DNA of 64,000 nt from a virus. Positions 1 through 64,000 of the stretch are shown piece after piece; position 1 is the stretch's first letter, and every line of letters starts with the position of its first letter. The position numbers and the translations under genes were made by a program. The stretch is taken from the IMG/VR virus record IMGVR_UViG_3300021478_000016, positions 64,001 to 128,000 of that record. One strand, given 5' to 3'. The notes beneath the pieces were generated by a model. It was not told the origin of the DNA and did no database searches. It was given only the letters and a program-made list of their open reading frames with translations.

Positions 1-417
1 GTCCCCCATGACGCGGTTGAGGACGACACCCATGAGCGCCGCCTGCACGGCAGCACCTACGGTGGTGGTCTCATCGATAAAGAGAACGCCTTCCCCGATC
101 TCGCAGAGGTCCTGGACCTTCTTCCAAGGGCAGAGTCGGACGACCTTGCCCTTACCATCGGGGACCGGGATGCCGGAGAAGTCCTCTGGGGCACAGGTCG
201 AGGGGAAGACCGTGGCTTGGTAGAGGTTGAGGACTCTCGAGATCGCCGCCACAGTGTCCGACTTGCGGATGCCAGGGTCACCCCAGAGAATGACAGGCAA
301 CCCCTTCTTGGTCGTCGGGTCTCGCGGGTCGCCGTGTGGGACGCACATGGCGGTAAGAAGAAGAGGCTCGAGGTTGGTCACACCTTCGTTGGTAGAGACA
401 TCGATTATGTCACTCAT
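1..417 (-). CDS. MoxR-like AAA+ ATPase (runs off the window edge)
   Basis: Translated by hand (absent from the ORF track): MSDIIDVSTNEG...VILWGDPGIRKS (Walker A-like)...PEDFSGIP...GVLFIDE (Walker B)...VQAALM. GGAG lies upstream of the ATG at 417. Confidence 0.8.
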   Translation of the reverse strand, partial: MSDIIDVSTNEGVTNLEPLLLTAMCVPHGDPRDPTTKKGLPVILWGDPGIRKSDTVAAISRVLNLYQATVFPSTCAPEDFSGIPVPDGKGKVVRLCPWKKVQDLCEIGEGVLFIDETTTVGAAVQAALMGVVLNRVMGD

Positions 418-434
418 GGGATCTCCAGTCGAGA

Positions 435-460
435 GGTCTCCGAGGCGCATCTCGGAGACC
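435..460. other. Perfect 10-bp inverted repeat in the leader of the AAA gene
   Basis: GGTCTCCGAG-GCGCAT-CTCGGAGACC. Confidence 0.7.
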
Positions 461-467
461 CTCTCTT

Positions 468-1091
468 CTACCGCGGAACCACATGACACTTGCACGTGCA
501 CTTGCCGATGCGCCAGCAACGCGCTTGCGTGCAGAGGGGGCACTCGTTGTTCTGTGCGATGTGCCCATCCCACAGTTGAAAGGCTTGGAACTGGTCGATC
601 TCCGAGCCCAACATGAGCGCCACACAAGGAAGGCAGATGACGTATGGGTCGTCGTCGGAGGAGATGAAGGTCGTGTCCTTCGTCCGCTCCGACATCCCGA
701 TCTCTCCGACGTGCACGGTCGCGCACTTCTCGCCCATGCGTATCGATGACTGGCAGTAGTCACAGCAGAGCACCGAGCCTGGTTCATCCCACGGAGGTCT
801 GTCTTCGACCGCTTCCGAGAGCTCCTCACCGACGTTCTCCCAGCACTCGTACCTGAAGAACAGCGGTTCCGCGACAGGCTCGCCGTACTCGTCCTGAAGG
901 ATCATGTAGTGGACCTGGCTGTCCGGGGACGTGTAGGTCATCGCCAGGTGCACGCAGACGATGTCTTCCTCGAGCTTGATGAACTCTTCGTCTCCGCATC
1001 CGCAGAGTAGCTCCGAGTAGTCCCCCTCCTCTCCGTCTTCGCACTCCTCTTCCTCCAGCTCGAGCTCCACCCCGCTCAAAGTTGATGCCAT
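468..1091 (-). CDS. Acidic, Cys-rich (putative Zn-binding) hypothetical protein
   Basis: AGGAG before the ATG at 1091; poly-Glu N-terminus; CGC, CDYC, CLPC, CPLC and CTCKC clusters. Confidence 0.7.
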   Translation of the reverse strand: MASTLSGVELELEEEECEDGEEGDYSELLCGCGDEEFIKLEEDIVCVHLAMTYTSPDSQVHYMILQDEYGEPVAEPLFFRYECWENVGEELSEAVEDRPPWDEPGSVLCCDYCQSSIRMGEKCATVHVGEIGMSERTKDTTFISSDDDPYVICLPCVALMLGSEIDQFQAFQLWDGHIAQNNECPLCTQARCWRIGKCTCKCHVVPR

Positions 1092-1669
1092 GTCACTCCT
1101 TGTCTCTCGTACCTCTTCCACCGGAGGTCAACGGTCTGGAGCCGAGTGTCGGGAGCGACACCCGTGTCTTGATCGAAGTCGAACAGTAGGACCAGGAACT
1201 CTCGGACATCAGCGTTCACCCGAATCATCCTGTCGATCTCGAACTCTGAGGGCAGAATCGGGGAGCCAGTCAACTGCTCTTGCTGGTACCGGAGCTCGGA
1301 CTCTCGTGTGTACAGGTCATCTCGGAGGTCCTCTTCGTCCATGAAGAAGCCCATCCAGCCGCGATCGTAGGGGTCCACGTAGTCACTCCCCAACCACCGG
1401 CAGTACTCGCCGGGATTCGCGAAGCCGAGCAACAGCTCTAGGTCTCGCTGGTTGATGAACGAGTGGACCCCCTTCTGATCTACCACTCGAGCGCGGATAC
1501 CTCCGAGCGCTCGCCCCCAGATGGGGGAGTAAAGTCCATCGATGGTCCACTCACGTCTGGTCTCGTGAGGGTCCCCCACCCTCACGCCGACCAAGCCGAA
1601 TGTCTCGCCGAGAAGCCTACCCCCGATAACCCCCAAGCGCCCACGTTCCAGTGACGGGTGCACGATCAT
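1076..1669 (-). CDS. Hypothetical protein
   Basis: 197-aa ORF with AGGAG upstream, coupled to the next minus-strand gene. Confidence 0.65.
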   Translation of the reverse strand: MIVHPSLERGRLGVIGGRLLGETFGLVGVRVGDPHETRREWTIDGLYSPIWGRALGGIRARVVDQKGVHSFINQRDLELLLGFANPGEYCRWLGSDYVDPYDRGWMGFFMDEEDLRDDLYTRESELRYQQEQLTGSPILPSEFEIDRMIRVNADVREFLVLLFDFDQDTGVAPDTRLQTVDLRWKRYERQGVTWHQL

Positions 1670-1744
1670 GTCGCAATCGTTCTCCTAGCCAGGTCATGAA
1701 GCCCCGAATGATTCCTATGAGCACCGCCGAGAGAAAAAACTCGA

Positions 1745-1873
1745 TCATTCGCTGTCCTCGTCCTTCTTCTCGTCTTCTTCCTCGTCGGTTTGACCGCGAT
1801 ACATCCGGTCAACGTGCCGCTCGAACTCGCGTCCGCTGTTCTCGTCTTCGTCCTTGGTCTTCGGTCCAGGCAT
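1745..1873 (-). CDS. 42-aa highly acidic microprotein
   Basis: Hand translation MPGPKTKDEDENSGREFERHVDRMYRGQTDEEEDEKKDEDSE*; GAGG SD; promoter-like motif at 1915-1922. Confidence 0.6.
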   Translation of the reverse strand: MPGPKTKDEDENSGREFERHVDRMYRGQTDEEEDEKKDEDSE

Positions 1874-1914
1874 GTTTTCCTCTGATGCGGGACGTGTGCG
1901 TCTGCTCCAGTACT

Positions 1915-1922
1915 CTTTTCCC
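1915..1922 (-). promoter_or_regulatory. Variant of the phage promoter-like motif (GGGAAAAG-N6-G)
   Basis: Minus strand GGGAAAAG AGTACT GGAG, the same geometry as the GGnATAAG sites. Confidence 0.45.
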
Positions 1923-1967
1923 CGTCTTTAGGTAGGCTTTGCTAAGCTCTGCTGCTGAGATCTACCG

Positions 1968-4900
1968 ATGGCCTACCTCGACCCGACCGATGCCTACCAT
2001 CACCTCCGGGACCGGACGCTGGAGGGTCTCCACTACCTGTTCGAGTCGCCCATCAAGGGCAAGGCACGGTCCCTCTCGTTGACCAAGCTCGAGGTGGAAG
2101 ATCCTCTGCGGGTGGACGACATCCGAGGACAGCAGCGCGCCAAGATGAACGGCGAGACCTGGGGAGCTCAGGTCTTCGGCACCCTCGAGATGAAGGACAA
2201 CCTGACGGGCGCCGTCGTCGACACGAAGCGCATCCGCCTGACGGACATCCCCAAGACCACTCGACGTTACAGCTACATCGTCAGCGGTCAGGAGTACCAG
2301 GTCGACAACCAGTGGCAGCTCAAGCCTGGCGTCTACGTTCGTCGCAAGGCGAACGGAGATCTCGAGGCCCGCTTCAACGTGACTGGTCGTGTCGGGCAGC
2401 TCAACGCCATCTTCGACCCCGCCAGCAAGCTGTTCAAGGTCGAGTACCGCAAGTCCAAGGGCTCTCCTCTCTACCCCTTCTTGAAGGCCATGGGAGTCGG
2501 AGACGACGAGCTCGAGAAGACCTGGGGCAAGGAGATCTTCGAAGCGAACAAGAACGCACCCCGCAGTGCCGGTGCCGTCGAGTCCTTCTACAAGACCAAC
2601 ACCGGTCAGGTCGCTCCCTCACATCAGGCGGCGGTTCAGCATCTGCACGAGATCTTCCTGGACGCCAAGATGCGCCCCGAGGTCAATGAGGTCACTCTCG
2701 GTAAGCCGGTCGAGCACATCAGCGGAGAGGCCCTGCATCTGGCCACCAAGAAGCTGCTCGATGTGCAGCGAGGCGCTCCCGAAGATGACCGAGACAACTT
2801 GGTCTTCAAGGACCTGCGGTCAGCCGGTGACTTCGCCTACGAGCGCCTGCGCGGGTCGAAGAGAACCATCATCCAGAAGCTCCAGCGGCAGCTCAACAGC
2901 ACGAAGACGATGGGCGTTCGTGACGCTGTGCGCTTCGACTACTTCAACGAGCCGGTCAAGCAGCTCTTCACCAAGACCTCTATCGCCAACCCGGCGACGC
3001 AGATCAACCCCCTTCAGATGGTCTCGACTGCTATGCAGACGACCATCATGGGGCCTGGTGGCATCAAGAGCGAGAGGAGCATCACCGAAGAGGCGAAGAT
3101 GATCAATCCTTCGCATCTCGGATTCCTCGATCCCATCAACACGCCGGAGAGCGACAAGACCGGCGTGACGTTGCGTCTGCCGATGGGGATGAAGAAGAAG
3201 GGTACGGAGGCCACGATCGCGGCCTACAACCTGAAGACCGGCAAGTTCGACGACCTGTCTCCCAGCCTCTTTCTCAAGAGCAACGTGGTTCTTCCCGACC
3301 AGGTCGACTGGAAGTCTGGCAAGCCCGTACCCATCTCCGCGAAGGTGAAGATGGTGGCCGAACACAACCGCATCGAGGAACGGGGCTTCGGCGAGGCCGA
3401 CTACGTTCTGCGTCACCCCAGTCAGCTCTTCAACGTCACGTCGAACCTCATCCCCTTCTTGCCCAACGACTCTGGTGGTCGCGCCGGCATGGCCAGCCGC
3501 CACATGGAGCAGGCTATCTCGCTGGTGCATCGCCAAGCACCGCTGGTCCAGGTGGCCGCCCCCACGGTTCCAGGTAGCGGCATCGACAGCTTCGAACAGC
3601 TCCTCGGCCACCAGACATCGCATCGAGCCCCGGCAGCCGGTACGGTCACCAAGATCAAGAAGGACGCCATCATCATCGATGGCTCCGATGGCCAAGAGCA
3701 CGAGGTGCAGATCTACCACAACTACCCGCTCAACGACGTCAAGAGCGTGATGCACTCTTCTCCACTCGTGAGGGTGGGTGACAAGGTCCATCGAGGCCAG
3801 GTCATCGCTGACACGAACTACTCGAAGGACGGCACGCTCGCTCTCGGTACGAACCTCCGTGTCGCCTACGTTCCCTTCAAGGGGTACAACTTCGAGGACG
3901 GCATCGTCATCAGCGACGAGGCAGCGAGGAAGCTCTCGAGCGTCCATCTGCACAAGCCATTGCTGAAGATCGAGGCCAACACCATCCTCGACCCCAGGAA
4001 GTTCTCGGTCCTCCATCCCGGGGTCTTCAAGTCCGACCAGTACGACAAGCTGGACGAGAACGGGGTCGTGCGCATCGGTCAGAAGGTCAAGCCAGGTGAT
4101 CCGCTCGTGGTCGCGATGCGTCCCTTCGAGCTCAAGGACCGCTCCGGTCTGACCGCGATGCGCAAGGCGCTCAAGGCACACCACAGCGACAACTCGGTCC
4201 GTTGGGACAGCGACTTCGAAGGCGAGGTCGTTGCTGTGCACAAGACGCCAGAGAAGGTCACCGTCCACGTCAAGACGGTCGAGCCGATGCAGGTGGGCGA
4301 CAAGCTCTCCGGCCGCCACGGCAACAAGGGCATCGTCACCAAGATCTTGTCGAACGACGAGATGCCCAGAAGCAAGACCGGCGGTCCCATCGATGTGCTG
4401 CTGAACCCGAGTGGTGTGCCAGGACGCATGAACGTGGGGCAGGTCCTCGAGACCGCTGCTGCGAAGATTGCTCAGAAGACAGGCAGGACGTATCTCGTCG
4501 ACAACTTCGACCCCAAGATCACCGATGCGCTCACTCGAGTGAAGGACGAGCTCAAGAAGCACGGCATCTCTGACACCGAGGAGCTCATCGACCCAGTGTC
4601 CCATCAGCCTCTCGGGCCGGCGCTCGTCGGACCGCAGTACATGCTGAAGCTTGTGCACCAGGTCGAGAAGAAGTTGTCGGTGCGCAGCGGCATGAGCTTG
4701 CCGGGTCTGCCCGATGCAGAGCCCTACGACACGAATCTCCAGCCTGGTGGTGGTGGGCACGCTGGAGGGCAGAGCCTGAGCCATCTGGCCCTCTACGCGA
4801 TGCTGGCGCACGGCGCGAAGGCCAACGTGCGGGAGATGTCGACGTGGAAGGCTGAGGGCAGAGACCCCGAGCAGAACGAGGCGAAGCGTTGGCCGTCGCA

Positions 4901-7900
4901 GCACATCGAGGTCTGGAAGGCCATTCAAGAGGGCACGCCTCTGCCTCCTCCGAAGACGACCTTCGCCTTCAAGAAGTTCACCGACATGCTCAAGGGGGCG
5001 GGCATCAACGTCGAGAAGCAGGGGCACCAGTTCGTGCTTGGTCCGCTCACAGACAAGCAGATCATCGACATGTCGAGTGGGGAACTCACTCAGGCGGATA
5101 AGTCGCCTGTGCGTGCCAAGACGGACAAGTCCGGCGAGTTCATCGTGATGCCTGGTGGTCTCTTCGACGAGAGGATCACCGGTGGTCATGGTGGAACGAA
5201 GTGGGCGCATCTGCGTCTGGCCGAGCCAGTGCCGAACCCGGTCTTCGAAAGTGCCATCAAGAAGCTGACGGGTCTGAAGGAGCAGCAGTTCGACTCCATC
5301 ATGACGGGAGACGTCGGAGTCGACCCAGGTACCGGCAAGATCGTGTCTTCGAAGTTGGGGGTCACAGGCGGCGCAGGCATCAAGGCGTTGCTCGACCGCA
5401 TCGACGTGAAGCGTGACCTCGAGGCTGCGAAGAAAGAGCTCACGAAGACCCCTCTTTCGAAGGCGGACAAGGTCCTCAAGAGAGTGAAGTACCTCACTTC
5501 GCTCCAGCGTCTCGACCTGAAGCCGAGCGACGCGTACATCCTGCACAACATTCCGATCGTGCCTCCAGTCATCCGTCCGCTCACGATGATGGCGGATGGG
5601 GGTCTGAAGTACGAAGACATCAACGGGCTCTACAAGCAGTTCGAGACGATCAACAACCGCCTCAAGGACCCGGTCCTGTCCACCAACCTGACGGACCGCA
5701 AGAAGAAGGAGCTGCGCGATGCCTACTACGATGGCGTGAAGGCCATCATGGGTGTCGGGACGGTGAACAAGGACAAGAAGGAGAAGGGCCTGCTCGATCA
5801 GATTGCCGGCATCTCTCCCAAGGAAGGCTACTTCCAGAGCGTCCTGACCAACCGTCGTCAAGACCTCACGATGCGGTCGACGATCGTGCCCGAGCCCTCT
5901 CTCGGTCTCGACGAAGTCGGTCTGCCTCGTGATGCTGCGCTCACCCTCTTCCGCCCGTTCGTCATCCGCCAGCTCGTTCTTCAGGGTACGGCTCCTACGG
6001 CCATACAGGCCACCGCCGTCTTGTCGAAGGTGCACAAGGGGCAGGACGATCCCATGGTCTGGCGTGCGCTCGAGCACGTGATGAACGAACGCCCCGTGCT
6101 GCTGAAGAGGGACCCGTCTCTGCACAAGTACTCGGTGCAAGCGTTCAAGCCCCGTGTCGTAATGGGCAACGCCATCCAGATCCACCCGCTCGTGACCGGG
6201 GGATTCAACGCCGACTTCGACGGAGACACGATGGCCGTGTACGTGCCCATCAGCCATGAGGCCGTGCGCGAAGCCCAGAAGATGTTCCCCTCGAACAACG
6301 TCTTCAACGAGGCCTCAGGCCACGTGATGTACCAGCCCACCCTCGAGAGCGCCCTCGGCCTCTACAAGCTCTCGATGGTGGGCAAGAAGACCAACGCCTC
6401 CTTCGCGACCGACCAAGAAGCCGTGGAAGCCCTGCATCAGGGCAAGGTCCATCACACCGACATCGTGAGCGTGGGAGGCAAGACCACTACGCCAGGACGT
6501 GTGCTGCTGGCCTCCGTCCTGCCTGATGACTTGCACAAGCAGGTCCTGCACGATCTGGACTTCCGAGTCGACAAGAACGGCCTCAAGTCCATTCTCACCC
6601 AGGTCGGCAAGAAGAACGCCGGTGCGTTTGGACGCATCGCTGACGACATCAAGAACCTCGGCTACGACGCCTCGTTCGGCGTCGTGAAGACGTCTCTCGC
6701 CAAGGGGGGCAACGTCGCCATCGGAACACACTCCCTCTCCCTCGATGACTTCACCACCGATCGCGGGACTCGTGATGGGCTGCTTCGAACAGCACGCGAG
6801 AAGGTGAATGGCATCACCGCAAACCCTCGCCTGAGTCAGTCGGAGAAAGACCGCCAGTCGGTCAACGTCTGGGTCGATGCCTCCGACGAGATGATGAAGG
6901 AGCACCGTCGGAAGGCGGAGGATTCCCCGTCGAACCTCTACCTGATGGCTCGCGCTGGCGTGAAGCCGGACTGGAACCAGTACAAGCAGATGGTGCTGGC
7001 CCCCATGATCTACAAGGACTCGTTCGACCGGGACATCCCGACAGCCGTCACCAAGAGCTACTCCGAAGGGCTCGATCTTGGTGGATACTGGACGCAACTC
7101 TACGGCGCACGTCGAGGCGCCGTCATGAAGGTCCAAGAGGTTCAAGAGCCTGGCGCCCTCTCGAAGCTGCTCTTGAACACAACGATGAACATGCTCGTGG
7201 AGAAGCCCGACTGCGGAACCAAGAAGGGCGTGGCCCTGCTGGCTAGCGACCCGGATGTGCATGACAGACATCTGGCGCAGGCGTTCCACATCGGGCATCT
7301 GCATGTTCCTGAAGGCACGCTGCTGACGCCCGACATCGTCGGGCAGATCCGCTCGGCCGACAAGAACGCCAAGCTCCTGGTTCGCAGCCCACTCAAGTGT
7401 GAGGCGGAACACGGCCTCTGTCAGAAGTGCATCGGCCCATCTGTCGAAGGTCAGAACTACGAGCTCGGGACGAACATCGGCGTCATCTCCGCGCAGGCCG
7501 TCGGAGAGCGTGCGATGCAGCTCATGCTCAAGGGGTTCCACACCGGCGGTGTCCGTGAGGCTGGTGGCGGGTCGAAGATCGTGAACCAGTTCGACCGGTT
7601 CAAGCAGCTCACGACACTACCTACCAAGATCCCCAATGCAGCGACGGTGGCGATGACCAGTGGACGCATCGAGCGCATCGTGCCAACAGAGACCGGAGTG
7701 GACATCTGGATCAACGGCACCCGTCACTTCGTGGGAAGGGACCCGGCAGGTAACGCACTCCACATGCCGCTAACCGGTGCGAACCGAGATGCCCGTTCCA
7801 TCCCCTTCTCGGCCTCAAAGATCGGAGACCACGTCGAAGCGGGTACGATGCTCAGCGACCCGAATCGCACGTCCGTCAACCCTCATGACCTGTACCGTGC

Positions 7901-8363
7901 GACGGGCAGCATCGACGAGGTCCAGAATCAGATCACCGGAGAGATGGACCGCATCTACAACTCCAGCGGACCGACGGTGCGCAGGCGCATGCTCGAGACC
8001 CTCGTGAAGGCGATGAGCAACCTCACCAAGGTCGAAGACCCTGGAGACCACCAGTACATCATGCGCGGCGAGTTCCACCCGACGTCGGTGGTCAAGAAGC
8101 TCAACGAAACGGAGCTGAAGGGCAAGATGCCCATCCTCCACCGTCCGGTACTTCAAGGCGTGGACGTTCTTCCGCTATCCTTGCAAGAAGACTGGATGGC
8201 GAAGATGCAGCACGCCAAGCTCAAGGACACGCTCTACGAGGCCGCAGCGCAGGGTCTCGTCTCCAAGATCCACGGACCACACCCCGTTCCCGGTGTCGCG
8301 TACGGCGCCGAGTTCGGGCTCCCTCCGCGAGAGGGCAAGAACGTCCAGCCCTTCCACTACTGA
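1968..8363 (+). CDS. rpoBC: Fused DNA-directed RNA polymerase beta-beta' subunit (phage-encoded, single chain)
   Basis: Beta motifs: GPGG...PSHLGFLDPINTPE, LIPFLPND, GYNFEDGI, GDKLSGRHGNKG, LNPSGVPGRMNVGQ, YMLKLVHQV. Junction near GINVEK/QGHQF (~5020). Beta' motifs: PPVIRP, LLKRDPSLH, FNADFDGD (~6204-6227), bridge helix YGARRG, RSPLKC...CQKC, trigger loop AQAVGERAMQLMLKGFHTGG. Confidence 0.97.
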   Translation: MAYLDPTDAYHHLRDRTLEGLHYLFESPIKGKARSLSLTKLEVEDPLRVDDIRGQQRAKMNGETWGAQVFGTLEMKDNLTGAVVDTKRIRLTDIPKTTRRYSYIVSGQEYQVDNQWQLKPGVYVRRKANGDLEARFNVTGRVGQLNAIFDPASKLFKVEYRKSKGSPLYPFLKAMGVGDDELEKTWGKEIFEANKNAPRSAGAVESFYKTNTGQVAPSHQAAVQHLHEIFLDAKMRPEVNEVTLGKPVEHISGEALHLATKKLLDVQRGAPEDDRDNLVFKDLRSAGDFAYERLRGSKRTIIQKLQRQLNSTKTMGVRDAVRFDYFNEPVKQLFTKTSIANPATQINPLQMVSTAMQTTIMGPGGIKSERSITEEAKMINPSHLGFLDPINTPESDKTGVTLRLPMGMKKKGTEATIAAYNLKTGKFDDLSPSLFLKSNVVLPDQVDWKSGKPVPISAKVKMVAEHNRIEERGFGEADYVLRHPSQLFNVTSNLIPFLPNDSGGRAGMASRHMEQAISLVHRQAPLVQVAAPTVPGSGIDSFEQLLGHQTSHRAPAAGTVTKIKKDAIIIDGSDGQEHEVQIYHNYPLNDVKSVMHSSPLVRVGDKVHRGQVIADTNYSKDGTLALGTNLRVAYVPFKGYNFEDGIVISDEAARKLSSVHLHKPLLKIEANTILDPRKFSVLHPGVFKSDQYDKLDENGVVRIGQKVKPGDPLVVAMRPFELKDRSGLTAMRKALKAHHSDNSVRWDSDFEGEVVAVHKTPEKVTVHVKTVEPMQVGDKLSGRHGNKGIVTKILSNDEMPRSKTGGPIDVLLNPSGVPGRMNVGQVLETAAAKIAQKTGRTYLVDNFDPKITDALTRVKDELKKHGISDTEELIDPVSHQPLGPALVGPQYMLKLVHQVEKKLSVRSGMSLPGLPDAEPYDTNLQPGGGGHAGGQSLSHLALYAMLAHGAKANVREMSTWKAEGRDPEQNEAKRWPSQHIEVWKAIQEGTPLPPPKTTFAFKKFTDMLKGAGINVEKQGHQFVLGPLTDKQIIDMSSGELTQADKSPVRAKTDKSGEFIVMPGGLFDERITGGHGGTKWAHLRLAEPVPNPVFESAIKKLTGLKEQQFDSIMTGDVGVDPGTGKIVSSKLGVTGGAGIKALLDRIDVKRDLEAAKKELTKTPLSKADKVLKRVKYLTSLQRLDLKPSDAYILHNIPIVPPVIRPLTMMADGGLKYEDINGLYKQFETINNRLKDPVLSTNLTDRKKKELRDAYYDGVKAIMGVGTVNKDKKEKGLLDQIAGISPKEGYFQSVLTNRRQDLTMRSTIVPEPSLGLDEVGLPRDAALTLFRPFVIRQLVLQGTAPTAIQATAVLSKVHKGQDDPMVWRALEHVMNERPVLLKRDPSLHKYSVQAFKPRVVMGNAIQIHPLVTGGFNADFDGDTMAVYVPISHEAVREAQKMFPSNNVFNEASGHVMYQPTLESALGLYKLSMVGKKTNASFATDQEAVEALHQGKVHHTDIVSVGGKTTTPGRVLLASVLPDDLHKQVLHDLDFRVDKNGLKSILTQVGKKNAGAFGRIADDIKNLGYDASFGVVKTSLAKGGNVAIGTHSLSLDDFTTDRGTRDGLLRTAREKVNGITANPRLSQSEKDRQSVNVWVDASDEMMKEHRRKAEDSPSNLYLMARAGVKPDWNQYKQMVLAPMIYKDSFDRDIPTAVTKSYSEGLDLGGYWTQLYGARRGAVMKVQEVQEPGALSKLLLNTTMNMLVEKPDCGTKKGVALLASDPDVHDRHLAQAFHIGHLHVPEGTLLTPDIVGQIRSADKNAKLLVRSPLKCEAEHGLCQKCIGPSVEGQNYELGTNIGVISAQAVGERAMQLMLKGFHTGGVREAGGGSKIVNQFDRFKQLTTLPTKIPNAATVAMTSGRIERIVPTETGVDIWINGTRHFVGRDPAGNALHMPLTGANRDARSIPFSASKIGDHVEAGTMLSDPNRTSVNPHDLYRATGSIDEVQNQITGEMDRIYNSSGPTVRRRMLETLVKAMSNLTKVEDPGDHQYIMRGEFHPTSVVKKLNETELKGKMPILHRPVLQGVDVLPLSLQEDWMAKMQHAKLKDTLYEAAAQGLVSKIHGPHPVPGVAYGAEFGLPPREGKNVQPFHY

Positions 8364-8372
8364 GGCAAAGCG

Positions 8373-9752
8373 ATGAGACCCAAGGTCCGTCTCAACGCTC
8401 GCCGGTTCCGCAACAGCCTGATGACGCAGGCGTTCCAGCAGCCTGCTGTGATCATGCAAGCGCGCGTGCTCAACGTCAACATGGTCAACTGGACCGTGGA
8501 CGTCATCAGCCAGTTCGATCGCCACTACTTCAGCGACATCCAGGTCATCTCACCCTACCTGCACTACGACAACGGCGAAGGCATCTACGTGATGCCGGAG
8601 GTCGGAGCCGTTTGCATGGTCTGCATCCCCAGTGATACGACGCCGCCCTTCGTCGCTGGCTTCGTCGCTCCGATGGAACAGCGTGGCGGTCAGCAGCTTC
8701 AGAACCCCACGGACCCCAACAGCGCCATCAACACCACCGTCTTTGGTACGCAGGCCATCGACCCGAATCAGACGACTGGAGCTGATGCTCCTGCTGGTAC
8801 ACGCTCTCGAGGCAGCAACACGACCCAGTTCCCGGACGTGGATGCTGCCTTCTCGGCTGGGCGTCCTGCCGTGAACCCAGGGGACATCATGTTGCGGACG
8901 CGCGACGACAACTTCATCACGCTCCATCGTGGTGGTGTGCTGAGCCTCGGCGCCACCGAGCTCGCGCAACGCATATACATTCCGCTGGGCGACAAGATCT
9001 TGGACATCTCCGGCGAGTACGAGCACCAGAACATCGGCGGCTCTGTGCACTGGGGACTCCAGCAAGGTCCGAAGACGGACAACCCTGCGGTGCAGAACAT
9101 GGAGTGCTACCGCGTCTTCGCCAACGATCAATACGCGGACATCCGAGTGGCGAAGGGCAAGGTTCTCAACCCCATCGGTGAACCAGATCAGAACGGGGAC
9201 GAAGACGACATCGCGAACTACAACCTCGGTACCGACAAGGACAAGGGCTACATCTGCTACGAGGTTGCTGTGGCTGCGACCCAGACGTCTGGGAACGGTG
9301 GCTTCCAGGCAATGTCGGGAGATCCCTCTGATGCCAACGTCCGTAACCAGACCGTGTTGCGCTTCTTCTTCGACATCGCCGGCGGAGTCTTCCTGCGGGC
9401 AGAAGGCAACGCCGTCTTCTCCTTCCACAAGAAGCTGAAGATCAAGGTCGAAGATGACTTCACCATCGAGTGCAAGACGCTCAGCATCATCGCGAGCGCT
9501 GGGGCTACGATTGGTGGAACGGACCTCACGGAGATCTCCGGGAACCTGGTGAAGTTCGCTGCCGGTGAGGGGCTACCTGCTGCTCGTCAAGGAGATGCCA
9601 TCCAGGTGAGCATGTCGGGGGTGACGCTCACAGGGGTCATTGCCTGCGCCGGCATCGGGCCATCGCCACAGCCCTGCACCATCACGATTGCCACAGCAGC
9701 CCCGCAGCCTGGTGGAATTGTGATGACAGGGAACCCGAATGTGCAGTTGTAG
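8373..9752 (+). CDS. Baseplate hub/spike-like protein (gpV/gp5 OB-fold type) with a C-terminal PAAR-like motif
   Basis: N-terminal ARVLNVN...G+YVMPEVGAVCMV pattern typical of spike OB folds; beta-rich C-terminus; LPAARQGD. Confidence 0.6.
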   Translation: MRPKVRLNARRFRNSLMTQAFQQPAVIMQARVLNVNMVNWTVDVISQFDRHYFSDIQVISPYLHYDNGEGIYVMPEVGAVCMVCIPSDTTPPFVAGFVAPMEQRGGQQLQNPTDPNSAINTTVFGTQAIDPNQTTGADAPAGTRSRGSNTTQFPDVDAAFSAGRPAVNPGDIMLRTRDDNFITLHRGGVLSLGATELAQRIYIPLGDKILDISGEYEHQNIGGSVHWGLQQGPKTDNPAVQNMECYRVFANDQYADIRVAKGKVLNPIGEPDQNGDEDDIANYNLGTDKDKGYICYEVAVAATQTSGNGGFQAMSGDPSDANVRNQTVLRFFFDIAGGVFLRAEGNAVFSFHKKLKIKVEDDFTIECKTLSIIASAGATIGGTDLTEISGNLVKFAAGEGLPAARQGDAIQVSMSGVTLTGVIACAGIGPSPQPCTITIATAAPQPGGIVMTGNPNVQL

Positions 9753-9775
9753 GTTGCCTGTGGTAGCCATACCCT

Positions 9776-10318
9776 ATGCCCTACAAGGACCTGCGTAAGA
9801 GGCGAGAAGCTGGAAGGGAAGCCTCTGAGAGGTGGAGGAAGAAGAACCCTCACTACATTCGATCTTGGCAAAAGAAAAACCCTGACAAGGTGCGCGCTGC
9901 CTCTGGTCGGTACCGAAAGAGGCATCCCAATGCTTGGAAAAGAGATCACAGGAAGTTGATGCGAGACCCGATCCGGCTCGCAAGTAAAAGAAAACGGGCG
10001 AGAGAGCGCCAAGCACTGAGACGCTTACAGCAAAAGCTCAAGATCTTCGAGATCAATCTAAAGAGCAAGTATGGTCTTACTCTGGATCAGTACAACGCCC
10101 TCAAGAAGAAGCAGAGAGGCCGGTGTGCCATCTGCCGCAAGAAGGAGACAGCCAAGCCTTCGAAGGGTAGAAAGAAGGCACGAGGGCTATCTGTTGACCA
10201 CTGCCACAAGAGGAAGAGGGTTCGCGGTCTGCTGTGTTCTAGGTGTAATGCGGGGCTCGGTCAGTTCCTGCATAGCATCCGACTTTTGCGTCTAGCGATC
10301 TGCTACATGAGCCGCTGA
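9776..10318 (+). CDS. Endonuclease VII-family His-Me finger nuclease (probable free-standing homing endonuclease)
   Basis: KYGLTLDQY...QRGRCAIC...LSVDHCH...VRGLLCSRCNAGLG; basic N-terminus; lower GC than its flanks. Confidence 0.88.
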   Translation: MPYKDLRKRREAGREASERWRKKNPHYIRSWQKKNPDKVRAASGRYRKRHPNAWKRDHRKLMRDPIRLASKRKRARERQALRRLQQKLKIFEINLKSKYGLTLDQYNALKKKQRGRCAICRKKETAKPSKGRKKARGLSVDHCHKRKRVRGLLCSRCNAGLGQFLHSIRLLRLAICYMSR

Positions 10319-10319
10319 C

Positions 10320-10922
10320 ATGTCCGACTTCCAGCTCATCGCTTCCGGCAACCTGGGCACGCTCAACATCGGGGCTGCTCTTGCTGCCTCTGCCATCATC
10401 CCGCTGCTCGCGCAGATCGACCTGAACATCGCCTTCATCGGCGGTCTGAAGACGGAGTTCTCGGCGCAGTTCAACGCTGCCGTGAACTTTCAGATCAGCT
10501 TCTCGAATCCTCTGCTCACGCTCTCGGTGGGCATCCAGGCAGCTCTTCAGGTCATCGCGCAACTTCAAGCGGCGCTTGCCATTGGCATACCGCCACTCAC
10601 CGTCACCATCTCCGCTTCCATCGCCATCGCAGCAGCCGCCGCGATAAAGATCGGCCTCCTCAACGTGGCCATCGATGTTGCCCTGGGTGTGGTGGGTGTG
10701 GGCGCCAGCTTCCTCGCCAGTCTTCAGGCCTCGCTGAGCGCCGGACCCGTCACGATCTACGGCTGGAGCGGCATCCCCATGAGCACTCTTCAGGGGGAGA
10801 TTGCCGGGCATAACTTCCTGGCGGATGGCTTCTCTCCCGCTTCGTCGGTGTACGGTGTTATGTTGATGACGGCCTCACCTTCGGCATTCGCTGGCATGCA
10901 GTTTCTCTTTCTGACGATCTGA
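10320..10922 (+). CDS. Hydrophobic Ala/Ile-rich protein, probably virion structural
   Basis: 200-aa ORF, composition and position within the operon. Confidence 0.55.
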   Translation: MSDFQLIASGNLGTLNIGAALAASAIIPLLAQIDLNIAFIGGLKTEFSAQFNAAVNFQISFSNPLLTLSVGIQAALQVIAQLQAALAIGIPPLTVTISASIAIAAAAAIKIGLLNVAIDVALGVVGVGASFLASLQASLSAGPVTIYGWSGIPMSTLQGEIAGHNFLADGFSPASSVYGVMLMTASPSAFAGMQFLFLTI

Positions 10923-10935
10923 CTGGAGAACAAAG

Positions 10936-13029
10936 ATGGAGCCTCTGTTCCACGAGTCGACGCTGATGCTCGAGAAGACCTCCGCCGAGGTCAACCTGCC
11001 GGACGACCCGAACCAGTGGCCGACGGAGATCTTGCAGGAACTCTACAAGCAAGTGCCGTATGTCGCCGACTTCGAACCGGACATCATCATGGATCGGGTC
11101 GATGCCGAAAAGCGGTACGGCTTCGGGCACATCGAGGTGGCGAACAAGAGCGAGATCCAGGACCAGCCCTCGAGCCCTGCGGCTCAGGCAGCCGGCATCC
11201 GGCACGTTCGCATCCCCATCATCGTCCGGGAGGGCAAGCTTCTGCCCTTCGACGTCATCGTGACCGACACGCAGAAGATGCTGCCGCTCACCGAGCGTCG
11301 TCTCCGCCAGGCGCTCTTCCGCCCGCAGCTCTTCGACGTCACCAGCCGTACGCCGGGTGACCAGTCCATGATCTCCCAGCTCTACCCGCCGTACCGCCAG
11401 AACTACGGCTTCGGCGGTGGTGGGTCGGTCATGACGGCGGGCATGGGCAAGGAGGGCCAGGAGATGCGCGCCCTCAACCGCGGTGCCTTGCCTCCGCCGA
11501 ACCAGAAGGCGGACAAGCAGGACCACACGCCGGGGGAGATTGCTCCGGTGGAGAAGACCGGCTCCCTGCTCGAGGCGGTGCTGTCCACCATCAACCCGTC
11601 CGACTACCGCGCCTTCGCTGCGGAGGTGAACGAGCCGGAGGTGAAGGTCGCTCTGCACCAGAACGGGAGAGCTCTTCAGCCTTCGCTCGAGAAGCTCTCG
11701 AAGTACGAAGCGCCGAACCTCAAGGGACGCACGGCGAAGCTGGCTGCCGCAGTGAGGCCGACGGTCGTGCAGGCCACGCACGTGCCGGGCATCGGTTACT
11801 TCGTCAAGAGCGCGAGCTACCGCTTCTGGCGGCCCACGGTCGAGAAGCTCGATCGTGGGGAGATGCTCCGCAAGTTCGGGGCCGAGAACACGCTCGAGGT
11901 CGACCAGCATGGTTCGGTCACCGCCGGCGAGGCGGAAGTCGAGGCCGACCTTCCGGAGAAGGACGACCCGGAGATCATCTCCGAGTACGGCATCTACAAG
12001 GTGCAGGACACCAACGGCCGACAGCTCATCGGCTTCGTCTTCCCGAACCTGCTCGACCTCGACGGCTCGCCGCTGCCGCTGGCTCTCTTCACGAACGGCT
12101 CGCAGACGGCGATGCAGGGGGAGATCGTGGGTGTGCGTGTCTCCGAAGGCGCAGCCCTCATCGAGGGTCCGCCCAAGGGTCACGGCATCTTCTACACGGT
12201 CTTGCCGAACGGCAAGGCTGTGGCCACGGTGCCCTTCGACATCCAGGCGGGTCTGAGTCAGGGCGGCGAGTCTTCGATGATGGCGACCTCGCCCACGCAT
12301 GGAGGGCAGGAGGTCCGGATTGCTCTCCAGCCGAACCTCAAGACGGTGACGCAGAACGGGGATGCCATGTTGGTGCCGGACGACTGGCACTGGATGCCGC
12401 TCGACGAGAGCGACAGCGTGGCGCTCGTGGACAAGGCGGACATGGTCGAGAAGGAGGCCGGCGTTCATCCGTACCGCTGGGTGGAGCTGCGCGCCGGCGG
12501 GGCGAATAGCTTCTCGGTCTCCGGTCTTCCTGTGGAGAAGCTGGCCGAGGCCGACCGTTCGTTCCTCTCGATCAACGACACGCTCTTCCTCCTCACGGGT
12601 CTCGGCATCTCGCCGAAGTACGGCATCCAGAAGATGGGGGAGGCCATCAACTGGAACGAGCCCGTGCGCATCCGCACGAGCCGCGACATCAACTCGTCGG
12701 AGTCGGTGATGGCGGAGATCGGCGAGAAGATCGCCAACATGCCCGCCTTCCCGAACATCCGCCAGAGCCTCATCAAGGAGTCCGCGTTCATCCCCGACCC
12801 GTCGGCGGTGGACACGGTGCTCAGCCTCGGGTTCGTGAACCCCGAGAACGTGCTGACCTTCATCGGCTACATGCCGTCCATCGACGAGGCGCAGAGCAAG
12901 CTCTGTGAGCTGCTCATTGCTTCGAGGCTCGGCGTGCAGGACCTGAACGACGCTGCCCTCGAGCGCGCCATCCGGGGAGTGGAGACGGCTTTGGAAGGTC
13001 TTCGTACGCTGGCCTTCCAGTCGAACTGA
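10936..13029 (+). CDS. Head-associated structural protein with K-x-A sites
   Basis: GGAG SD; 697 aa; AKLAAA, VKSASY, EKEAGV, EKLAEA, EKIANM and EKTGSL. Confidence 0.6.
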   Translation: MEPLFHESTLMLEKTSAEVNLPDDPNQWPTEILQELYKQVPYVADFEPDIIMDRVDAEKRYGFGHIEVANKSEIQDQPSSPAAQAAGIRHVRIPIIVREGKLLPFDVIVTDTQKMLPLTERRLRQALFRPQLFDVTSRTPGDQSMISQLYPPYRQNYGFGGGGSVMTAGMGKEGQEMRALNRGALPPPNQKADKQDHTPGEIAPVEKTGSLLEAVLSTINPSDYRAFAAEVNEPEVKVALHQNGRALQPSLEKLSKYEAPNLKGRTAKLAAAVRPTVVQATHVPGIGYFVKSASYRFWRPTVEKLDRGEMLRKFGAENTLEVDQHGSVTAGEAEVEADLPEKDDPEIISEYGIYKVQDTNGRQLIGFVFPNLLDLDGSPLPLALFTNGSQTAMQGEIVGVRVSEGAALIEGPPKGHGIFYTVLPNGKAVATVPFDIQAGLSQGGESSMMATSPTHGGQEVRIALQPNLKTVTQNGDAMLVPDDWHWMPLDESDSVALVDKADMVEKEAGVHPYRWVELRAGGANSFSVSGLPVEKLAEADRSFLSINDTLFLLTGLGISPKYGIQKMGEAINWNEPVRIRTSRDINSSESVMAEIGEKIANMPAFPNIRQSLIKESAFIPDPSAVDTVLSLGFVNPENVLTFIGYMPSIDEAQSKLCELLIASRLGVQDLNDAALERAIRGVETALEGLRTLAFQSN

Positions 13030-13031
13030 CG

Positions 13032-13988
13032 GTGATTCGAAGAGCCTTCTGCGAGTACTTCGTCAAGGCCCTGATTCTGGACCCCAGGGGCTGGGACGAC
13101 CTACAGATCCAGCGTTTCCTGGACGCTATGTCCCTGGACTACCCGGGACTCTGGTACATCTCCGGGCTGCGTGACAACCTCGCTCCGCCGGAGACCTTCC
13201 ATCCGAAGGACCGTAGGCACAAGCCATCTCGCAACTTCCTCATCAAGGAGCAGGTCCTCGACTTCTTCGAGAACGGGCCGGACATGCAGAAGGCGAGGGA
13301 GATCGCCGACCGGCCACGGGCCAGAGAGTTCGTCGAGTCGATGCTTCTCTCGGTGGCTCCTGCTCTGGCCATAGCTCGACGTCTCGCCGACATGTACCGC
13401 ATGCGGGGGATGAGCGTTCGAGGCGTGGAGCTCTACCGGCACTACTACTTCAACGTCGATCTCCTCGACTCGAGCGAAGCAAGAGCGCTTCTCCAGCTCA
13501 AGATCTCACGCCTTGCCAACAGCGATGATGAGGAAGAGCGACGGCACGCCGACGCCCTCAAGAGGGCGTACTACACAGACCCTCGTCGTACGGCTGCGTC
13601 TCTCCCCCACTCGCCGGTGAGCGCGCTCATCGCCCAGCTCCAGATGGGCCTCGTCCCGCAAAGCCTCGACCTGAAGAAGCTCACCGAGAGCAGTGAGATG
13701 CTCGCGCATCTTCGCCTCGCTGAGGCACTCGCTGCGGGAGGGATGAAGTTCGATCTCCAAGCCCTCAACCTGGCCACCGTCGCGAGCATCCTCCAGAAGC
13801 TCAAGGAGACCAAGCTCCGTCCGGAAGATGAGCTCAAGGAGCAGCTCGCAACTTTGTCCGTCAAGACCAACCCGAGCGCGCTACCCTTGGTCTCTGAGGT
13901 GACTGGCGGCCACCACACGGTTGACTTGGTGGCCCTCCCTACGTCAAAAGAACCTGATGAATCAGAACTACAACCGGGTAAGAAGTGA
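13032..13988 (+). CDS. Hypothetical protein (upstream of terminase)
   Basis: 318-aa ORF tightly coupled to the upstream gene. Confidence 0.65.
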   Translation: MIRRAFCEYFVKALILDPRGWDDLQIQRFLDAMSLDYPGLWYISGLRDNLAPPETFHPKDRRHKPSRNFLIKEQVLDFFENGPDMQKAREIADRPRAREFVESMLLSVAPALAIARRLADMYRMRGMSVRGVELYRHYYFNVDLLDSSEARALLQLKISRLANSDDEEERRHADALKRAYYTDPRRTAASLPHSPVSALIAQLQMGLVPQSLDLKKLTESSEMLAHLRLAEALAAGGMKFDLQALNLATVASILQKLKETKLRPEDELKEQLATLSVKTNPSALPLVSEVTGGHHTVDLVALPTSKEPDESELQPGKK

Positions 13989-14493
13989 CGATGGCGATCA
14001 TCTGGCGTCCTCGGACAAGTTCCTGAAGGACGCCATCGGTGGGACGAAGCCCCTCACCGACAAGACCAAGGCACTCGAATTCAAGACCCGTCGAGGCACC
14101 CTCTTCAACGTCGAGATGGGAGTCGACGGAGAGGACCTCATCTTCCACTTCTACATGCCGGTCACGAGCGACGCCGAGGCGTTCTTCCAGAAGCTTGGAG
14201 CGAAGACCGAGCGTGAACGCACACTGCTCGTGCGGAGCTACTGGGACGAGCTCTTCCCCGCCTCACTCGACGCCACAGCCCAGAGCTACTTCAAGGCCGA
14301 AGCACCTCGCCTCGAGGCTCAACACATCTCGGACCCGAACATGACCACCCAGTTCGACGGTCGGGAGTGCCAGCTCGATTCGTGGTGGCTGCGGGCGCGC
14401 AGCTTCGCCAACAACACGCTCGATCTCGACCTCTTCGTCGAGCGGTTCTACCTTGCCCTCGAGAGTTCCCTGCTCAGCAAGAAGCGTATGTAG
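13957..14493 (+). CDS. Hypothetical protein
   Basis: ATG at 13957 overlaps the upstream C-terminus; codon usage resembles its neighbours. Confidence 0.6.
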   Translation: MNQNYNRVRSDDGDHLASSDKFLKDAIGGTKPLTDKTKALEFKTRRGTLFNVEMGVDGEDLIFHFYMPVTSDAEAFFQKLGAKTERERTLLVRSYWDELFPASLDATAQSYFKAEAPRLEAQHISDPNMTTQFDGRECQLDSWWLRARSFANNTLDLDLFVERFYLALESSLLSKKRM

Positions 14494-14738
14494 CGGGTGG
14501 CGAAGACCACACCACCTACATGCCAACCGGCGACCTCCGCGTAGCTCATCACGTACTCGCGAACGGCCGCCTTCGACTCGGAGGTGAGCGCATCCCTCAA
14601 CTTCAGCGTGACCACGTAGCCCTTCGGATGAGGGTCCATGAGGCACTGGTCATCGAATTGATCTCCGGCTCTGTTGAGAGAGCTCCAGAGCCCGGAGACC
14701 AAAGCCTGAGGGTCGCTCGTCTTCTCTGGAGGGAACAT
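14448..14738 (-). CDS. Small hypothetical protein on the opposite strand
   Basis: Most protein-like frame filling the gap before TerL; start uncertain. Confidence 0.4.
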   Translation of the reverse strand: MFPPEKTSDPQALVSGLWSSLNRAGDQFDDQCLMDPHPKGYVVTLKLRDALTSESKAAVREYVMSYAEVAGWHVGGVVFATRYIRFLLSRELSRAR

Positions 14739-16557
14739 GGGTCTCGAACCTGAGACTATTGGAAAGTTCGGGACGACGGAAGACGAGTACTACGATCTCG
14801 AAGAACTGGCCCCGGCCGACAAGAACTGGCTGGCAGAGCCTGAAGACTTCGACGACTTCATCGAGCTCGAGTACGAGAAGAACCTCGCCCCTAGGCTCAC
14901 GGAGATCTCCCTCTCCGAGTTCACCCACGTCTCCTTCCGCATGCCGACGGAAGACGGCGGCGCCTACGAGAACTTCTCGTTCAAGGGCCGTCGGCACATG
15001 GTCCGCATCTACGACACGCCGGCGAAGCGCATCTTGCTCGTATGCGCACGCCAGGTCGAGAAGTCGACACTGCTCGGCAACCGAGCCATCGCGTACTCGT
15101 GCCTCGTCCCAGGCTTCAAGACGCTCTACGTCTCCCCCACCTCGACCCAGACCAAGACCTTCTCGACGGACCGTCTGAAGGAGCCCATCGAGACCAGCCC
15201 GATCTTGCGCGCCTTCACGACGACGATGCTCTCGCAGAACGTCTTCGAGAAGCAATTCGTCAACTGGTCCAAGATCACCCTACGCAACGCCTTCCTCAAC
15301 GCGGACCGGACCCGAGGCATCCCTGCCTGGATGCTGGAAGTCGATGAGTTCCAGGACGTCCTTTCGGAGAACGTCCCGGTCATCGAGCAGTGCACCAGCC
15401 ACGCACCCGAGAAGTGGAAGCGCTTCTGTTACGCCGGCACGCCCAAGAGTCTCGACAACAACATCGAGTACTACCGGGCGCAGCTCTCGACGCAAGGAGA
15501 GTGGGCGGTCCCCTGTGACTCCTGCGGTTCGAGCGCCGGCGCTGGGCGGTACTGGAACATCCTCGGAGAGAAGAATCTCGGCAAGCACTCTCTCATCTGC
15601 GAGAAGTGCGGAAAGCAGATCCACCCACAGCACGACGAAGCGCAGTGGGTGCAGATGGTCAAGTACGACGCGAAGACCACGCCCTTCGAGAGCTACCGCA
15701 TCCCGCAGCTCATGGTCCCATGGAAGTCGTGGGACGAGATCATGCTGGATTACCTCCGGTACCCGAGGGACAAGTTCTACAACGAGGTCCTCGGTCTCTC
15801 GTACGACTCGGGCATGCGCCCGCTCACAATGGCGCAGGTCAAGGAGTGCTGCCTCGATCGGCTCTCGATGCACCCGGCCTACCTCGAGCGGCTCAAGAAG
15901 AAGATGGGCGACACCCCCATCTTCATGGGCGTCGACTGGGGCACTGGCGAGCATACGTACACGGTCGTGGTTCTCGGGGCGTACTTCGACATGGACTTCC
16001 GCATCTTCTACCTGCATCGGTGCACGGGGGCTGAGCTCGAACCACCTGTCCAGGAGAAGTTCATCGACGACCTCATCGAGCAGTGGAACCCGCTCATCAT
16101 CGGTGCGGACTACGGCGGTGGGTTTCACTCCAACGACCATCTCGTTCGCAAGGTGGGTCCGAAGAGGATCGCCAAGTTCCAGTACATGGCTCGCTCGAAG
16201 AGGAAGGTCGAGTGGGACCCGAAGCTCCTGCGCTACAAGGTTCACCGGACGGAGGTCATGAGCGACCTGTTCAACGCCATCAAGAGGCAGAAGCTCCACT
16301 TCCCCCGTTGGGTGGAGATGCAGAACCCGTACGCGCAGGACATGTGCAACATCTACGCGGAGTACAACGAGCAGCTCCGCATGATCATGTACGACCACAA
16401 CCAAGACCGGCCGGACGACACGTTCCACGCAGTGCTCTACTGCTTCCTGGCCTCAATGATCAAGTTCCCACGCCCGGACATCATCACGCCGCTGCGAGAG
16501 GATCAGAACCGTGGTCCGCTAGTTGGCGGATACACAGGGCCTATCTACCAGGGCTAG
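14737..16557 (+). CDS. terL: Terminase large subunit (lambda gpA-like)
   Basis: ARQVEKS (Walker A-like), LEVDEFQD (Walker B), AGTPK coupling motif, CDSC/CEKC, YNEVLGLSY, and RNase H-fold motifs MGVDWG and DDTFHA. Confidence 0.9.
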   Translation: MGLEPETIGKFGTTEDEYYDLEELAPADKNWLAEPEDFDDFIELEYEKNLAPRLTEISLSEFTHVSFRMPTEDGGAYENFSFKGRRHMVRIYDTPAKRILLVCARQVEKSTLLGNRAIAYSCLVPGFKTLYVSPTSTQTKTFSTDRLKEPIETSPILRAFTTTMLSQNVFEKQFVNWSKITLRNAFLNADRTRGIPAWMLEVDEFQDVLSENVPVIEQCTSHAPEKWKRFCYAGTPKSLDNNIEYYRAQLSTQGEWAVPCDSCGSSAGAGRYWNILGEKNLGKHSLICEKCGKQIHPQHDEAQWVQMVKYDAKTTPFESYRIPQLMVPWKSWDEIMLDYLRYPRDKFYNEVLGLSYDSGMRPLTMAQVKECCLDRLSMHPAYLERLKKKMGDTPIFMGVDWGTGEHTYTVVVLGAYFDMDFRIFYLHRCTGAELEPPVQEKFIDDLIEQWNPLIIGADYGGGFHSNDHLVRKVGPKRIAKFQYMARSKRKVEWDPKLLRYKVHRTEVMSDLFNAIKRQKLHFPRWVEMQNPYAQDMCNIYAEYNEQLRMIMYDHNQDRPDDTFHAVLYCFLASMIKFPRPDIITPLREDQNRGPLVGGYTGPIYQG

Positions 16558-17366
16558 TGCACGCGCTTCGAGTCGACGCGTACCCACTTGCGCTTGTGGC
16601 TAGAGGCCTCGGAGTCGAGCTTCAGCCTGATGTCTTCCTTCATGGCGATGCGGACGAGATGGGAGATGCCGCGCGTCACATCGCCATCTCGAGCCTCTGG
16701 GAAGGCCTTGTTCGCCTCTGCGGCCCCATCTCGCAGCCGGCAGAAGAAGTACGCCGCCTGTCTCATGCTGCGCAACGCGAAGCTGAAGTACGCGTAGGCC
16801 ACTTCCAGATCTTTCTGAGCGTGGAAGAAGTCACGTGGTGCCTTGGAGACCATCTGCTGGCCGAGCATGATGAAGTGCAGCCAGGGCTCTTGCGTCTTCA
16901 TGAAGTGCGCGGCGAGAATCAGATACGTCTCATCTACGCTCAGGAAGACCTTGGCCCAGTCCATCACCTCGACGGCTGTGAGTGTACGCAGGTCGCTCTT
17001 CAAGGCATTGGCGACACGGCGGTACATCGCCTCGATGTCATACGGATCTTCCGGGAGCCTTCTTTCTTTAGCCCCGAAGAGATCTAGGACTTCATCGAGC
17101 TTGCGTTCCACCCTCTTGCCGACAGCGTATGCAGTCAGGGCTCGGTTGTAGATCTTCGAGAGATGGACTCGGTCCTCGACCACCTTGAGGACCTCAGCCA
17201 CATCCGAGATGTGGAACATCGGCTTCGCACCTGCTGGATTGCAGGACTGGAGAATGCCCTGGGCGATCATCTTGTTGACCGCACCGAGTGTGACGCAGAG
17301 AGTCCGTGCAACTTCGACCTTGGTCAGCAGCAGGTCGTCCGGAGCCTTCTCTTCGGCTTTCGGCAT
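16554..17366 (-). CDS. Excisionase/MerR-like HTH DNA-binding protein
   Basis: LLTKVEVARTLCVTLGAVNKMIAQGIL...FHISDV at the N-terminus. Confidence 0.7.
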   Translation of the reverse strand: MPKAEEKAPDDLLLTKVEVARTLCVTLGAVNKMIAQGILQSCNPAGAKPMFHISDVAEVLKVVEDRVHLSKIYNRALTAYAVGKRVERKLDEVLDLFGAKERRLPEDPYDIEAMYRRVANALKSDLRTLTAVEVMDWAKVFLSVDETYLILAAHFMKTQEPWLHFIMLGQQMVSKAPRDFFHAQKDLEVAYAYFSFALRSMRQAAYFFCRLRDGAAEANKAFPEARDGDVTRGISHLVRIAMKEDIRLKLDSEASSHKRKWVRVDSKRVH

Positions 17367-17406
17367 GTGCTATTCCTACAGTAGAATCCACCAGGGAGCA
17401 CTGACA

Positions 17407-18690
17407 ATGGACCTTCCGTTCCTGATGCTCTCCCAGTCGCGTGGACGCTCGATCTCCGGCGAGGAGCTCGAGGCGTTCGGCAAGAAGGCTGCGGAGCTCT
17501 GGTCTTCGAGCGAGAAGACCCTGAACGATGCCGTCGTCGAGACCGTCAAGCAGGCCGGACTCACGCCGGAGCAGGTGCGGAGGGTCGTCGAGTTCGCGAA
17601 CACCTCGGCGTACCTCGGCGAGTTCAAGAAGGAGGGCTCCACCCATCGGGTCATCGAGTTCTCAGGTGGCCCGGCAGACCCAGCGGCCGTCCTCCAGGAC
17701 CTCAACGACGGTGGTGGAGGCTCGGTCCGGGATCGAGGCATGCTCGACTATCAGAGCCCCCCCTCTCGCAGCAAGACCGCCTCGACCGACGAAGACCTGT
17801 CGCTCAAGCAGGCATTCGAGGTGGAGAAGTCGGCTGGCATCCCGGAAGAGAACCCTCTCGGCGACGTCATCGACCTACGCGAGAAGATGGCGGGTCTGCA
17901 TGACCACATCACTTCACAGATCAGCGGCCTCGAGGTCATGTACATGGATCTCTGCGAACGTCTCTTCGAGAACGTGAAGCAGGCGTCTCTCGAGGGGTAC
18001 ACACTCGGCGAGGTCGTGCAGGTCTGGTCGAAGGTGACCGACGAACCCGTCTTCTTCAAGACGGCCTTCGACATGCTCTCGAAGCGTCTGGTCGACAACG
18101 AGGTCTTCCGCTCCACCCTGGACATCGCCGAGTCCCTCGAGAAGACGGGGTCCTCGCGGCTGGTCAACATGGGTCACCCGTTGATCGCCGACTTCCAGGA
18201 GTACTGCGACGTCCTGATGAAGCTCGCCGGTCTGCGCGGGCAGCAGGAGAACGCCGCCTCGGCCCTTCAGGAGACCACGGAGTTCATCCTCCGTCCGGAG
18301 AAGCGCGCGAGTTTTCGCGATAGCTCCTCGGCCAGCCAGCAGGCCGGAGAGCTGAAGCAGGCTGCTGGTGGGGCGATCGGCCAAGTGCTCGACGTCGCTC
18401 GTGCCGCCGGCGAGAAGGTGGCGCCGGCTGCCGGCAAGGTCGTCGGTTCCGTCATCGGACAGGGCCCTGGAGCTCAGGAGGCCGGCAAGTACATCGGCAA
18501 GGCCATCCAGTACACGCCGCACGCCATCGGCGCGGCTCTCGGCCTGCGCGCACTTCAGCATCTACAGGCGGCGGGCCAGAGTCCGATCGGACACGCCGTC
18601 AAGTCCTTCGTGCCCGGCACGGCGGACTACCAGCAGAAGCAGTACGAGCTCCAGATGCGGTACGGCGGCATGCCGTTCGGGACCTACTGA
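17407..18690 (+). CDS. Head polyprotein-like protein with many K-x-A sites and a C-terminal Gly/Ala-rich module
   Basis: GGGAG SD; GKKAA, VKQAG, SKTAS, EKSAG, EKMAG, VKQAS, FKTAF, MKLAG, EKRAS and LKQAA. Confidence 0.7.
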   Translation: MDLPFLMLSQSRGRSISGEELEAFGKKAAELWSSSEKTLNDAVVETVKQAGLTPEQVRRVVEFANTSAYLGEFKKEGSTHRVIEFSGGPADPAAVLQDLNDGGGGSVRDRGMLDYQSPPSRSKTASTDEDLSLKQAFEVEKSAGIPEENPLGDVIDLREKMAGLHDHITSQISGLEVMYMDLCERLFENVKQASLEGYTLGEVVQVWSKVTDEPVFFKTAFDMLSKRLVDNEVFRSTLDIAESLEKTGSSRLVNMGHPLIADFQEYCDVLMKLAGLRGQQENAASALQETTEFILRPEKRASFRDSSSASQQAGELKQAAGGAIGQVLDVARAAGEKVAPAAGKVVGSVIGQGPGAQEAGKYIGKAIQYTPHAIGAALGLRALQHLQAAGQSPIGHAVKSFVPGTADYQQKQYELQMRYGGMPFGTY

Positions 18691-18698
18691 GGTGGACG

Positions 18699-19373
18699 AT
18701 GAGCATCTTCGATGACGTCCTGAAGACGAAGACGGCAGACCCGGCGGACATGGCTCGGAAGAGCATGGGTTTCGCAGGCCATCTCGGTCAGTCCCTGGCG
18801 ACGGGGGCGGGTGCTGGCCTCGCCGGTGCCGCTATCGCTGGTGCCGGTGTCGCCGCCTCAAAGATCTACGACGCCATGACCAAGGCGCGTGACTTCCGAG
18901 CGATGCTCGGCTCGAGCTTCAACTCCGACCTCATGGACTACTACCGGCAGAAGCCGAAGCAGTTCAATGAGGCGTTCAGCTCCCTGCGTTCGGCCAACCC
19001 ATCGTTCAGCAAGGACCCGATGGTGGCCGGCAACTACATGCGGCGCATCATGGAGATGCGGCCGGAGTCCGCCGGCGGCGCCATCGTCGAGTCGCTGTCG
19101 CACCGCAAGGACGTTTCGGAGTCGCCGATCTTCGACGCCTTCACCCGCTCTGGCACCTCGGTCGCCGGCGGCGTGATGGGAGAGCTCAGCAAGCCGAAGA
19201 AGACGGACCTCAAGAGCCCCGAGGAGATGGAGCAGTTCCAAGCAATGGAGCGCTTCAAGTCCACCCTCCGTCAGCGCGCAGGCGGGGAGCAGGAAGGCCA
19301 CAAGCCTCGCTCGCGTCGCTCTCTCGGAGGCTCCGAGAGTTACGGAGGGACGCCGACTCCGGGCGCCGAGTGA
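18699..19373 (+). CDS. Virion protein with a short K-T-A leader and a glycine-zipper helix
   Basis: MSIFDDVLKTKTA|DP...GAGAGLAGAAIAGAGVAA. Confidence 0.65.
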   Translation: MSIFDDVLKTKTADPADMARKSMGFAGHLGQSLATGAGAGLAGAAIAGAGVAASKIYDAMTKARDFRAMLGSSFNSDLMDYYRQKPKQFNEAFSSLRSANPSFSKDPMVAGNYMRRIMEMRPESAGGAIVESLSHRKDVSESPIFDAFTRSGTSVAGGVMGELSKPKKTDLKSPEEMEQFQAMERFKSTLRQRAGGEQEGHKPRSRRSLGGSESYGGTPTPGAE

Positions 19374-21164
19374 ATGATCTACAAGGTCAGCTACTACCTC
19401 GGCAGTGACCCGAGAGGTCCTGCCGCCATCCCCCTCTTCACAGAGAAAACGGATGGGTACTTCGAGAAGGTGGCTGCACCCAAGCTTCTGCCCGATGTGG
19501 TGAAGTACATCGAGAACCTCAAGCCCCGCAGTGACGCGCAGTACGTGCTCGTCAACGCGATGGGTGCTGGGGAGTTCTGGGGATCGAACATCAACGGAGA
19601 CTACTTCCCCGAGACTGCGCTCATCCATCGACCGGACAACTGGACAGGCAATCCACTACTCGACAAGATCCGCTCGAAGGATTGGCCGTACGGCTACCCG
19701 ACCTTCTACAACGCGAAGCCCTTCCTCCACCACCGCAACAAGGACTACCCTCCGCACAACCACCCCTCGTTCGGAGAGATCGAGCTTGCAGCTTGGAATC
19801 CGAACATGAAGCGGGTGGAGTTGGTACACAGGATCGACAAGGACCTGTGTGCGAAGGGTGGTGGTCTGGGTCTCTGGGACAAGCTCAAGGCCGGTGACTA
19901 TCCGGACACGTCGATGGGTTGCAAGGTGCCTTTCGACACGTGCTCCATCTGCCTCGACGAGCAGCGCTACAGAGAGGCTCTCGCCACGTTCGAGCCGGGC
20001 AAGCACAAGAGCCCAGGCGAGGCGGTGCTGGTCATCCACGAGAAGAAGCCCATCCGCGGTGTCTCCAAGACGCGCAACGACTACTGCTCGCACGCGCGGG
20101 ACATGATGAACCGCATCTTGCCTGACGGCAGGAAGGTCTTCGTCACGAACGACTTCCCGAAGTTCTTCGACGATTCGTTCGTCTTCATCGGTGCGGACAA
20201 GACCGCCAAGATGATGATGAAGATCGCCGATGACGAGAACTTCACGCCCACCGCTCGTGCCTTCTACGGTGTGCCGTCGGGGACAGCTACGTACTCGCCC
20301 GAGCTCGACATGAACGGCGGGGTGGACTCGTCAACCAAGCCCGAGGCAGATGAGGACATGAAGGTGGGTGAGGCCCACGACTTCGAGGCGATCCGCCTGA
20401 TGTTCAAGGTCGCCGAGGCCAAGGGTGCAGAGATGGACAAGGAGGTTGTCCCCTCCCAGTTCGCTGGCAAGGCGATTCCAGTGCTCACGCAGAAGGAGTC
20501 GGACCTGCCCAAGAGTGTCATCGACGCACTCTCGACGCGCTCTCCGGAGGAGGCTCTCTCGACGACGACGGGCATGGGGATCGTGCTTCGTCCGCACGAG
20601 TTCCAGCGGATGATGCTCAAGACCCTGGGACAGCACTCGATGGCCGACGAGCTCGAGTCTGCGGGTCTGGTCTTTCCGAAGACCAAGGACGAGGCCCCCG
20701 TGAAGATGCACAGTTCTCTCTTCAGCGACGTGCTGGCAAAGCTGCTGATTCCCCTGCTTTCAGGCCGTTCTGCATTCGGCCCGTTCATCGAGCGGCGGTG
20801 CGTCATGATCGTTGCCGGACCGGGGGGTGAGCCAGAGAAGAGGGCTTCTTCCCTTACAACGCCCCTCCTGCGTAAGATAGGAGCTGCGTACAACGGGTAT
20901 CGCCGTCAGATGATGAACTTCATCACCGAATCGCAGAGCGTCCTCGCCCAGTCTTCGCTGGGTGATTCTTCGCTCTCGAAGCTTGCACACCACCCGGTGA
21001 ACGAGCTATTCACTCCTCTGACGGCCGCGTATCTCCGAGATGCCTTCATCGACGAGATGGGCGAGCTCTCAATCAAACAGGCTCACGCCGGCGTGGAGAG
21101 GGGATTCCCCTCGAGGAACACGCGAGACACCTCGAATCTAGTGGAGGATCTCCATGCCCGGTGA
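19374..21164 (+). CDS. Prohead maturation protease (HK97/assemblin-fold serine protease) with a Zn-binding insertion
   Basis: FLHH (His), DTSMGCKV (candidate catalytic Ser), CSIC...YCSH, and FFDDSFVFIGADKTA matching the E-x-S-x-V-x-x-P/G-A motif; lies upstream of the capsid gene. Confidence 0.8.
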   Translation: MIYKVSYYLGSDPRGPAAIPLFTEKTDGYFEKVAAPKLLPDVVKYIENLKPRSDAQYVLVNAMGAGEFWGSNINGDYFPETALIHRPDNWTGNPLLDKIRSKDWPYGYPTFYNAKPFLHHRNKDYPPHNHPSFGEIELAAWNPNMKRVELVHRIDKDLCAKGGGLGLWDKLKAGDYPDTSMGCKVPFDTCSICLDEQRYREALATFEPGKHKSPGEAVLVIHEKKPIRGVSKTRNDYCSHARDMMNRILPDGRKVFVTNDFPKFFDDSFVFIGADKTAKMMMKIADDENFTPTARAFYGVPSGTATYSPELDMNGGVDSSTKPEADEDMKVGEAHDFEAIRLMFKVAEAKGAEMDKEVVPSQFAGKAIPVLTQKESDLPKSVIDALSTRSPEEALSTTTGMGIVLRPHEFQRMMLKTLGQHSMADELESAGLVFPKTKDEAPVKMHSSLFSDVLAKLLIPLLSGRSAFGPFIERRCVMIVAGPGGEPEKRASSLTTPLLRKIGAAYNGYRRQMMNFITESQSVLAQSSLGDSSLSKLAHHPVNELFTPLTAAYLRDAFIDEMGELSIKQAHAGVERGFPSRNTRDTSNLVEDLHAR

Positions 21165-22041
21165 CATGAACGAGTTTCTGGCGGCAGCGTACGCCACGGC
21201 CCAGCCGGCACCCGTGCACACGGATGCGGCAGAGAAGGTCGCGCACGCAGAGCTGTTCGCCAAGCTGGCCGCAGAGAGCGGCCTGGACCTGACGCAGCTC
21301 ACGGACGAGCAGATCGCGGCTGCCTGGAACGAGTTCCGGACGCAGGTGACGACGAAGACGGCCGAGGCGGGTCAGCCTGCGGGCCAGACCAAGGCTGCGG
21401 GCGAGCACGGTCACGCGCACAAGCACGAGCACAAGGAAGCCGCGGCGAAGCGCGAGTTCGAGCAGACCAAGCAGGCGCAGGTCGAGTGGGAGCAGAAGAA
21501 CGCCGAGGCCGACTTCCTCGGTCGTCGGATGGCCCACGCCTACGTGGACGAGCTGAAGAAGATCGCCAGCGCAACGGGCAGCCTGCCCGGTCAGACGGCG
21601 CCGGCGGCAGCTCCCGGGGAGAGCAAGGAGGCAGCGATGCCCCCGTTCCTCCAGAAGCTCAAGGGCCACGCCGCGGCAGCGGCCGGCAAGGCGAAGGACA
21701 AGGGCAAGGACGCCGTCGAGACAGCCAAGAAGCACAAGGGTCACGCCGCCGCGGCAGCCGGTGGTGCGGCAGCCGGCGCGGCCGGCGGCTTCATGGCGGG
21801 CAAGAGCAAGAAGGCGTCGGCGCTCGACGAGCTCGCGGCCCTCAAGGCGGTCGAGAAGGTCGCCGAGGCGGGTCTCGATGCGAACGAGGCGGCCGAGAAG
21901 ATCGCCGCCATCTTCGGCAAGGGTGAGGTCAAGGACAGCGAGAAGATCGCGGGCGTCGAGGACTTCAACACGGCCCTCGAGGTCCGGTCTCTCGAGCTGC
22001 TCGAGCAGGTCGGCTACAAGGTCGAGTGGAAGCAGGCCTGA
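21154..22041 (+). CDS. Scaffold/internal head protein, K-x-A rich
   Basis: Ala/Lys/Glu-rich; EKVA, AKLA, TKTA, HKEA, KKIA, SKEA, EKIA; internal AAAAGGAAAGAAGG stretch. Confidence 0.65.
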   Translation: MPGDMNEFLAAAYATAQPAPVHTDAAEKVAHAELFAKLAAESGLDLTQLTDEQIAAAWNEFRTQVTTKTAEAGQPAGQTKAAGEHGHAHKHEHKEAAAKREFEQTKQAQVEWEQKNAEADFLGRRMAHAYVDELKKIASATGSLPGQTAPAAAPGESKEAAMPPFLQKLKGHAAAAAGKAKDKGKDAVETAKKHKGHAAAAAGGAAAGAAGGFMAGKSKKASALDELAALKAVEKVAEAGLDANEAAEKIAAIFGKGEVKDSEKIAGVEDFNTALEVRSLELLEQVGYKVEWKQA

Positions 22042-22063
22042 GAAGGGCGTAGGGTGAAGGACA

Positions 22064-23365
22064 GTGGTCGCCGGTCGTCTGAAGCTCGCTGAAGATCCGA
22101 CGGCCCCTGTCCGCGCCCAAGCTGCTGCCTCCTCGATCCCGCAGGTCACTCTTCCGACGCTTCCCGCTCCCGCAGGCAAGAAAGGTCCAGTAGGAACTTC
22201 ACCTCGAACGAATTACTCTCGAGTGAACACGGGTGCTCCGCTGGCGCCTGACGCCGGCGCGGCGGAACAAAAGAGCCTTCAACCAAAGTACGGGTCGATC
22301 ATGATGAACGGAACGAGCCAAGCACACACGCCGACCCTCCAGGACATGGTCAAGGCAGCCCAGACGGGTGCCCTCAGCCGGTCCCGCATCGCGACGGAGG
22401 CCCAGCGCCAGCTCGACAACGTCGGCGGAGAGAAGACCGCCGAGGAGATGTGCGAGAAGTGCAAGAAGCCGATGGAGCACTGCACGTGCAAGGCCGAGAA
22501 GAAGGGCTCTGCCTCGAAGGTCTCGACGGCGTACGCCACGAAGGCGGCGGAGGCTCTCGAGTATCTCGCGCACGAGCTCAAGACGGAGAAGAAGGCCGCT
22601 CCGAACGCGCCGCCTCCGCACATGACCGAGCGTACGGTGGGCCCCGGTGAGGGTCCTGGCGCGATCGAGGTCTCGCACGCGACGGCGAGCACGCCGTTGC
22701 CCGACCACAAGGGTCAGGGCCATCAGCAGCCGCCGATGAAGCCGGGTGGCGAGAAGGTCTTGAAGGGCGAGCACGGCGAGACGCAGATGGCCACGAACAT
22801 GGACCATCCGACGCACGGCACGACCCCGCAGAAGACGGTCGGCAAGACCGCTGCGGCGGAGCTCTACAAGGCGAACCTCACGAAGATGCTCGGCAAGGAG
22901 GCCGCGGAGAAGGTCGTTCAGACGAAGACCGCCGCTGCGGAGCTCTACAAGAAGAACTGCGAGCGCATGGGCATCAAGGTGGCCGAGGACGCCATCTTCC
23001 CGGCGCACATCACCGCGGGTCCGGCCGTGGCTCCCGAGACGAGCCAGGCAGGTCAGCCGGGTGGCGCGCCCGCCGGCGGGATGCCGCAGGGCCGCAAGGG
23101 GACCGACAGCAACCAGTCGTCGATCGACATCACCAAGGGCCAGGCGAAGTCCGACCCGAAGTCGGACCTCAAGAAGTGGTTCGACGAGCCGGCCCTCTCG
23201 GGGTCCACGGACTCGACGCTCAGCGCGGCCTTCGACAACACGGGTCGCGCCGGCACCAAGTACGCGAGCAAGGACGAGCAGGGCGACGAGAAGGTGGCGA
23301 CGGCAGCGGCTCGCGCGCTCCTCGAGAGTCTCCTCGAGAGCGTCAAGGGCCCCAAGGCAGCCTGA
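22064..23365 (+). CDS. Low-complexity internal head/scaffold protein, K-x-A rich
   Basis: LKLA, EKTA, KKAA, GKTA, GKEA, TKTA, IKVA, TKYA, EKVA; CEKC..CTC cluster; start uncertain (22064 GTG or ~22300 ATG). Confidence 0.65.
   Translation: MVAGRLKLAEDPTAPVRAQAAASSIPQVTLPTLPAPAGKKGPVGTSPRTNYSRVNTGAPLAPDAGAAEQKSLQPKYGSIMMNGTSQAHTPTLQDMVKAAQTGALSRSRIATEAQRQLDNVGGEKTAEEMCEKCKKPMEHCTCKAEKKGSASKVSTAYATKAAEALEYLAHELKTEKKAAPNAPPPHMTERTVGPGEGPGAIEVSHATASTPLPDHKGQGHQQPPMKPGGEKVLKGEHGETQMATNMDHPTHGTTPQKTVGKTAAAELYKANLTKMLGKEAAEKVVQTKTAAAELYKKNCERMGIKVAEDAIFPAHITAGPAVAPETSQAGQPGGAPAGGMPQGRKGTDSNQSSIDITKGQAKSDPKSDLKKWFDEPALSGSTDSTLSAAFDNTGRAGTKYASKDEQGDEKVATAAARALLESLLESVKGPKAA
22844..22951 (+). repeat. 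Intragenic direct repeat encoding KTAAAELYK twice
   Basis: aagaccgctgcggcggagctctacaag (22844-22870) and aagaccgccgctgcggagctctacaag (22925-22951). Confidence 0.8.
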
Positions 23366-23376
23366 AGGAGATGACC

Positions 23377-23733
23377 ATGTTGGAGAAGGTCGGACAGGAC
23401 AAGGCCGCCGAGGCGATGCTCGAGGCGGCGCAGGTGATTCGCGCAGTCACGGACGAGCGCGACCAGGCTCTCGCCAAGCTGGCTGCCATCGAGCAGCACA
23501 CGCGCTGCGAGAAGCTGGCCTCGGCCATGGCTGCGAAGAACCTGACCTCGGAGCCCCACGACTACGTGGTCAGCAACCTCGAGAAGATGGCTGCGCAGGG
23601 CAAGCTCGACGAGCTCGAGCGCGCTGTGGCCATGGTCGGTCCGGACATGGGCCAGAAGATCGCCCATCTTTCGAACGACGAGCACCACGCACAGGGCGGA
23701 ACGTCTCCTCTCGAGACGTACCTGCTCGGCTGA
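23377..23733 (+). CDS. Small helical scaffold-like protein
   Basis: AAGGAG SD; AKLA, EKLA, EKMA, QKIA; two genes upstream of the MCP. Confidence 0.7.
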   Translation: MLEKVGQDKAAEAMLEAAQVIRAVTDERDQALAKLAAIEQHTRCEKLASAMAAKNLTSEPHDYVVSNLEKMAAQGKLDELERAVAMVGPDMGQKIAHLSNDEHHAQGGTSPLETYLLG

Positions 23734-23763
23734 GAACCCAAGGTCAAGCAGGAGGAAGAGATC

Positions 23764-24288
23764 ATGTCGACGGTCCAGAGAGTCAACTTCACCCCGGTGT
23801 CGGACGTTCTCCCCATCACGCGGAGGGACTTCGCACTGGCCGACCCGACCCTGGCGAACCCCTTCAACGCCACCGCCCTGATCGACGGGGAGTGGGTCAC
23901 GCTGAACTCGAGCTACCAGATCCAGCGGCCGATGAGCATCTCGGCGGCCGGCAACGCGGCAACGGCTCGCAGCTTCCCCCTCTGGGCGGAGAAGGGTCGC
24001 TACGACGTCCAGGCCAACTCGGGTCGCAAGATGCCGGTCATCTGGCTCGGCGAGTCCGAGTGGGACACGCGCATCTTCGACGCGACGGCCGTCGTCGGTT
24101 CGGGTGCGGCCATCACGACCGTCCTCCAGCCGCTCAAGGTCGCTTCCGTCACCATCGGCGGCGTCATCTACTCGGGCCTCGTCGGCTCGGGCGGGTCGGC
24201 GGACAGCAACCCCATCGTCGGCTACGTCACCCGGCTGCCCGCCAACAACGGTGGTCAGCTTCGTTTCCGTACGGGCTACCGCCAGTAA
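23764..24288 (+). CDS. Probable capsid decoration/cement protein
   Basis: 174 aa, beta-rich, strong SD, directly upstream of the MCP. Confidence 0.6.
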   Translation: MSTVQRVNFTPVSDVLPITRRDFALADPTLANPFNATALIDGEWVTLNSSYQIQRPMSISAAGNAATARSFPLWAEKGRYDVQANSGRKMPVIWLGESEWDTRIFDATAVVGSGAAITTVLQPLKVASVTIGGVIYSGLVGSGGSADSNPIVGYVTRLPANNGGQLRFRTGYRQ

Positions 24289-24330
24289 GCGGGAGACCCA
24301 GGGCTGAACAGAAGGAGCAAGGAGAAAGCC

Positions 24331-25455
24331 ATGAGCGTCCCCGCGAGAGTCATGAACGACCTCTTCACGCAGAAGCTCGGCACTGCGGAAGGCAAGGAGA
24401 AGATCGCCGAGTACGGCGGCACATACGTGCGCGACCGTCTGCGTGAGGTGAGCTACGCGCGGAAGGTCATTCCGCCGCAGCAGGTCACTCGCGCGGACTG
24501 CCAGCGGTCGGTCAACCACGACACGCTGGTGAAGATCGTGGACGTCGAGCCGCAGAGCCGCGCGCTCACGCTCACGTTCCGTGGTCAGCCGACGGCCCGC
24601 TTCATCCGCGGTCCGAAGGCCGAGGTCGCCTTCTTCACCGTCTCCTCGGAGATGTTCCAGAAGACGGAGCAGGAGCTTCTCGCCTACGAGATGCCCATCA
24701 CCAAGATCATCGAGGACAACTCGGTGAAGGACATCCAGGAGATCGAGGACCGCGAGTTCACGATCAACATCGAGGCGGCGGTTCAGGCGCTCCAGCAGCA
24801 GGCCAACGGCGGCGCGGTGACGACGCTCAACGCGGCGTCCATCCATGCCGGCACGGTGGTCGAGTTCTCCGTCCGCAAGGGCGAGCTCGCGCGCAACTCG
24901 ACGCTCGCGGGCAGCGCCACCGTCCTGCCCATCCAGCGGCCGGACCTCGTGAACCTCTTCAAGCTGCTGGACGGCAACAGGCTGCGCTCCGAGCGCGTCC
25001 TGATGACGGAGGTCGACTGGGACGATCTGCTCCAGTGGACGGTCGAGGACTTCGGCGACCGGCTCCAGTCGGAGACGGCCGTGGACGGCTACAAGTACAA
25101 CACGCTGCTCGGCCGCGCGTACATCCGCACGGTCAAGACGGACATCCTCCGTCCGGGCAACGTGTACGTCTTCACCCGTCCGGAGTTCTTCGGGAAGTTC
25201 TACGTCCTGAACAACTCGAAGTTCTACATCGACAAGATCGCGAACATGATCACCTTCCAGGCATGGGAGGACATCGCGATCGGCATTCTCAACATCGCCG
25301 CCGTGCGCAAGCTCGAGCTCTACTCGGGCGACGCGACGACGAACAACGCGGACGGCATCCTCGCGTCCGTGATTCCCGTGACGGAGGACCAGCTCGGTGC
25401 GGTGAACAACCAGGTCGACGCCGGCCTCCAGTTCCCGCAGGTCCAGCAGTTCTGA
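24331..25455 (+). CDS. Major capsid protein (HK97 fold, inferred)
   Basis: 374 aa; strong SD; strongly biased codons; protease-scaffold-decoration-MCP gene order; followed by a hairpin; K24-I25-A26 candidate propeptide site. Confidence 0.8.
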   Translation: MSVPARVMNDLFTQKLGTAEGKEKIAEYGGTYVRDRLREVSYARKVIPPQQVTRADCQRSVNHDTLVKIVDVEPQSRALTLTFRGQPTARFIRGPKAEVAFFTVSSEMFQKTEQELLAYEMPITKIIEDNSVKDIQEIEDREFTINIEAAVQALQQQANGGAVTTLNAASIHAGTVVEFSVRKGELARNSTLAGSATVLPIQRPDLVNLFKLLDGNRLRSERVLMTEVDWDDLLQWTVEDFGDRLQSETAVDGYKYNTLLGRAYIRTVKTDILRPGNVYVFTRPEFFGKFYVLNNSKFYIDKIANMITFQAWEDIAIGILNIAAVRKLELYSGDATTNNADGILASVIPVTEDQLGAVNNQVDAGLQFPQVQQF

Positions 25456-25477
25456 GCATCCTCCCCCAAGCAGGGCC

Positions 25478-25522
25478 GAACGGGCGCCGGTTGCCGCATG
25501 GCGCCGACGCCCGTTCTGCTTT
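25478..25522 (+). terminator. Hairpin after the MCP (terminator or mRNA stabiliser)
   Basis: GAACGGGCG...CGCCCGTTC followed by TGCTTT. Confidence 0.55.
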
Positions 25523-25534
25523 GGAGGCCACGAC

Positions 25535-26143
25535 ATGTTCCAGATCCACAACGTTGCGCATCACCCGAAGACACGTCTCGTCCGGGCAGCGGCTCCGGTC
25601 CATGCTCGCCACAAGCAGTACATCCTGAAGACGCAGCGCCGGCTCATTCCGAACAGGCCCATCGCAGTCACGGAAGACGAGCTGACCGAGAACCTCGAGG
25701 AGCTCAAGGCGCTCGAAGCACGAGGCATCATCGAGTGCCGACTGGCCTCTGGTGAGCTCGTGGACCTGAAGACCTTCACGGTCACAGGGTCGCTGCCGGA
25801 CACCAGCAAGCCCAGGTTCCGGCAGGACAGTGCGCAGAACGACCCTCCTCGCGGCAAGAGTGCGGTCTTCACGTCCGACACCACCGAGGAGATCGCCGTG
25901 AAGGAGGGAGAGCACGCCGGCGGTGGCATGACCGAAGAGGCCATGGCGGAAGCTGCTCTGGAGCAGGGTCTTCCCCCTCTCCCCGAGGAGCTCCAGCATC
26001 TCGAAGACGAGCCGAAGCAGGCCTCAGCGCCCGTGCCCGAGGGCAACGCCTTCGGGGGTCCTTCACCGGAGGGTGTGGACGAGGACGAGCCGGAGCAGGA
26101 GCACAAGGAACAGCCGAAGGCCAAGAAGCGTCCCCGGAGGTAA
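25535..26143 (+). CDS. Hypothetical protein with an acidic disordered tail
   Basis: GGAGG SD; lies just after the MCP. Confidence 0.7.
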   Translation: MFQIHNVAHHPKTRLVRAAAPVHARHKQYILKTQRRLIPNRPIAVTEDELTENLEELKALEARGIIECRLASGELVDLKTFTVTGSLPDTSKPRFRQDSAQNDPPRGKSAVFTSDTTEEIAVKEGEHAGGGMTEEAMAEAALEQGLPPLPEELQHLEDEPKQASAPVPEGNAFGGPSPEGVDEDEPEQEHKEQPKAKKRPRR

Positions 26144-26146
26144 GCG

Positions 26147-26647
26147 GTGGCTCTCGAAGGCATCCCCCAGTCGACTCCGTGCATGCGCAGCTTCGTTGCG
26201 ACTGCGCGCGAGTACATGAGAGATCACCCCGAGTTGAACCGGTTGGTCCGAGGGGAGGAGTCCAGTGACCGGCAGATTGCCTGGGCGGTTCTGGATGCGC
26301 TCTCGAGCTTCAACGGCACGCCTCCTCTCACGGCCTACATCCTCGACGAGCTGCTCATGCGCAACCAACATCACCTGCTCTTGCGCATGACCATCATCGC
26401 TCTTCTCGAGAGCGTGGCGCTTCTCCAGGTCCGCAACCACATCAACTACTCGAACGGAGGCATCAACGTCGGCGTCAACGACAAGGCACCGATGATCCTC
26501 CAGTGGCTCCAGTACTACAAGGCCTACACGGAGCAGCTCAAGCTCCGGGTGAAGGTGGCGCTCAACATCGAGAGCATTCTGGGGCCCAGCAACAGCGGCG
26601 TTCACAGTGAGCTGTGGGCCGTCAACGCGACCTACGCTGCCTACTGA
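26147..26647 (+). CDS. Putative head-tail adaptor
   Basis: Helical 166-aa protein at the adaptor position. Confidence 0.5.
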   Translation: MALEGIPQSTPCMRSFVATAREYMRDHPELNRLVRGEESSDRQIAWAVLDALSSFNGTPPLTAYILDELLMRNQHHLLLRMTIIALLESVALLQVRNHINYSNGGINVGVNDKAPMILQWLQYYKAYTEQLKLRVKVALNIESILGPSNSGVHSELWAVNATYAAY

Positions 26648-26656
26648 GGTGGAGAG

Positions 26657-27160
26657 ATGCTCAAGGTCTACAAGTTTCGGGAGATGGATGAGATCATCGC
26701 TTTTCTCAGCGGTGCAGTCTTCGGCACGGACGTCTCGTTCTTCCGCCAGGCCATCGTCAACGGGTCAGCCGGGTACAAGGTGGCGCCCTCGCTCGTCGGG
26801 CTCACGTTCAAGACCAAGTCCCCCGGCCCAGCAGGTACCTGTACCTTCGTCGCCGGCGCTGATACGGCTGGAGGTCGTCTGACTCCCGCTGAGATCAAGA
26901 CGCAGATCGAGGCAGGCATCTCCGGTCTCAAGGTGACCTTCTTCGAGGGTCGCCTTGCTATCGCCGAGGCAACGCCCGCAAGCGGCGTGACGGTGGACCA
27001 CACCGGCACGTCGAACGTCGCACTCGGTTTCGACACGAACGCCGACGTCGTGGGCAAGTTCTTCAACTCGCCCTTCAGTGGAGCGCCTCCGACGACGCCG
27101 TACATGGTCCAGGCGTACTCGGTGAACGACAACATGCACGTGGTCTACACTTGGGAGTGA
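26657..27160 (+). CDS. Virion structural protein (beta-rich)
   Basis: SD, Thr/Gly/Val composition and operon context. Confidence 0.55.
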   Translation: MLKVYKFREMDEIIAFLSGAVFGTDVSFFRQAIVNGSAGYKVAPSLVGLTFKTKSPGPAGTCTFVAGADTAGGRLTPAEIKTQIEAGISGLKVTFFEGRLAIAEATPASGVTVDHTGTSNVALGFDTNADVVGKFFNSPFSGAPPTTPYMVQAYSVNDNMHVVYTWE

Positions 27161-27168
27161 GGCTCAAG

Positions 27169-29538
27169 ATGGCGACGGCATTCGACCCCATGTTCCGGCA
27201 GGGCCCTTCGATGGGCGAGGGTGCGGACTTCTTCCTCAAGCTGAAGAAGTTCGCGGAAGATCCGGCGACGGGTCCGGCGGAGCCGATGGCTTCGTCGGGA
27301 GCTCCGTTCCAGGACCAGGTCCTCGAGCTGATGCTCAACATGGTCCAGAACGAGTTCAAGACCATGCTCGCCTACAAGACCTACGCGCAGACGCTGCGTG
27401 GGCCCGAGCACTTCGGTGTGGCGAAGGAGTTCGAGGAGCATGCCGAGAACGAGATCGAGCATGCCGACTTCTTGCTCCGCCGTCTCTCGGTGCTGATGGG
27501 TGGTCCGGTGCCGGTGCCGGACATCCCAGCTCCCGAGCCTCTCGACTCCTGCGAGGACATCATTCATGCGATGATCGCCATGGAGCAGGAGGGCATCAAG
27601 AACTGGCAGAACCTCCTCTCGATGCTGGGCGACAACCCGACGAAGTACAAGGTCGAGGAGTTCCTGGCGCGGGAGCTGCACCATGTCGACGAGCTCTTCC
27701 AGCTTCTTCCCTCCGAGACCGCGCAGGCGCAGCAACCGCAGCCTGGTGGCTCCACTTCTGCTCCTCCTGCTGCTCCTCCTGCTGCTCCTCCTGCTGCTGA
27801 ACAGCCCGAAGCTCCGCCGGCTACTCCTCAAGCTGGTGATGGACCTCAGGCCGGGCAGCCGCCCGGTCTGAAGCTCTCGAGCGTCAAGACCGCTGCGCGT
27901 CAGCGCTTCACGCGGGACGACAAGGGAAACATCGTTCAGATCCCCGCTCGCTACGAGGGCAACCCCGAAGACCCGGGCTCGTTCTCGAGCGCCCTCGACG
28001 AGGCGTTCAAGTACGCGTGCAAGACCGCCGGCATCAAGATCCCCGCTCCATCCCACGACAGCACCAAGGGCAGCTCCGAAGCCAAGACGCCGAACGGTGC
28101 CCAGAACCTCGACGTCTTCGACGCCGGCGGCAAGGAGGCATCCAACACGGGCCTCGGCAAGCCGCCGGTCGTCCCGATGGAGAACGAGCCGACGAGCGAC
28201 GCGAAGGATCCGCAGGAGGAGACGAAGCAGGCAGCCGCTGCTCCCGAGCATCTTCGCAAGGCGAAGGAACGCGGTGAGGCCAATGCTGTCGCGCGCTCCA
28301 CGCAGATGAAGGGTCAGCGCGGAGAGCTCTACGGAGACCTCGTCGGCCGCCTTCTCGGCGGTGCTGCTGGTTGGAAGGCGGGCAAGACTCTCGCTGGCAA
28401 GAGTGGAAGCACGCTCGCTCGCGTCATGGGGGTCGGCATGGCCCAGGCTGCGGGCGGCCGGGTGGGGAAGCAGATCGGGAGAGAGGCCGACGCTGCACGC
28501 GCCAAGAAGAAGTACGGCGCAGCCCTCATCGAGAGCCTGCCGTCCTTCCTCAAGACCGCCCTCGAGGACGAGATGAACATGCTCGCCCAAGAGCAGGCGG
28601 CAGAGCAGGCGGAGATGGCCAACGCCGGCCGCTTCTACGCGACCCGCGCGCAAGAGCACGCGCAGGCCCGACAGGCGCTCGAGCAGCAGCTCCAGCAGGC
28701 GCAGTCGGACCTGGAGCAGAAGGAGACGTCGATCCAGCAGATGCAGGAGGCCATGGCCGCCAACTCGTCGGCTGCGAGCGAGTCCACGACCAGCGCCATG
28801 CTCCAGGCCGTCAACTCGAATACACAGGCCATCCAGCAACGGCAGCTCGCCTCCGACGCGGCCAACGCGAACATGACCCTGCGCGACCAGCTCCGTCAGC
28901 TCGCCGACGGACCGAGCGACGGCAACCCGCAGGGCCCCGGTGACATCCAGGGTGCCGTCCAGGGACCCTCAGGCGGCCCGACCTCCGGCAACGGGGAGAA
29001 GGAGCTCCAGGACGGTCCGGGCAGCGCCCCGCCGGCTGGCGAGAGCAACGCCTACCAGCCCATCCAGAGCCCCGAGAGCGGGCTAGCCAAGGGCGAGCCT
29101 GGACGCGTCGTGGGCATCGCCGGCGACAGCCGGCAGCCCTCCACGCCCTCGGCCTACAAGGACGGCGGGCAGGGCAAGCAGGCGGGCCTCCAGCTCCCGC
29201 CGGACGTCAAGGCGAAGCTCCGCGGCATGGGTCTGGGCGCCGCGGCCGGGGCCGGCGTGCTCGGTGGGGCGACGGCCATCGAGGCGGCACGGGGACCCGG
29301 ACCGGTGCGCGAGAAGGTGGAGAAGCTCGAGGCGAAGCCGGAGAGTTTCCGCAACTCGATGCAGACCGCGCAGGCGAAGGGGCATCTCGCGTTCCGCGAG
29401 GCAGTGGCAGAGCATCCGGTAGCCGCGACGGCGGCCTCGATGCTTCCTGGTGCTGCGCTCGGGGCATCTCTCGGTCCGGCGGCGGTGAGCGCCGGCAAGA
29501 AGGTCATCCAGAACATCAAGGCGCTCCGCGCTCAGTGA
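27169..29538 (+). CDS. Multi-module virion protein: ferritin/bacterioferritin-like domain, coiled coil and glycine zippers separated by K-x-A sites
   Basis: NEFKTMLAY...EEHAENEIEHAD...MEQEG...ARELHH (E, ExxH, E, ExxH diiron pattern); KKFA, VKTA, TKQA, LKTA and GKQA fall at module boundaries. Confidence 0.8.
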   Translation: MATAFDPMFRQGPSMGEGADFFLKLKKFAEDPATGPAEPMASSGAPFQDQVLELMLNMVQNEFKTMLAYKTYAQTLRGPEHFGVAKEFEEHAENEIEHADFLLRRLSVLMGGPVPVPDIPAPEPLDSCEDIIHAMIAMEQEGIKNWQNLLSMLGDNPTKYKVEEFLARELHHVDELFQLLPSETAQAQQPQPGGSTSAPPAAPPAAPPAAEQPEAPPATPQAGDGPQAGQPPGLKLSSVKTAARQRFTRDDKGNIVQIPARYEGNPEDPGSFSSALDEAFKYACKTAGIKIPAPSHDSTKGSSEAKTPNGAQNLDVFDAGGKEASNTGLGKPPVVPMENEPTSDAKDPQEETKQAAAAPEHLRKAKERGEANAVARSTQMKGQRGELYGDLVGRLLGGAAGWKAGKTLAGKSGSTLARVMGVGMAQAAGGRVGKQIGREADAARAKKKYGAALIESLPSFLKTALEDEMNMLAQEQAAEQAEMANAGRFYATRAQEHAQARQALEQQLQQAQSDLEQKETSIQQMQEAMAANSSAASESTTSAMLQAVNSNTQAIQQRQLASDAANANMTLRDQLRQLADGPSDGNPQGPGDIQGAVQGPSGGPTSGNGEKELQDGPGSAPPAGESNAYQPIQSPESGLAKGEPGRVVGIAGDSRQPSTPSAYKDGGQGKQAGLQLPPDVKAKLRGMGLGAAAGAGVLGGATAIEAARGPGPVREKVEKLEAKPESFRNSMQTAQAKGHLAFREAVAEHPVAATAASMLPGAALGASLGPAAVSAGKKVIQNIKALRAQ
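27760..27795 (+). repeat. 3 x 12-bp tandem repeat (APPA linker)
   Basis: GCTCCTCCTGCT three times. Confidence 0.9.
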
Positions 29539-29545
29539 GGAGATC

Positions 29546-30550
29546 ATGCTCGACTCGTTCCTGGCAGCCGCCTACGACAACACGAAGAAGAACGAGGAGA
29601 AGCGCGCGATGGTCGACGCGCTCAAGAAGTTGCCGGCGCCCTTCCTCGCGAAGCTCGCGAGTCGAGAGGTGAAGCTCGGCGACATCTTCAGCGCCCCGAA
29701 CTGTTCCAAAGACGGCGACGAGAGCTGGCTCGGCAAGTTCAAGGGCACGCCGCTGGCAGAGCAGGCGATGCAGCTCGAACAGGCCGAGCTCCAGCTCGAG
29801 ATGCAGCGACTCGAGAACCAGCAGCAGAGCCGGGCGGAGAGCCAGGCCAGCAACTCGATCTGGGACCAGCAAGACCAGCTCCGCCTCCAGAAGAAGCTCC
29901 TCGAGCTTCAGCTCTACCAGATGGAGCTCGAGGGGGAGCATGCAGCCATGGCACCACCCGCGACCGTCGACACTCAGAAGAAGAAGCCGATCCCGGAGGC
30001 AGGCAATCCGGGTGCTGGCTCGATGGGCCCGGAGGCCGAGAACAGCGAAGAGAACATGGCTCCGGTGGGCACTCGGGGTCCCGGCGATGCCAAGACGGCT
30101 TCGCTGAAGAAGCTCAGCGAGAGCCCGATGGGCAAGATCGCCGACGCCTGGGGTCGTGAGCTCGCACGCTCCGACATGCAGAAGACCGCCCTGCCCTCGA
30201 TGGGCACTCTCGCCGGCGCCGGCAAGAGCATGCTCTCGGGCGCCAAGGGCATCTGGGGCGCTCTGCCGTCAGCTCAGAAGACCAAGATGCTCGGCGGTGC
30301 TGCGGTGGGTGCTCTCGGTGGTGCAGCAGCGACCGGCCACGATCAACAGGGCTTCCACCCGCTGCGCGCCATCGGCGGAGCTCTCGGAGGCGCTGCCCTC
30401 GGCGGTGCCGCAGGCGGGGCGGCGCACAACATCGCCGAGAAGGGTCTCGCCGGCGGCATCTCGCAGAGCGTGCAGCAGGGCAAGAACATCGGTGGCTTCC
30501 TCGCTGGGCAGGCCCGCGCTGCGATGCCGGGCCTCTCCCCAAAAGTCTGA
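29546..30550 (+). CDS. Virion protein: Gln/Leu coiled coil plus a C-terminal glycine-zipper module
   Basis: AKLA, AKTA, GKIA, QKTA; GGAAVGALGGAA and GGALGGAALGGAAGGAA. Confidence 0.7.
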   Translation: MLDSFLAAAYDNTKKNEEKRAMVDALKKLPAPFLAKLASREVKLGDIFSAPNCSKDGDESWLGKFKGTPLAEQAMQLEQAELQLEMQRLENQQQSRAESQASNSIWDQQDQLRLQKKLLELQLYQMELEGEHAAMAPPATVDTQKKKPIPEAGNPGAGSMGPEAENSEENMAPVGTRGPGDAKTASLKKLSESPMGKIADAWGRELARSDMQKTALPSMGTLAGAGKSMLSGAKGIWGALPSAQKTKMLGGAAVGALGGAAATGHDQQGFHPLRAIGGALGGAALGGAAGGAAHNIAEKGLAGGISQSVQQGKNIGGFLAGQARAAMPGLSPKV

Positions 30551-30621
30551 CCGGGGTCCCAGCCCCGGCTCCCAGTCAGCTCCCAACGGTCGCTCGCGCA
30601 CCTGCACGTGCCCCCACATCG

Positions 30622-30993
30622 ATGGCACCGACACAACTCGCGCCAGGAGGAACGAAGATGTCCCCGGGAGTAGTCCCCGCTCCCGGCAAGAGCCACTCGC
30701 TCGCTGTCGGAGAGAGCTTCCAGAAGATGTACGAAGGCCTCGACTCGAACATGCAGAAGACGATCTCCTCTCTGCCTCTCGTGTCGCAAGGCCATCTCAG
30801 TCCCGCAGCCGCGCTCAACATCCTGCACTACGACAAGAAGCCCGGAGAGCAGCTCGGCGACGTCGTCTCGCGCGTCGCTCTTCCGAGCTCCATCCCCTCA
30901 GCGCCTGGTGGGTCCTCGATTCGACCGCGCTCCATGGCCACCGTCGGCCCGCGCCCACGCAGCTCGTCTGCGTTCGCCACCGGAATCGGATGA
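30622..30993 (+). CDS. Hypothetical protein
   Basis: Fills the gap in the operon; GGAGG precedes the second Met. Confidence 0.55.
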   Translation: MAPTQLAPGGTKMSPGVVPAPGKSHSLAVGESFQKMYEGLDSNMQKTISSLPLVSQGHLSPAAALNILHYDKKPGEQLGDVVSRVALPSSIPSAPGGSSIRPRSMATVGPRPRSSSAFATGIG

Positions 30994-30994
30994 C

Positions 30995-31912
30995 ATGCCC
31001 GTCTCGATCGAGGTCATCAAGCTCAAGGTTCGGTCCCTCGACCGGAACCTGATTGAGATCTCCTGGGAGCTCAAGAGCACCCAGGAGGATGTCTTCGACT
31101 ATCAGTTCCAGATCTACCGCAGTGAGTCGCCGAGTGGACCCTGGGACATCATCTCGGTCCCCTTCCAGGACGAGTACCTCTTCATCGACAACGCCATCTG
31201 GGTCGGAGATCGATGGAGGATGCTGCACTATCAGGTGCGGGTCATCCACGTTCCGACAGGAGACACGAAGGACTTCGGCCCCGTGACCCAAGAGGCAGAG
31301 CCCGACCTCATCGCCCTCGAGCTGCGCCGCCACACCCAGCTCCTCTTCCACGAGTACGCTGGTCGCAAGTGCTGGGTCTTGCCGATCCGCACCTTCGGTC
31401 CTCGCTGCGAGTGCTGGGACAACCGCCTCCAGAAGAAGACCCGGTCCCGCTGCGAGCTCTGCTTCGACACCGGCTTCGTGCGAGGGTACCTGTCCCCCAT
31501 CGAGGTCTGGATGCAGGTCGATCCCTCACCGAAGACGAACCAGGTGACGAACGTGGGCACGATGCAGCAGTCGAATACGACTGCGCGAGTCGGCTACTAC
31601 CCGCCGCTCAGACCGAACGACCTCATCGTCGAACCGGAGAACCGCCGCTGGCGTGTCATCCAGGTCAACCAGACGGAGCAAGGTCGGGCCGCAGTCCATC
31701 AAGAGCTCCAGCTTCACGAGATTCCCCATCGTGACATCGAGTACGCTGTGCCGCTTCTCTTGGACCAGGCGCTCAAGGACATCTGGTTCTCCCCGCCGCG
31801 CAACTTCACGATGCCGACCAATCTCCAGAACGTGGAAGACACCGACATCCTCGACCCGTTCTCCATCTACCCGGCGCAGATCCCCGACCCCTCCAGCTTC
31901 GGTAAGGGATGA
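30995..31912 (+). CDS. Neck/head-closure-like protein with an N-terminal FN3/Ig-like domain
   Basis: IEISW...FQIYRSESPSGPW...YQVR pattern; CECW...CELCFDTGFVRGY; RWRVIQV. Confidence 0.55.
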   Translation: MPVSIEVIKLKVRSLDRNLIEISWELKSTQEDVFDYQFQIYRSESPSGPWDIISVPFQDEYLFIDNAIWVGDRWRMLHYQVRVIHVPTGDTKDFGPVTQEAEPDLIALELRRHTQLLFHEYAGRKCWVLPIRTFGPRCECWDNRLQKKTRSRCELCFDTGFVRGYLSPIEVWMQVDPSPKTNQVTNVGTMQQSNTTARVGYYPPLRPNDLIVEPENRRWRVIQVNQTEQGRAAVHQELQLHEIPHRDIEYAVPLLLDQALKDIWFSPPRNFTMPTNLQNVEDTDILDPFSIYPAQIPDPSSFGKG

Positions 31913-32472
31913 CCATGAGCCTCCCCAGCATCTTCGACTACCTGCCTGAAGAAGGGCCCGGTCTCGTGAAGTCGGCGATGGATGCTGGTCTGCTGACGAA
32001 GCTCAAGACCGTCACCAAGAGCACTCCGAAGATCAAGTTGAAGTGGGGAGGCAAGGGGCAGTTCAACGCAGATACCTTCAACTCCGAAGCGGCGGCTGCT
32101 CGTCCTCTCGTTCGTCCTCTCGAGGTGGCGAGCGACCCGTTCAAGAAGACTGGGGAGACGAAGAAGGAAGAACCGGTGCCCTTCAGTGGGGCAACGATTC
32201 GAGCGGCGCTGAAGACGACGCTCCCGTACATCGTCGGTGTTCCCATCGGCGCGGTCATCGGCCACGGACTCGGCAAGGGTCTGGACCTGCTCGAGAGAGA
32301 GCATGGGGTGCCGGTGACTGGTATGGTGACAAAGTACGGTCCGACGGCGTTCATGGCTCTTGGCGGTCTTCTGGCTGCTCGAGAGGCTGCTCACAGGAAG
32401 GCGGAGAGAGAGGTCTGGAGACGTGCCCACGAGAGTACCCAGAACGGAGCCGCGGGGAGCGCTACCGAGTAG
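31909..32472 (+). CDS. Virion protein with a K-S-A leader and two hydrophobic Gly-rich helices
   Basis: GLVKSA|MD; IVGVPIGAVIGHGLG; FMALGGLLAA. Confidence 0.6.
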   Translation: MTMSLPSIFDYLPEEGPGLVKSAMDAGLLTKLKTVTKSTPKIKLKWGGKGQFNADTFNSEAAAARPLVRPLEVASDPFKKTGETKKEEPVPFSGATIRAALKTTLPYIVGVPIGAVIGHGLGKGLDLLEREHGVPVTGMVTKYGPTAFMALGGLLAAREAAHRKAEREVWRRAHESTQNGAAGSATE

Positions 32473-33379
32473 CAGCTTCAAGTACAACCCGCTTCAGCAC
32501 GTTAGGTACCTCTACACGATCTTCGTGCAGGGGCTCTTCTATCGTGCGCCTCGTGGGGCATACCACTGGGAGGAAGAGCTTCAGGATTCGGAGATCGTGA
32601 TAACGGCTGAAGCGCCTCTCAACACAACGACGCTCGGCGACCGCCCCGGCATCACGTTCACTCGAGCTCCCATTGCCTTCCGGCACCTCGGCTTCGACGA
32701 CATGCTGAAGGTCGACGCGGCCAGCGGTCAGAAGATGAAGGGTCTTCTCATCCCGGGGACCATGATCGTCAACTGCTGCTCGAAGAACGACCTCGAGAGC
32801 GAGCAGATTGCCTGGGTCACAGCAGAGGGTATCTGGCTCTTGCGTGACCAACTCATGCAACAGGGCTTCTACGACATCGGCAGGAACATTCAGATCAGTG
32901 CACCCAGCAAGGCCGGTGGTGTGGTCGAGGGCGATGGGGCTCAGGAGTTCTACTGCACCTCAATCACTTCCCCCTTCCAGTTCCAGAGGACGAGCGTGTT
33001 CACGCCTCTGGGGCAGAGGCTCTTGCAGGGTCTCACCCTTCAGATGGGGCTGAACCCTCAGGCATCTCTTCAACAGGGGATCCCCATTCCTGGAGGAACA
33101 GGGCCTGTAGATCCGCCCTTCGAACAAGATGTCTACCCCCCTCCGCCCTTCGCACCGGGTGCAGGGAATCCGAACATCCGCTCTCTGGGTAATCCATCTG
33201 GGCTTCCTCTTGTCCCTCACCCTCTCGACCCATCAAAACTCGTCATCGTCAGACCTGTGAGAGCAGATCAACCAGGTGTGAGACCGCCTTCCATCAACGG
33301 ACAAGTACTTCCCATACTGGCTCCGCCCGTGACATCATCTGAGCCAGAGACGGTCCTCACGACCACCGTGAAAGTCTAG
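32423..33379 (+). CDS. Putative tail completion/terminator protein with a Pro-rich tail
   Basis: Immediately precedes the sheath; start uncertain (GTG 32423). Confidence 0.5.
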   Translation: MPTRVPRTEPRGALPSSSFKYNPLQHVRYLYTIFVQGLFYRAPRGAYHWEEELQDSEIVITAEAPLNTTTLGDRPGITFTRAPIAFRHLGFDDMLKVDAASGQKMKGLLIPGTMIVNCCSKNDLESEQIAWVTAEGIWLLRDQLMQQGFYDIGRNIQISAPSKAGGVVEGDGAQEFYCTSITSPFQFQRTSVFTPLGQRLLQGLTLQMGLNPQASLQQGIPIPGGTGPVDPPFEQDVYPPPPFAPGAGNPNIRSLGNPSGLPLVPHPLDPSKLVIVRPVRADQPGVRPPSINGQVLPILAPPVTSSEPETVLTTTVKV

Positions 33380-33394
33380 GAAAAAGGAGCCGCC

Positions 33395-36268
33395 ATGGCG
33401 TCGAGTGGCCTGCCGCAACCCGGGGTCGAAGTCATTCAGGTCTTCCAGACGGTCAGCCCCACCGTCATCACCCCGACGCTCGTTCCGTGCGTCGTCGGCG
33501 CCTGCAAACAGGTCGTCGATGCTGTGGTGCCGAGCGCCACGGGCAGCACCCAGGTGAACTCGGGGGCGCAGGTCGAGAAACCTGCCACGCTCACGGCCAT
33601 CGCCGCAACGGGCGGACCTCCGGTCGTCTACACGCTGAACGGGAACCTCAAGTTCGCGTCCGATGGGCTGCCGACCGTGACCGTGAACTTCGTGAGCGGT
33701 ACGTACACGCCGCAACAGGTGGTCACCATGGTCAACGCCGCGATCCTCGCGGCGGGTCAGTCCAACCTCGTCGCCGAGCTCGTGGGCACCACGCAGTGGC
33801 GCCTGCGCACGCTCTCGGAGACGGACTTCGACTTCATCTCGGTCGACCCGACTTCGACGTCCGGCGTGCTCACGGCGTTCGGCTTCTTCGGCAACGAGTT
33901 CAAGTCCGGCGCGGCTTCGTACCACCAGTTCCAGGTCACGATCCCCACACCGTCGTTCCCGGACCCGAACAACAACCTCGCGCAGCTCGCCATCGATACG
34001 ACCACCATCCGTGGATTCCTCGGCATCTCGGGCAACGCTGCTCTTCAGGAGGCGCTGCGCACGCAGACCGTCCTGCGCAAGGGTGGCGCCACGACGGTGA
34101 TCGATAGTGGAAACGGAACCGGCTTCTCGAACATCATCCAGGCCGCAGGACAGGACTTCACGTCCCTGTCTACGGTGGCCACGGTGGCGTCCGTGACCGG
34201 CTCGGCAACGCCGACGTTCGGCAGCCTGGCGGGCAAGACCCTGGTCGTCTCGGATGGACGTGAGCCCATCACAGTCACGTTCGGGACGTGCGCGGTCATC
34301 GGCGATGTCGTCGCACAATTCAACGCGTTCTTCAGCGCGACGGACGGCATCCTCGCCTCGGCCTCGGGCACGGACCTCACGCTCACCAGCACGCGCCTGC
34401 GTGAGGATGGCCTGACGACCGCTCTCGGTGAGGACAGCTCGATCGTCCTGCTCGGCGGCAGCGCACTGTACCCGACCAACCTCCTCGATCCGGGTGGCAC
34501 GCCGACCCTCCACATCGGCCGCTACACCGGCAGCCCGATGGCTGTCTTCCCCGGCGACCAGCTCTTCATCGACGGTGTTCTCGTCGGCGTCATCAACCAG
34601 GTCGCTCCGAACGGACAGAACGCGCAGCTCCGCGTCAACGCGAACAAGCCACTCTCGTTCACCGGCAGCCACTTCTACATCGTGGCGACGAGCCTCGCGG
34701 CTCTGCCCGGAGAAACAGCGAACCGCCCGCGTCCCGACTTCATCGTGGATGCGAACGGCAACGCGACGTTCAAGCACGGCCTGCTGCGAGACTCGAATGG
34801 AGTCGTCGTCGAGTCGCTCCAGACGTCGGCCCTCGTCGAGCCGAGCAGCAACATGTACATCGCGTACAAGGCGCTGCGACTCGATGTCTCGAGCAGGGCG
34901 ACGAACCCGGGTCTGCTCCAGTTCAGCGACACGGCGACGCTCCAGAGCCAGCTCGCTCCCATCACGACGGACAACCCGCTGGGTCTCGGTCTCTACTTCG
35001 CCCTGCTCAATGCACCGGCGGTGCAGATCACCGGTCTGGGTGTGGACGCAGTGTCTCCGAGCGAGCCGTTCGGCACCCTGGCAGCGTTCACGGATGCGGC
35101 GACGTTCCTCGAGCAGTTCGAGGTGTACGCCATCGCGCCCCTGACGCACGAGACGACGGTCCATCAGGTCTTCCAGACCCACGTCGACACGATGAGCGCG
35201 CCCGAGAACAAGGGTGAACGCATCGTGCTCGTCAATCCGAGCAAGCCCGTCAACCGGCTCAATGCGCTGGTGGCATCCGGCACGGACGGCAACACGATCG
35301 GCACGGGCGGCCTGACCTTCGACACGGGCATCGCCAACCTGACCGCGCTGCTCGTCGCTGCGGGGATCTCGAACCCGGCCTCCATCCCGGTGAGCTCGGG
35401 CGTCTTCCTCAACATCAGCGACAACAACCTCAACTACAACGTCTCGGCGGTGAGCGGGTCGGTCGTGACGGTGAACATCACCTTCACGGGCAGCCAGAAC
35501 ACCGACGGCTTCTTCTCGACGACGGACCTCAAGACTCCGCCGCTCCCATCGGCGCTCATCGAGGACCCGTTCTCCATCAAGGTCCGCGGCACGCCGCTGG
35601 TCTTGACGGACGGCATCACGCCGGACAAGCCGAGCATCGCCTCGACCATCACGGCCATGGCGCAGGCGTTCCTCGACCGCCGCGTGTGGATGGTCGTGCC
35701 CGATACGTGCGCCGCCACTCTCGGTGGGGTGGAGCAGGTCCTCGACGGCTTCTACATGTGCGCGGCCATCGCGGGCATGATCGGTCAGCAGCCTCCGCAG
35801 CAGTCGTTCACCAACTTCCCGATGACTGGCTTCACGCGCGTCATCGGCTCGAACGACTTCTTCACGCCGCAGCAGATGAACCAGATGGCTGGTGGCGGCG
35901 CGTACATCATCCTCCAGGACGTGAAGGGCGTCAGCCCGCTGTACTCGCGTATGGCGCTGACCACCGACCTCACGTCCATCGAGACGAGGACGGACAGCAT
36001 CACGAAGATCGTGGACTTCTGCGCGAAGTTCTACCGCACCGGTCTGAAGAACTTCATCGGGCGGTTCAACATCAACCAGGGTCTCCTCGACTCACTGGGT
36101 CACGTGCTCCAGGGTCTCACGGGATTCCTCACGGAGTCCGGCGTCCTCATCGGCGCGCACGTGAACAACTTGATCCAGGACACCGCGGCTCCCGACACCG
36201 TGCTCGTCGACATCACGCTCGACGTGCCATTCCCCTGCAATTACATCCGCATCACGCTCGTCATCTGA
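33395..36268 (+). CDS. Contractile tail sheath protein (large, with inserted domains)
   Basis: N-terminal PGVEVIQ; C-terminal AAIAGM...SFTN...LTTD...SITKIVDF...FIGRFNI...PFPCNYIRITL; 957 aa. Confidence 0.9.
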   Translation: MASSGLPQPGVEVIQVFQTVSPTVITPTLVPCVVGACKQVVDAVVPSATGSTQVNSGAQVEKPATLTAIAATGGPPVVYTLNGNLKFASDGLPTVTVNFVSGTYTPQQVVTMVNAAILAAGQSNLVAELVGTTQWRLRTLSETDFDFISVDPTSTSGVLTAFGFFGNEFKSGAASYHQFQVTIPTPSFPDPNNNLAQLAIDTTTIRGFLGISGNAALQEALRTQTVLRKGGATTVIDSGNGTGFSNIIQAAGQDFTSLSTVATVASVTGSATPTFGSLAGKTLVVSDGREPITVTFGTCAVIGDVVAQFNAFFSATDGILASASGTDLTLTSTRLREDGLTTALGEDSSIVLLGGSALYPTNLLDPGGTPTLHIGRYTGSPMAVFPGDQLFIDGVLVGVINQVAPNGQNAQLRVNANKPLSFTGSHFYIVATSLAALPGETANRPRPDFIVDANGNATFKHGLLRDSNGVVVESLQTSALVEPSSNMYIAYKALRLDVSSRATNPGLLQFSDTATLQSQLAPITTDNPLGLGLYFALLNAPAVQITGLGVDAVSPSEPFGTLAAFTDAATFLEQFEVYAIAPLTHETTVHQVFQTHVDTMSAPENKGERIVLVNPSKPVNRLNALVASGTDGNTIGTGGLTFDTGIANLTALLVAAGISNPASIPVSSGVFLNISDNNLNYNVSAVSGSVVTVNITFTGSQNTDGFFSTTDLKTPPLPSALIEDPFSIKVRGTPLVLTDGITPDKPSIASTITAMAQAFLDRRVWMVVPDTCAATLGGVEQVLDGFYMCAAIAGMIGQQPPQQSFTNFPMTGFTRVIGSNDFFTPQQMNQMAGGGAYIILQDVKGVSPLYSRMALTTDLTSIETRTDSITKIVDFCAKFYRTGLKNFIGRFNINQGLLDSLGHVLQGLTGFLTESGVLIGAHVNNLIQDTAAPDTVLVDITLDVPFPCNYIRITLVI

Positions 36269-36285
36269 GCGTGTGAGGAGATGCA

Positions 36286-36894
36286 ATGAATCAGCTTGAC
36301 AACATGATCAATAGGAGCTTCGGCTTCTTGACGGTCGTCGAGCGCGCCCCGAACGATCGCTTCGGGAACGTGTGGTGGAGATGTTTGTGTCGCTGTGGAG
36401 GGGCTTGCCTCAAGCGGGCCTCTCAACTTCGCGAAGGAAAGTTCTTCACCTGCGGTCGAGAGGCCTGTCGCTTCTGGTCGAAGGTCTACGTTCCTGAGGG
36501 AGATAGCTGCCACGAATGGACTGGCGGTCTGAAGGACTCCGGGTACGGCCAGTTCAAAACCTCTACAGGCACGATCTCAGCTCACATCTACGCCTGGGAA
36601 CAGAAGCATGGTCCCGTGCCTGCCGGGAAACTCCTACGGCACACCTGCGATGTAAGGCACTGCGTTCGTGATGACCATCTGCTTTTGGGAACGCATCTAC
36701 AGAACATGCAGGACATGGTGGATAGGGGGCGAAGTCATTCCCCAAGACCGCCTCTTCCTGTCCAGAAAAGACTGGAACTGCTACAAGACAAGGAGGAGGG
36801 TTTCACCGCCCTCGCTCTAGTCGAGAAGTACGGTGTGAGCCTCAGGACGGTGAGTAGGATCATCCAAGAACACCGCAAGGGAGTGGATCAATGA
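36286..36894 (+). CDS. HNH homing endonuclease inserted between sheath and tube
   Basis: WRCLCRCG; CHEWTG..GYG..AH..AWE..HGPVP..LRHTCDVRHCV..HL.LGT..QN; C-terminal HTH-like segment. Confidence 0.88.
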   Translation: MNQLDNMINRSFGFLTVVERAPNDRFGNVWWRCLCRCGGACLKRASQLREGKFFTCGREACRFWSKVYVPEGDSCHEWTGGLKDSGYGQFKTSTGTISAHIYAWEQKHGPVPAGKLLRHTCDVRHCVRDDHLLLGTHLQNMQDMVDRGRSHSPRPPLPVQKRLELLQDKEEGFTALALVEKYGVSLRTVSRIIQEHRKGVDQ

Positions 36895-37646
36895 GCGGCA
36901 ACTTCTCCGACTGGAGCCCCTACACCAGCTACGTTCAGGCGGGGCTGGTCGACGGACGCTACGCGACCGGCGCCTACACGATGCTGGCCGCGGGACCTCC
37001 GCGGCTGGCGAACATCGGTGGTGCGGCGGGTCTGGCTCAGGCTGTTGCTGGCACGGGCCAGGCGGCCAACCAGATCGTGCTGCCGATGGGTATCGTGCAG
37101 AACCTCAACGTCAGCCACACGCGCAACTTCAGCCGCATCTTCGAGATCGGCTCGGAGCGCAGCTACTTCATCGCGGGTCGCACAGTGGGTCAGCTCGGGC
37201 TCGGGCGGATCTACTACCACGGCTCGTCGCTGCTGCGCATCCTCTACGCCTACTACCAGGACCTCATCCCTCCGACGATCGTGCCGTCGATGTTCCCCAA
37301 TGCGGGGGCCGCGACGCAATCGAACCCGCACGACGTCATCATCCCGCCGGGCTACGAGAACATCTACATCAACCTGGCGTCGGACCTCTTCGCGCAGCCC
37401 ATCGGCATCCTGATGTACATCCGCGACGTCAACCAGGCGACCCTGGGCGCGATGTACTTCGAGGCCTGCTACATCCCGAACCACGTCTGGGCCACGGACT
37501 CTCAGGGAGTCCTCATCCAGGAGAACGTCGCGGTCCAGTTCGAGCGTGGAGTGCCGGTGCAGGTTAGTGCGCTCACGCTCATCAGCCAGACCAACGCACA
37601 GAACGCCGGCGGCGCGAACGTGACCTTCCCGGGCCTGCCGGGCTGA
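36891..37646 (+). CDS. Tail tube protein
   Basis: MGIVQNLNVSHTRNFSRIFEIGSERSYFIAG...YFEACYI; follows the sheath. Confidence 0.8.
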   Translation: MSGNFSDWSPYTSYVQAGLVDGRYATGAYTMLAAGPPRLANIGGAAGLAQAVAGTGQAANQIVLPMGIVQNLNVSHTRNFSRIFEIGSERSYFIAGRTVGQLGLGRIYYHGSSLLRILYAYYQDLIPPTIVPSMFPNAGAATQSNPHDVIIPPGYENIYINLASDLFAQPIGILMYIRDVNQATLGAMYFEACYIPNHVWATDSQGVLIQENVAVQFERGVPVQVSALTLISQTNAQNAGGANVTFPGLPG

Positions 37647-37657
37647 GGGAGTAGTCG

Positions 37658-38041
37658 ATGAGCACGCCGTACACCTTCACGGGGGCTCTGACATTCCCGC
37701 CTGACCCGGGCGGACCGCAGTCGCCCATCTCCATCAGCTTCGCAGACCAGTTCGACCAGATCATCGCCGAGACCCTGACCCTTGCTGGGTCGGGGTCCAA
37801 GACCTTCGACCTGTCGGCGCTCTCGGGCGGTGGCGGTGCGAAGTGTTTGGTGGTCAAGGTCGACCCGCAGGTCGTCGGGACTCCTGCTGTCTTCGTCAAG
37901 GTGAACTCCGAGACGGTAGGGGAGGAGCTCCAGCCTGGGAGCTTCAAGGTCACGGGGAATCTCAACCCTGCGACTGGGATCACGAGCGTCACCGTCGTTT
38001 GGACGGGGGTAGGCAAGATACGGCTCTGGGCACTCGGGTGA
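37658..38041 (+). CDS. Small beta-rich virion protein
   Basis: SD and operon context. Confidence 0.55.
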   Translation: MSTPYTFTGALTFPPDPGGPQSPISISFADQFDQIIAETLTLAGSGSKTFDLSALSGGGGAKCLVVKVDPQVVGTPAVFVKVNSETVGEELQPGSFKVTGNLNPATGITSVTVVWTGVGKIRLWALG

Positions 38042-38057
38042 GCCTTCTGGAGGTCAC

Positions 38058-38354
38058 GTGCAGGTCGAGATCGGGTACGCCATCATCGCCGGCATCGCAT
38101 CCGGGGCCCTCACGGCGACCGGCTTCGTCTTCCTTCTGGGCCGTCGCTACCAGGCCATCGAAGAGCATCTGAAGGCACTGTTCGAAAAGAACAGGGAGCA
38201 GGACGCCAAGATCGAGAAGCTGGAGACGGACCAAACCACGATGACCAAGGAGAACAACGAGTCATGGCAGGACCTCAATCGAACGCTCGGGCAGATCGAG
38301 GGGTCTATCGGGATGCTGCCTCCCCCGCCACCTCCGAGGAAGACGAGACCGTGA
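38058..38354 (+). CDS. Single-TM plus coiled-coil membrane protein (holin-like)
   Basis: IGYAIIAGIASGALTATGFVFLL followed by a coiled coil; GGAGG SD. Confidence 0.5.
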   Translation: MQVEIGYAIIAGIASGALTATGFVFLLGRRYQAIEEHLKALFEKNREQDAKIEKLETDQTTMTKENNESWQDLNRTLGQIEGSIGMLPPPPPPRKTRP

Positions 38355-38494
38355 AGACCCGCTCCAGGCCCCCGTCCGAGGGTGTAGTCGCCCTCCGTCC
38401 TCTTCGTGAGGAGGCGGTGCAGAAGGCGAACAGCATCCTCAAGAAGATCCAAAGCGTTCCGCGCATGCCAGCGGTCAAGGACCCCACGCGATGA
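38351..38494 (+). CDS. Small basic hypothetical protein
   Basis: GTGA and ATGA overlaps on both sides. Confidence 0.45.
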   Translation: MKTRSRPPSEGVVALRPLREEAVQKANSILKKIQSVPRMPAVKDPTR

Positions 38495-39306
38495 CCGGAC
38501 CGAACGAAGAGCTGATGTGCGAGTACGGCACGGAGGCGGTCGAGAAGACCGCCTCCGGTTCGCCGTTCGCTGCCAAGCTGCTCTTCGCGATGATGGCCAT
38601 GCGCATGGCGCGCGACTTTGCCGAGGACCAGACCTACCAGCGCCTCCAGGCCAAGAGCCTGAACGACCGGTTCCAGCAGCTCCAGAACTCGGACCTGGCT
38701 GTCACCCGTGACGCGCTACAGCACAGCCGGCCCCGGGTCTTCGTCGGGCCCAACCTGCCGATGGGCGGTCCCCAGGACCCGAACGCCCTCCAGGGGGTCC
38801 CTCTGGGCTGGGACGAGGGCATGGTGCGGACGGCGGCCGTGGCTGACGCTGTGGGGGGCGACCTGGCGAAGACGGCCCTGGGCATCCCCCAGGTTCAGGG
38901 GGCGCTCCAGCGAGGCGCACAGGCCGTGCGCGGGGCCTTCCAGTCAGGGGCGACGAAGCGTCTTCTCCAAGCGGCCAAGGTGGAAGGGGTAGCTCCCAGC
39001 GTTCAGGGTGGGAGCCCGTTCCGGGTGGCCCCCAAGATGCCTACCCCCACCCCTCCGCCGGCGGCGGGTCCGGGCCCTGTGAGCTCGACGCTCAAGGGGG
39101 TCGGTCGCGGGTTGGCGACGGCCGGCGCGCTCGGCGTCGGGGCAGTGGGCATGGGGGCCTTCGCGGCGGGTCGGCCGGCGCTCGGCTACCTATCTCGCGA
39201 GCAGGACAACCCGACCTACGGGGCTACCGCTAACGGTGCTCCGCAACTAGCATACGGAGTCAACCAGTGGGGTCAGCCACAACTCGGAGCCCCGTTCATC
39301 CAGTGA
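38491..39306 (+). CDS. Virion protein with K-T-A sites and a C-terminal glycine zipper
   Basis: EKTASG, AKTALG; GLATAGALGVGAVGMGAFAAG. Confidence 0.65.
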   Translation: MTGPNEELMCEYGTEAVEKTASGSPFAAKLLFAMMAMRMARDFAEDQTYQRLQAKSLNDRFQQLQNSDLAVTRDALQHSRPRVFVGPNLPMGGPQDPNALQGVPLGWDEGMVRTAAVADAVGGDLAKTALGIPQVQGALQRGAQAVRGAFQSGATKRLLQAAKVEGVAPSVQGGSPFRVAPKMPTPTPPPAAGPGPVSSTLKGVGRGLATAGALGVGAVGMGAFAAGRPALGYLSREQDNPTYGATANGAPQLAYGVNQWGQPQLGAPFIQ

Positions 39307-39316
39307 GGAGAAGATC

Positions 39317-40000
39317 ATGAGCAAGGGTTCTGGACTCTTCAGCGGGTACGCGGCTCGGCGTCCCCATGTTCTCGCAGGTCACGGTGAGGGTACGGAGATC
39401 ACCAACCTGGCAGCCGACGTCACAGCGTCGTTCGCCGGTCTGAAGGCGATCATCGTGGAGGAGTACTTGGCTCCGCACGCGGCCGTCACCAACGCCTTTC
39501 TCGCTGCGACGGCGTCGGTGAACGGTACGCAGACCATCACCTCGGCATCCGGCCTCGTTCCGGCGCCGGCGGCGCTGACGGCGGCGGGGCGCAACGTCAC
39601 ACTCACCGGTGGTGGGACCACGGGTCAGTGCCCGACGTCGGCGGCGGTCACCGGCTTCGACGCCGGGGGCAACGCGCAGACCGAGACCATCGCTCTGACG
39701 GCGGGTTCCGGGACGGGCGTCAAGGGCTGGAGCAAGGTGACCAAGGTCGTCCTCACGGGCGGCACGGGCACGGCTGGCACGACGGCGATCGGCTACGGGG
39801 TGGTCATCGGCCTGTCCTACGCGCCGAAGCTGCGCGCGGGACAGACGTCGCCCATCTTGCCGCAGAAGGAGATCGTGGACGGTGCAGTCCTCTCGCCGGC
39901 GACGGGTTCGATCGACACGGTCAACCACACGTACACGCCGGCCGCGGCGCCCAACGGGACGCACAACTACTGCATCGACTACGAGGCCGTCGGGAGCTGA
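39317..40000 (+). CDS. Thr/Gly/Ala-rich virion surface or fibre-like protein
   Basis: Composition; last gene of the structural block. Confidence 0.55.
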   Translation: MSKGSGLFSGYAARRPHVLAGHGEGTEITNLAADVTASFAGLKAIIVEEYLAPHAAVTNAFLAATASVNGTQTITSASGLVPAPAALTAAGRNVTLTGGGTTGQCPTSAAVTGFDAGGNAQTETIALTAGSGTGVKGWSKVTKVVLTGGTGTAGTTAIGYGVVIGLSYAPKLRAGQTSPILPQKEIVDGAVLSPATGSIDTVNHTYTPAAAPNGTHNYCIDYEAVGS

Positions 40001-40452
40001 GTCGGCGTCTTCAAGCTGCTGAGCAGCTTGAGGAACTGCGGGTTTCGGAGGGCGAGAGGTCCTCGAGCAGCCCGGATGAGGCCCACGGCTTCGTCCGGGC
40101 TTGCTCGTTTGGAGAGCACGAGGGCGAGCGCCGCGATGAGACCTGAGCGGTTATGCCCCTCGTGGCAGGTGACGGCCGTCGACTCCCCCTCGTTCAGCCA
40201 GCGCGCCACCTGAGCTCCAGCCTCGAGGGCACGGGCGGCTGTCTCGGCCGGCACGGGCTTGTTCGGGTCGTCCTCGAGCGAGACATGATGCACATCCACG
40301 CCAGGGAACTTGTCCGACGTCTGCTCCGCGAAGAGCTCGTGGGCTGCGAGGACAAGATGCTCTACGGGCGACAAGCTCCAGTCCTTGTTGAGGGGTGGGG
40401 CGTTGCCGACATAGAGCCCGGGGATGATGAGGGAAGCGGTCATCGAGTCCAC
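39979..40452 (-). CDS. Dual-specificity (Cys-based) protein phosphatase
   Basis: IIPGLYVG N-terminus; LEDD; VTCHEGHNRSG (CX5R); RNPQF. Confidence 0.88.
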   Translation of the reverse strand: MDSMTASLIIPGLYVGNAPPLNKDWSLSPVEHLVLAAHELFAEQTSDKFPGVDVHHVSLEDDPNKPVPAETAARALEAGAQVARWLNEGESTAVTCHEGHNRSGLIAALALVLSKRASPDEAVGLIRAARGPLALRNPQFLKLLSSLKTPTQLPTAS

Positions 40453-41000
40453 CAGAAGGCGTCCATCACCGGCCCCTCGACAGGCTCCGCCTTCGGGGGA
40501 GACGTGTTCTCGCCGGCGGGTGGCGGACGCGGGGCTAGAAAAGAGGGGACTGACTTCTCGACCCTCTTCGCCGGCGAGAAGAACTCCACCGTCGCGTTGT
40601 CGAGCATGCCTCGCTCAGTCGCCGATAGGGTCTCCCACTTCCGCGCCCCTTCGTGCAGCTCGCCGAGCAGCGAAAGGGCTTGGTCGTCGTAGCGTTCCGC
40701 CTGGGTCCTCGCGTCCTGAAGGATGTGCGTCGGGTCTCGATGCAGGAACAGCTCGAAGAGGCCGGGCGGGTTCTTTTTAGCCTCTGGCTCTGGGGCTGTT
40801 CTTGCGAGCTCGAAGAGGGTTGGGAACTTCGGCGGCTCGAGCTTTCTTAGACCCCAGTACTTCAGCCCGCGTCTTCCCACGTGTTGCACCAGCATCTTGT
40901 CCCCGCTGTTTAGCGGATCGTCCAGTGTTGACGTCTGGAAGTCCAAGTAGTCGTTGGTCCCCGGGGCGTAGGAGGGGTCTTGCGAATCTTGCGAGCTCAT
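40440..41000 (-). CDS. Hypothetical protein
   Basis: 186 aa; GAGG upstream. Confidence 0.55.
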   Translation of the reverse strand: MSSQDSQDPSYAPGTNDYLDFQTSTLDDPLNSGDKMLVQHVGRRGLKYWGLRKLEPPKFPTLFELARTAPEPEAKKNPPGLFELFLHRDPTHILQDARTQAERYDDQALSLLGELHEGARKWETLSATERGMLDNATVEFFSPAKRVEKSVPSFLAPRPPPAGENTSPPKAEPVEGPVMDAFWWTR

Positions 41001-41211
41001 GACGGACAGCCTCTTCGTGGGCTTGGAGGATCTGGTCCTTGTTCTGCAAGAGGAAGTAAGCGATGAACATCGAGAGGAAGACTTCAGGCGTCGGCTTCTT
41101 CGTCAGAGAGCCGCCCCCTTGGGTGTGGTAGCAGAGGACCGCCTGGAACTGCCTGTCGAAGAGCTCCCAGAGAGAGTCATCCATCCAGATCTTGTAGTAG
41201 CGACCAGCCAT
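40777..41211 (-). CDS. Hypothetical protein (C-terminus overlaps the next gene)
   Basis: Start abuts the upstream stop; N-terminal half is protein-like. Confidence 0.5.
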   Translation of the reverse strand: MAGRYYKIWMDDSLWELFDRQFQAVLCYHTQGGGSLTKKPTPEVFLSMFIAYFLLQNKDQILQAHEEAVRHELARFARPLLRPGDQRLLGLPDVNTGRSAKQRGQDAGATRGKTRAEVLGSKKARAAEVPNPLRARKNSPRARG

Positions 41212-41553
41212 TCACGTAGAAGATACCACGCCCTGGATGTTCTTCAGCAGTGCCTCGAGAGCCCTGAGGGATACCTCCGGGTCTTGCCCGGCCCGAAGGT
41301 CACGCACCAGGCCCTCCGCCTTGGCGAAGATGTCCGGTGCGTGACCGACGAGTCTTGCGTTGCAAGCGGTCTCGGAGAACCCCTTGCCCTTTCCCTCACG
41401 GTGAACGATGGTCGCAACGACCTTGCTCTGCTCGTCCACAATGAGGATGGGCCCCGTATCGTCTTCGATGGACAAGTACTTGTACGACCCGACGGAACCG
41501 CCGGTGACGCTAGACTTGATCTGAACGAACCAGGGACCCTTTGTGTGATTCAT
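41212..41553 (-). CDS. Hypothetical phage protein (HTxGPW...NARL family)
   Basis: MNHTKGPW...NARLVGHAP, a pattern common in small phage proteins. Confidence 0.65.
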   Translation of the reverse strand: MNHTKGPWFVQIKSSVTGGSVGSYKYLSIEDDTGPILIVDEQSKVVATIVHREGKGKGFSETACNARLVGHAPDIFAKAEGLVRDLRAGQDPEVSLRALEALLKNIQGVVSST

Positions 41554-42137
41554 GTGAATGCTCGCCTTGCCTTGATCATCTCGATGAGCTCCCCCCATGA
41601 CGTAAGACGATCGAGGTCCTTGGTCTCTTCCCCTCTGTTGCAAGGGTGGTCCCAGAGAAAGGCCGCGCCGTCCGGATTCGCTTCTTGCCATGCGCGCACG
41701 TTCTGATGCTTGTCATCCACGAAGAGGTCTCCTCGCAGGATGTACTTCGTCTCGATGTGCACTATGCGCTTGTGGCTGATGCCGTAGTGCAACTTCAGCC
41801 ACGTCTCCCGCTCGTGAGCCCAGGTAGCTGAGCCCGAGAGCGGGGACGTGACGATGTGCAGCTCGGTCAGATCTTGCAGCAACGCGATGGCTGGCTGTGA
41901 GTTGACCAGTGGCTTGAGGTTCATCGCGAACCCCGGAGCTCGCAGCAACTTGTCGTAGGTCTCCTTCTCGGCCTTGGTCGCGAAGGGGAGGTTGCCGGTG
42001 AAGTCCCAGTCCGTGATGGTGTCGCGATCGAGGCCTTGTCCGGTCACGAGCTTGTAGAGATCCAGTGCTCCTCCAACGAAGTCGGACAAGACCCCATCGC
42101 AATCGCAGAGGAGCCGAATGACTCTCCCCTTCTTCAC
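41550..42137 (-). CDS. 5'(3')-deoxyribonucleotidase (HAD superfamily)
   Basis: LCDCDGVLSDF, IVTSP, WL..HY, DLFVDDK..NV, HPCN, LTSW; GTG start with GGGAG. Confidence 0.88.
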   Translation of the reverse strand: MKKGRVIRLLCDCDGVLSDFVGGALDLYKLVTGQGLDRDTITDWDFTGNLPFATKAEKETYDKLLRAPGFAMNLKPLVNSQPAIALLQDLTELHIVTSPLSGSATWAHERETWLKLHYGISHKRIVHIETKYILRGDLFVDDKHQNVRAWQEANPDGAAFLWDHPCNRGEETKDLDRLTSWGELIEMIKARRAFT

Positions 42138-42814
42138 GGCGTAACTCCCTTCGTCTTGCGACGAGGGAAGGAACGCCAGTCGACCCGATGCCAGGGCAAT
42201 CGGCTCGGGCCGTGGTGATGATGCACCTCCGGCCTGTTGATGTAGCGCCACCGCAGACCACCAAGCTCGGTGTCGTAGATGGCCGAGAAGCCCCACAGCT
42301 TCATGATGCCCGACGTATCCGCCGGCCGCATGCGGCTGAGGGCAACCTGCTGACGTTCCTTCGGCAGGCCGTGGTAGTAGTTTTCGAGGACCTCGCTGAG
42401 CGCCTTGTGGAACGCGAGGCCGATCGCCAAGCGCTCCTGCTCTGTCGGGACTCGCGTTACCTCGAATTCGCCCCTCTCGATCCTCTGTTCGAACTCCGCC
42501 TGTGGGATGACGAAGACCCTCTTCAGGGCCAGCATCTTGCACAGGCTGTCGGAGATGAACTTCGCGAACGTCTGGACGTCGAAGTCTTTCACCCAGCCCA
42601 GCTCCTTGTACGCCTCGAACTGCGCAGAGGCAGAGAGCAGAGCTACGTGACTGTGGAAGAGGATGTCCCCTTTGGGGTCCATCTCCATGAGCTGGAAGAC
42701 GGACGGTTCGACCGGCTGAATTGAGAAGCGGCCCGGCAAGATCTCCTCCCGTAGGACGAAGACCCATGGGGCCTCTTCACGCATCGACCTTCCAACGAGT
42801 TGCAGTGGTTCCAT
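42134..42814 (-). CDS. Hypothetical protein
   Basis: GGGAG before the ATG at 42814; promoter-like GAGATAAG at 42858-42865. Confidence 0.6.
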   Translation of the reverse strand: MEPLQLVGRSMREEAPWVFVLREEILPGRFSIQPVEPSVFQLMEMDPKGDILFHSHVALLSASAQFEAYKELGWVKDFDVQTFAKFISDSLCKMLALKRVFVIPQAEFEQRIERGEFEVTRVPTEQERLAIGLAFHKALSEVLENYYHGLPKERQQVALSRMRPADTSGIMKLWGFSAIYDTELGGLRWRYINRPEVHHHHGPSRLPWHRVDWRSFPRRKTKGVTP

Positions 42815-42879
42815 GTGCACAGATCTCCCTCTCGAGCGACACATGCTCGTCAAGGTTCTTATCTCGTCTTCGAGGAGAT

Positions 42880-43617
42880 CTATGCGAGAGGTGAACCATC
42901 CGGCCCGACCAGCAGCGCCGGCGCCGAGTACGTCAGATTGTCGAGTGAGAGCCAGCCGATAAGTGTTCTCGAACCGACCGTGCGATGTGAGAGCACCGGG
43001 TGGTGGATGCGCGCGCACTGCTTGCCCTCGGTGTTGGTCTGCCCTGCCTCAGCCACCGTGAGGGTGAACGTGCCGTCCGGGTTCGGTGTGACGGCGAGGA
43101 TGACGAAGACGTGCTCGGTCAGCGGGGGGCCGTTCGAGACGTACCCGATGTCACAGGGCTTCGGCAGGATGCCCGGGTGGAAGTCCACGAAGGGATACTT
43201 GCTCCCCTGCCAGAGCATCGAGATGTTCGCGCCGACGGTGTAGTGCAGACCATCTTGCGGCTCGGTGCGGTTCACGATCTTCGGATCGCGAACGCCGAGA
43301 CGCCAGAGCATCCACTGCGGCAGGTAGCCGCAGGTCGTGCCGACGTTGCCGTAGTCCTTGCAGACCTCGGCGTACTTCGCGTCGCCGGCGTCGAAGGGCA
43401 CGTACCCCTGGACCAGCTTCATGGCGAAGTCCCGGACGGTGTCCGGCGTCAGCATGATGGGGTCGGTCGATGTCAGGACTTGCGGCGGCGCCTCGATGAG
43501 AGCTCCCATGGTAGGCAGCTTCGGAGGAGGCGGAATCTCCTCCATCGTGTCGTTCACGGCCACGTTCGAGCTCACGCTCATCTTGCGGGTCGACTTCTTC
43601 TCGTTGTCAGCCATCAC
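42880..43617 (-). CDS. CHAP/NlpC-like Cys-His hydrolase (putative)
   Basis: GTTCGYLPQWML, PKPCDI, EHVFVI and AEAGQ. Confidence 0.55.
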   Translation of the reverse strand: MMADNEKKSTRKMSVSSNVAVNDTMEEIPPPPKLPTMGALIEAPPQVLTSTDPIMLTPDTVRDFAMKLVQGYVPFDAGDAKYAEVCKDYGNVGTTCGYLPQWMLWRLGVRDPKIVNRTEPQDGLHYTVGANISMLWQGSKYPFVDFHPGILPKPCDIGYVSNGPPLTEHVFVILAVTPNPDGTFTLTVAEAGQTNTEGKQCARIHHPVLSHRTVGSRTLIGWLSLDNLTYSAPALLVGPDGSPLA

Positions 43618-44432
43618 AGCACCAGATCTTTCATGAGGGTTCCGACGTAGAAGCCTGTGCTCTGGTCCCAGACGATGTACGTCTCGGAGGCCCAGAAGTA
43701 ACCGAGGAGGCCCCAGCCCTTGCTCCAGGAGTTGCGGACCTTGAACTGGCGGACGCCGTTCAGGCGACGCACGCCGGTGATGACCAGAGCGTGTCCGCCC
43801 ACGCTCGTAGCGGGCGGATTGAAGACGAAGTTCGGGTCGGCGTTCTGAGCCCAGTAGCTCTGGAGATCTTGCCCGACCTCTGTTCCGAAGACGACTGCGC
43901 GGTTCGCCTTCAGCGCGGTCTCGATGTCGTCGCCGCGCTGTGTACCCGTGCTGTCGATGTTGTAGTACGCCTGGAGCAGGTTGTTGCTGGCGTTGAAGAA
44001 CGCCTCCTCCGGCGGAGAGGTCAGGACCTTGGAGGGGTCGTACGGCCAGTAGCTCTCTGGGCAGATGCCAGTCGATGAGAGAGCGACGGCCCCTGAGCGG
44101 GTGTAGCAGCCGGCGTCGAAGAGCTGGTCACCCGTCAGACAACGCGCTGTCCAGTAGAGGAACTGGCGAGCGAGTGCGGGCTCGACCTTCGAGAGCTCGA
44201 AGTAGAGCAAGATGCGCAACTTCGCCTCCCAGGCGTTCGCGACGCACGACTCCTCTTGGAGCTGGTCGTTGATGTCGATCTTGCTGTCGTCGATCTCGTA
44301 GTCCTCGTTCTCGTTTGCCACCGCCATGTCCTTGAGTGGACTGCGGAAGACGATGAACTTCCTGTCGTGGAGGTTCGGTCGGTGCGGCTTGCACCCGAGG
44401 TGGGTGTGGATCACTGCGGCTGCTGAAGGCAT
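43614..44432 (-). CDS. Papain-like (C1) cysteine peptidase
   Basis: DQLQEESCVANA, GICPESYWPY, GGHALVITG and VRNSWSKGWGLLGY. Confidence 0.92.
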   Translation of the reverse strand: MPSAAAVIHTHLGCKPHRPNLHDRKFIVFRSPLKDMAVANENEDYEIDDSKIDINDQLQEESCVANAWEAKLRILLYFELSKVEPALARQFLYWTARCLTGDQLFDAGCYTRSGAVALSSTGICPESYWPYDPSKVLTSPPEEAFFNASNNLLQAYYNIDSTGTQRGDDIETALKANRAVVFGTEVGQDLQSYWAQNADPNFVFNPPATSVGGHALVITGVRRLNGVRQFKVRNSWSKGWGLLGYFWASETYIVWDQSTGFYVGTLMKDLVL

Positions 44433-44710
44433 GGGTTCACCTGATCGCAGGAGGTCACGGTTGAGATGCACTTGGGAGCCTGAGGAACATCGGTCTGTTC
44501 TGCGTCACGACAGCGCTCTGCGTAGGTCTTGCCGAGCGTGTTCGGACCGCCGAGAAGACGGCCCTGGCTGTCGGTACAGCCCAGGGTCAAGAGCTTGGCT
44601 TGTGCGGCATCGCAGAAGGACGAATCGTCCGGCGCCGGCGCTTTCGGATTCTGCTTCGTACATGTCGAGGCTGAGATGCTCAGAGCGAGCAGGCAGACGA
44701 GTTTGAACAT
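44411..44710 (-). CDS. Small secreted or lipoprotein-like Cys-rich protein
   Basis: Signal MFKLVCLLALSISASTC followed by several Cys. Confidence 0.65.
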   Translation of the reverse strand: MFKLVCLLALSISASTCTKQNPKAPAPDDSSFCDAAQAKLLTLGCTDSQGRLLGGPNTLGKTYAERCRDAEQTDVPQAPKCISTVTSCDQVNPCLQQPQ

Positions 44711-44793
44711 GAAGAGCAGTGTACTCCCTTGCCAGTAGCAAGAGGAGTCGAGCCGGAGGTACAAGAAGCCCGTGACCAGTTTCTAGGAGAAGG

Positions 44794-45174
44794 ATGATGG
44801 ACTACCTCATGAGGCTGTACGGAGACGAACTTGACCCGCTCCACTCTGGAGACACCAAGAGCTGGTTCCAGTTCTACAAGTGGCAGGTCGAGGGTGAAGT
44901 CCACGTGGACATCAGCGTGGACGACGTCCTCTACCGAGACATCAAGGAGAAAGATCGACTCTGGTTCGTGATGGACCGAACGCTCATCGGTTACGTCCAG
45001 GTGCTGCGAGTCGTACACGACCCGACGCTAGACAAGCTGGAGATCTGGTACAGCGGGGAGAAGTGCTACAAGTACGAGTACGATCTCGCTGCCCCCCTCA
45101 CGGAGAACTTTGGGACGTTCGTCCCGAGCGAAGTCGCCGAGGAGTGGGTCAAGCGCTGCAAGGAGCCATCATGA
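44794..45174 (+). CDS. Hypothetical protein
   Basis: AGGAG SD; 126 aa. Confidence 0.7.
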   Translation: MMDYLMRLYGDELDPLHSGDTKSWFQFYKWQVEGEVHVDISVDDVLYRDIKEKDRLWFVMDRTLIGYVQVLRVVHDPTLDKLEIWYSGEKCYKYEYDLAAPLTENFGTFVPSEVAEEWVKRCKEPS

Positions 45175-45794
45175 ACACGCTCGTCAAGGATCGACTCACT
45201 CCTGTCACCTCTCAGCAGTTCGCCAGTACCATGAGCGAAGCGTGGCCAGTTCACTTCGTCACGCCGGCATCCAAGAGCTCCGTCCTGGTGCTGACGGCAC
45301 AGTCCGTGCTCGAGACGGGGTGGTGGAAGTACTGCCACAACTACAACCTCGGCAACATGAAGTCCGTCGCCGGCGATGGGTGGGACTACTCGTTCTTCGC
45401 CTGCGACGAGGTCTTGTACACCCCGGTCGCGCTGAAGTTCCAGGCGGCCTCCACACCGGCAGCGCCGTGCAAGATCACATCGCAGAACCCGCACAACAAC
45501 ACGTCCACGATCTGGTTCTACCCGGACCACCCCGGCTGCCGCTTCCGCGCGTTCTGCATGAAGAAGCCGGACGGTTCCATCGATGAGGCGGCCAGCCTGC
45601 GTGCCGGCATGGATGCGCATCTCAACACGCTCTACAAGCGGTTCGGGTTGGCATGGCCTGCGGTCCTGAAGGGAGACCCGCGCGCCTTCGTCCAGGCGCT
45701 CAAGGCTCAGGGCTACTTCACGGCACCCGAGAAGCCGTATGAGGACTCGGTCGCCGAGATCTTCGAAGAGCTCCAGAAGACCGTGACCATCTGA
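45171..45794 (+). CDS. GH73/glucosaminidase-like peptidoglycan hydrolase
   Basis: AQSVLETGW, NYNLGNMK, FRAF and ALKAQGYFTAP..Y. Confidence 0.78.
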   Translation: MNTLVKDRLTPVTSQQFASTMSEAWPVHFVTPASKSSVLVLTAQSVLETGWWKYCHNYNLGNMKSVAGDGWDYSFFACDEVLYTPVALKFQAASTPAAPCKITSQNPHNNTSTIWFYPDHPGCRFRAFCMKKPDGSIDEAASLRAGMDAHLNTLYKRFGLAWPAVLKGDPRAFVQALKAQGYFTAPEKPYEDSVAEIFEELQKTVTI

Positions 45795-45844
45795 AGATGT
45801 GGACAGCAAGATGAAGATGGTCTATCCGAAGATACATCTTCATC

Positions 45845-46171
45845 ATGCCCCACGAAAGAAAGCCGCTGCACGTCTTTCCGTTCCTCGAAGGCAATGATCG
45901 CTTCGGTGGACAAGTCGAAGTGGTCCACCGCACGACATCATACGAGGACGGCAACACTCGGCGGTTCATCGACCTCACGCTGAAGATCGGTGAGAGGTTC
46001 TTGAATCTGCCCATTAGGCAGCTCGACGACGTCATCGCGCAGCTTCTGAAAGCGCGGGATGTCGCCAGTGAAGAGCTCCAGAAGCTCTTGGCAGAGCAGC
46101 CTCGCGAGCAGCGCACCCGGGGCGGCCCCAGAACTCAGAGCCGCCCGCGCAACAGGAACAGAGAGGACTGA
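45845..46171 (+). CDS. Hypothetical protein
   Basis: 108-aa ORF. Confidence 0.55.
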   Translation: MPHERKPLHVFPFLEGNDRFGGQVEVVHRTTSYEDGNTRRFIDLTLKIGERFLNLPIRQLDDVIAQLLKARDVASEELQKLLAEQPREQRTRGGPRTQSRPRNRNRED

Positions 46172-46176
46172 ACATC

Positions 46177-46326
46177 ATGGATCTGGACACCTTCAAGAAG
46201 AAGCTCAAGAGCAACGGCTACGACGGCGCCACCGGCGCGAAGCGCGCACTCGGTCGCGTCAACATGACGAAGAACGAGAAGGCGCAGGCACGCGCTGCCA
46301 TCGACCGCAAGTACAAGGGGAAGTAG
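46177..46326 (+). CDS. 49-aa basic microprotein
   Basis: Hand translation MDLDTFKKKLKSNGYDGATGAKRALGRVNMTKNEKAQARAAIDRKYKGK*; GAGG SD. Confidence 0.7.
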   Translation: MDLDTFKKKLKSNGYDGATGAKRALGRVNMTKNEKAQARAAIDRKYKGK

Positions 46327-46329
46327 CTC

Positions 46330-47118
46330 ATGACCTCCAAGGAACAGGCGATCTACGACGCCTTCATCAAGCGCCTCAACGGCGAGACCGTCGATGGGAA
46401 ACCGCCGTTCAAGGAGTTCGTCAACGCGGCCAAGTCCCTCGCCAAGTCCATGGTCACGCAGAAGGTCAAGGACGAGCTGCGGAGCATCGCCGAGACGAAG
46501 TTCGGTCGCGGTGGGGCTGCGGCACCACCGAAGAAGGGCAAGAAGGGTGGTGAGCCGGAGGAGCCGACGCTCTCGCAGGTCGTCGAGACCGCCGAGCTTC
46601 CGAAGCCGGTCCCGCCCTCGAGGATGCCGGTGTACAACACCATCCCCGAAGGCGCCTCGGCCAAGCTGGAGTTCCTGCGTCAGGCGATCGACAACAACGT
46701 CCGCGTCATCCACGGTCTGATGGAGGCCAAGGCTGCGGACCCGAGCGCCGACGTCTCGGAGATCCAGGACGCCATCAACAAGCTGACTCTCTTCAATCAG
46801 CAGCACAACGACGAGGTCGACATCATCCTGAAGATGGTCTTCCCGAGTGGTGGTCGCCCTCTCCTCTCGCAGAACGGTGGTCGCCTCACGCAGTCGGAAC
46901 CGGCAACACCCAACGGAACAACGGCCGCGCCGATGATGGCCCCTACCCCTCCGACACCGCCCACCACCACGCTCGGTCGCTCTCCGTTCGCCAAGCAGGA
47001 GATCAAGAACGTGGTCGTCACCGGCTTCCAGCCCCCCGACCGCGTTCAGCTCGCACCCGACCCGAAGGAGGTCGAGCTCCTGAAGAGGACGGCGCCCATC
47101 ACGTACGGCAAGCGCTAG
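46330..47118 (+). CDS. Hypothetical protein
   Basis: 262 aa; biased codon usage. Confidence 0.7.
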   Translation: MTSKEQAIYDAFIKRLNGETVDGKPPFKEFVNAAKSLAKSMVTQKVKDELRSIAETKFGRGGAAAPPKKGKKGGEPEEPTLSQVVETAELPKPVPPSRMPVYNTIPEGASAKLEFLRQAIDNNVRVIHGLMEAKAADPSADVSEIQDAINKLTLFNQQHNDEVDIILKMVFPSGGRPLLSQNGGRLTQSEPATPNGTTAAPMMAPTPPTPPTTTLGRSPFAKQEIKNVVVTGFQPPDRVQLAPDPKEVELLKRTAPITYGKR

Positions 47119-47145
47119 GCGCCCTCTCTTCTCCCTCGACCACAG

Positions 47146-47185
47146 CAGGCCGATCTCCTCCACGTTGTCGGAGGGGGTCGGCCTG
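47146..47185. other. 16-bp intergenic stem-loop (includes G-U pairs)
   Basis: CAGGCCGATCTCCTCC-N8-GGAGGGGGTCGGCCTG. Confidence 0.65.
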
Positions 47186-47200
47186 TCTAGTATTAGGCTC

Positions 47201-47491
47201 ATGAATCAGGCGCTGCGTGTACTTCGCCCGTTCTTGGGTGGATTGGGCAACTGGCGACCGGTCATCATCAAGTCCACGTACATCGACAAGCTCTCGATCG
47301 ATCTGGTCGACACCGGCATCGAGGTCACGGCCTTCTGGAAGGACAAGTCCTGGAAGAAGGTCTTTACGAACGGAGAACTACTCGGACATACTGCTACTCT
47401 TCCAGCAGAGGCCTGGCGTGTGCCAAGAGAGCCTTGCTACTGGGCGAGACAGATCATCGCAGCCATCTTGAACCAGCGAGGAGTGACATGA
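47201..47491 (+). CDS. Hypothetical protein (possibly leaderless)
   Basis: TAGTAT 7 nt before the ATG; no SD. Confidence 0.6.
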   Translation: MNQALRVLRPFLGGLGNWRPVIIKSTYIDKLSIDLVDTGIEVTAFWKDKSWKKVFTNGELLGHTATLPAEAWRVPREPCYWARQIIAAILNQRGVT

Positions 47492-47892
47492 CCCAGCCCG
47501 TTCCCACCAGCCTGACTCTCACGACGGACCAGTACACGGCGCTGGTCGCTCTTGCTCGAGTCGGGGCGCAGTCGCAGAACGGAGACCAGCTCGCTCTCGA
47601 GGCATTCCTCGTGCAGATCGAGAGGAACAACGGCGTCACCCGCTATCTCTTGTGGGTGCGCTGGCAGGAGTTGGACGAGCCTCTCCCGGCGACCGTGAGT
47701 TTCCCCACGAACTGGCCGCCCAACCTTTCGAAGAGCATCCAGCTCCTCAATCGACCCGTGGCCAAGGTCGATGTGGAGGCGGTGCTCACGCAGTACGCGA
47801 GGAACCCCACCAACGTGATGGTCACACCGGACCCGAACGCGTTGCTTGGCTGGTCGACGCTCGATCAGTACTTCAACAACGAGGTTCCGTGA
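47488..47892 (+). CDS. Hypothetical protein
   Basis: GAGGAG SD; ATGA overlap. Confidence 0.7.
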   Translation: MTQPVPTSLTLTTDQYTALVALARVGAQSQNGDQLALEAFLVQIERNNGVTRYLLWVRWQELDEPLPATVSFPTNWPPNLSKSIQLLNRPVAKVDVEAVLTQYARNPTNVMVTPDPNALLGWSTLDQYFNNEVP

Positions 47893-48056
47893 TGGACAAA
47901 GAGCAGGACTGTCACGTAGGTCACAGCATCGAAGAGCTTCCAGATCTTCCAGATGGATCTAAGCGGGCTTGGTGTAGAACCTGTCAGAGGCTGTTGGTTA
48001 CCATCTTCAAGCCGCTAGAGTCGATTCACATCACCCTCAAGTTCGAAGCCGAATGA
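47892..48056 (+). CDS. Small Cys/His protein
   Basis: CHVGH...CRTC; coupled on both sides. Confidence 0.5.
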   Translation: MDKEQDCHVGHSIEELPDLPDGSKRAWCRTCQRLLVTIFKPLESIHITLKFEAE

Positions 48057-48427
48057 AGGCGTTCCTCCACATCCAGGGCTATCTTCTGGTGGCCCGAGAC
48101 CAGCAGATCATTCAGGAGCTCATCGAGCTGGCAAAGACAGGCGCTGGCTCATGGCTCAAGGCCACTCCTGTGGCGCTCGACGCGTACAGCATCAAGCTCG
48201 AGGCCGTCGAGGAGACGCTCTCTCCCGGAGAAGAGCACGAGTTCCTCGAGTTCCTGCACATGCTGGGTGAGAAGTACCCAGGCAAGATCTCCGGAGAGTT
48301 CGAAGTGTGGTGGCCGATGGCTGTCGAATCGGGCCCGCAATGGTGGCAGCTAGACAAAGATGGAAAGCTCTACATCACTGAAAGTGATATAATCCGCGGG
48401 GAGCGTGCTCCCTATGACAAGGCCTAA
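48053..48427 (+). CDS. Hypothetical protein
   Basis: ATGA overlap; 124 aa. Confidence 0.65.
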   Translation: MKAFLHIQGYLLVARDQQIIQELIELAKTGAGSWLKATPVALDAYSIKLEAVEETLSPGEEHEFLEFLHMLGEKYPGKISGEFEVWWPMAVESGPQWWQLDKDGKLYITESDIIRGERAPYDKA

Positions 48428-48878
48428 GAGATGTGCTTGCGGTAGACCGACACAAGCAAAAGGTCTCTGCAATGCGTGCTATCTGAAACGATGGCGCAAG
48501 AATAATCCTGAGCGATCCCGGGCTATCAATATTCGGTACCGCAAGAAGAATAAACAAGCGATCCTTAGATGGAACCGGCAGTACAACAAGAAGTATTACG
48601 AAGAGAATCGTGAAGTCATCTTCTTCAGAACCATCAAGAGGAAGTACAAGATCTCACGAGAAGAATATGAAGCCTTATTGATCCAACAGGACGGTCGCTG
48701 TGCCATCTGTCGGAGAAAACCCTCACCTGGCAAAAGGCTTGGAGTTGATCATTGCCATAAGAAACTCAAGATCAGAAAGCTTCTATGTACTAATTGCAAT
48801 GCCGGGCTAGGAAACTTCAAGGATAGTCTAAAGCTACTGAGGCTAGCGATCGAATATCTGATGCTGTACAAGGAGTAG
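48414..48878 (+). CDS. Endonuclease VII-family nuclease (second copy)
   Basis: AKGLCNACY; KYKISREEY...QDGRCAIC...LGVDHCH..IRKLLCTNCNAGLGNFKD; visibly AT-richer than its flanks. Confidence 0.88.
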   Translation: MTRPKRCACGRPTQAKGLCNACYLKRWRKNNPERSRAINIRYRKKNKQAILRWNRQYNKKYYEENREVIFFRTIKRKYKISREEYEALLIQQDGRCAICRRKPSPGKRLGVDHCHKKLKIRKLLCTNCNAGLGNFKDSLKLLRLAIEYLMLYKE

Positions 48879-48881
48879 TTC

Positions 48882-49421
48882 ATGGACAACGACAAGGTGA
48901 TCGCAATCGTGGCTGTCTTCGTCTTGGTGATCGCTGTGGCCATGGCCCTGCGTTCCCTCTTCATGAAGAAGACGAGAGAGCTCGCCCAAGACGTCCACAT
49001 GGCCAACGCCCTCGAGGCATTCGGAGAGCAGGTACCTCGCTGCCTGTGTGGAGAGCCGGCCACCGAGCCGATGCCAGTGCTGCGTCGTGACCGCGGAACG
49101 TTCGACTTCCTTCGCAAGCTGTTCGCTGCCCCACCACGCTACGTCAGGTACGTCGACAAGAACGCTGCGCCTGCGCTCTGTGCCGTCCATGCACACGTCG
49201 CCGACGCGAAGATGGACGAGTTCATCTTCCAGCGCGTGAGAGCTGTCTTCGCCGTGGCCAACGCGACGGTGGCCATCGAGGCGGCCGGCTTCGAACGTGA
49301 GTCCCTGGCGAAGCACCTCGAGGGTTCGCTCACGGATAGGGAGAGGAAGTCTCTGCGCAAGACGACCAACAACGTGATCTCCCTGGCGGTGAACGGCGAT
49401 GCCCGAGAATCCTCCGGCTGA
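48882..49421 (+). CDS. Membrane-anchored protein with Cys/His ligands
   Basis: N-terminal TM segment; CLCG...CAVH. Confidence 0.7.
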   Translation: MDNDKVIAIVAVFVLVIAVAMALRSLFMKKTRELAQDVHMANALEAFGEQVPRCLCGEPATEPMPVLRRDRGTFDFLRKLFAAPPRYVRYVDKNAAPALCAVHAHVADAKMDEFIFQRVRAVFAVANATVAIEAAGFERESLAKHLEGSLTDRERKSLRKTTNNVISLAVNGDARESSG

Positions 49422-49422
49422 T

Positions 49423-49430
49423 GGCATAAG
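49423..49430 (+). promoter_or_regulatory. GGnATAAG promoter-like motif
   Basis: GGCATAAG immediately before the SD of 49444. Confidence 0.55.
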
Positions 49431-49443
49431 AAGAGGAGGAGAG

Positions 49444-49830
49444 ATGCGGTGCATGAACTGCGCTGCCTCTCTTCCTTCTTCGGACGCCAAGTTCTTCCAG
49501 GGCGTCCTCGTCTGTTCTTCATGCGAAGAGTCAGCGAAGCGTCTTCTCGCGTGGCGGCTGCGGCAGATTGAACATCTGCGAACCGCTGCACGAGAAGAGA
49601 TTCGTCTGCTCTTGGTCGAGGGTCGCCTGCACTTGGGACCTCTCGAGCTGAAGGACAAGCCGGAGATGCCTGCGCTCCTCCGGCCTCTACCCCTACTCGT
49701 GGAGGCAAGACATGCTGCTCGAACTCGCACTGGCTCTGGGAATCCGCCAAGCCAACCCGTACCTCAAGATGGAGACAGCTCAGAAGTGGGCGAGCGTGGT
49801 GGTACAGGAGTCGGAGGACAAGGGACTTGA
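49444..49830 (+). CDS. Zn-finger hypothetical protein
   Basis: CMNC...CSSC; GGAGG SD. Confidence 0.6.
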   Translation: MRCMNCAASLPSSDAKFFQGVLVCSSCEESAKRLLAWRLRQIEHLRTAAREEIRLLLVEGRLHLGPLELKDKPEMPALLRPLPLLVEARHAARTRTGSGNPPSQPVPQDGDSSEVGERGGTGVGGQGT

Positions 49831-50176
49831 TCCCTGGCTCTTCTTCGCCATCATCCGCCACGAATCTTGGTGGATTCCTTCCGTCATCCACCGTGAGAAG
49901 GGTGATGCATGTGACGTCGGTCTGGGGCAGATCTTGCTCGTTCGGTGCCGAAGAGTCGATGTGCTTCCTCTTCTCGACCCCGTCATCAACCTCAGGAGAT
50001 CTGCGCAGGTCCAGAAGACGGCCATGGACTACTGCACGGAACGTACCTGCACGAAAGACTGGCTCTTCCTGTACAATCACAGCTCGACGTACGTCAGGCT
50101 CGTGAAACACGAAGCAGAAGAGGCCCGTCATGAATTCGAACTCCTTGCCCAAAGGGCAGCTCCCTCCTCGCGTTGA
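49712..50176 (+). CDS. SLT/lysozyme-like transglycosylase
   Basis: LDPWLFFAIIRHES, DVGLGQI, LLDPVINL and YN. Confidence 0.8.
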   Translation: MLLELALALGIRQANPYLKMETAQKWASVVVQESEDKGLDPWLFFAIIRHESWWIPSVIHREKGDACDVGLGQILLVRCRRVDVLPLLDPVINLRRSAQVQKTAMDYCTERTCTKDWLFLYNHSSTYVRLVKHEAEEARHEFELLAQRAAPSSR

Positions 50177-50423
50177 AGCCATCTGGGGAGACTTCGAAGC
50201 CGACTGTGCCTGGAACGGCAGCGGCTGTGGCTTCAAGGGCTTGAAGTTCAAGGCAGCACATTCTGGGGGTCTTCGGGTGGGCGACATCGTCTACCAAGAC
50301 CCCCAGAACCACTTCTTTGGGAGGTGTCCAAAGTGTCAACGCTACTGCATGAAGGTCACGAAGGTTCCGCAGGTGGCTCCGCCCCCGGGACCGAAGGGCT
50401 TCACGAAGATCCCCACAACGTAG
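50130..50423 (+). CDS. Small Zn-ribbon protein
   Basis: C..GC and CPKC. Confidence 0.6.
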   Translation: MNSNSLPKGQLPPRVEAIWGDFEADCAWNGSGCGFKGLKFKAAHSGGLRVGDIVYQDPQNHFFGRCPKCQRYCMKVTKVPQVAPPPGPKGFTKIPTT

Positions 50424-50839
50424 TCCTATCGATCAACGGCTACGAAGACAAGCAGGGATACGCCGACAAGCTCTTGTCGGAAGTCATCCGACGATGGCAT
50501 GTCGACGGTGACTCGTACATCAACTGGAAGCGGATCGCCATCCCGCGGCTGTACCTCGAGCATGCAGCCCACCTTCTCTTTATCCAGGGGATCAGCCCAA
50601 CGCAGTTCTTCATGGCGTCGGGGCTGACCTGGTACCGGGACGGAGTCCATCACGAGATACCCGGTCCCTTGATCTTTATCTCCGGCGCTCTCTCCGCCCC
50701 CTACGAAGTGCCGGCGCACTTCTCCAAGCTCGTTCTCGGGCAGCTCATGAAGGCGAGCTCGGAGAAGGTGAAGGTCGCAGATACCTGTCTGGCCATGGCC
50801 AGGTACGAGGCCCAACGCCATCTGAAACGCGGCGCTTGA
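50324..50839 (+). CDS. Hypothetical protein (start uncertain)
   Basis: Protein-like from about 50420 onward. Confidence 0.5.
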   Translation: MSKVSTLLHEGHEGSAGGSAPGTEGLHEDPHNVVLSINGYEDKQGYADKLLSEVIRRWHVDGDSYINWKRIAIPRLYLEHAAHLLFIQGISPTQFFMASGLTWYRDGVHHEIPGPLIFISGALSAPYEVPAHFSKLVLGQLMKASSEKVKVADTCLAMARYEAQRHLKRGA

Positions 50840-50894
50840 AACGGTGCAAGCACCGCTATACTGTACAGACAATGGCCCCACACATGAGGTCCCG

Positions 50895-52073
50895 ATGAGT
50901 CAAGGTGACAAGCAAGGAATCGCTCCGCCTGGTGGACGCCCGCCGGCGGGCCCACAGGCGGCGGCGTACGGCGCGGGAGCGGCGGCACGGACGGCAGGGC
51001 CGGCGAAGTACGGCACTCCTCGAGCGGGTGGGCCGCCGCCGCCCATCCCTCCGCTCGATGGTCCTCCGGGGGAAGGGATGACGATGGCTGCGATGGCGAT
51101 GGCGCAGCGTCAACCTCCTCGGCCGCCGGGGTCCATCCTCACGACCAAGGAGCAGATGCAGGGACCGGACATTCGTCCGACGGACTTGCTGCCGGCCGAG
51201 GCGCAGTCGGACGCCGGCTTCATTCAGGGCTCCGGTTCCATGTACGCCGCTGCTCAGCCAGCGCTTGCCATGAAGTACGGCGTCGTGCGGGAGGGTCGTC
51301 GCATTCCTCCGCAGCAGCTCATGGCTCGTCAGCAGGGGCCGGGAGGGCAGCCTCGAGCTCCTCTGCGCACGGAGACGATCGAGGGTCTCAAGAAGCTCGG
51401 CGAGCTCGCCAGCAATGAGATCGGCAGTGAGCGAGCAGCCAATGCCGCGGCCGAGAAGGAGAGTGAGCAGGGGCCAGCGGGTCGGGCTGCTGCCATCGGC
51501 CTCCCTCCCGGTTCTGGTGGGGAGGGGGGTGAACGTCTCAGCGATGAAGAGATCAAGAAGCGTCTCGCTGGGATGGACGAGTTCGACCTGAACAATGTCC
51601 ACGAGATGATGGTCAAGGACATCATCAACAACGAAGAACAGCGCAAGATCGTGGAGGCGCGGCTCGAACCGCTCAACCTGGCCGACCTGGTCGTCAACTT
51701 CACCGTCACCCAGCGCGTCCCCATCATCCCGGGCGTGTTCGAAGTGGAGTACGAGTCGACGAGTGGCGAAGACGACCTCTGCATCAAGAAGATGCTGGTC
51801 GAGGAAGCCAAGAGCCTCAAGGTCGACGACCGCTACTTGCTCGACAAGTACTCGCTCATGGGGCTGGCCTGTGCCGTCAAGAGCATCAACGGCAAGCCCC
51901 TCGGCAGTCACCGAGACAACGAGGGCAACTTCAACGAAGAGGCTCTCGATAAGAAGTTCAAGAGGCTTCTCAAGATGCCACTGCCGATGCTCGCAGCGAT
52001 CGGCCCGCACTACTTCTGGTTCGACATGCGAGTGCGGAAACTTTTCGTCGCGGAGACAATAAAAAATGGCTAG
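50895..52073 (+). CDS. Tail assembly chaperone-like protein (short form)
   Basis: Pro-rich N-terminus, acidic core LACAVKSING; ends at the slippery site A AAA AAT. Confidence 0.65.
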   Translation: MSQGDKQGIAPPGGRPPAGPQAAAYGAGAAARTAGPAKYGTPRAGGPPPPIPPLDGPPGEGMTMAAMAMAQRQPPRPPGSILTTKEQMQGPDIRPTDLLPAEAQSDAGFIQGSGSMYAAAQPALAMKYGVVREGRRIPPQQLMARQQGPGGQPRAPLRTETIEGLKKLGELASNEIGSERAANAAAEKESEQGPAGRAAAIGLPPGSGGEGGERLSDEEIKKRLAGMDEFDLNNVHEMMVKDIINNEEQRKIVEARLEPLNLADLVVNFTVTQRVPIIPGVFEVEYESTSGEDDLCIKKMLVEEAKSLKVDDRYLLDKYSLMGLACAVKSINGKPLGSHRDNEGNFNEEALDKKFKRLLKMPLPMLAAIGPHYFWFDMRVRKLFVAETIKNG

Positions 52074-52507
52074 AGACTCCTGAAGGCTGGGCGCTGGCCA
52101 ATCTCGTCCTTCAAACAGCGAGTAGTCCGCCCAAGCGAGGATCACTTCGGGAGTCTGTCCTTTTTGCTCTGATCCTCAAAAAGGAAGACATCGAGACAGC
52201 ACGTACGAAGGTTCTCATCCAGTCCCTCCTAGAGAAGGAGCACACGCAAGACGCCTGGAAGCAGTTCATCACCATCGCCTATCCCTGGGCAGAGACGGCC
52301 AAGAAGAGGGAGATTGGCGAGTGGGCCAAGCGTCTGTCCCAAGAAGTTGCTCGAGGACCTCTCGTCATCACAGCGCAAGCAGATCCCTCCTTCCGAAGCC
52401 GGCTCAAGACACGCGTCGTCGACCGGGAGATGCTCAACCCGCAAGCCGCCGCCGCAGTCGCCAGGCTCTCCAAGAAGCTCAGACCAACCATTCCATCCAA
52501 GCCATGA
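52061..52507 (+). CDS. -1 frameshift extension (about 146 aa) of 50895-52073
   Basis: Open -1 frame WLETPEGWALANL...IPSKP* with no early start codon; its TGA overlaps the next ATG at 52504. Confidence 0.8.
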   Translation, partial: KKWLETPEGWALANLVLQTASSPPKRGSLRESVLFALILKKEDIETARTKVLIQSLLEKEHTQDAWKQFITIAYPWAETAKKREIGEWAKRLSQEVARGPLVITAQADPSFRSRLKTRVVDREMLNPQAAAAVARLSKKLRPTIPSKP

Positions 52508-52902
52508 ACCCTACAGTCGCAAAAGCTCAGTTCTGTCCTCGCTGCCACAGTCCGGCGGTGGAGTTCGGAACGGTCATCGTGGAGAGTGGCCCGGCCAAGT
52601 GCAATGCATGCGGTTGGGCGGGGACCAGGAAGGAGCTGCTCGTCACTCCCTACATGCACAACATGGGGAGTGACGAGCAAGTACTCACCCAGTTCGTCTC
52701 GGACTTCCGCGGTGTCTTCACCAAGGAGTGTGCGGTCGCAATCGGTCGTTGGCTTGCTCGTTGGGGTTTCCTCGCGAAGGACGATCCGAAGGAGCAGGCC
52801 AAGGCTCTGGCGAAGTACATGACGAACATCTCTCGAGCGTGCATCACGGCAATCCTCGAGACTCGTCAGGCGATCGAGAAGGAGAAGAAGAATGTCTCAT
52901 AG
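52504..52902 (+). CDS. Zn-ribbon protein
   Basis: FCPRC...CNACGW. Confidence 0.7.
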   Translation: MNPTVAKAQFCPRCHSPAVEFGTVIVESGPAKCNACGWAGTRKELLVTPYMHNMGSDEQVLTQFVSDFRGVFTKECAVAIGRWLARWGFLAKDDPKEQAKALAKYMTNISRACITAILETRQAIEKEKKNVS

Positions 52903-53212
52903 CCCTCCGCTCGAGGATGTGCCGGGTCAGCTTGGGATGAAGGCGGTCCCCGGCGAGACGAAGACGGACATGCCTCGTTGCTTCCTCGATGCAGATCGAG
53001 GTTGCGGTCCGGACTGCATGGCCTACCTGACGCACCCGCCGACCGATTCTGACTACCGAGATCAGACGTGGGCTCGCTGTCATCTACTGGTCAATGCCAA
53101 TCGTGCTGGCAAGCACCTGGTCATCTTGGCCTCCATCGGCTCCCAGATGCTCAAGAGGCATGAGCCAGGACCGCCCAACCCGAACGATATCGCTCCGCCG
53201 AAGGTGGTCTGA
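52892..53212 (+). CDS. Small Cys-rich protein
   Basis: CFLDADRGCGPDCMAY...C. Confidence 0.65.
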   Translation: MSHSPPLEDVPGQLGMKAVPGETKTDMPRCFLDADRGCGPDCMAYLTHPPTDSDYRDQTWARCHLLVNANRAGKHLVILASIGSQMLKRHEPGPPNPNDIAPPKVV

Positions 53213-53213
53213 C

Positions 53214-53693
53214 ATGGGCATCCAGGTAGAGATCGTCCGTGTGGTTCAGGAGCTCAACCTCTCCACCATGCAGACCGACAGGCAGCTTATCCTGCGCCTC
53301 CCTACGGGTTCGGAGGTGAAGCTCACTGTGAGCGAGGAGGACCTGAAGCAGATCATCGTAGCTGGGGCTCAGCAGGTCTCTGATGTGAGTCATGCCGTCT
53401 CTGTTGTATCGGACTCAAAGTCAGAGGGGGCTGTCGCTTCAACAAAGCTCAGCTTCGAGACCACGACGATGGAAGACGAAGCCGCTGTCGAGTTTGGGGG
53501 AGGGGGTACACAACCGGTCCCCAAGGCGGAGCCTCAGCCTCCTCCGACGTCGCCGCAGATTCCCTCTCGCCGGCGTACGGTGACGACGGACGCGGCGGGC
53601 TATCCCGTGGTGCACGGGACGGGTGGTGTGGATCCTGGGGAGATCGCGAGCAACGAGGGACCTCTCGATGAGGATGGAGTCGGCTCCGTATGA
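53214..53693 (+). CDS. Hypothetical protein
   Basis: Coupled ORF. Confidence 0.6.
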   Translation: MGIQVEIVRVVQELNLSTMQTDRQLILRLPTGSEVKLTVSEEDLKQIIVAGAQQVSDVSHAVSVVSDSKSEGAVASTKLSFETTTMEDEAAVEFGGGGTQPVPKAEPQPPPTSPQIPSRRRTVTTDAAGYPVVHGTGGVDPGEIASNEGPLDEDGVGSV

Positions 53694-54172
53694 TGCTCGT
53701 GCTCTGCACTGACCCGAACTGCAAGACCGTCACGAGGGTGCTGGCCACCTCCGTGGTGGAGCTCACTGGTCTAGTGGGTGAGCGCAGTGAGTGGTGGCCG
53801 AACAACTACCACTGCACTGGATGCAACGGGCAGGCGACCGCCGTCTACGAGTCCGAGGTCGACCCCAACGACTTTCGAGACTTCGAGAAGAAGGAGATCG
53901 AGGCCCAGGACTTCTTCCGCTTCATGATGGGGGTGGGTCTCCCTGAAGAGCAAGACTGCCGCATCGAGGTTCTCCAGAAGCTCTTCGCAGAGAACAAGGT
54001 CAAGAACATCGCCGGCAAGGTCATCACCGGCACTAAGAGGTTCTGCATTGAGTGGCTCGAGATGGAGAACGGTCAGCGTCTCTACTTCGGCTCGAGCACA
54101 CACGGAGCCACGATCTACCGCATCACCGAGAAGCCAAGCTATACGGAGAAGGCACTGGAGAATGGAAGCTGA
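53690..54172 (+). CDS. Zn-binding hypothetical protein
   Basis: CTDPNC...CTGC. Confidence 0.7.
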   Translation: MMLVLCTDPNCKTVTRVLATSVVELTGLVGERSEWWPNNYHCTGCNGQATAVYESEVDPNDFRDFEKKEIEAQDFFRFMMGVGLPEEQDCRIEVLQKLFAENKVKNIAGKVITGTKRFCIEWLEMENGQRLYFGSSTHGATIYRITEKPSYTEKALENGS

Positions 54173-54881
54173 TCTGATCATTCGGTACAAGCACGACGTG
54201 GATCACAACAAGGAGCACGTCTGCACGGGGGAGATGTTCTACCGTCACAGCGACGGCAGTCTGCCTCCGCATGGCCACTGGGAGTTCGAGAAGGAGCACT
54301 TCAAGAAGCTCCTCATCGAGGCGGCGAACCGCCTCAACAAGGACGACCGGTTCCACATCGAGAAGGTCGTCATCGAGCGGACAGACCGGCAGGGCCTCAA
54401 GCCCATCGTCCTCGACCATCCGACGCAGGAGATCTTGAAGGCGGACCCTGCGCTGGCCATCCGTCTTCTCAACTACGAGGGTCCAGCCGTCTTCTCGGGT
54501 GGTAAGAAGATCGAGCAGAAGCCCCTGCCGCCCCTTGTTTCTGGTTACGACACCTTGGCGGAAGCTCTTGGTGAGGACATCTACATCAGGCAGCACAAAG
54601 GCCTGGTCGAATGCCCCGGCTGCGGTCTGTGGAGCACGGGGAACAACCCGTTCACCTGCAAGAAGAAGTGCAAGATCTCCTTGCCGGTCACGTACACAGA
54701 GCAGTGGGCGAAGGTCAAGACTATCGACCTGCTCAATCTCAATCTGCCGAAGTACTTCATCCCCCGGGGCTTCAACAAGACCAAGCCCTGGATCTCCAAC
54801 AGCGACCTCAAGGGCCTCTACGAAGCGTGGAGAGCCATAGCGCAATCCAACATCGATCTGACCAAGGAGAACGTATCATGA
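54162..54881 (+). CDS. Hypothetical protein with a Zn ribbon
   Basis: ECPGCG...CKKKC. Confidence 0.7.
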   Translation: MEADLIIRYKHDVDHNKEHVCTGEMFYRHSDGSLPPHGHWEFEKEHFKKLLIEAANRLNKDDRFHIEKVVIERTDRQGLKPIVLDHPTQEILKADPALAIRLLNYEGPAVFSGGKKIEQKPLPPLVSGYDTLAEALGEDIYIRQHKGLVECPGCGLWSTGNNPFTCKKKCKISLPVTYTEQWAKVKTIDLLNLNLPKYFIPRGFNKTKPWISNSDLKGLYEAWRAIAQSNIDLTKENVS

Positions 54882-55267
54882 ACAACCCGTCCAACCCCCG
54901 CCTCCAGGGTGTCCGCAGCACGCGCCCTGCCCAACGTGACGCCGGCGCTCCTCGTACCGTCGTCGCCGTCGAGAGGGCGGAGTACTTCGCCGTGGCCTTC
55001 AACGACGAGCAGGGGCGCCTTCAGCGCACTGTCGTCCTGCGTGTCGCCGGCAAAGTCTACATGGCGCCCGGCGCCATCGAGTGGGCAGCCAGCCTCAAGC
55101 CGGCAGCCGGCTGGCTCGAGGCGGAGGTCAATCGTCAGGGGGGCGTCTCGGCGAGCGACGAGCTCGTCGCAGCAGCCCTGCCCACCAGCGACACGCTGGA
55201 CGTGCTCGACCAGACCGGGGGAGCGAAGCCGGAGGAGAGCGATGACGACAAGACTACGACCCCGTAA
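54878..55267 (+). CDS. Hypothetical protein
   Basis: AAGGAG SD; ATGA overlap. Confidence 0.65.
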   Translation: MNNPSNPRLQGVRSTRPAQRDAGAPRTVVAVERAEYFAVAFNDEQGRLQRTVVLRVAGKVYMAPGAIEWAASLKPAAGWLEAEVNRQGGVSASDELVAAALPTSDTLDVLDQTGGAKPEESDDDKTTTP

Positions 55268-55595
55268 CGATCAGGTCGTCGTCAAGTGTGAGCCCCTCCA
55301 AGAGGAGCTCCGCAACGGTCTGATCATCCTGCCCCATCAGCAGCGCGTCCGTCACGGGGAGGTGGTGGCGGTGGGGCCGGGCTACACGAGGGAGAAGGTG
55401 CGGGGCTACATCCCGCTCTTCGTGAAGGTCGGAGATCGAGTGGCCTTCTTCCGCGAGAACATGGAGACCCTCAACGGGAAGCAGATCTCACACTCGCTGT
55501 ACGACATCTCCGTGCAGTACGGGGCAGATGTCGCCCTTCTTCCGGAGTCGGCCATCCTCGCGGTGATCGATAAGGACACGGTGATGGACGCATGA
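55242..55595 (+). CDS. groES: GroES/Cpn10 co-chaperonin
   Basis: LRPRNDQVVV, GLIILP, GEVVAVGPG, VKVGDRV and ESAILAVI. Confidence 0.9.
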   Translation: MTTRLRPRNDQVVVKCEPLQEELRNGLIILPHQQRVRHGEVVAVGPGYTREKVRGYIPLFVKVGDRVAFFRENMETLNGKQISHSLYDISVQYGADVALLPESAILAVIDKDTVMDA

Positions 55596-55879
55596 GAGCA
55601 GTGGTTGCTACTGGAAAGGGAACCGTCGAACTTGCCTACACGTGGCTTCCTACGTTTGTTGGCATGAACACGCCGCTGAAGAAGGAGATGGAGAGGGACC
55701 TCCAGAAGAAGGTTCTGGGACGTCCTCTGGATGAGCGCGTCCTCGATGAGGTCCACGATCTCGTTGTGGACTGGCTGTGCTCGAAGTTCCCTCACATCGA
55801 GGGCCTTCGTGACTACCTCGACTCCCTGAAGTTCGTGCAGGTCGGCAACCCGATGGAGGAGCCGCAGCCGGCTACGTGA
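55592..55879 (+). CDS. Hypothetical protein
   Basis: Coupled ORF. Confidence 0.65.
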   Translation: MRAVVATGKGTVELAYTWLPTFVGMNTPLKKEMERDLQKKVLGRPLDERVLDEVHDLVVDWLCSKFPHIEGLRDYLDSLKFVQVGNPMEEPQPAT

Positions 55880-56067
55880 AGATGCCTCGAGTGAAGAAAG
55901 CCCGCCTCAATATGCGCCTCGACCCGAGCCTTCTCGAAGAGGCCAAGACCATCGCCAAGAAGAAGCACCTGACGGTCACCGGGTTGGTCGAGGCGTTGCT
56001 CATCACCTGCGTGACGACCGAAAAACTACTGGAGCGCAGGAACCCACTAGACGCGGAGTCGGTCTGA
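55876..56067 (+). CDS. Ribbon-helix-helix DNA-binding protein
   Basis: KKARLNMRLDPSLLEEAKTIAKKKHLTVTGLVEALL. Confidence 0.75.
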   Translation: MKMPRVKKARLNMRLDPSLLEEAKTIAKKKHLTVTGLVEALLITCVTTEKLLERRNPLDAESV

Positions 56068-56618
56068 TGCCCGAATACAAGGAAGTCACGAGTACGATCA
56101 ACGTGCCAAAGAACACCGGTGTGGAGGGTTTCATCTCCACCATCCGGAAGATCTTGTCGGTGCCGCGCATCCAGACCATCGCCATCAACGCCCAGGGGCA
56201 CATCAAGTACACGCATGTGGCGAGGGAGGGGGAAGAGGCGGGGGACCTGGAGGTCGACTTCTCGAGCATCCGTCCTTCGGGCATCGTCCGGAACGGTGAA
56301 CTCGTCGAGCTCGAGGAGGACAAGAATCCAACGCGTGCCGTCGCTCGGCTGTTCGAGCGCGCCTCCCAGGAGCATCTCTTCCCGGTGTCCTGGGTCTCGG
56401 GTCCCTCATCTACCTTCTGGCTCTGGCACGAGAGGGAGGGGCTCACCATGTCACCGTCCAGGGACCAGGCGTATGGCCTGCCGTTCCTCTACGATGACCA
56501 CTTCCCGCCCTCTACCCTCGTGCTTTGCACGGGGTACACTCGTACCAGTGCAATGATCGACGTCAAGAAGAGCTTCAAGATGCTGATGCCCGAAGCTCAC
56601 ATGCTGTTGAAGGGGTAA
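56067..56618 (+). CDS. Hypothetical protein
   Basis: Coupled ORF, 183 aa. Confidence 0.65.
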   Translation: MPEYKEVTSTINVPKNTGVEGFISTIRKILSVPRIQTIAINAQGHIKYTHVAREGEEAGDLEVDFSSIRPSGIVRNGELVELEEDKNPTRAVARLFERASQEHLFPVSWVSGPSSTFWLWHEREGLTMSPSRDQAYGLPFLYDDHFPPSTLVLCTGYTRTSAMIDVKKSFKMLMPEAHMLLKG

Positions 56619-56620
56619 CC

Positions 56621-57184
56621 ATGAACGAGCTCGCCAAGCTGATGATTCAATCCGGGGTGCTGAGCAAGGAGCAGGTCTCCGAGTTCCAGCGCTGGGGAAT
56701 GCACAACCTGACGGAGGAGGCGAAGTTCGACCTCGACAAGACCCAGGATGCTCAGGCCTTCCTCAAGCAGATCGAGTTGGCTCTCCAGAAGGACGAGATG
56801 GTCCTTGTTCGTGAGACCGACTTCGATGCCCTGCGCAACTACCTCGCGCATCAGCACAAAGGGCAGCTCCATCTCTACACCGGCGACGTCAAGAACGACC
56901 CGATCGAGGTGACCTACAGCATCTCGAAGACCGGGGAGTACTTGCTCCCTTGGGGTGGCGAGAACATCGTGGAGCTGCTGGCCAACGGCAAGACGTACTT
57001 GGTCACGGACGACGACAAGGTCGAGTTCTTCTACGAGATCCGCGAGCTCTTCTACGGGGACGTGAAGGCGTTCGTCGCCTGCCGTCCTCTCTCCTCTGTT
57101 CGGGAGCAGTCTCCTGACCCTCTTTCTCTCACCCACGGTGCCCCCAATGGATCTGACTCCGATCAAGCAGGCCCTTCGGACTAA
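56621..57184 (+). CDS. Hypothetical protein
   Basis: SD and coupling. Confidence 0.65.
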   Translation: MNELAKLMIQSGVLSKEQVSEFQRWGMHNLTEEAKFDLDKTQDAQAFLKQIELALQKDEMVLVRETDFDALRNYLAHQHKGQLHLYTGDVKNDPIEVTYSISKTGEYLLPWGGENIVELLANGKTYLVTDDDKVEFFYEIRELFYGDVKAFVACRPLSSVREQSPDPLSLTHGAPNGSDSDQAGPSD

Positions 57185-57614
57185 GGTCGGGTTCGAAGCA
57201 CTCACCGCCAACGCGGGGGCGAGGCAGATTCGAATGACCGGCCGCATGCCGCAGACCCGAATAGGGGACTACCTCATCCTCGTGCATCACATCGAGGGGT
57301 GGTTGGAGCGCAAGAACCCAGGCTGGACGATGGACGCTTCGAAGCACTACTTCTGCCATCCCAAGACCAAGAAGGTGGTCTTTGAGTGGCGGTACCTCTT
57401 CGGGGCCGAGGATATCGTGAAGCATCTGCACGACATCCAGAGCGCCATCCTCTCTGTGCCCGGTAGTTCTCGCAACGAGGTGATGGAGGTCCCGCTGGTC
57501 GGTGCGAGCCCAGACCGCAACGCGCACGTTCGAGGCAAGGGTGTTGGTCTCACGGACCGTACGCCCACAGGCCCGCTGGCCCTGGGTATTCTCCAGACCC
57601 GGCAGGGAGGATGA
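57147..57614 (+). CDS. Hypothetical protein
   Basis: Coupled ORF. Confidence 0.6.
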   Translation: MDLTPIKQALRTKVGFEALTANAGARQIRMTGRMPQTRIGDYLILVHHIEGWLERKNPGWTMDASKHYFCHPKTKKVVFEWRYLFGAEDIVKHLHDIQSAILSVPGSSRNEVMEVPLVGASPDRNAHVRGKGVGLTDRTPTGPLALGILQTRQGG

Positions 57615-57617
57615 TCT

Positions 57618-58274
57618 ATGCCTACCCAAGACGTAGCGTTCTCGCGAGAAGAGGTTCGCGGGGTCGAGCAGTTCTCCAAGGAAGAGCAGGAGGCCATCCG
57701 TCAGAGGATGTCGGCCATCGACCTGCTCATGAAGGACCAGGAGGGCAAGGGTAAGTACAAGATCGAGCTCTTCTTCACGTCGGCTCGCTCGCTGACCAAG
57801 CCCACGCCGGGGGTAATCTCCTTCTGGGAGAGCGGGTCTCGCCTTCACGGTGGTGGGGACGCCAAGATCTACATCTGCCCTGGCAAGATGCGTAAGATCA
57901 AGGACTGCGAGGCCTTCATCCCCGACTCTGGCAATGCTTCGGCCGTTCTCTTCTGTCCGAAGTGTGGTACGAGTTGGAAGGGTGACGATGTCATCGGAGA
58001 GCACATCGCGAGGTTGTCGATGAAGCAGTGGGCTGCCTTGCTCGTGCACTACTTCACGCGGATGGAGCTCAACGCGGACATCTACGTGAAGCACTCGAAG
58101 GACGATATCCGTACGGTGGCCATGCTCGAGACGGCCAAGAGCAAGGGTGGGGAGGCTCTGAACAAGGTCCGCAACAAGAGGGCCGTGGTCATCTACCCTC
58201 TCAAGAACATCATCAAGGACACTGCGGCGGGGTCAGATCTGTACTCCCGCTTCACAGCGTTGCTGACCGCATGA
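57618..58274 (+). CDS. Hypothetical protein with a Zn-ribbon insertion
   Basis: ICPG...DCEA...FCPKCG; GGAGG SD. Confidence 0.7.
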   Translation: MPTQDVAFSREEVRGVEQFSKEEQEAIRQRMSAIDLLMKDQEGKGKYKIELFFTSARSLTKPTPGVISFWESGSRLHGGGDAKIYICPGKMRKIKDCEAFIPDSGNASAVLFCPKCGTSWKGDDVIGEHIARLSMKQWAALLVHYFTRMELNADIYVKHSKDDIRTVAMLETAKSKGGEALNKVRNKRAVVIYPLKNIIKDTAAGSDLYSRFTALLTA

Positions 58275-58732
58275 GTTCCCAGTTCCACAACCCGACCTTC
58301 ATCCGACACGCCCACCGGCGTGCGGTTCTCCAGTTCCTTCAACGGATGCTCAAGGAGAATCACCTCCAGATAGACTCTGCCCCCAGAGAAGCGATCATCT
58401 GTGAGGACGTGCTCTACGCGGACCGTATTGTGTCTCAGGACGCGCTCATCGAGGTGCTCGATGGGCTCGAGCAGCTCGAGAACATGGAGACCCTGGGCAT
58501 GAACGAGTTCGAGCTCAAGAGGAGAGGCACAGCCTCCCTCCGTCTCCCCCCGCCTCCTAAGGAGAACGCTTCCGATGTCATCGACGAACAGCCGAAAGAG
58601 CAGACAGGCACTGGCCAAGGACCTCAGCAAGCAGGCGGTCCCGAAGATCGGCAAGGAGGAACCCCCGCAACCCCCGGAAAACCTGGAGACCAGGGTGGCT
58701 CTCCTGGAACGCCGCCTTCAAGAGCTGGCTGA
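58271..58732 (+). CDS. Hypothetical protein
   Basis: ATGA overlap; its disordered tail overlaps the next gene. Confidence 0.6.
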   Translation: MSSQFHNPTFIRHAHRRAVLQFLQRMLKENHLQIDSAPREAIICEDVLYADRIVSQDALIEVLDGLEQLENMETLGMNEFELKRRGTASLRLPPPPKENASDVIDEQPKEQTGTGQGPQQAGGPEDRQGGTPATPGKPGDQGGSPGTPPSRAG

Positions 58733-59048
58733 TGCCTCACAGCAGAACACGACCGTCTTCCTGAGCGGCTTCGAGTCTGTCGACAAGCGCATGTACACGC
58801 TCATGCGCATCGTCTCCGAGATGTACTTCCGTCCCGGGACGATCCACCTCAAGACCGAACGCGAAGTCCTGCGAGACGAAGAGACCGGTGAGCCGTACGT
58901 CCACGGCGGTCTGAATGTCGACTGGATGGCGTACTTCGGGGAGTTCCATGCCATGATGGCGCTCGTGGCGTTGGTCGAGTCCGTGCAGGCGCAGCCGGCA
59001 GAAGAAGTCCCGGACAACGTCATCGAGTTTGGAGGCAAGGACGCATGA
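58575..59048 (+). CDS. Hypothetical coiled-coil protein
   Basis: AAGGAG SD lies inside the upstream ORF. Confidence 0.65.
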   Translation: MSSTNSRKSRQALAKDLSKQAVPKIGKEEPPQPPENLETRVALLERRLQELADASQQNTTVFLSGFESVDKRMYTLMRIVSEMYFRPGTIHLKTEREVLRDEETGEPYVHGGLNVDWMAYFGEFHAMMALVALVESVQAQPAEEVPDNVIEFGGKDA

Positions 59049-59245
59049 ACCAGAACTTCGAGTCCGACACCAAGACCAGCTACGTCCTGAGCGGCTGGTC
59101 CAGCAAGGACGTGCCTACGGAGATCACTGTAACGGGAGAGCACATCCCAGCCCTGGTGCCTCTGCCCGGTAGTGCGAGGGTTCGTGAGTGGTGCCAGGCG
59201 GGCAAGAAGGTACGTGTTACCTTCGAGATCGTAGAGGAACCATGA
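59045..59245 (+). CDS. Small hypothetical protein
   Basis: ATGA overlaps. Confidence 0.6.
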   Translation: MNQNFESDTKTSYVLSGWSSKDVPTEITVTGEHIPALVPLPGSARVREWCQAGKKVRVTFEIVEEP

Positions 59246-59457
59246 GCAAGGCCATCAACCGCACCGACCACCTGAGTAACATTCGCCAGATCCCCGGCAC
59301 GAACGTAGGCACCGTCTACGATCAGAACGGCAAAGGTGTTCGGCAGATAGCCTGCCCGAAGTGCAAGGGCAACACCATCAGCCCTTCGAAGAACGGCCAG
59401 GGCAAGACCGTGTACATCTGCGCATGCGGCGCCCAGTTCACGTCCAACCGGATGTGA
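59242..59457 (+). CDS. Small Zn-ribbon protein
   Basis: ACPKC...YICACG. Confidence 0.65.
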   Translation: MSKAINRTDHLSNIRQIPGTNVGTVYDQNGKGVRQIACPKCKGNTISPSKNGQGKTVYICACGAQFTSNRM

Positions 59458-59463
59458 TCATGG

Positions 59464-59506
59464 GGCTAAAAAGAAGAGGGCCTTGCGGCTCCTCTTCTTT
59501 TTAGCC
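59464..59506. terminator. Bidirectional intrinsic terminator between convergent blocks
   Basis: GGCTAAAAAGAAGAGG-N11-CCTCTTCTTTTTAGCC, a perfect 16-bp inverted repeat. Confidence 0.9.
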
Positions 59507-59507
59507 A

Positions 59508-59774
59508 TCAGCAGAACGGCAGGAAGATCTTCTCCCAGACCGAGCGAATGGCTTTGCCGGTGTCGGTCCCCTCGACTTCACGTCTGAGGAGGGTGATGAC
59601 GTCTCCGGTCTCTAGATGCATGTCGACTCGACAGAATGACTGACCGCCTTCGGTCCAGCAGTCGATGTCGATCGTCCCTGCCTCAATGCCGCGCGAGTAG
59701 TAGTTCAGGAGCTCCTTCTTCAGGTTCTCCGGCGTGCGTAGATTCTCTCTCTGCTGTGCAATGGTGGCGGCCAT
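59508..59774 (-). CDS. Hypothetical protein
   Basis: GGAGG SD; coupled. Confidence 0.65.
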   Translation of the reverse strand: MAATIAQQRENLRTPENLKKELLNYYSRGIEAGTIDIDCWTEGGQSFCRVDMHLETGDVITLLRREVEGTDTGKAIRSVWEKIFLPFC

Positions 59775-60103
59775 CAGTGCAACACCTCCGACTTGGGCAT
59801 CTTGAGAGCCTCCAGGGCGTCATCGACGTCGAAGAGGCCGAGTGAAAGCAGGCCGCTGACGCGGTGGATGCAGCGGATGTTGGAGTCGGCGACGAGCAGA
59901 GTGGTGTTGGCGTTCTTCACCATCTCTTCGCTGCCGACCTGGAAACCGATCTCCCGAAGCTGGATGAGCATCTCTTTGGCCTGCTCGAGATGCTGGATGG
60001 CTTCGGTGAGCAGCCGTTGGTCGATGGCTGTGTTGGCCATCTTGCACTGCTCGAAGTACATCCTCAGTAAGTCTTGGACGACCTGGATCTTGGTGACGGA
60101 CAT
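59774..60103 (-). CDS. Hypothetical helical protein
   Basis: GGAGGTAACC leader. Confidence 0.7.
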   Translation of the reverse strand: MSVTKIQVVQDLLRMYFEQCKMANTAIDQRLLTEAIQHLEQAKEMLIQLREIGFQVGSEEMVKNANTTLLVADSNIRCIHRVSGLLSLGLFDVDDALEALKMPKSEVLH

Positions 60104-60123
60104 GGTTGGTTACCTCCGAACCT

Positions 60124-60131
60124 CTTATTCC
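60124..60131 (-). promoter_or_regulatory. GGnATAAG promoter-like motif
   Basis: GATCT GGAATAAG AGGTTC GGAGGTAACC. Confidence 0.75.
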
Positions 60132-60139
60132 AGATCGAT

Positions 60140-60170
60140 GGCTAAAAAGAACTGAACCCAGCTCTTTTAC
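60140..60170 (-). terminator. Intrinsic terminator ending TTTTTAGCC
   Basis: AAAAGAGCTG-GGTT-CAGTTCTTTTTAGCC on the minus strand. Confidence 0.7.
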
Positions 60171-60172
60171 TT

Positions 60173-60649
60173 CTACTGCACCACTTCGATCAGCGAGTAT
60201 CTGCCGTCGTGAAGGTAGACGGCTTGGGTGCCTGGCTTCAGGGGCAGACCGAACTCCCCAGACTGGCCTTCGAGTAGGGCTGCTGTGAGTCCTCCCACGC
60301 CTTCCTTCTTGGCGTTGATGAGGATGTACCCCTTGTTGAGCCACAGGTAGATGCGCAGATAGCCCAGGTCCTCATTGCGCAGAGCCAGATCGACGTCGTG
60401 CCTGCACGGGATGCCGTCCTGGGCGTGGTAGACGCATGCGCACTTGGCCTTGGCGCAGATGCGATGCCTTTCTGCTTCGGGTAGGCTCGCAGTGAAGCTC
60501 ACGAAAGCGCGGGTCACGAACTCTTCAGGGAGCTTCGCGAGTTCCGCAGCCTCCAGTGGGCCAACCTCTCGAAGGCGAGTCCAGCGACCACCATCGAACG
60601 GGTACGTGCCGTGGATCTTCACATCGGTCAGAGACATGGATCGGGTCAT
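60173..60649 (-). CDS. Hypothetical protein
   Basis: Start reassigned to 60649 on the basis of GGAGGTAACC-ATG. Confidence 0.7.
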   Translation of the reverse strand: MTRSMSLTDVKIHGTYPFDGGRWTRLREVGPLEAAELAKLPEEFVTRAFVSFTASLPEAERHRICAKAKCACVYHAQDGIPCRHDVDLALRNEDLGYLRIYLWLNKGYILINAKKEGVGGLTAALLEGQSGEFGLPLKPGTQAVYLHDGRYSLIEVVQ

Positions 60650-60665
60650 GGTTACCTCCAGATCC

Positions 60666-60673
60666 CTTATGCC
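60666..60673 (-). promoter_or_regulatory. GGnATAAG promoter-like motif
   Basis: GGCATAAG GGATCT GGAGGTAACC. Confidence 0.7.
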
Positions 60674-60686
60674 GTGCTCTTGGGCA

Positions 60687-61076
60687 CTATCGCCACATGA
60701 CCAGTGAATTATCCTGCGGAACGATGCCAACGAATCTGAAACCTAGCTTCTTGTAGAGGTTCTGAGCCCGTAGGTTGTCCTTCTTGACCGTGAGGACTAT
60801 GGGCAGCCAAGCAACTTCGAGTACGACCTCCATGAGCTCTTGCCCGATGCCTTTGCCCTGATGGTCTGGGTGAACGGCGATACGAAGAACGTCCACCAGC
60901 TCCGGTCCCCAGGCCGTGATGATGTAACCCTTTTGATCGCAGACCTGTGCCATCCCAGCTTCGATGACCTGCTTCACGGCGTACTCGTTCACGCCGTACT
61001 CCTGGAAGAGCGAGAGCTCGAGCTCCGCGATGAAGTCGATGTCGTCCAAAGAGGCAAGTCGAATCACGTGAGCCAT
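60687..61076 (-). CDS. GNAT (RimI-like) acetyltransferase
   Basis: RIAVHPDHQGKGIG, LTVKKDNLRAQNLYKKLGF. Confidence 0.92.
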   Translation of the reverse strand: MAHVIRLASLDDIDFIAELELSLFQEYGVNEYAVKQVIEAGMAQVCDQKGYIITAWGPELVDVLRIAVHPDHQGKGIGQELMEVVLEVAWLPIVLTVKKDNLRAQNLYKKLGFRFVGIVPQDNSLVMWR

Positions 61077-61090
61077 GGTACAACCCTCCT

Positions 61091-61300
61091 ATGCTGAGAG
61101 CGACGGCTGACAGTACGAACGGGCAGGAGTTGAAGAAGGAAGTCGAGGAAGCCATCGCCGAGTTCGGTGAGTGGTTCGAGAAGGACTTGAAGAACGAGCG
61201 CCTCTCGAATCCCGAACGAGCGATCCTCGACACCTTCTGCTACTGGATGGTGGCGGTACGGGGCAAGAAAGAAGGGGACCCGAAGGTCCCCTCTCCCTAA
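61091..61300 (+). CDS. Small hypothetical protein (possibly leaderless)
   Basis: TGGTACAAC-N6-ATG; protein-like 69 aa. Confidence 0.55.
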   Translation: MLRATADSTNGQELKKEVEEAIAEFGEWFEKDLKNERLSNPERAILDTFCYWMVAVRGKKEGDPKVPSP

Positions 61301-61644
61301 CCGGGCTCGTACTCGAAGATCATCCGCCACAAGCTGCGGATGGCATCTTCTCGAGTCGCCCCATTCGCCTCCCGGAAGATGACCCTCCCCACCCGGTAGT
61401 GGTCACGCAGCCCCTTCAGCATGTCCACCAGCCGCCACTCGAGCTCACTCTTCGCCGGCTGGAACTCGGGGTCTTTCCGGTACTGGACCTCGAACCAGAC
61501 GGCGATGTCGTACTCGTCATTGCCGGGGTGGAAGGTGAAGCCGTAGCTCGTGTTGTCTCCGAAGAGGGAGTAGAGCCTCTCCTCGATCTCCGTCAGCAGC
61601 ACAGTCTCCGACCGGCTATCGGGCCGGTCAGTTGTAGTAGTCAT
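61297..61644 (-). CDS. Hypothetical protein
   Basis: GGAGGCAACC leader. Confidence 0.7.
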   Translation of the reverse strand: MTTTTDRPDSRSETVLLTEIEERLYSLFGDNTSYGFTFHPGNDEYDIAVWFEVQYRKDPEFQPAKSELEWRLVDMLKGLRDHYRVGRVIFREANGATREDAIRSLWRMIFEYEPG

Positions 61645-61661
61645 AGGTTGCCTCCGGATCT

Positions 61662-61669
61662 CTTATTCC
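61662..61669 (-). promoter_or_regulatory. GGnATAAG promoter-like motif
   Basis: GATCT GGAATAAG AGATCC GGAGGCAACC. Confidence 0.75.
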
Positions 61670-61677
61670 AGATCCAG

Positions 61678-61711
61678 GGCTAAAAGAGAGAGGCCTTGCG
61701 GCTTCTCTCTC
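61678..61711 (-). terminator. Intrinsic terminator ending TTTTAGCC
   Basis: GAGAGAAGCC-GCAA-GGCCTCTCTCTTTTAGCC. Confidence 0.8.
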
Positions 61712-61779
61712 CCCATCCGGAGATCGAGCAGGGAACTCGACCTCCGAACAGTTCCACCCGGTGCTGGGTGACGCCTCAC

Positions 61780-62361
61780 TCACTGACCCTTGAGGCACGT
61801 GGCGGTTGCGACGAGCCCCATTCCCTGGACCAGGAGCTGTGAGTCGATCAAACACTGGAACTCGTCCTGGGTGTTCGCGTTGTCGGTGTACGAGGGGGCT
61901 GCGACGTACTGGGAGTTGTTCCCAGTCACGATGCAGTACCCGTGCAGCATGATGTCGTTGGCGTTGCAGAAGGCCACCGCCTTGCAGTCGATGCCCGTGG
62001 AGCACGCCTGCGGGTTGCCCGTCACAACGTAGCGGCCAGACTTCGTGAGTGGCGTACCAGCAGGTCCCTGAGGACCGGCAGGACCCTGCGGACCCTGGGG
62101 ACCAGGAGGGCCCTGGAGCGATGCCGCGTCGAACGTCTCCGTCGGGCCACCATCCGGCCCGATGATCTCGGTCACGCCCGGCTGCCCCTGAGGCCCCTGT
62201 GGACCTTGAGGACCGGTCGGACCTTGAGGTCCCTGCTCCCCCTGGGGTCCTGGGGGGCCGGCATCGCCCTGCTCACCTACGGTGCCAAAGGCCCCGCCAC
62301 CGCAAGCCATCGTGGACATGGCCAGAAGTACACTCAGAAACACATGGATCAGATTCTTCAT
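61780..62361 (-). CDS. Collagen-like lipoprotein
   Basis: Signal with lipobox-like STMAC; two (G-P-x)n tracts; Cys-rich C-terminal domain. Confidence 0.85.
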
Positions 62362-62380
62362 AGCTGTTGCCTCCATGAAC

Positions 62381-62388
62381 CTTATTCC
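62381..62388 (-). promoter_or_regulatory. GGnATAAG promoter-like motif
   Basis: GATCG GGAATAAG GTTCAT GGAGGCAAC. Confidence 0.75.
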
Positions 62389-62420
62389 CGATCGCCCTGG
62401 GAAAGTGCTAGTAATGAGGC

Positions 62421-62774
62421 ATGAAGAAGACCGTTGTCGAGCTCGAGTGCTCCCGCTGCCACCGCAAGGAGTACGTCCCAGCCTCCGAGGCCACCCAAGA
62501 GACCTCTCCAGCCTTGGTCATCTTGCTGGACGGCAAAGAGGTGGCCAAGTTCGAGGACCTCTGCGCTCCGTGCAAGGAGGCTCTTGGCGGATACCTCGAG
62601 CAGATCTGCAAGCCGATGGAGAAGAAGTCTCCCAACCGCAAGAAGAAGGATGCTACCGAGCTCCTGGAAGCGATCGCCGATGCCAAGAGAGGCACGGGAA
62701 CCCTTCACAACGGTGAGGGGGCTAAGGAGAAAGGGCCAAAGCCCCATCCCCCAGTCGTGACTCGGTCGCCCTAG
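62421..62774 (+). CDS. Zn-finger protein (CxxC...DLCxxC)
   Basis: ECSRC...DLCAPC. Confidence 0.65.
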
Positions 62775-63235
62775 TTCAGCTCCTTGTCCTTCTTGGACAA
62801 GATCTTGGGTCTCAGGTCCATGTTGGTGTTGGCGATGAGCTGATCGAGTCTGTAGTCAGGGACACCGGCGATGCGTGCCAGCCGACGGACCTCTTCACGA
62901 GGCTTCCCACCAGCAATCCACTTGGTGAGCGTGCTGAAGAGAAGATGGTCGACGTCTGTCTGGAGAGCGTGGATGTTGCAGTGAAGGTTCTTCACGCTCT
63001 CGAGGTCTCCCTCGAGGATACGGACCTTCTGGTCCATGGCCGTCATGATGAGGCCTTCGAGGGCACGGGCGTTGTCGTTCGCGAGGTTGACGTACTGGTA
63101 GGTCTTGAAGGGGTCCGGTTCGGACAAGAGCATCTCGTGAGTGACGGCCTGCATGTAGTGGATGGTGCTCCCGAGCAAGAACTCGAGAGCGTGTTGTACT
63201 GCGTACTGCTTGTCACCAAGCTGGATGTGACTCAT
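62771..63235 (-). CDS. Hypothetical protein
   Basis: Start reassigned to 63235 on the basis of a GGAGG SD. Confidence 0.7.
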   Translation of the reverse strand: MSHIQLGDKQYAVQHALEFLLGSTIHYMQAVTHEMLLSEPDPFKTYQYVNLANDNARALEGLIMTAMDQKVRILEGDLESVKNLHCNIHALQTDVDHLLFSTLTKWIAGGKPREEVRRLARIAGVPDYRLDQLIANTNMDLRPKILSKKDKELN

Positions 63236-63253
63236 GGGGGTGCCTCCGAGCCT

Positions 63254-63261
63254 CTTATACC
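63254..63261 (-). promoter_or_regulatory. GGnATAAG promoter-like motif
   Basis: GATCC GGTATAAG AGGCTC GGAGGCAC. Confidence 0.75.
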
Positions 63262-63277
63262 GGATCACATAGATAAA

Positions 63278-63363
63278 TGGGAGGCGGGCGACCTTTTGGA
63301 GGCAACCAGCGCGACTGCGGTTTGACCCTGCGCGCGAATTAGCACGGGTCGTCCACACTCCCA
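63278..63363 (-). ncRNA. Candidate ~85-nt structured small RNA
   Basis: Closing stems TGGGAG/CTCCCA and GGACGACC/GGTCGCCC; preceded by GGCAAAAG-N6; contains GGTTGCCTCC. Confidence 0.5.
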
Positions 63364-63398
63364 GTTCTCTTTTGCCTCTATTGATCTCCCTTTTGCAG

Positions 63399-63436
63399 GG
63401 CTAAAAGAGAGGCTCCACCATGTGGTAGAGCCTCTT
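63399..63436 (-). terminator. Intrinsic terminator ending TTTTAGCC
   Basis: AGAGGCTCTACCA-CA-TGGTGGAGCCTCT-CTTTTAGCC. Confidence 0.8.
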
Positions 63437-63439
63437 GCG

Positions 63440-63805
63440 TCACGCACCCGGCTGACCTGCCGGCGGCATGGGCGCCGGCGCCATCAGACTGGCGAGCAGC
63501 GACAGCGTGACGAACCCGGTCGCGACCACGAGGATGACCGCGCCGCCGACGACCAGGACGTCCAGCGCCTGGCCCCAGCGGTTCGCCTCGATGAGGTCGA
63601 GCCGGACGATGTCCGCGATGAGCCGCTCCTGGTCGGACGACGAGAGCTGCTCCATGTTCTTGATGGTCTGGATGTCCCGCAGCGCGGACTTGCTGAGGAC
63701 GGGCGCGGCGCCGGTCGGCTTGGTGTAGACCTCGGGTTGGTCGGCGTGGCGCTCGACGTGACGGTGCTCGGAACGATCGGTGGTGTGCTGAGTTTCTGCG
63801 GCCAT
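63440..63805 (-). CDS. Hypothetical membrane protein (C-terminal TM); an in-frame upstream start is possible
   Basis: GGAGGCAAT SD before the ATG at 63805; hydrophobic VLVVGGAVILVVATGFVTLSLL. Confidence 0.65.
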   Translation of the reverse strand: MAAETQHTTDRSEHRHVERHADQPEVYTKPTGAAPVLSKSALRDIQTIKNMEQLSSSDQERLIADIVRLDLIEANRWGQALDVLVVGGAVILVVATGFVTLSLLASLMAPAPMPPAGQPGA

Positions 63806-63847
63806 GATGATTGCCTCCATGGGGGTTGTATGATCCCCGTTACCGGT

Positions 63848-63855
63848 CTTATCCC
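63848..63855 (-). promoter_or_regulatory. GGnATAAG promoter-like motif
   Basis: GGGATAAG upstream of 63805. Confidence 0.6.
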
Positions 63856-64000
63856 GGGTTGTGCTGGGATCTTGCCGATTCTGGGTCCTGTGACGTGGTT
63901 TGATGCCCGCCAGTTGCTCCACTGACGGGGGTTTGATGCCGTGCGGCATGCCTCCTCCGTGATACGTAGTGCAGTTCATCTCTATTATCCCTCGATCACC

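Follow-up and report, generated by a model that had tools for sequence, protein, structure and literature searches.

A promoter-proximal non-coding element with an antisense copy of a shared leader in the small-gene array of a soil phage

The small-gene array and the gap that holds the element

The window, by which the whole 64,000-base stretch of analysed DNA is meant, corresponds to bases 64001-128000 of the 142,432-base record of an uncultured soil phage, and has a G+C content of 61%. The record encodes a large terminase (14737-16557) and a sheath-like protein; no terminase more than 30% identical was found in the cultured and GenBank phages compared. One relative, G001, of 190 kb and with a terminase that is 61% identical, was used for comparison.

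The last 4 kb of the window, together with about 700 bases beyond it, contain an array of small minus-strand genes. Alignment and motif scans of the junctions of this array reveal a fixed order, consisting of a hairpin, TTTTAGCC, GATC, GGAATAAGAG, four bases, the ribosome-site leader GGAGGYAAC and an ATG; nine junctions were counted, in full or partial form. The terminators proper have loops of four bases, and the array promoter motif, of the GGTATAAGAG type, is not sigma-70-like in a promoter scan. With its promoter-plus-stem-loop motif repeated around small genes, the array is PeSL-like. In a Pfam search, a GNAT and a collagen-repeat protein were the only products of the array genes to match a family. 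Gene 61780-62361 (minus strand) encodes a hydrophobic amino-terminus, two collagen-type GPQ repeat blocks (Pfam Collagen, E=2e-8) and a Cys-rich carboxy-terminal part. The sole plus-strand gene of the array, 62421-62774, encodes 117 amino acids with a CxxC...CxxC pattern and is convergent with gene 62771-63235, with a four-base overlap; a terminator-like minus-strand hairpin (62745-62732) is located inside its coding sequence.

The element is located in a 204-base gap, with gene 63440-63805 on one side and gene 62771-63235 on the other (Table 1). The terminator upstream, the closing repeat, the TTTA tail and the sequence GGTTGCCTCC at 63298-63307, all of which had been given in a preliminary description of this locus, are present, as is, on the minus strand, the GGCAAAAG motif six bases before GGGAG. 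GCAAAAG is repeated at a spacing of 21 bases. At all other junctions, a terminator fills the slot that is taken here by the hairpin, with TTTATC and a complete first-class junction after it. The downstream gene has a coding score of 0.375, its own ribosome site and ATG, and near-identical homologues of 154-165 amino acids.

Table 1. Features in and around the 204-base gap, listed in the direction of minus-strand transcription
Feature	Position in window	Strand	Basis or remark
Upstream gene	63440-63805	-	Its stop codon opens the gap
Terminator hairpin of 63440-63805: 12-bp stem, 4-base loop, then CUUUUAG	63408-63435	-	Fold of 63215-63440 and sequence
TTTTAGCC, common to other cassette junctions	63406-63399	-	Junction alignment
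Second-class promoter-like unit: GCAAAAG (63396-63390), 13 bases, GGCAAAAGAG (63376-63367), spacer AACT	63367-63396	-	Motif recurrence; activity inferred
GGCAAAAG, then spacer AGAACT, then GGGAG from 63362	63376-63369	-	Sequence
Non-coding element with an imperfect inverted repeat at its ends and an interior of about 53 bases	63278-63363	-	Folds, coding score, Rfam and tRNA searches
5′ arm TGGGAGTGTGGACGACC	63363-63347	-	Sequence
Antisense block GGUUGCCUCC (GGTTGCCTCC in the preliminary description), antisense of the shared leader GGAGGCAACC	63298-63307	-	Occurrence statistics
3′ arm GGTCGCCCGCCTCCCA, then TTTATC	63293-63278	-	Sequence
Intact first-class junction: TTTATC, GATC, GGTATAAGAG (63261-63252), GCTC, GGAGGCACC (63247-63239); ATG at 63235	63239-63277	-	Junction alignment, motif scans
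Downstream gene, 154 amino acids, no known family; message the element would lead	62771-63235	-	ORF list, no Pfam match

The element, described earlier as intergenic, is non-coding: its six-frame scores range from -0.04 to -0.29 per codon, as against +0.20 to +0.375 in the cassette genes. Two frames, of 5 and 26 codons, begin 1 and 12 bases after GGGAG; with all frames negative, a coding region or micro-ORF was rejected. An amino-terminal extension of the downstream gene (reading frame 62771-63358) was also discarded, in view of the negative frames, the length of the homologues and the gene's own start signals. No Rfam family was found at gathering score in the window, and a permissive search around the element returned only noise (E>3, the C4 model being among the non-matches); the proposed Rfam/Infernal check thus did not yield a family match. 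ARAGORN found no tRNA, tmRNA or tRNA-like gene in the window. A mobile miniature element was rejected, as blastn shows a single copy in the 142-kb genome, and a decayed inverted cassette was rejected as well, as the similarity to a junction, judged by eye and by blastn, ends at the 10-mer. An invertible switch was rejected too: were the interior flipped, GGAGGCAACC would come to lie on the gene strand, but with no start codon after it. The alternative of a plus-strand decoy RNA, raised in the preliminary description, was dropped after a motif scan in which neither promoter class was found nearby on the plus strand.

Pattern scans at the DNA level for the element and for the cassette found nothing related, the single match, L001, being to unrelated sequence. 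The homologues found for the proteins flanking the element are all 99-100% identical, and searches of viral and metagenome contigs via the neighbouring proteins, among them one of 1223 amino acids, did not provide usable relatives.

A probable second promoter class upstream of the element

The GGCAAAAG motif is probably part of a promoter of a second class, GCAAAAG-N13-GGnAAAAGAG-nACTGG, as judged from its recurrence. The preliminary description had predicted a transcript start at the first G of the closing stem, at the right distance from this motif, and the motif class supports such a start near 63362. There are six matches to GGnA[AT]AAGAG-N4-GG in the genome, always on the minus strand and always between genes. 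The more restricted AAAAGAG-ACTGG is present in two copies in the genome, the one at the element (GGCAAAAGAGAACTGG) and one at window position 1922 (GGGAAAAGAGTACTGG), and GCAAAG or GCAAAAG is found exactly 13 bases upstream of both. At 1922, the motif precedes a small minus-strand gene, in a divergent gap that must hold a promoter. The open reading frame behind it (1748-1873, minus strand) has 42 codons, is very acidic and is divergent from a polymerase-like gene of 2131 amino acids (1968-8363).

The relaxed form CAARAR-N13-GGnAWAAGA occurs three times in this genome, as against 0.2 times in shuffled sequence, and eight times in G001. The second-class sites in the window are located at 63396-63367, 63874-63840 and 1945-1907, all on the minus strand. 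In G001, sites of the form CAARAR-N13-GG(G/T)ATAAGA are found at 1601, 1967, 59974, 132789, 136233, 142811, 143727 and 175301, and the spacing in these eight promoter-like sites equals that of the GCAAAAG-N13 unit at the element. Three of the four copies in the phage studied here have AAAAG where G001 has ATAAG. The same architecture is present at window position 1922 and in G001, and the A in place of T is therefore a feature of the class and not a sign of decay. A further promoter-like match, at genome position 39866, lies partly on a stop codon, where one gene is followed by another in the same direction, and may be just an intercistronic hairpin. A perfect G+C-rich hairpin of 12 bp is located at genome positions 39803-39829, between two co-directional minus-strand genes and directly after the stop codon within GGTAAAAGAG. 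A U tract is missing on the gene strand, and the hairpin may act as a stabiliser between the cistrons or terminate transcription on the opposite strand.

These observations bear on a reading in which the element is a functionless leftover. Recombination between junctions, or decay of a lost gene, would have left tandem junctions separated by about 85 bases of filler, with the inverted 10-mer as a scrap of junction. The array does consist of repeated terminator-promoter-ribosome-site junctions, in T4-type phages repeats of this kind cause deletions and give rise to chimeric junctions (PMC2839356), and the fold of the element barely beats those of shuffled sequences. Relative to the first-class consensus, moreover, the upstream junction has 14 extra bases, which form two insertions in the alignment, and two substitutions. 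However, these deviations match the second motif class found elsewhere and not random decay, only the 10-mer resembles an inverted junction, and the 5′ arm begins at the predicted transcript start. A leftover is an explanation to which we give a rather low probability.

The leaders that follow second-class promoters in G001 come in two forms. In the short form, exemplified by UGAAGGAGGCAACAUG, the leader opens with the ribosome site; one of these leaders reads GGAGGCAAC, as in this phage. In the long form, of 31-40 bases, a 5′ GAAGGGAG pairs with CUCCC or CCCUUC, after which a new ribosome site follows; such hairpin leaders are found at 142830-142870, 143745-143785 and 175320-175352. A homologue of the element itself is absent from G001, where the syntenic array contains different genes. 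Like the long leaders, the element opens with a ribosome-site look-alike paired to downstream pyrimidines, in this case GGGAG with CUCCC, but its hairpin is enlarged to about 85 bases. Given this parallel, a leader of the next gene is the most economical reading of the element.

The promoter grammar is the sturdier by-product of the analysis, being common to this phage and its distant relative G001. In the first class, TTTTAGCC-GATC-GGAATAAGAG stands straight before the ribosome site, while in the second, CAARAR-N13-GGnAWAAGA is followed by a 5′ hairpin. For this phage, which has an RNA polymerase gene of its own, the grammar offers testable start sites.

Complementarity and folding of the isolated element

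The complementarity reported in the preliminary description was reproduced: GGTTGCCTCC is the exact complement of the 61644 leader, pairs with the 60103 and 60649 leaders with one G-U each, and pairs over 8-9 contiguous bases with the leaders of 62361 and 63805. In all, the block is complementary at 10 of 10 positions to the 61644 leader and at 8-10 to six other cassette leaders, which is beyond chance. In the window, GGAGGYAACC occurs four times (0.23 expected; none of 100 shuffles reaches four), in three gene leaders and, inverted, in the element. The 9-mer GGAGGYAAC occurs nine times across the 142-kb genome, in six leaders, in the inverted copy and twice inside genes; we estimate the chance of one such copy falling in the 204-base gap at about 0.001-0.01. 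Judged by these counts, a chance origin of the antisense 10-mer is unlikely. The element is real, promoter-proximal and non-coding, and contains a non-random antisense copy of the array leader. Of its 10 bases, 9 also fit GGAGGCACC, the ribosome site of the gene that follows the element.

As targets, the leaders present a mixed picture. In a duplex ranking over 623 candidate start regions, the seven other cassette leaders take ranks from 21 to 72; none is at the top, but every one of them belongs to the best 12%. In an unconstrained duplex scan of the genome, many G+C-rich chance duplexes outscore the leaders, and there are 36 other perfect 10-mer complements to the element RNA. The cassette leaders, proposed earlier as common targets, are thus good targets, but they are not outstanding ones.

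The arms of the inverted repeat make a stem of 16 pairs that has a single bulge, a single wobble and a single A.C mismatch. On the opposite strand, the wobble and the mismatch trade places and the arms pair equally well; because of this, the stem is uninformative as to which strand is used. When both strands were folded, as had been suggested, the closing repeat formed on each of them, but the z-scores were only -1.8 to -2.2, with 5-8 of 200 shuffles (2.5-4%) folding as well; by these predictions the fold is at best marginally above chance. The window contains 20 inverted repeats that have no gap, 13 or more pairs, no more than two mismatches and a span of 30-110 bases, so that repeats of a comparable kind are common in it. 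In the predicted fold of the isolated 89-base RNA, eight of the ten bases of the antisense block are paired with probabilities of 0.65-0.96 and opening it costs 5.3 kcal/mol; the unpaired part is the last CC, with the AAAA after it. The block, which in the preliminary description would pair with the leaders, is thus predicted to be mostly buried.

The function first proposed for the element was that of a trans-acting small RNA of about 89 bases, composed of promoter, hairpin and U-rich tail, in which GGUUGCCUCC would silence the GGAGGYAAC-led cassette genes together. The promoter is plausible and at the right offset, the element is non-coding, the antisense match is non-random and the cassette leaders rank well as targets, all of which would suit such an RNA. 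The best argument for a separate short transcript is the closing stem followed by UUUAUCUA, in the slot that holds the terminator elsewhere. On the other hand, the block is mostly paired, 9 of its 10 bases fit, in cis, the ribosome site of the next gene, and the leaders are not the top targets. In addition, the interior of about 53 bases and a run of only three consecutive U make a poor intrinsic terminator, and neither an Rfam match nor a homologue in G001 was found. We regard a trans-acting RNA as unlikely.

The hairpin could also be a back-up or two-way terminator, or an insulator, stopping read-through from gene 63440-63805 as well as antisense transcription from the plus-strand gene 62421-62774. 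On both strands, the long stem is flanked by A-rich sequence on one side and by U-rich sequence on the other; it is followed by GTTCTCTTTTGCC on the plus strand and by TTTATCTA on the minus strand, and the arms pair equally on both. The 3′ arm also aligns with the 3′ halves of the terminators of other junctions. The element has a stem and, with 5 T in 8, a U-rich tail; it does not have the short loop of an intrinsic terminator, its interior of about 53 bases contrasting with the four-base loops of the real terminators of the array. A terminator scan lists none at the element, and a good terminator is already present 45 bases upstream. We hold a terminator function to be improbable.

A further reading is that of an inverted repeat bound by a protein at the DNA level, or of a cis-acting RNA that modifies the polymerase, as in put-like antitermination. 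It would account for the symmetry on both strands, for the recurrence of GCAAAAG at a 21-base spacing and for the promoter-proximal position in an array with a terminator after each gene. However, the arms are about 53 bases apart, unlike in operators, the element is single-copy, no motif is common to it and the other leaders, and it has no Rfam match. This reading seems to us very improbable indeed.

A possible cis-acting leader and its known analogues

The best explanation, which we put forward tentatively and at somewhat less than even chances, is that the element is a structured 5′ leader acting in cis on gene 62771-63235. Minus-strand transcription from the second-class promoter (GCAAAAG-N13-GGCAAAAGAG) would make an alternative, longer message for this gene. 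The first bases, GGGAG, which look like a ribosome site, would pair with CUCCC to form a promoter-proximal stem-loop, and the UGCCUCC and GCCUC blocks would find cis partners, GGAGGCA and GAGGC, in the start region of the gene. Long transcripts would thereby have their ribosome site masked, while those initiated at the proximal GGTATAAGAG promoter, in which the pyrimidine blocks are missing, would stay open. We infer the promoter activity, the transcript ends, the fold that is formed and the effect on translation or stability.

The minimum-energy fold of the full leader (63363-63233), at -49.1 kcal/mol, is not the closed hairpin. In it, UGCCUCC (63304-63298) is paired with GGAGGCA (63247-63241) and GCCUC (63285-63281) with GAGGC (63254-63250), and GGTATAAGAG is located in the loop between the two arms, an arrangement of the type found in T4 gene e and I-TevI. 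The state closed by the inverted repeat, at -47.3 kcal/mol, is 1.8 kcal/mol above the minimum, and its share ranges from 2% to 46%, depending on the 3′ end chosen. The summed probability of pairing between block and ribosome site likewise varies with the chosen transcript ends, from 0.02 to 8.3. A cis role is at least as good an explanation as a trans role, because the block fits the leader of its own gene at 9 of 10 positions and is paired with it in the minimum-energy fold.

Several points count against the cis-acting leader. In the fold predictions, the masking would not be distinctive: the pairing probability of the ribosome site of 62771-63235 is 0.65 in the long and 0.70 in the short transcript, so that the two are alike, and these values are like those of other junctions. 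The 10-mer is perfect to the leader of another gene and matches its own at 9 of 10 positions. The hairpin with TTTATC in the terminator slot would, as a sequence arrangement, fit a separate short transcript equally well. In favour of such a leader, a textbook arrangement of the I-TevI type is found elsewhere in the genome, at 132693-132732 on the plus strand (10261-10300 of L013). There, directly ahead of an ATG, GACCTCCG and CGGAGGTC pair with each other and enclose the promoter motif GGAATAAG, and the pairing probability of the ribosome site is 1.0 on long transcripts.

The two functions may also be combined. One cassette of the array would then encode not a protein but an RNA, made from its own second-class promoter. 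When the promoter class changes, this RNA would silence the whole gene class in trans and, in cis, the gene that follows it. We think it decidedly unlikely that both would hold.

If the element acts in cis, it is another phage case of a ribosome site hidden on long transcripts, which would help the annotation of this lineage and would be unsurprising. If it acts in trans, it would amount to an RNA-based shut-off of a whole class of early genes, a job done in T4 by a protein, RegB. This endoribonuclease brings about the class-wide shut-off of early messages via their common ribosome site GGAG (PMC3014915). RegB is a protein that cuts the site, while the element would be an RNA that pairs with it, and the likeness is functional only.

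The virulent Pseudomonas phages offer a further comparison, with 29 candidate non-coding RNAs derived from 5′ untranslated regions detected in six phages by ONT-cappable-seq (PMC10914365). Those RNAs were observed as transcripts and their function is unknown, whereas the element is predicted from sequence alone. In the c4 antisense RNA of phages P1 and P7, segments of a small RNA pair around a ribosome binding site and block translation (PMC12197685). The c4 RNA controls one operon, with its pairing segments in loops; the element, in contrast, would address a whole class of leaders with a segment that is mostly paired, and does not match c4 or any other family in Rfam.

In the PeSL cassettes of T4-type phages, small genes of unknown families are bracketed by a promoter-plus-terminator motif, and shuffling, deletion and chimeric junctions occur (PMC2839356; PMC4122927). 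Unlike in PeSLs, the motif in the present array is not sigma-70-like, and the junction also fixes the leader with the ribosome site. An enclosed non-coding unit with an antisense copy of the leader has not been reported for PeSLs.

The T4 genes e, soc, 49 and I-TevI have hidden starts: on transcripts that begin far upstream, an upstream segment masks the ribosome site, while a proximal promoter gives an open message (PMC3014915). As in these genes, the element region has complementary segments on either side of a promoter, with UGCCUCC and GCCUC upstream and GGAGGCA and GAGGC downstream of GGTATAAGAG. It differs from them in that a dedicated promoter only about 115 bases upstream, and not read-through of earlier operons, would give rise to the long transcript, and in that the predicted masking is not robust. 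By analogy, the functional readings would each have a known counterpart, the hidden starts of T4 for a cis-acting leader, c4 for a trans-acting RNA and the PeSL cassettes for the array.
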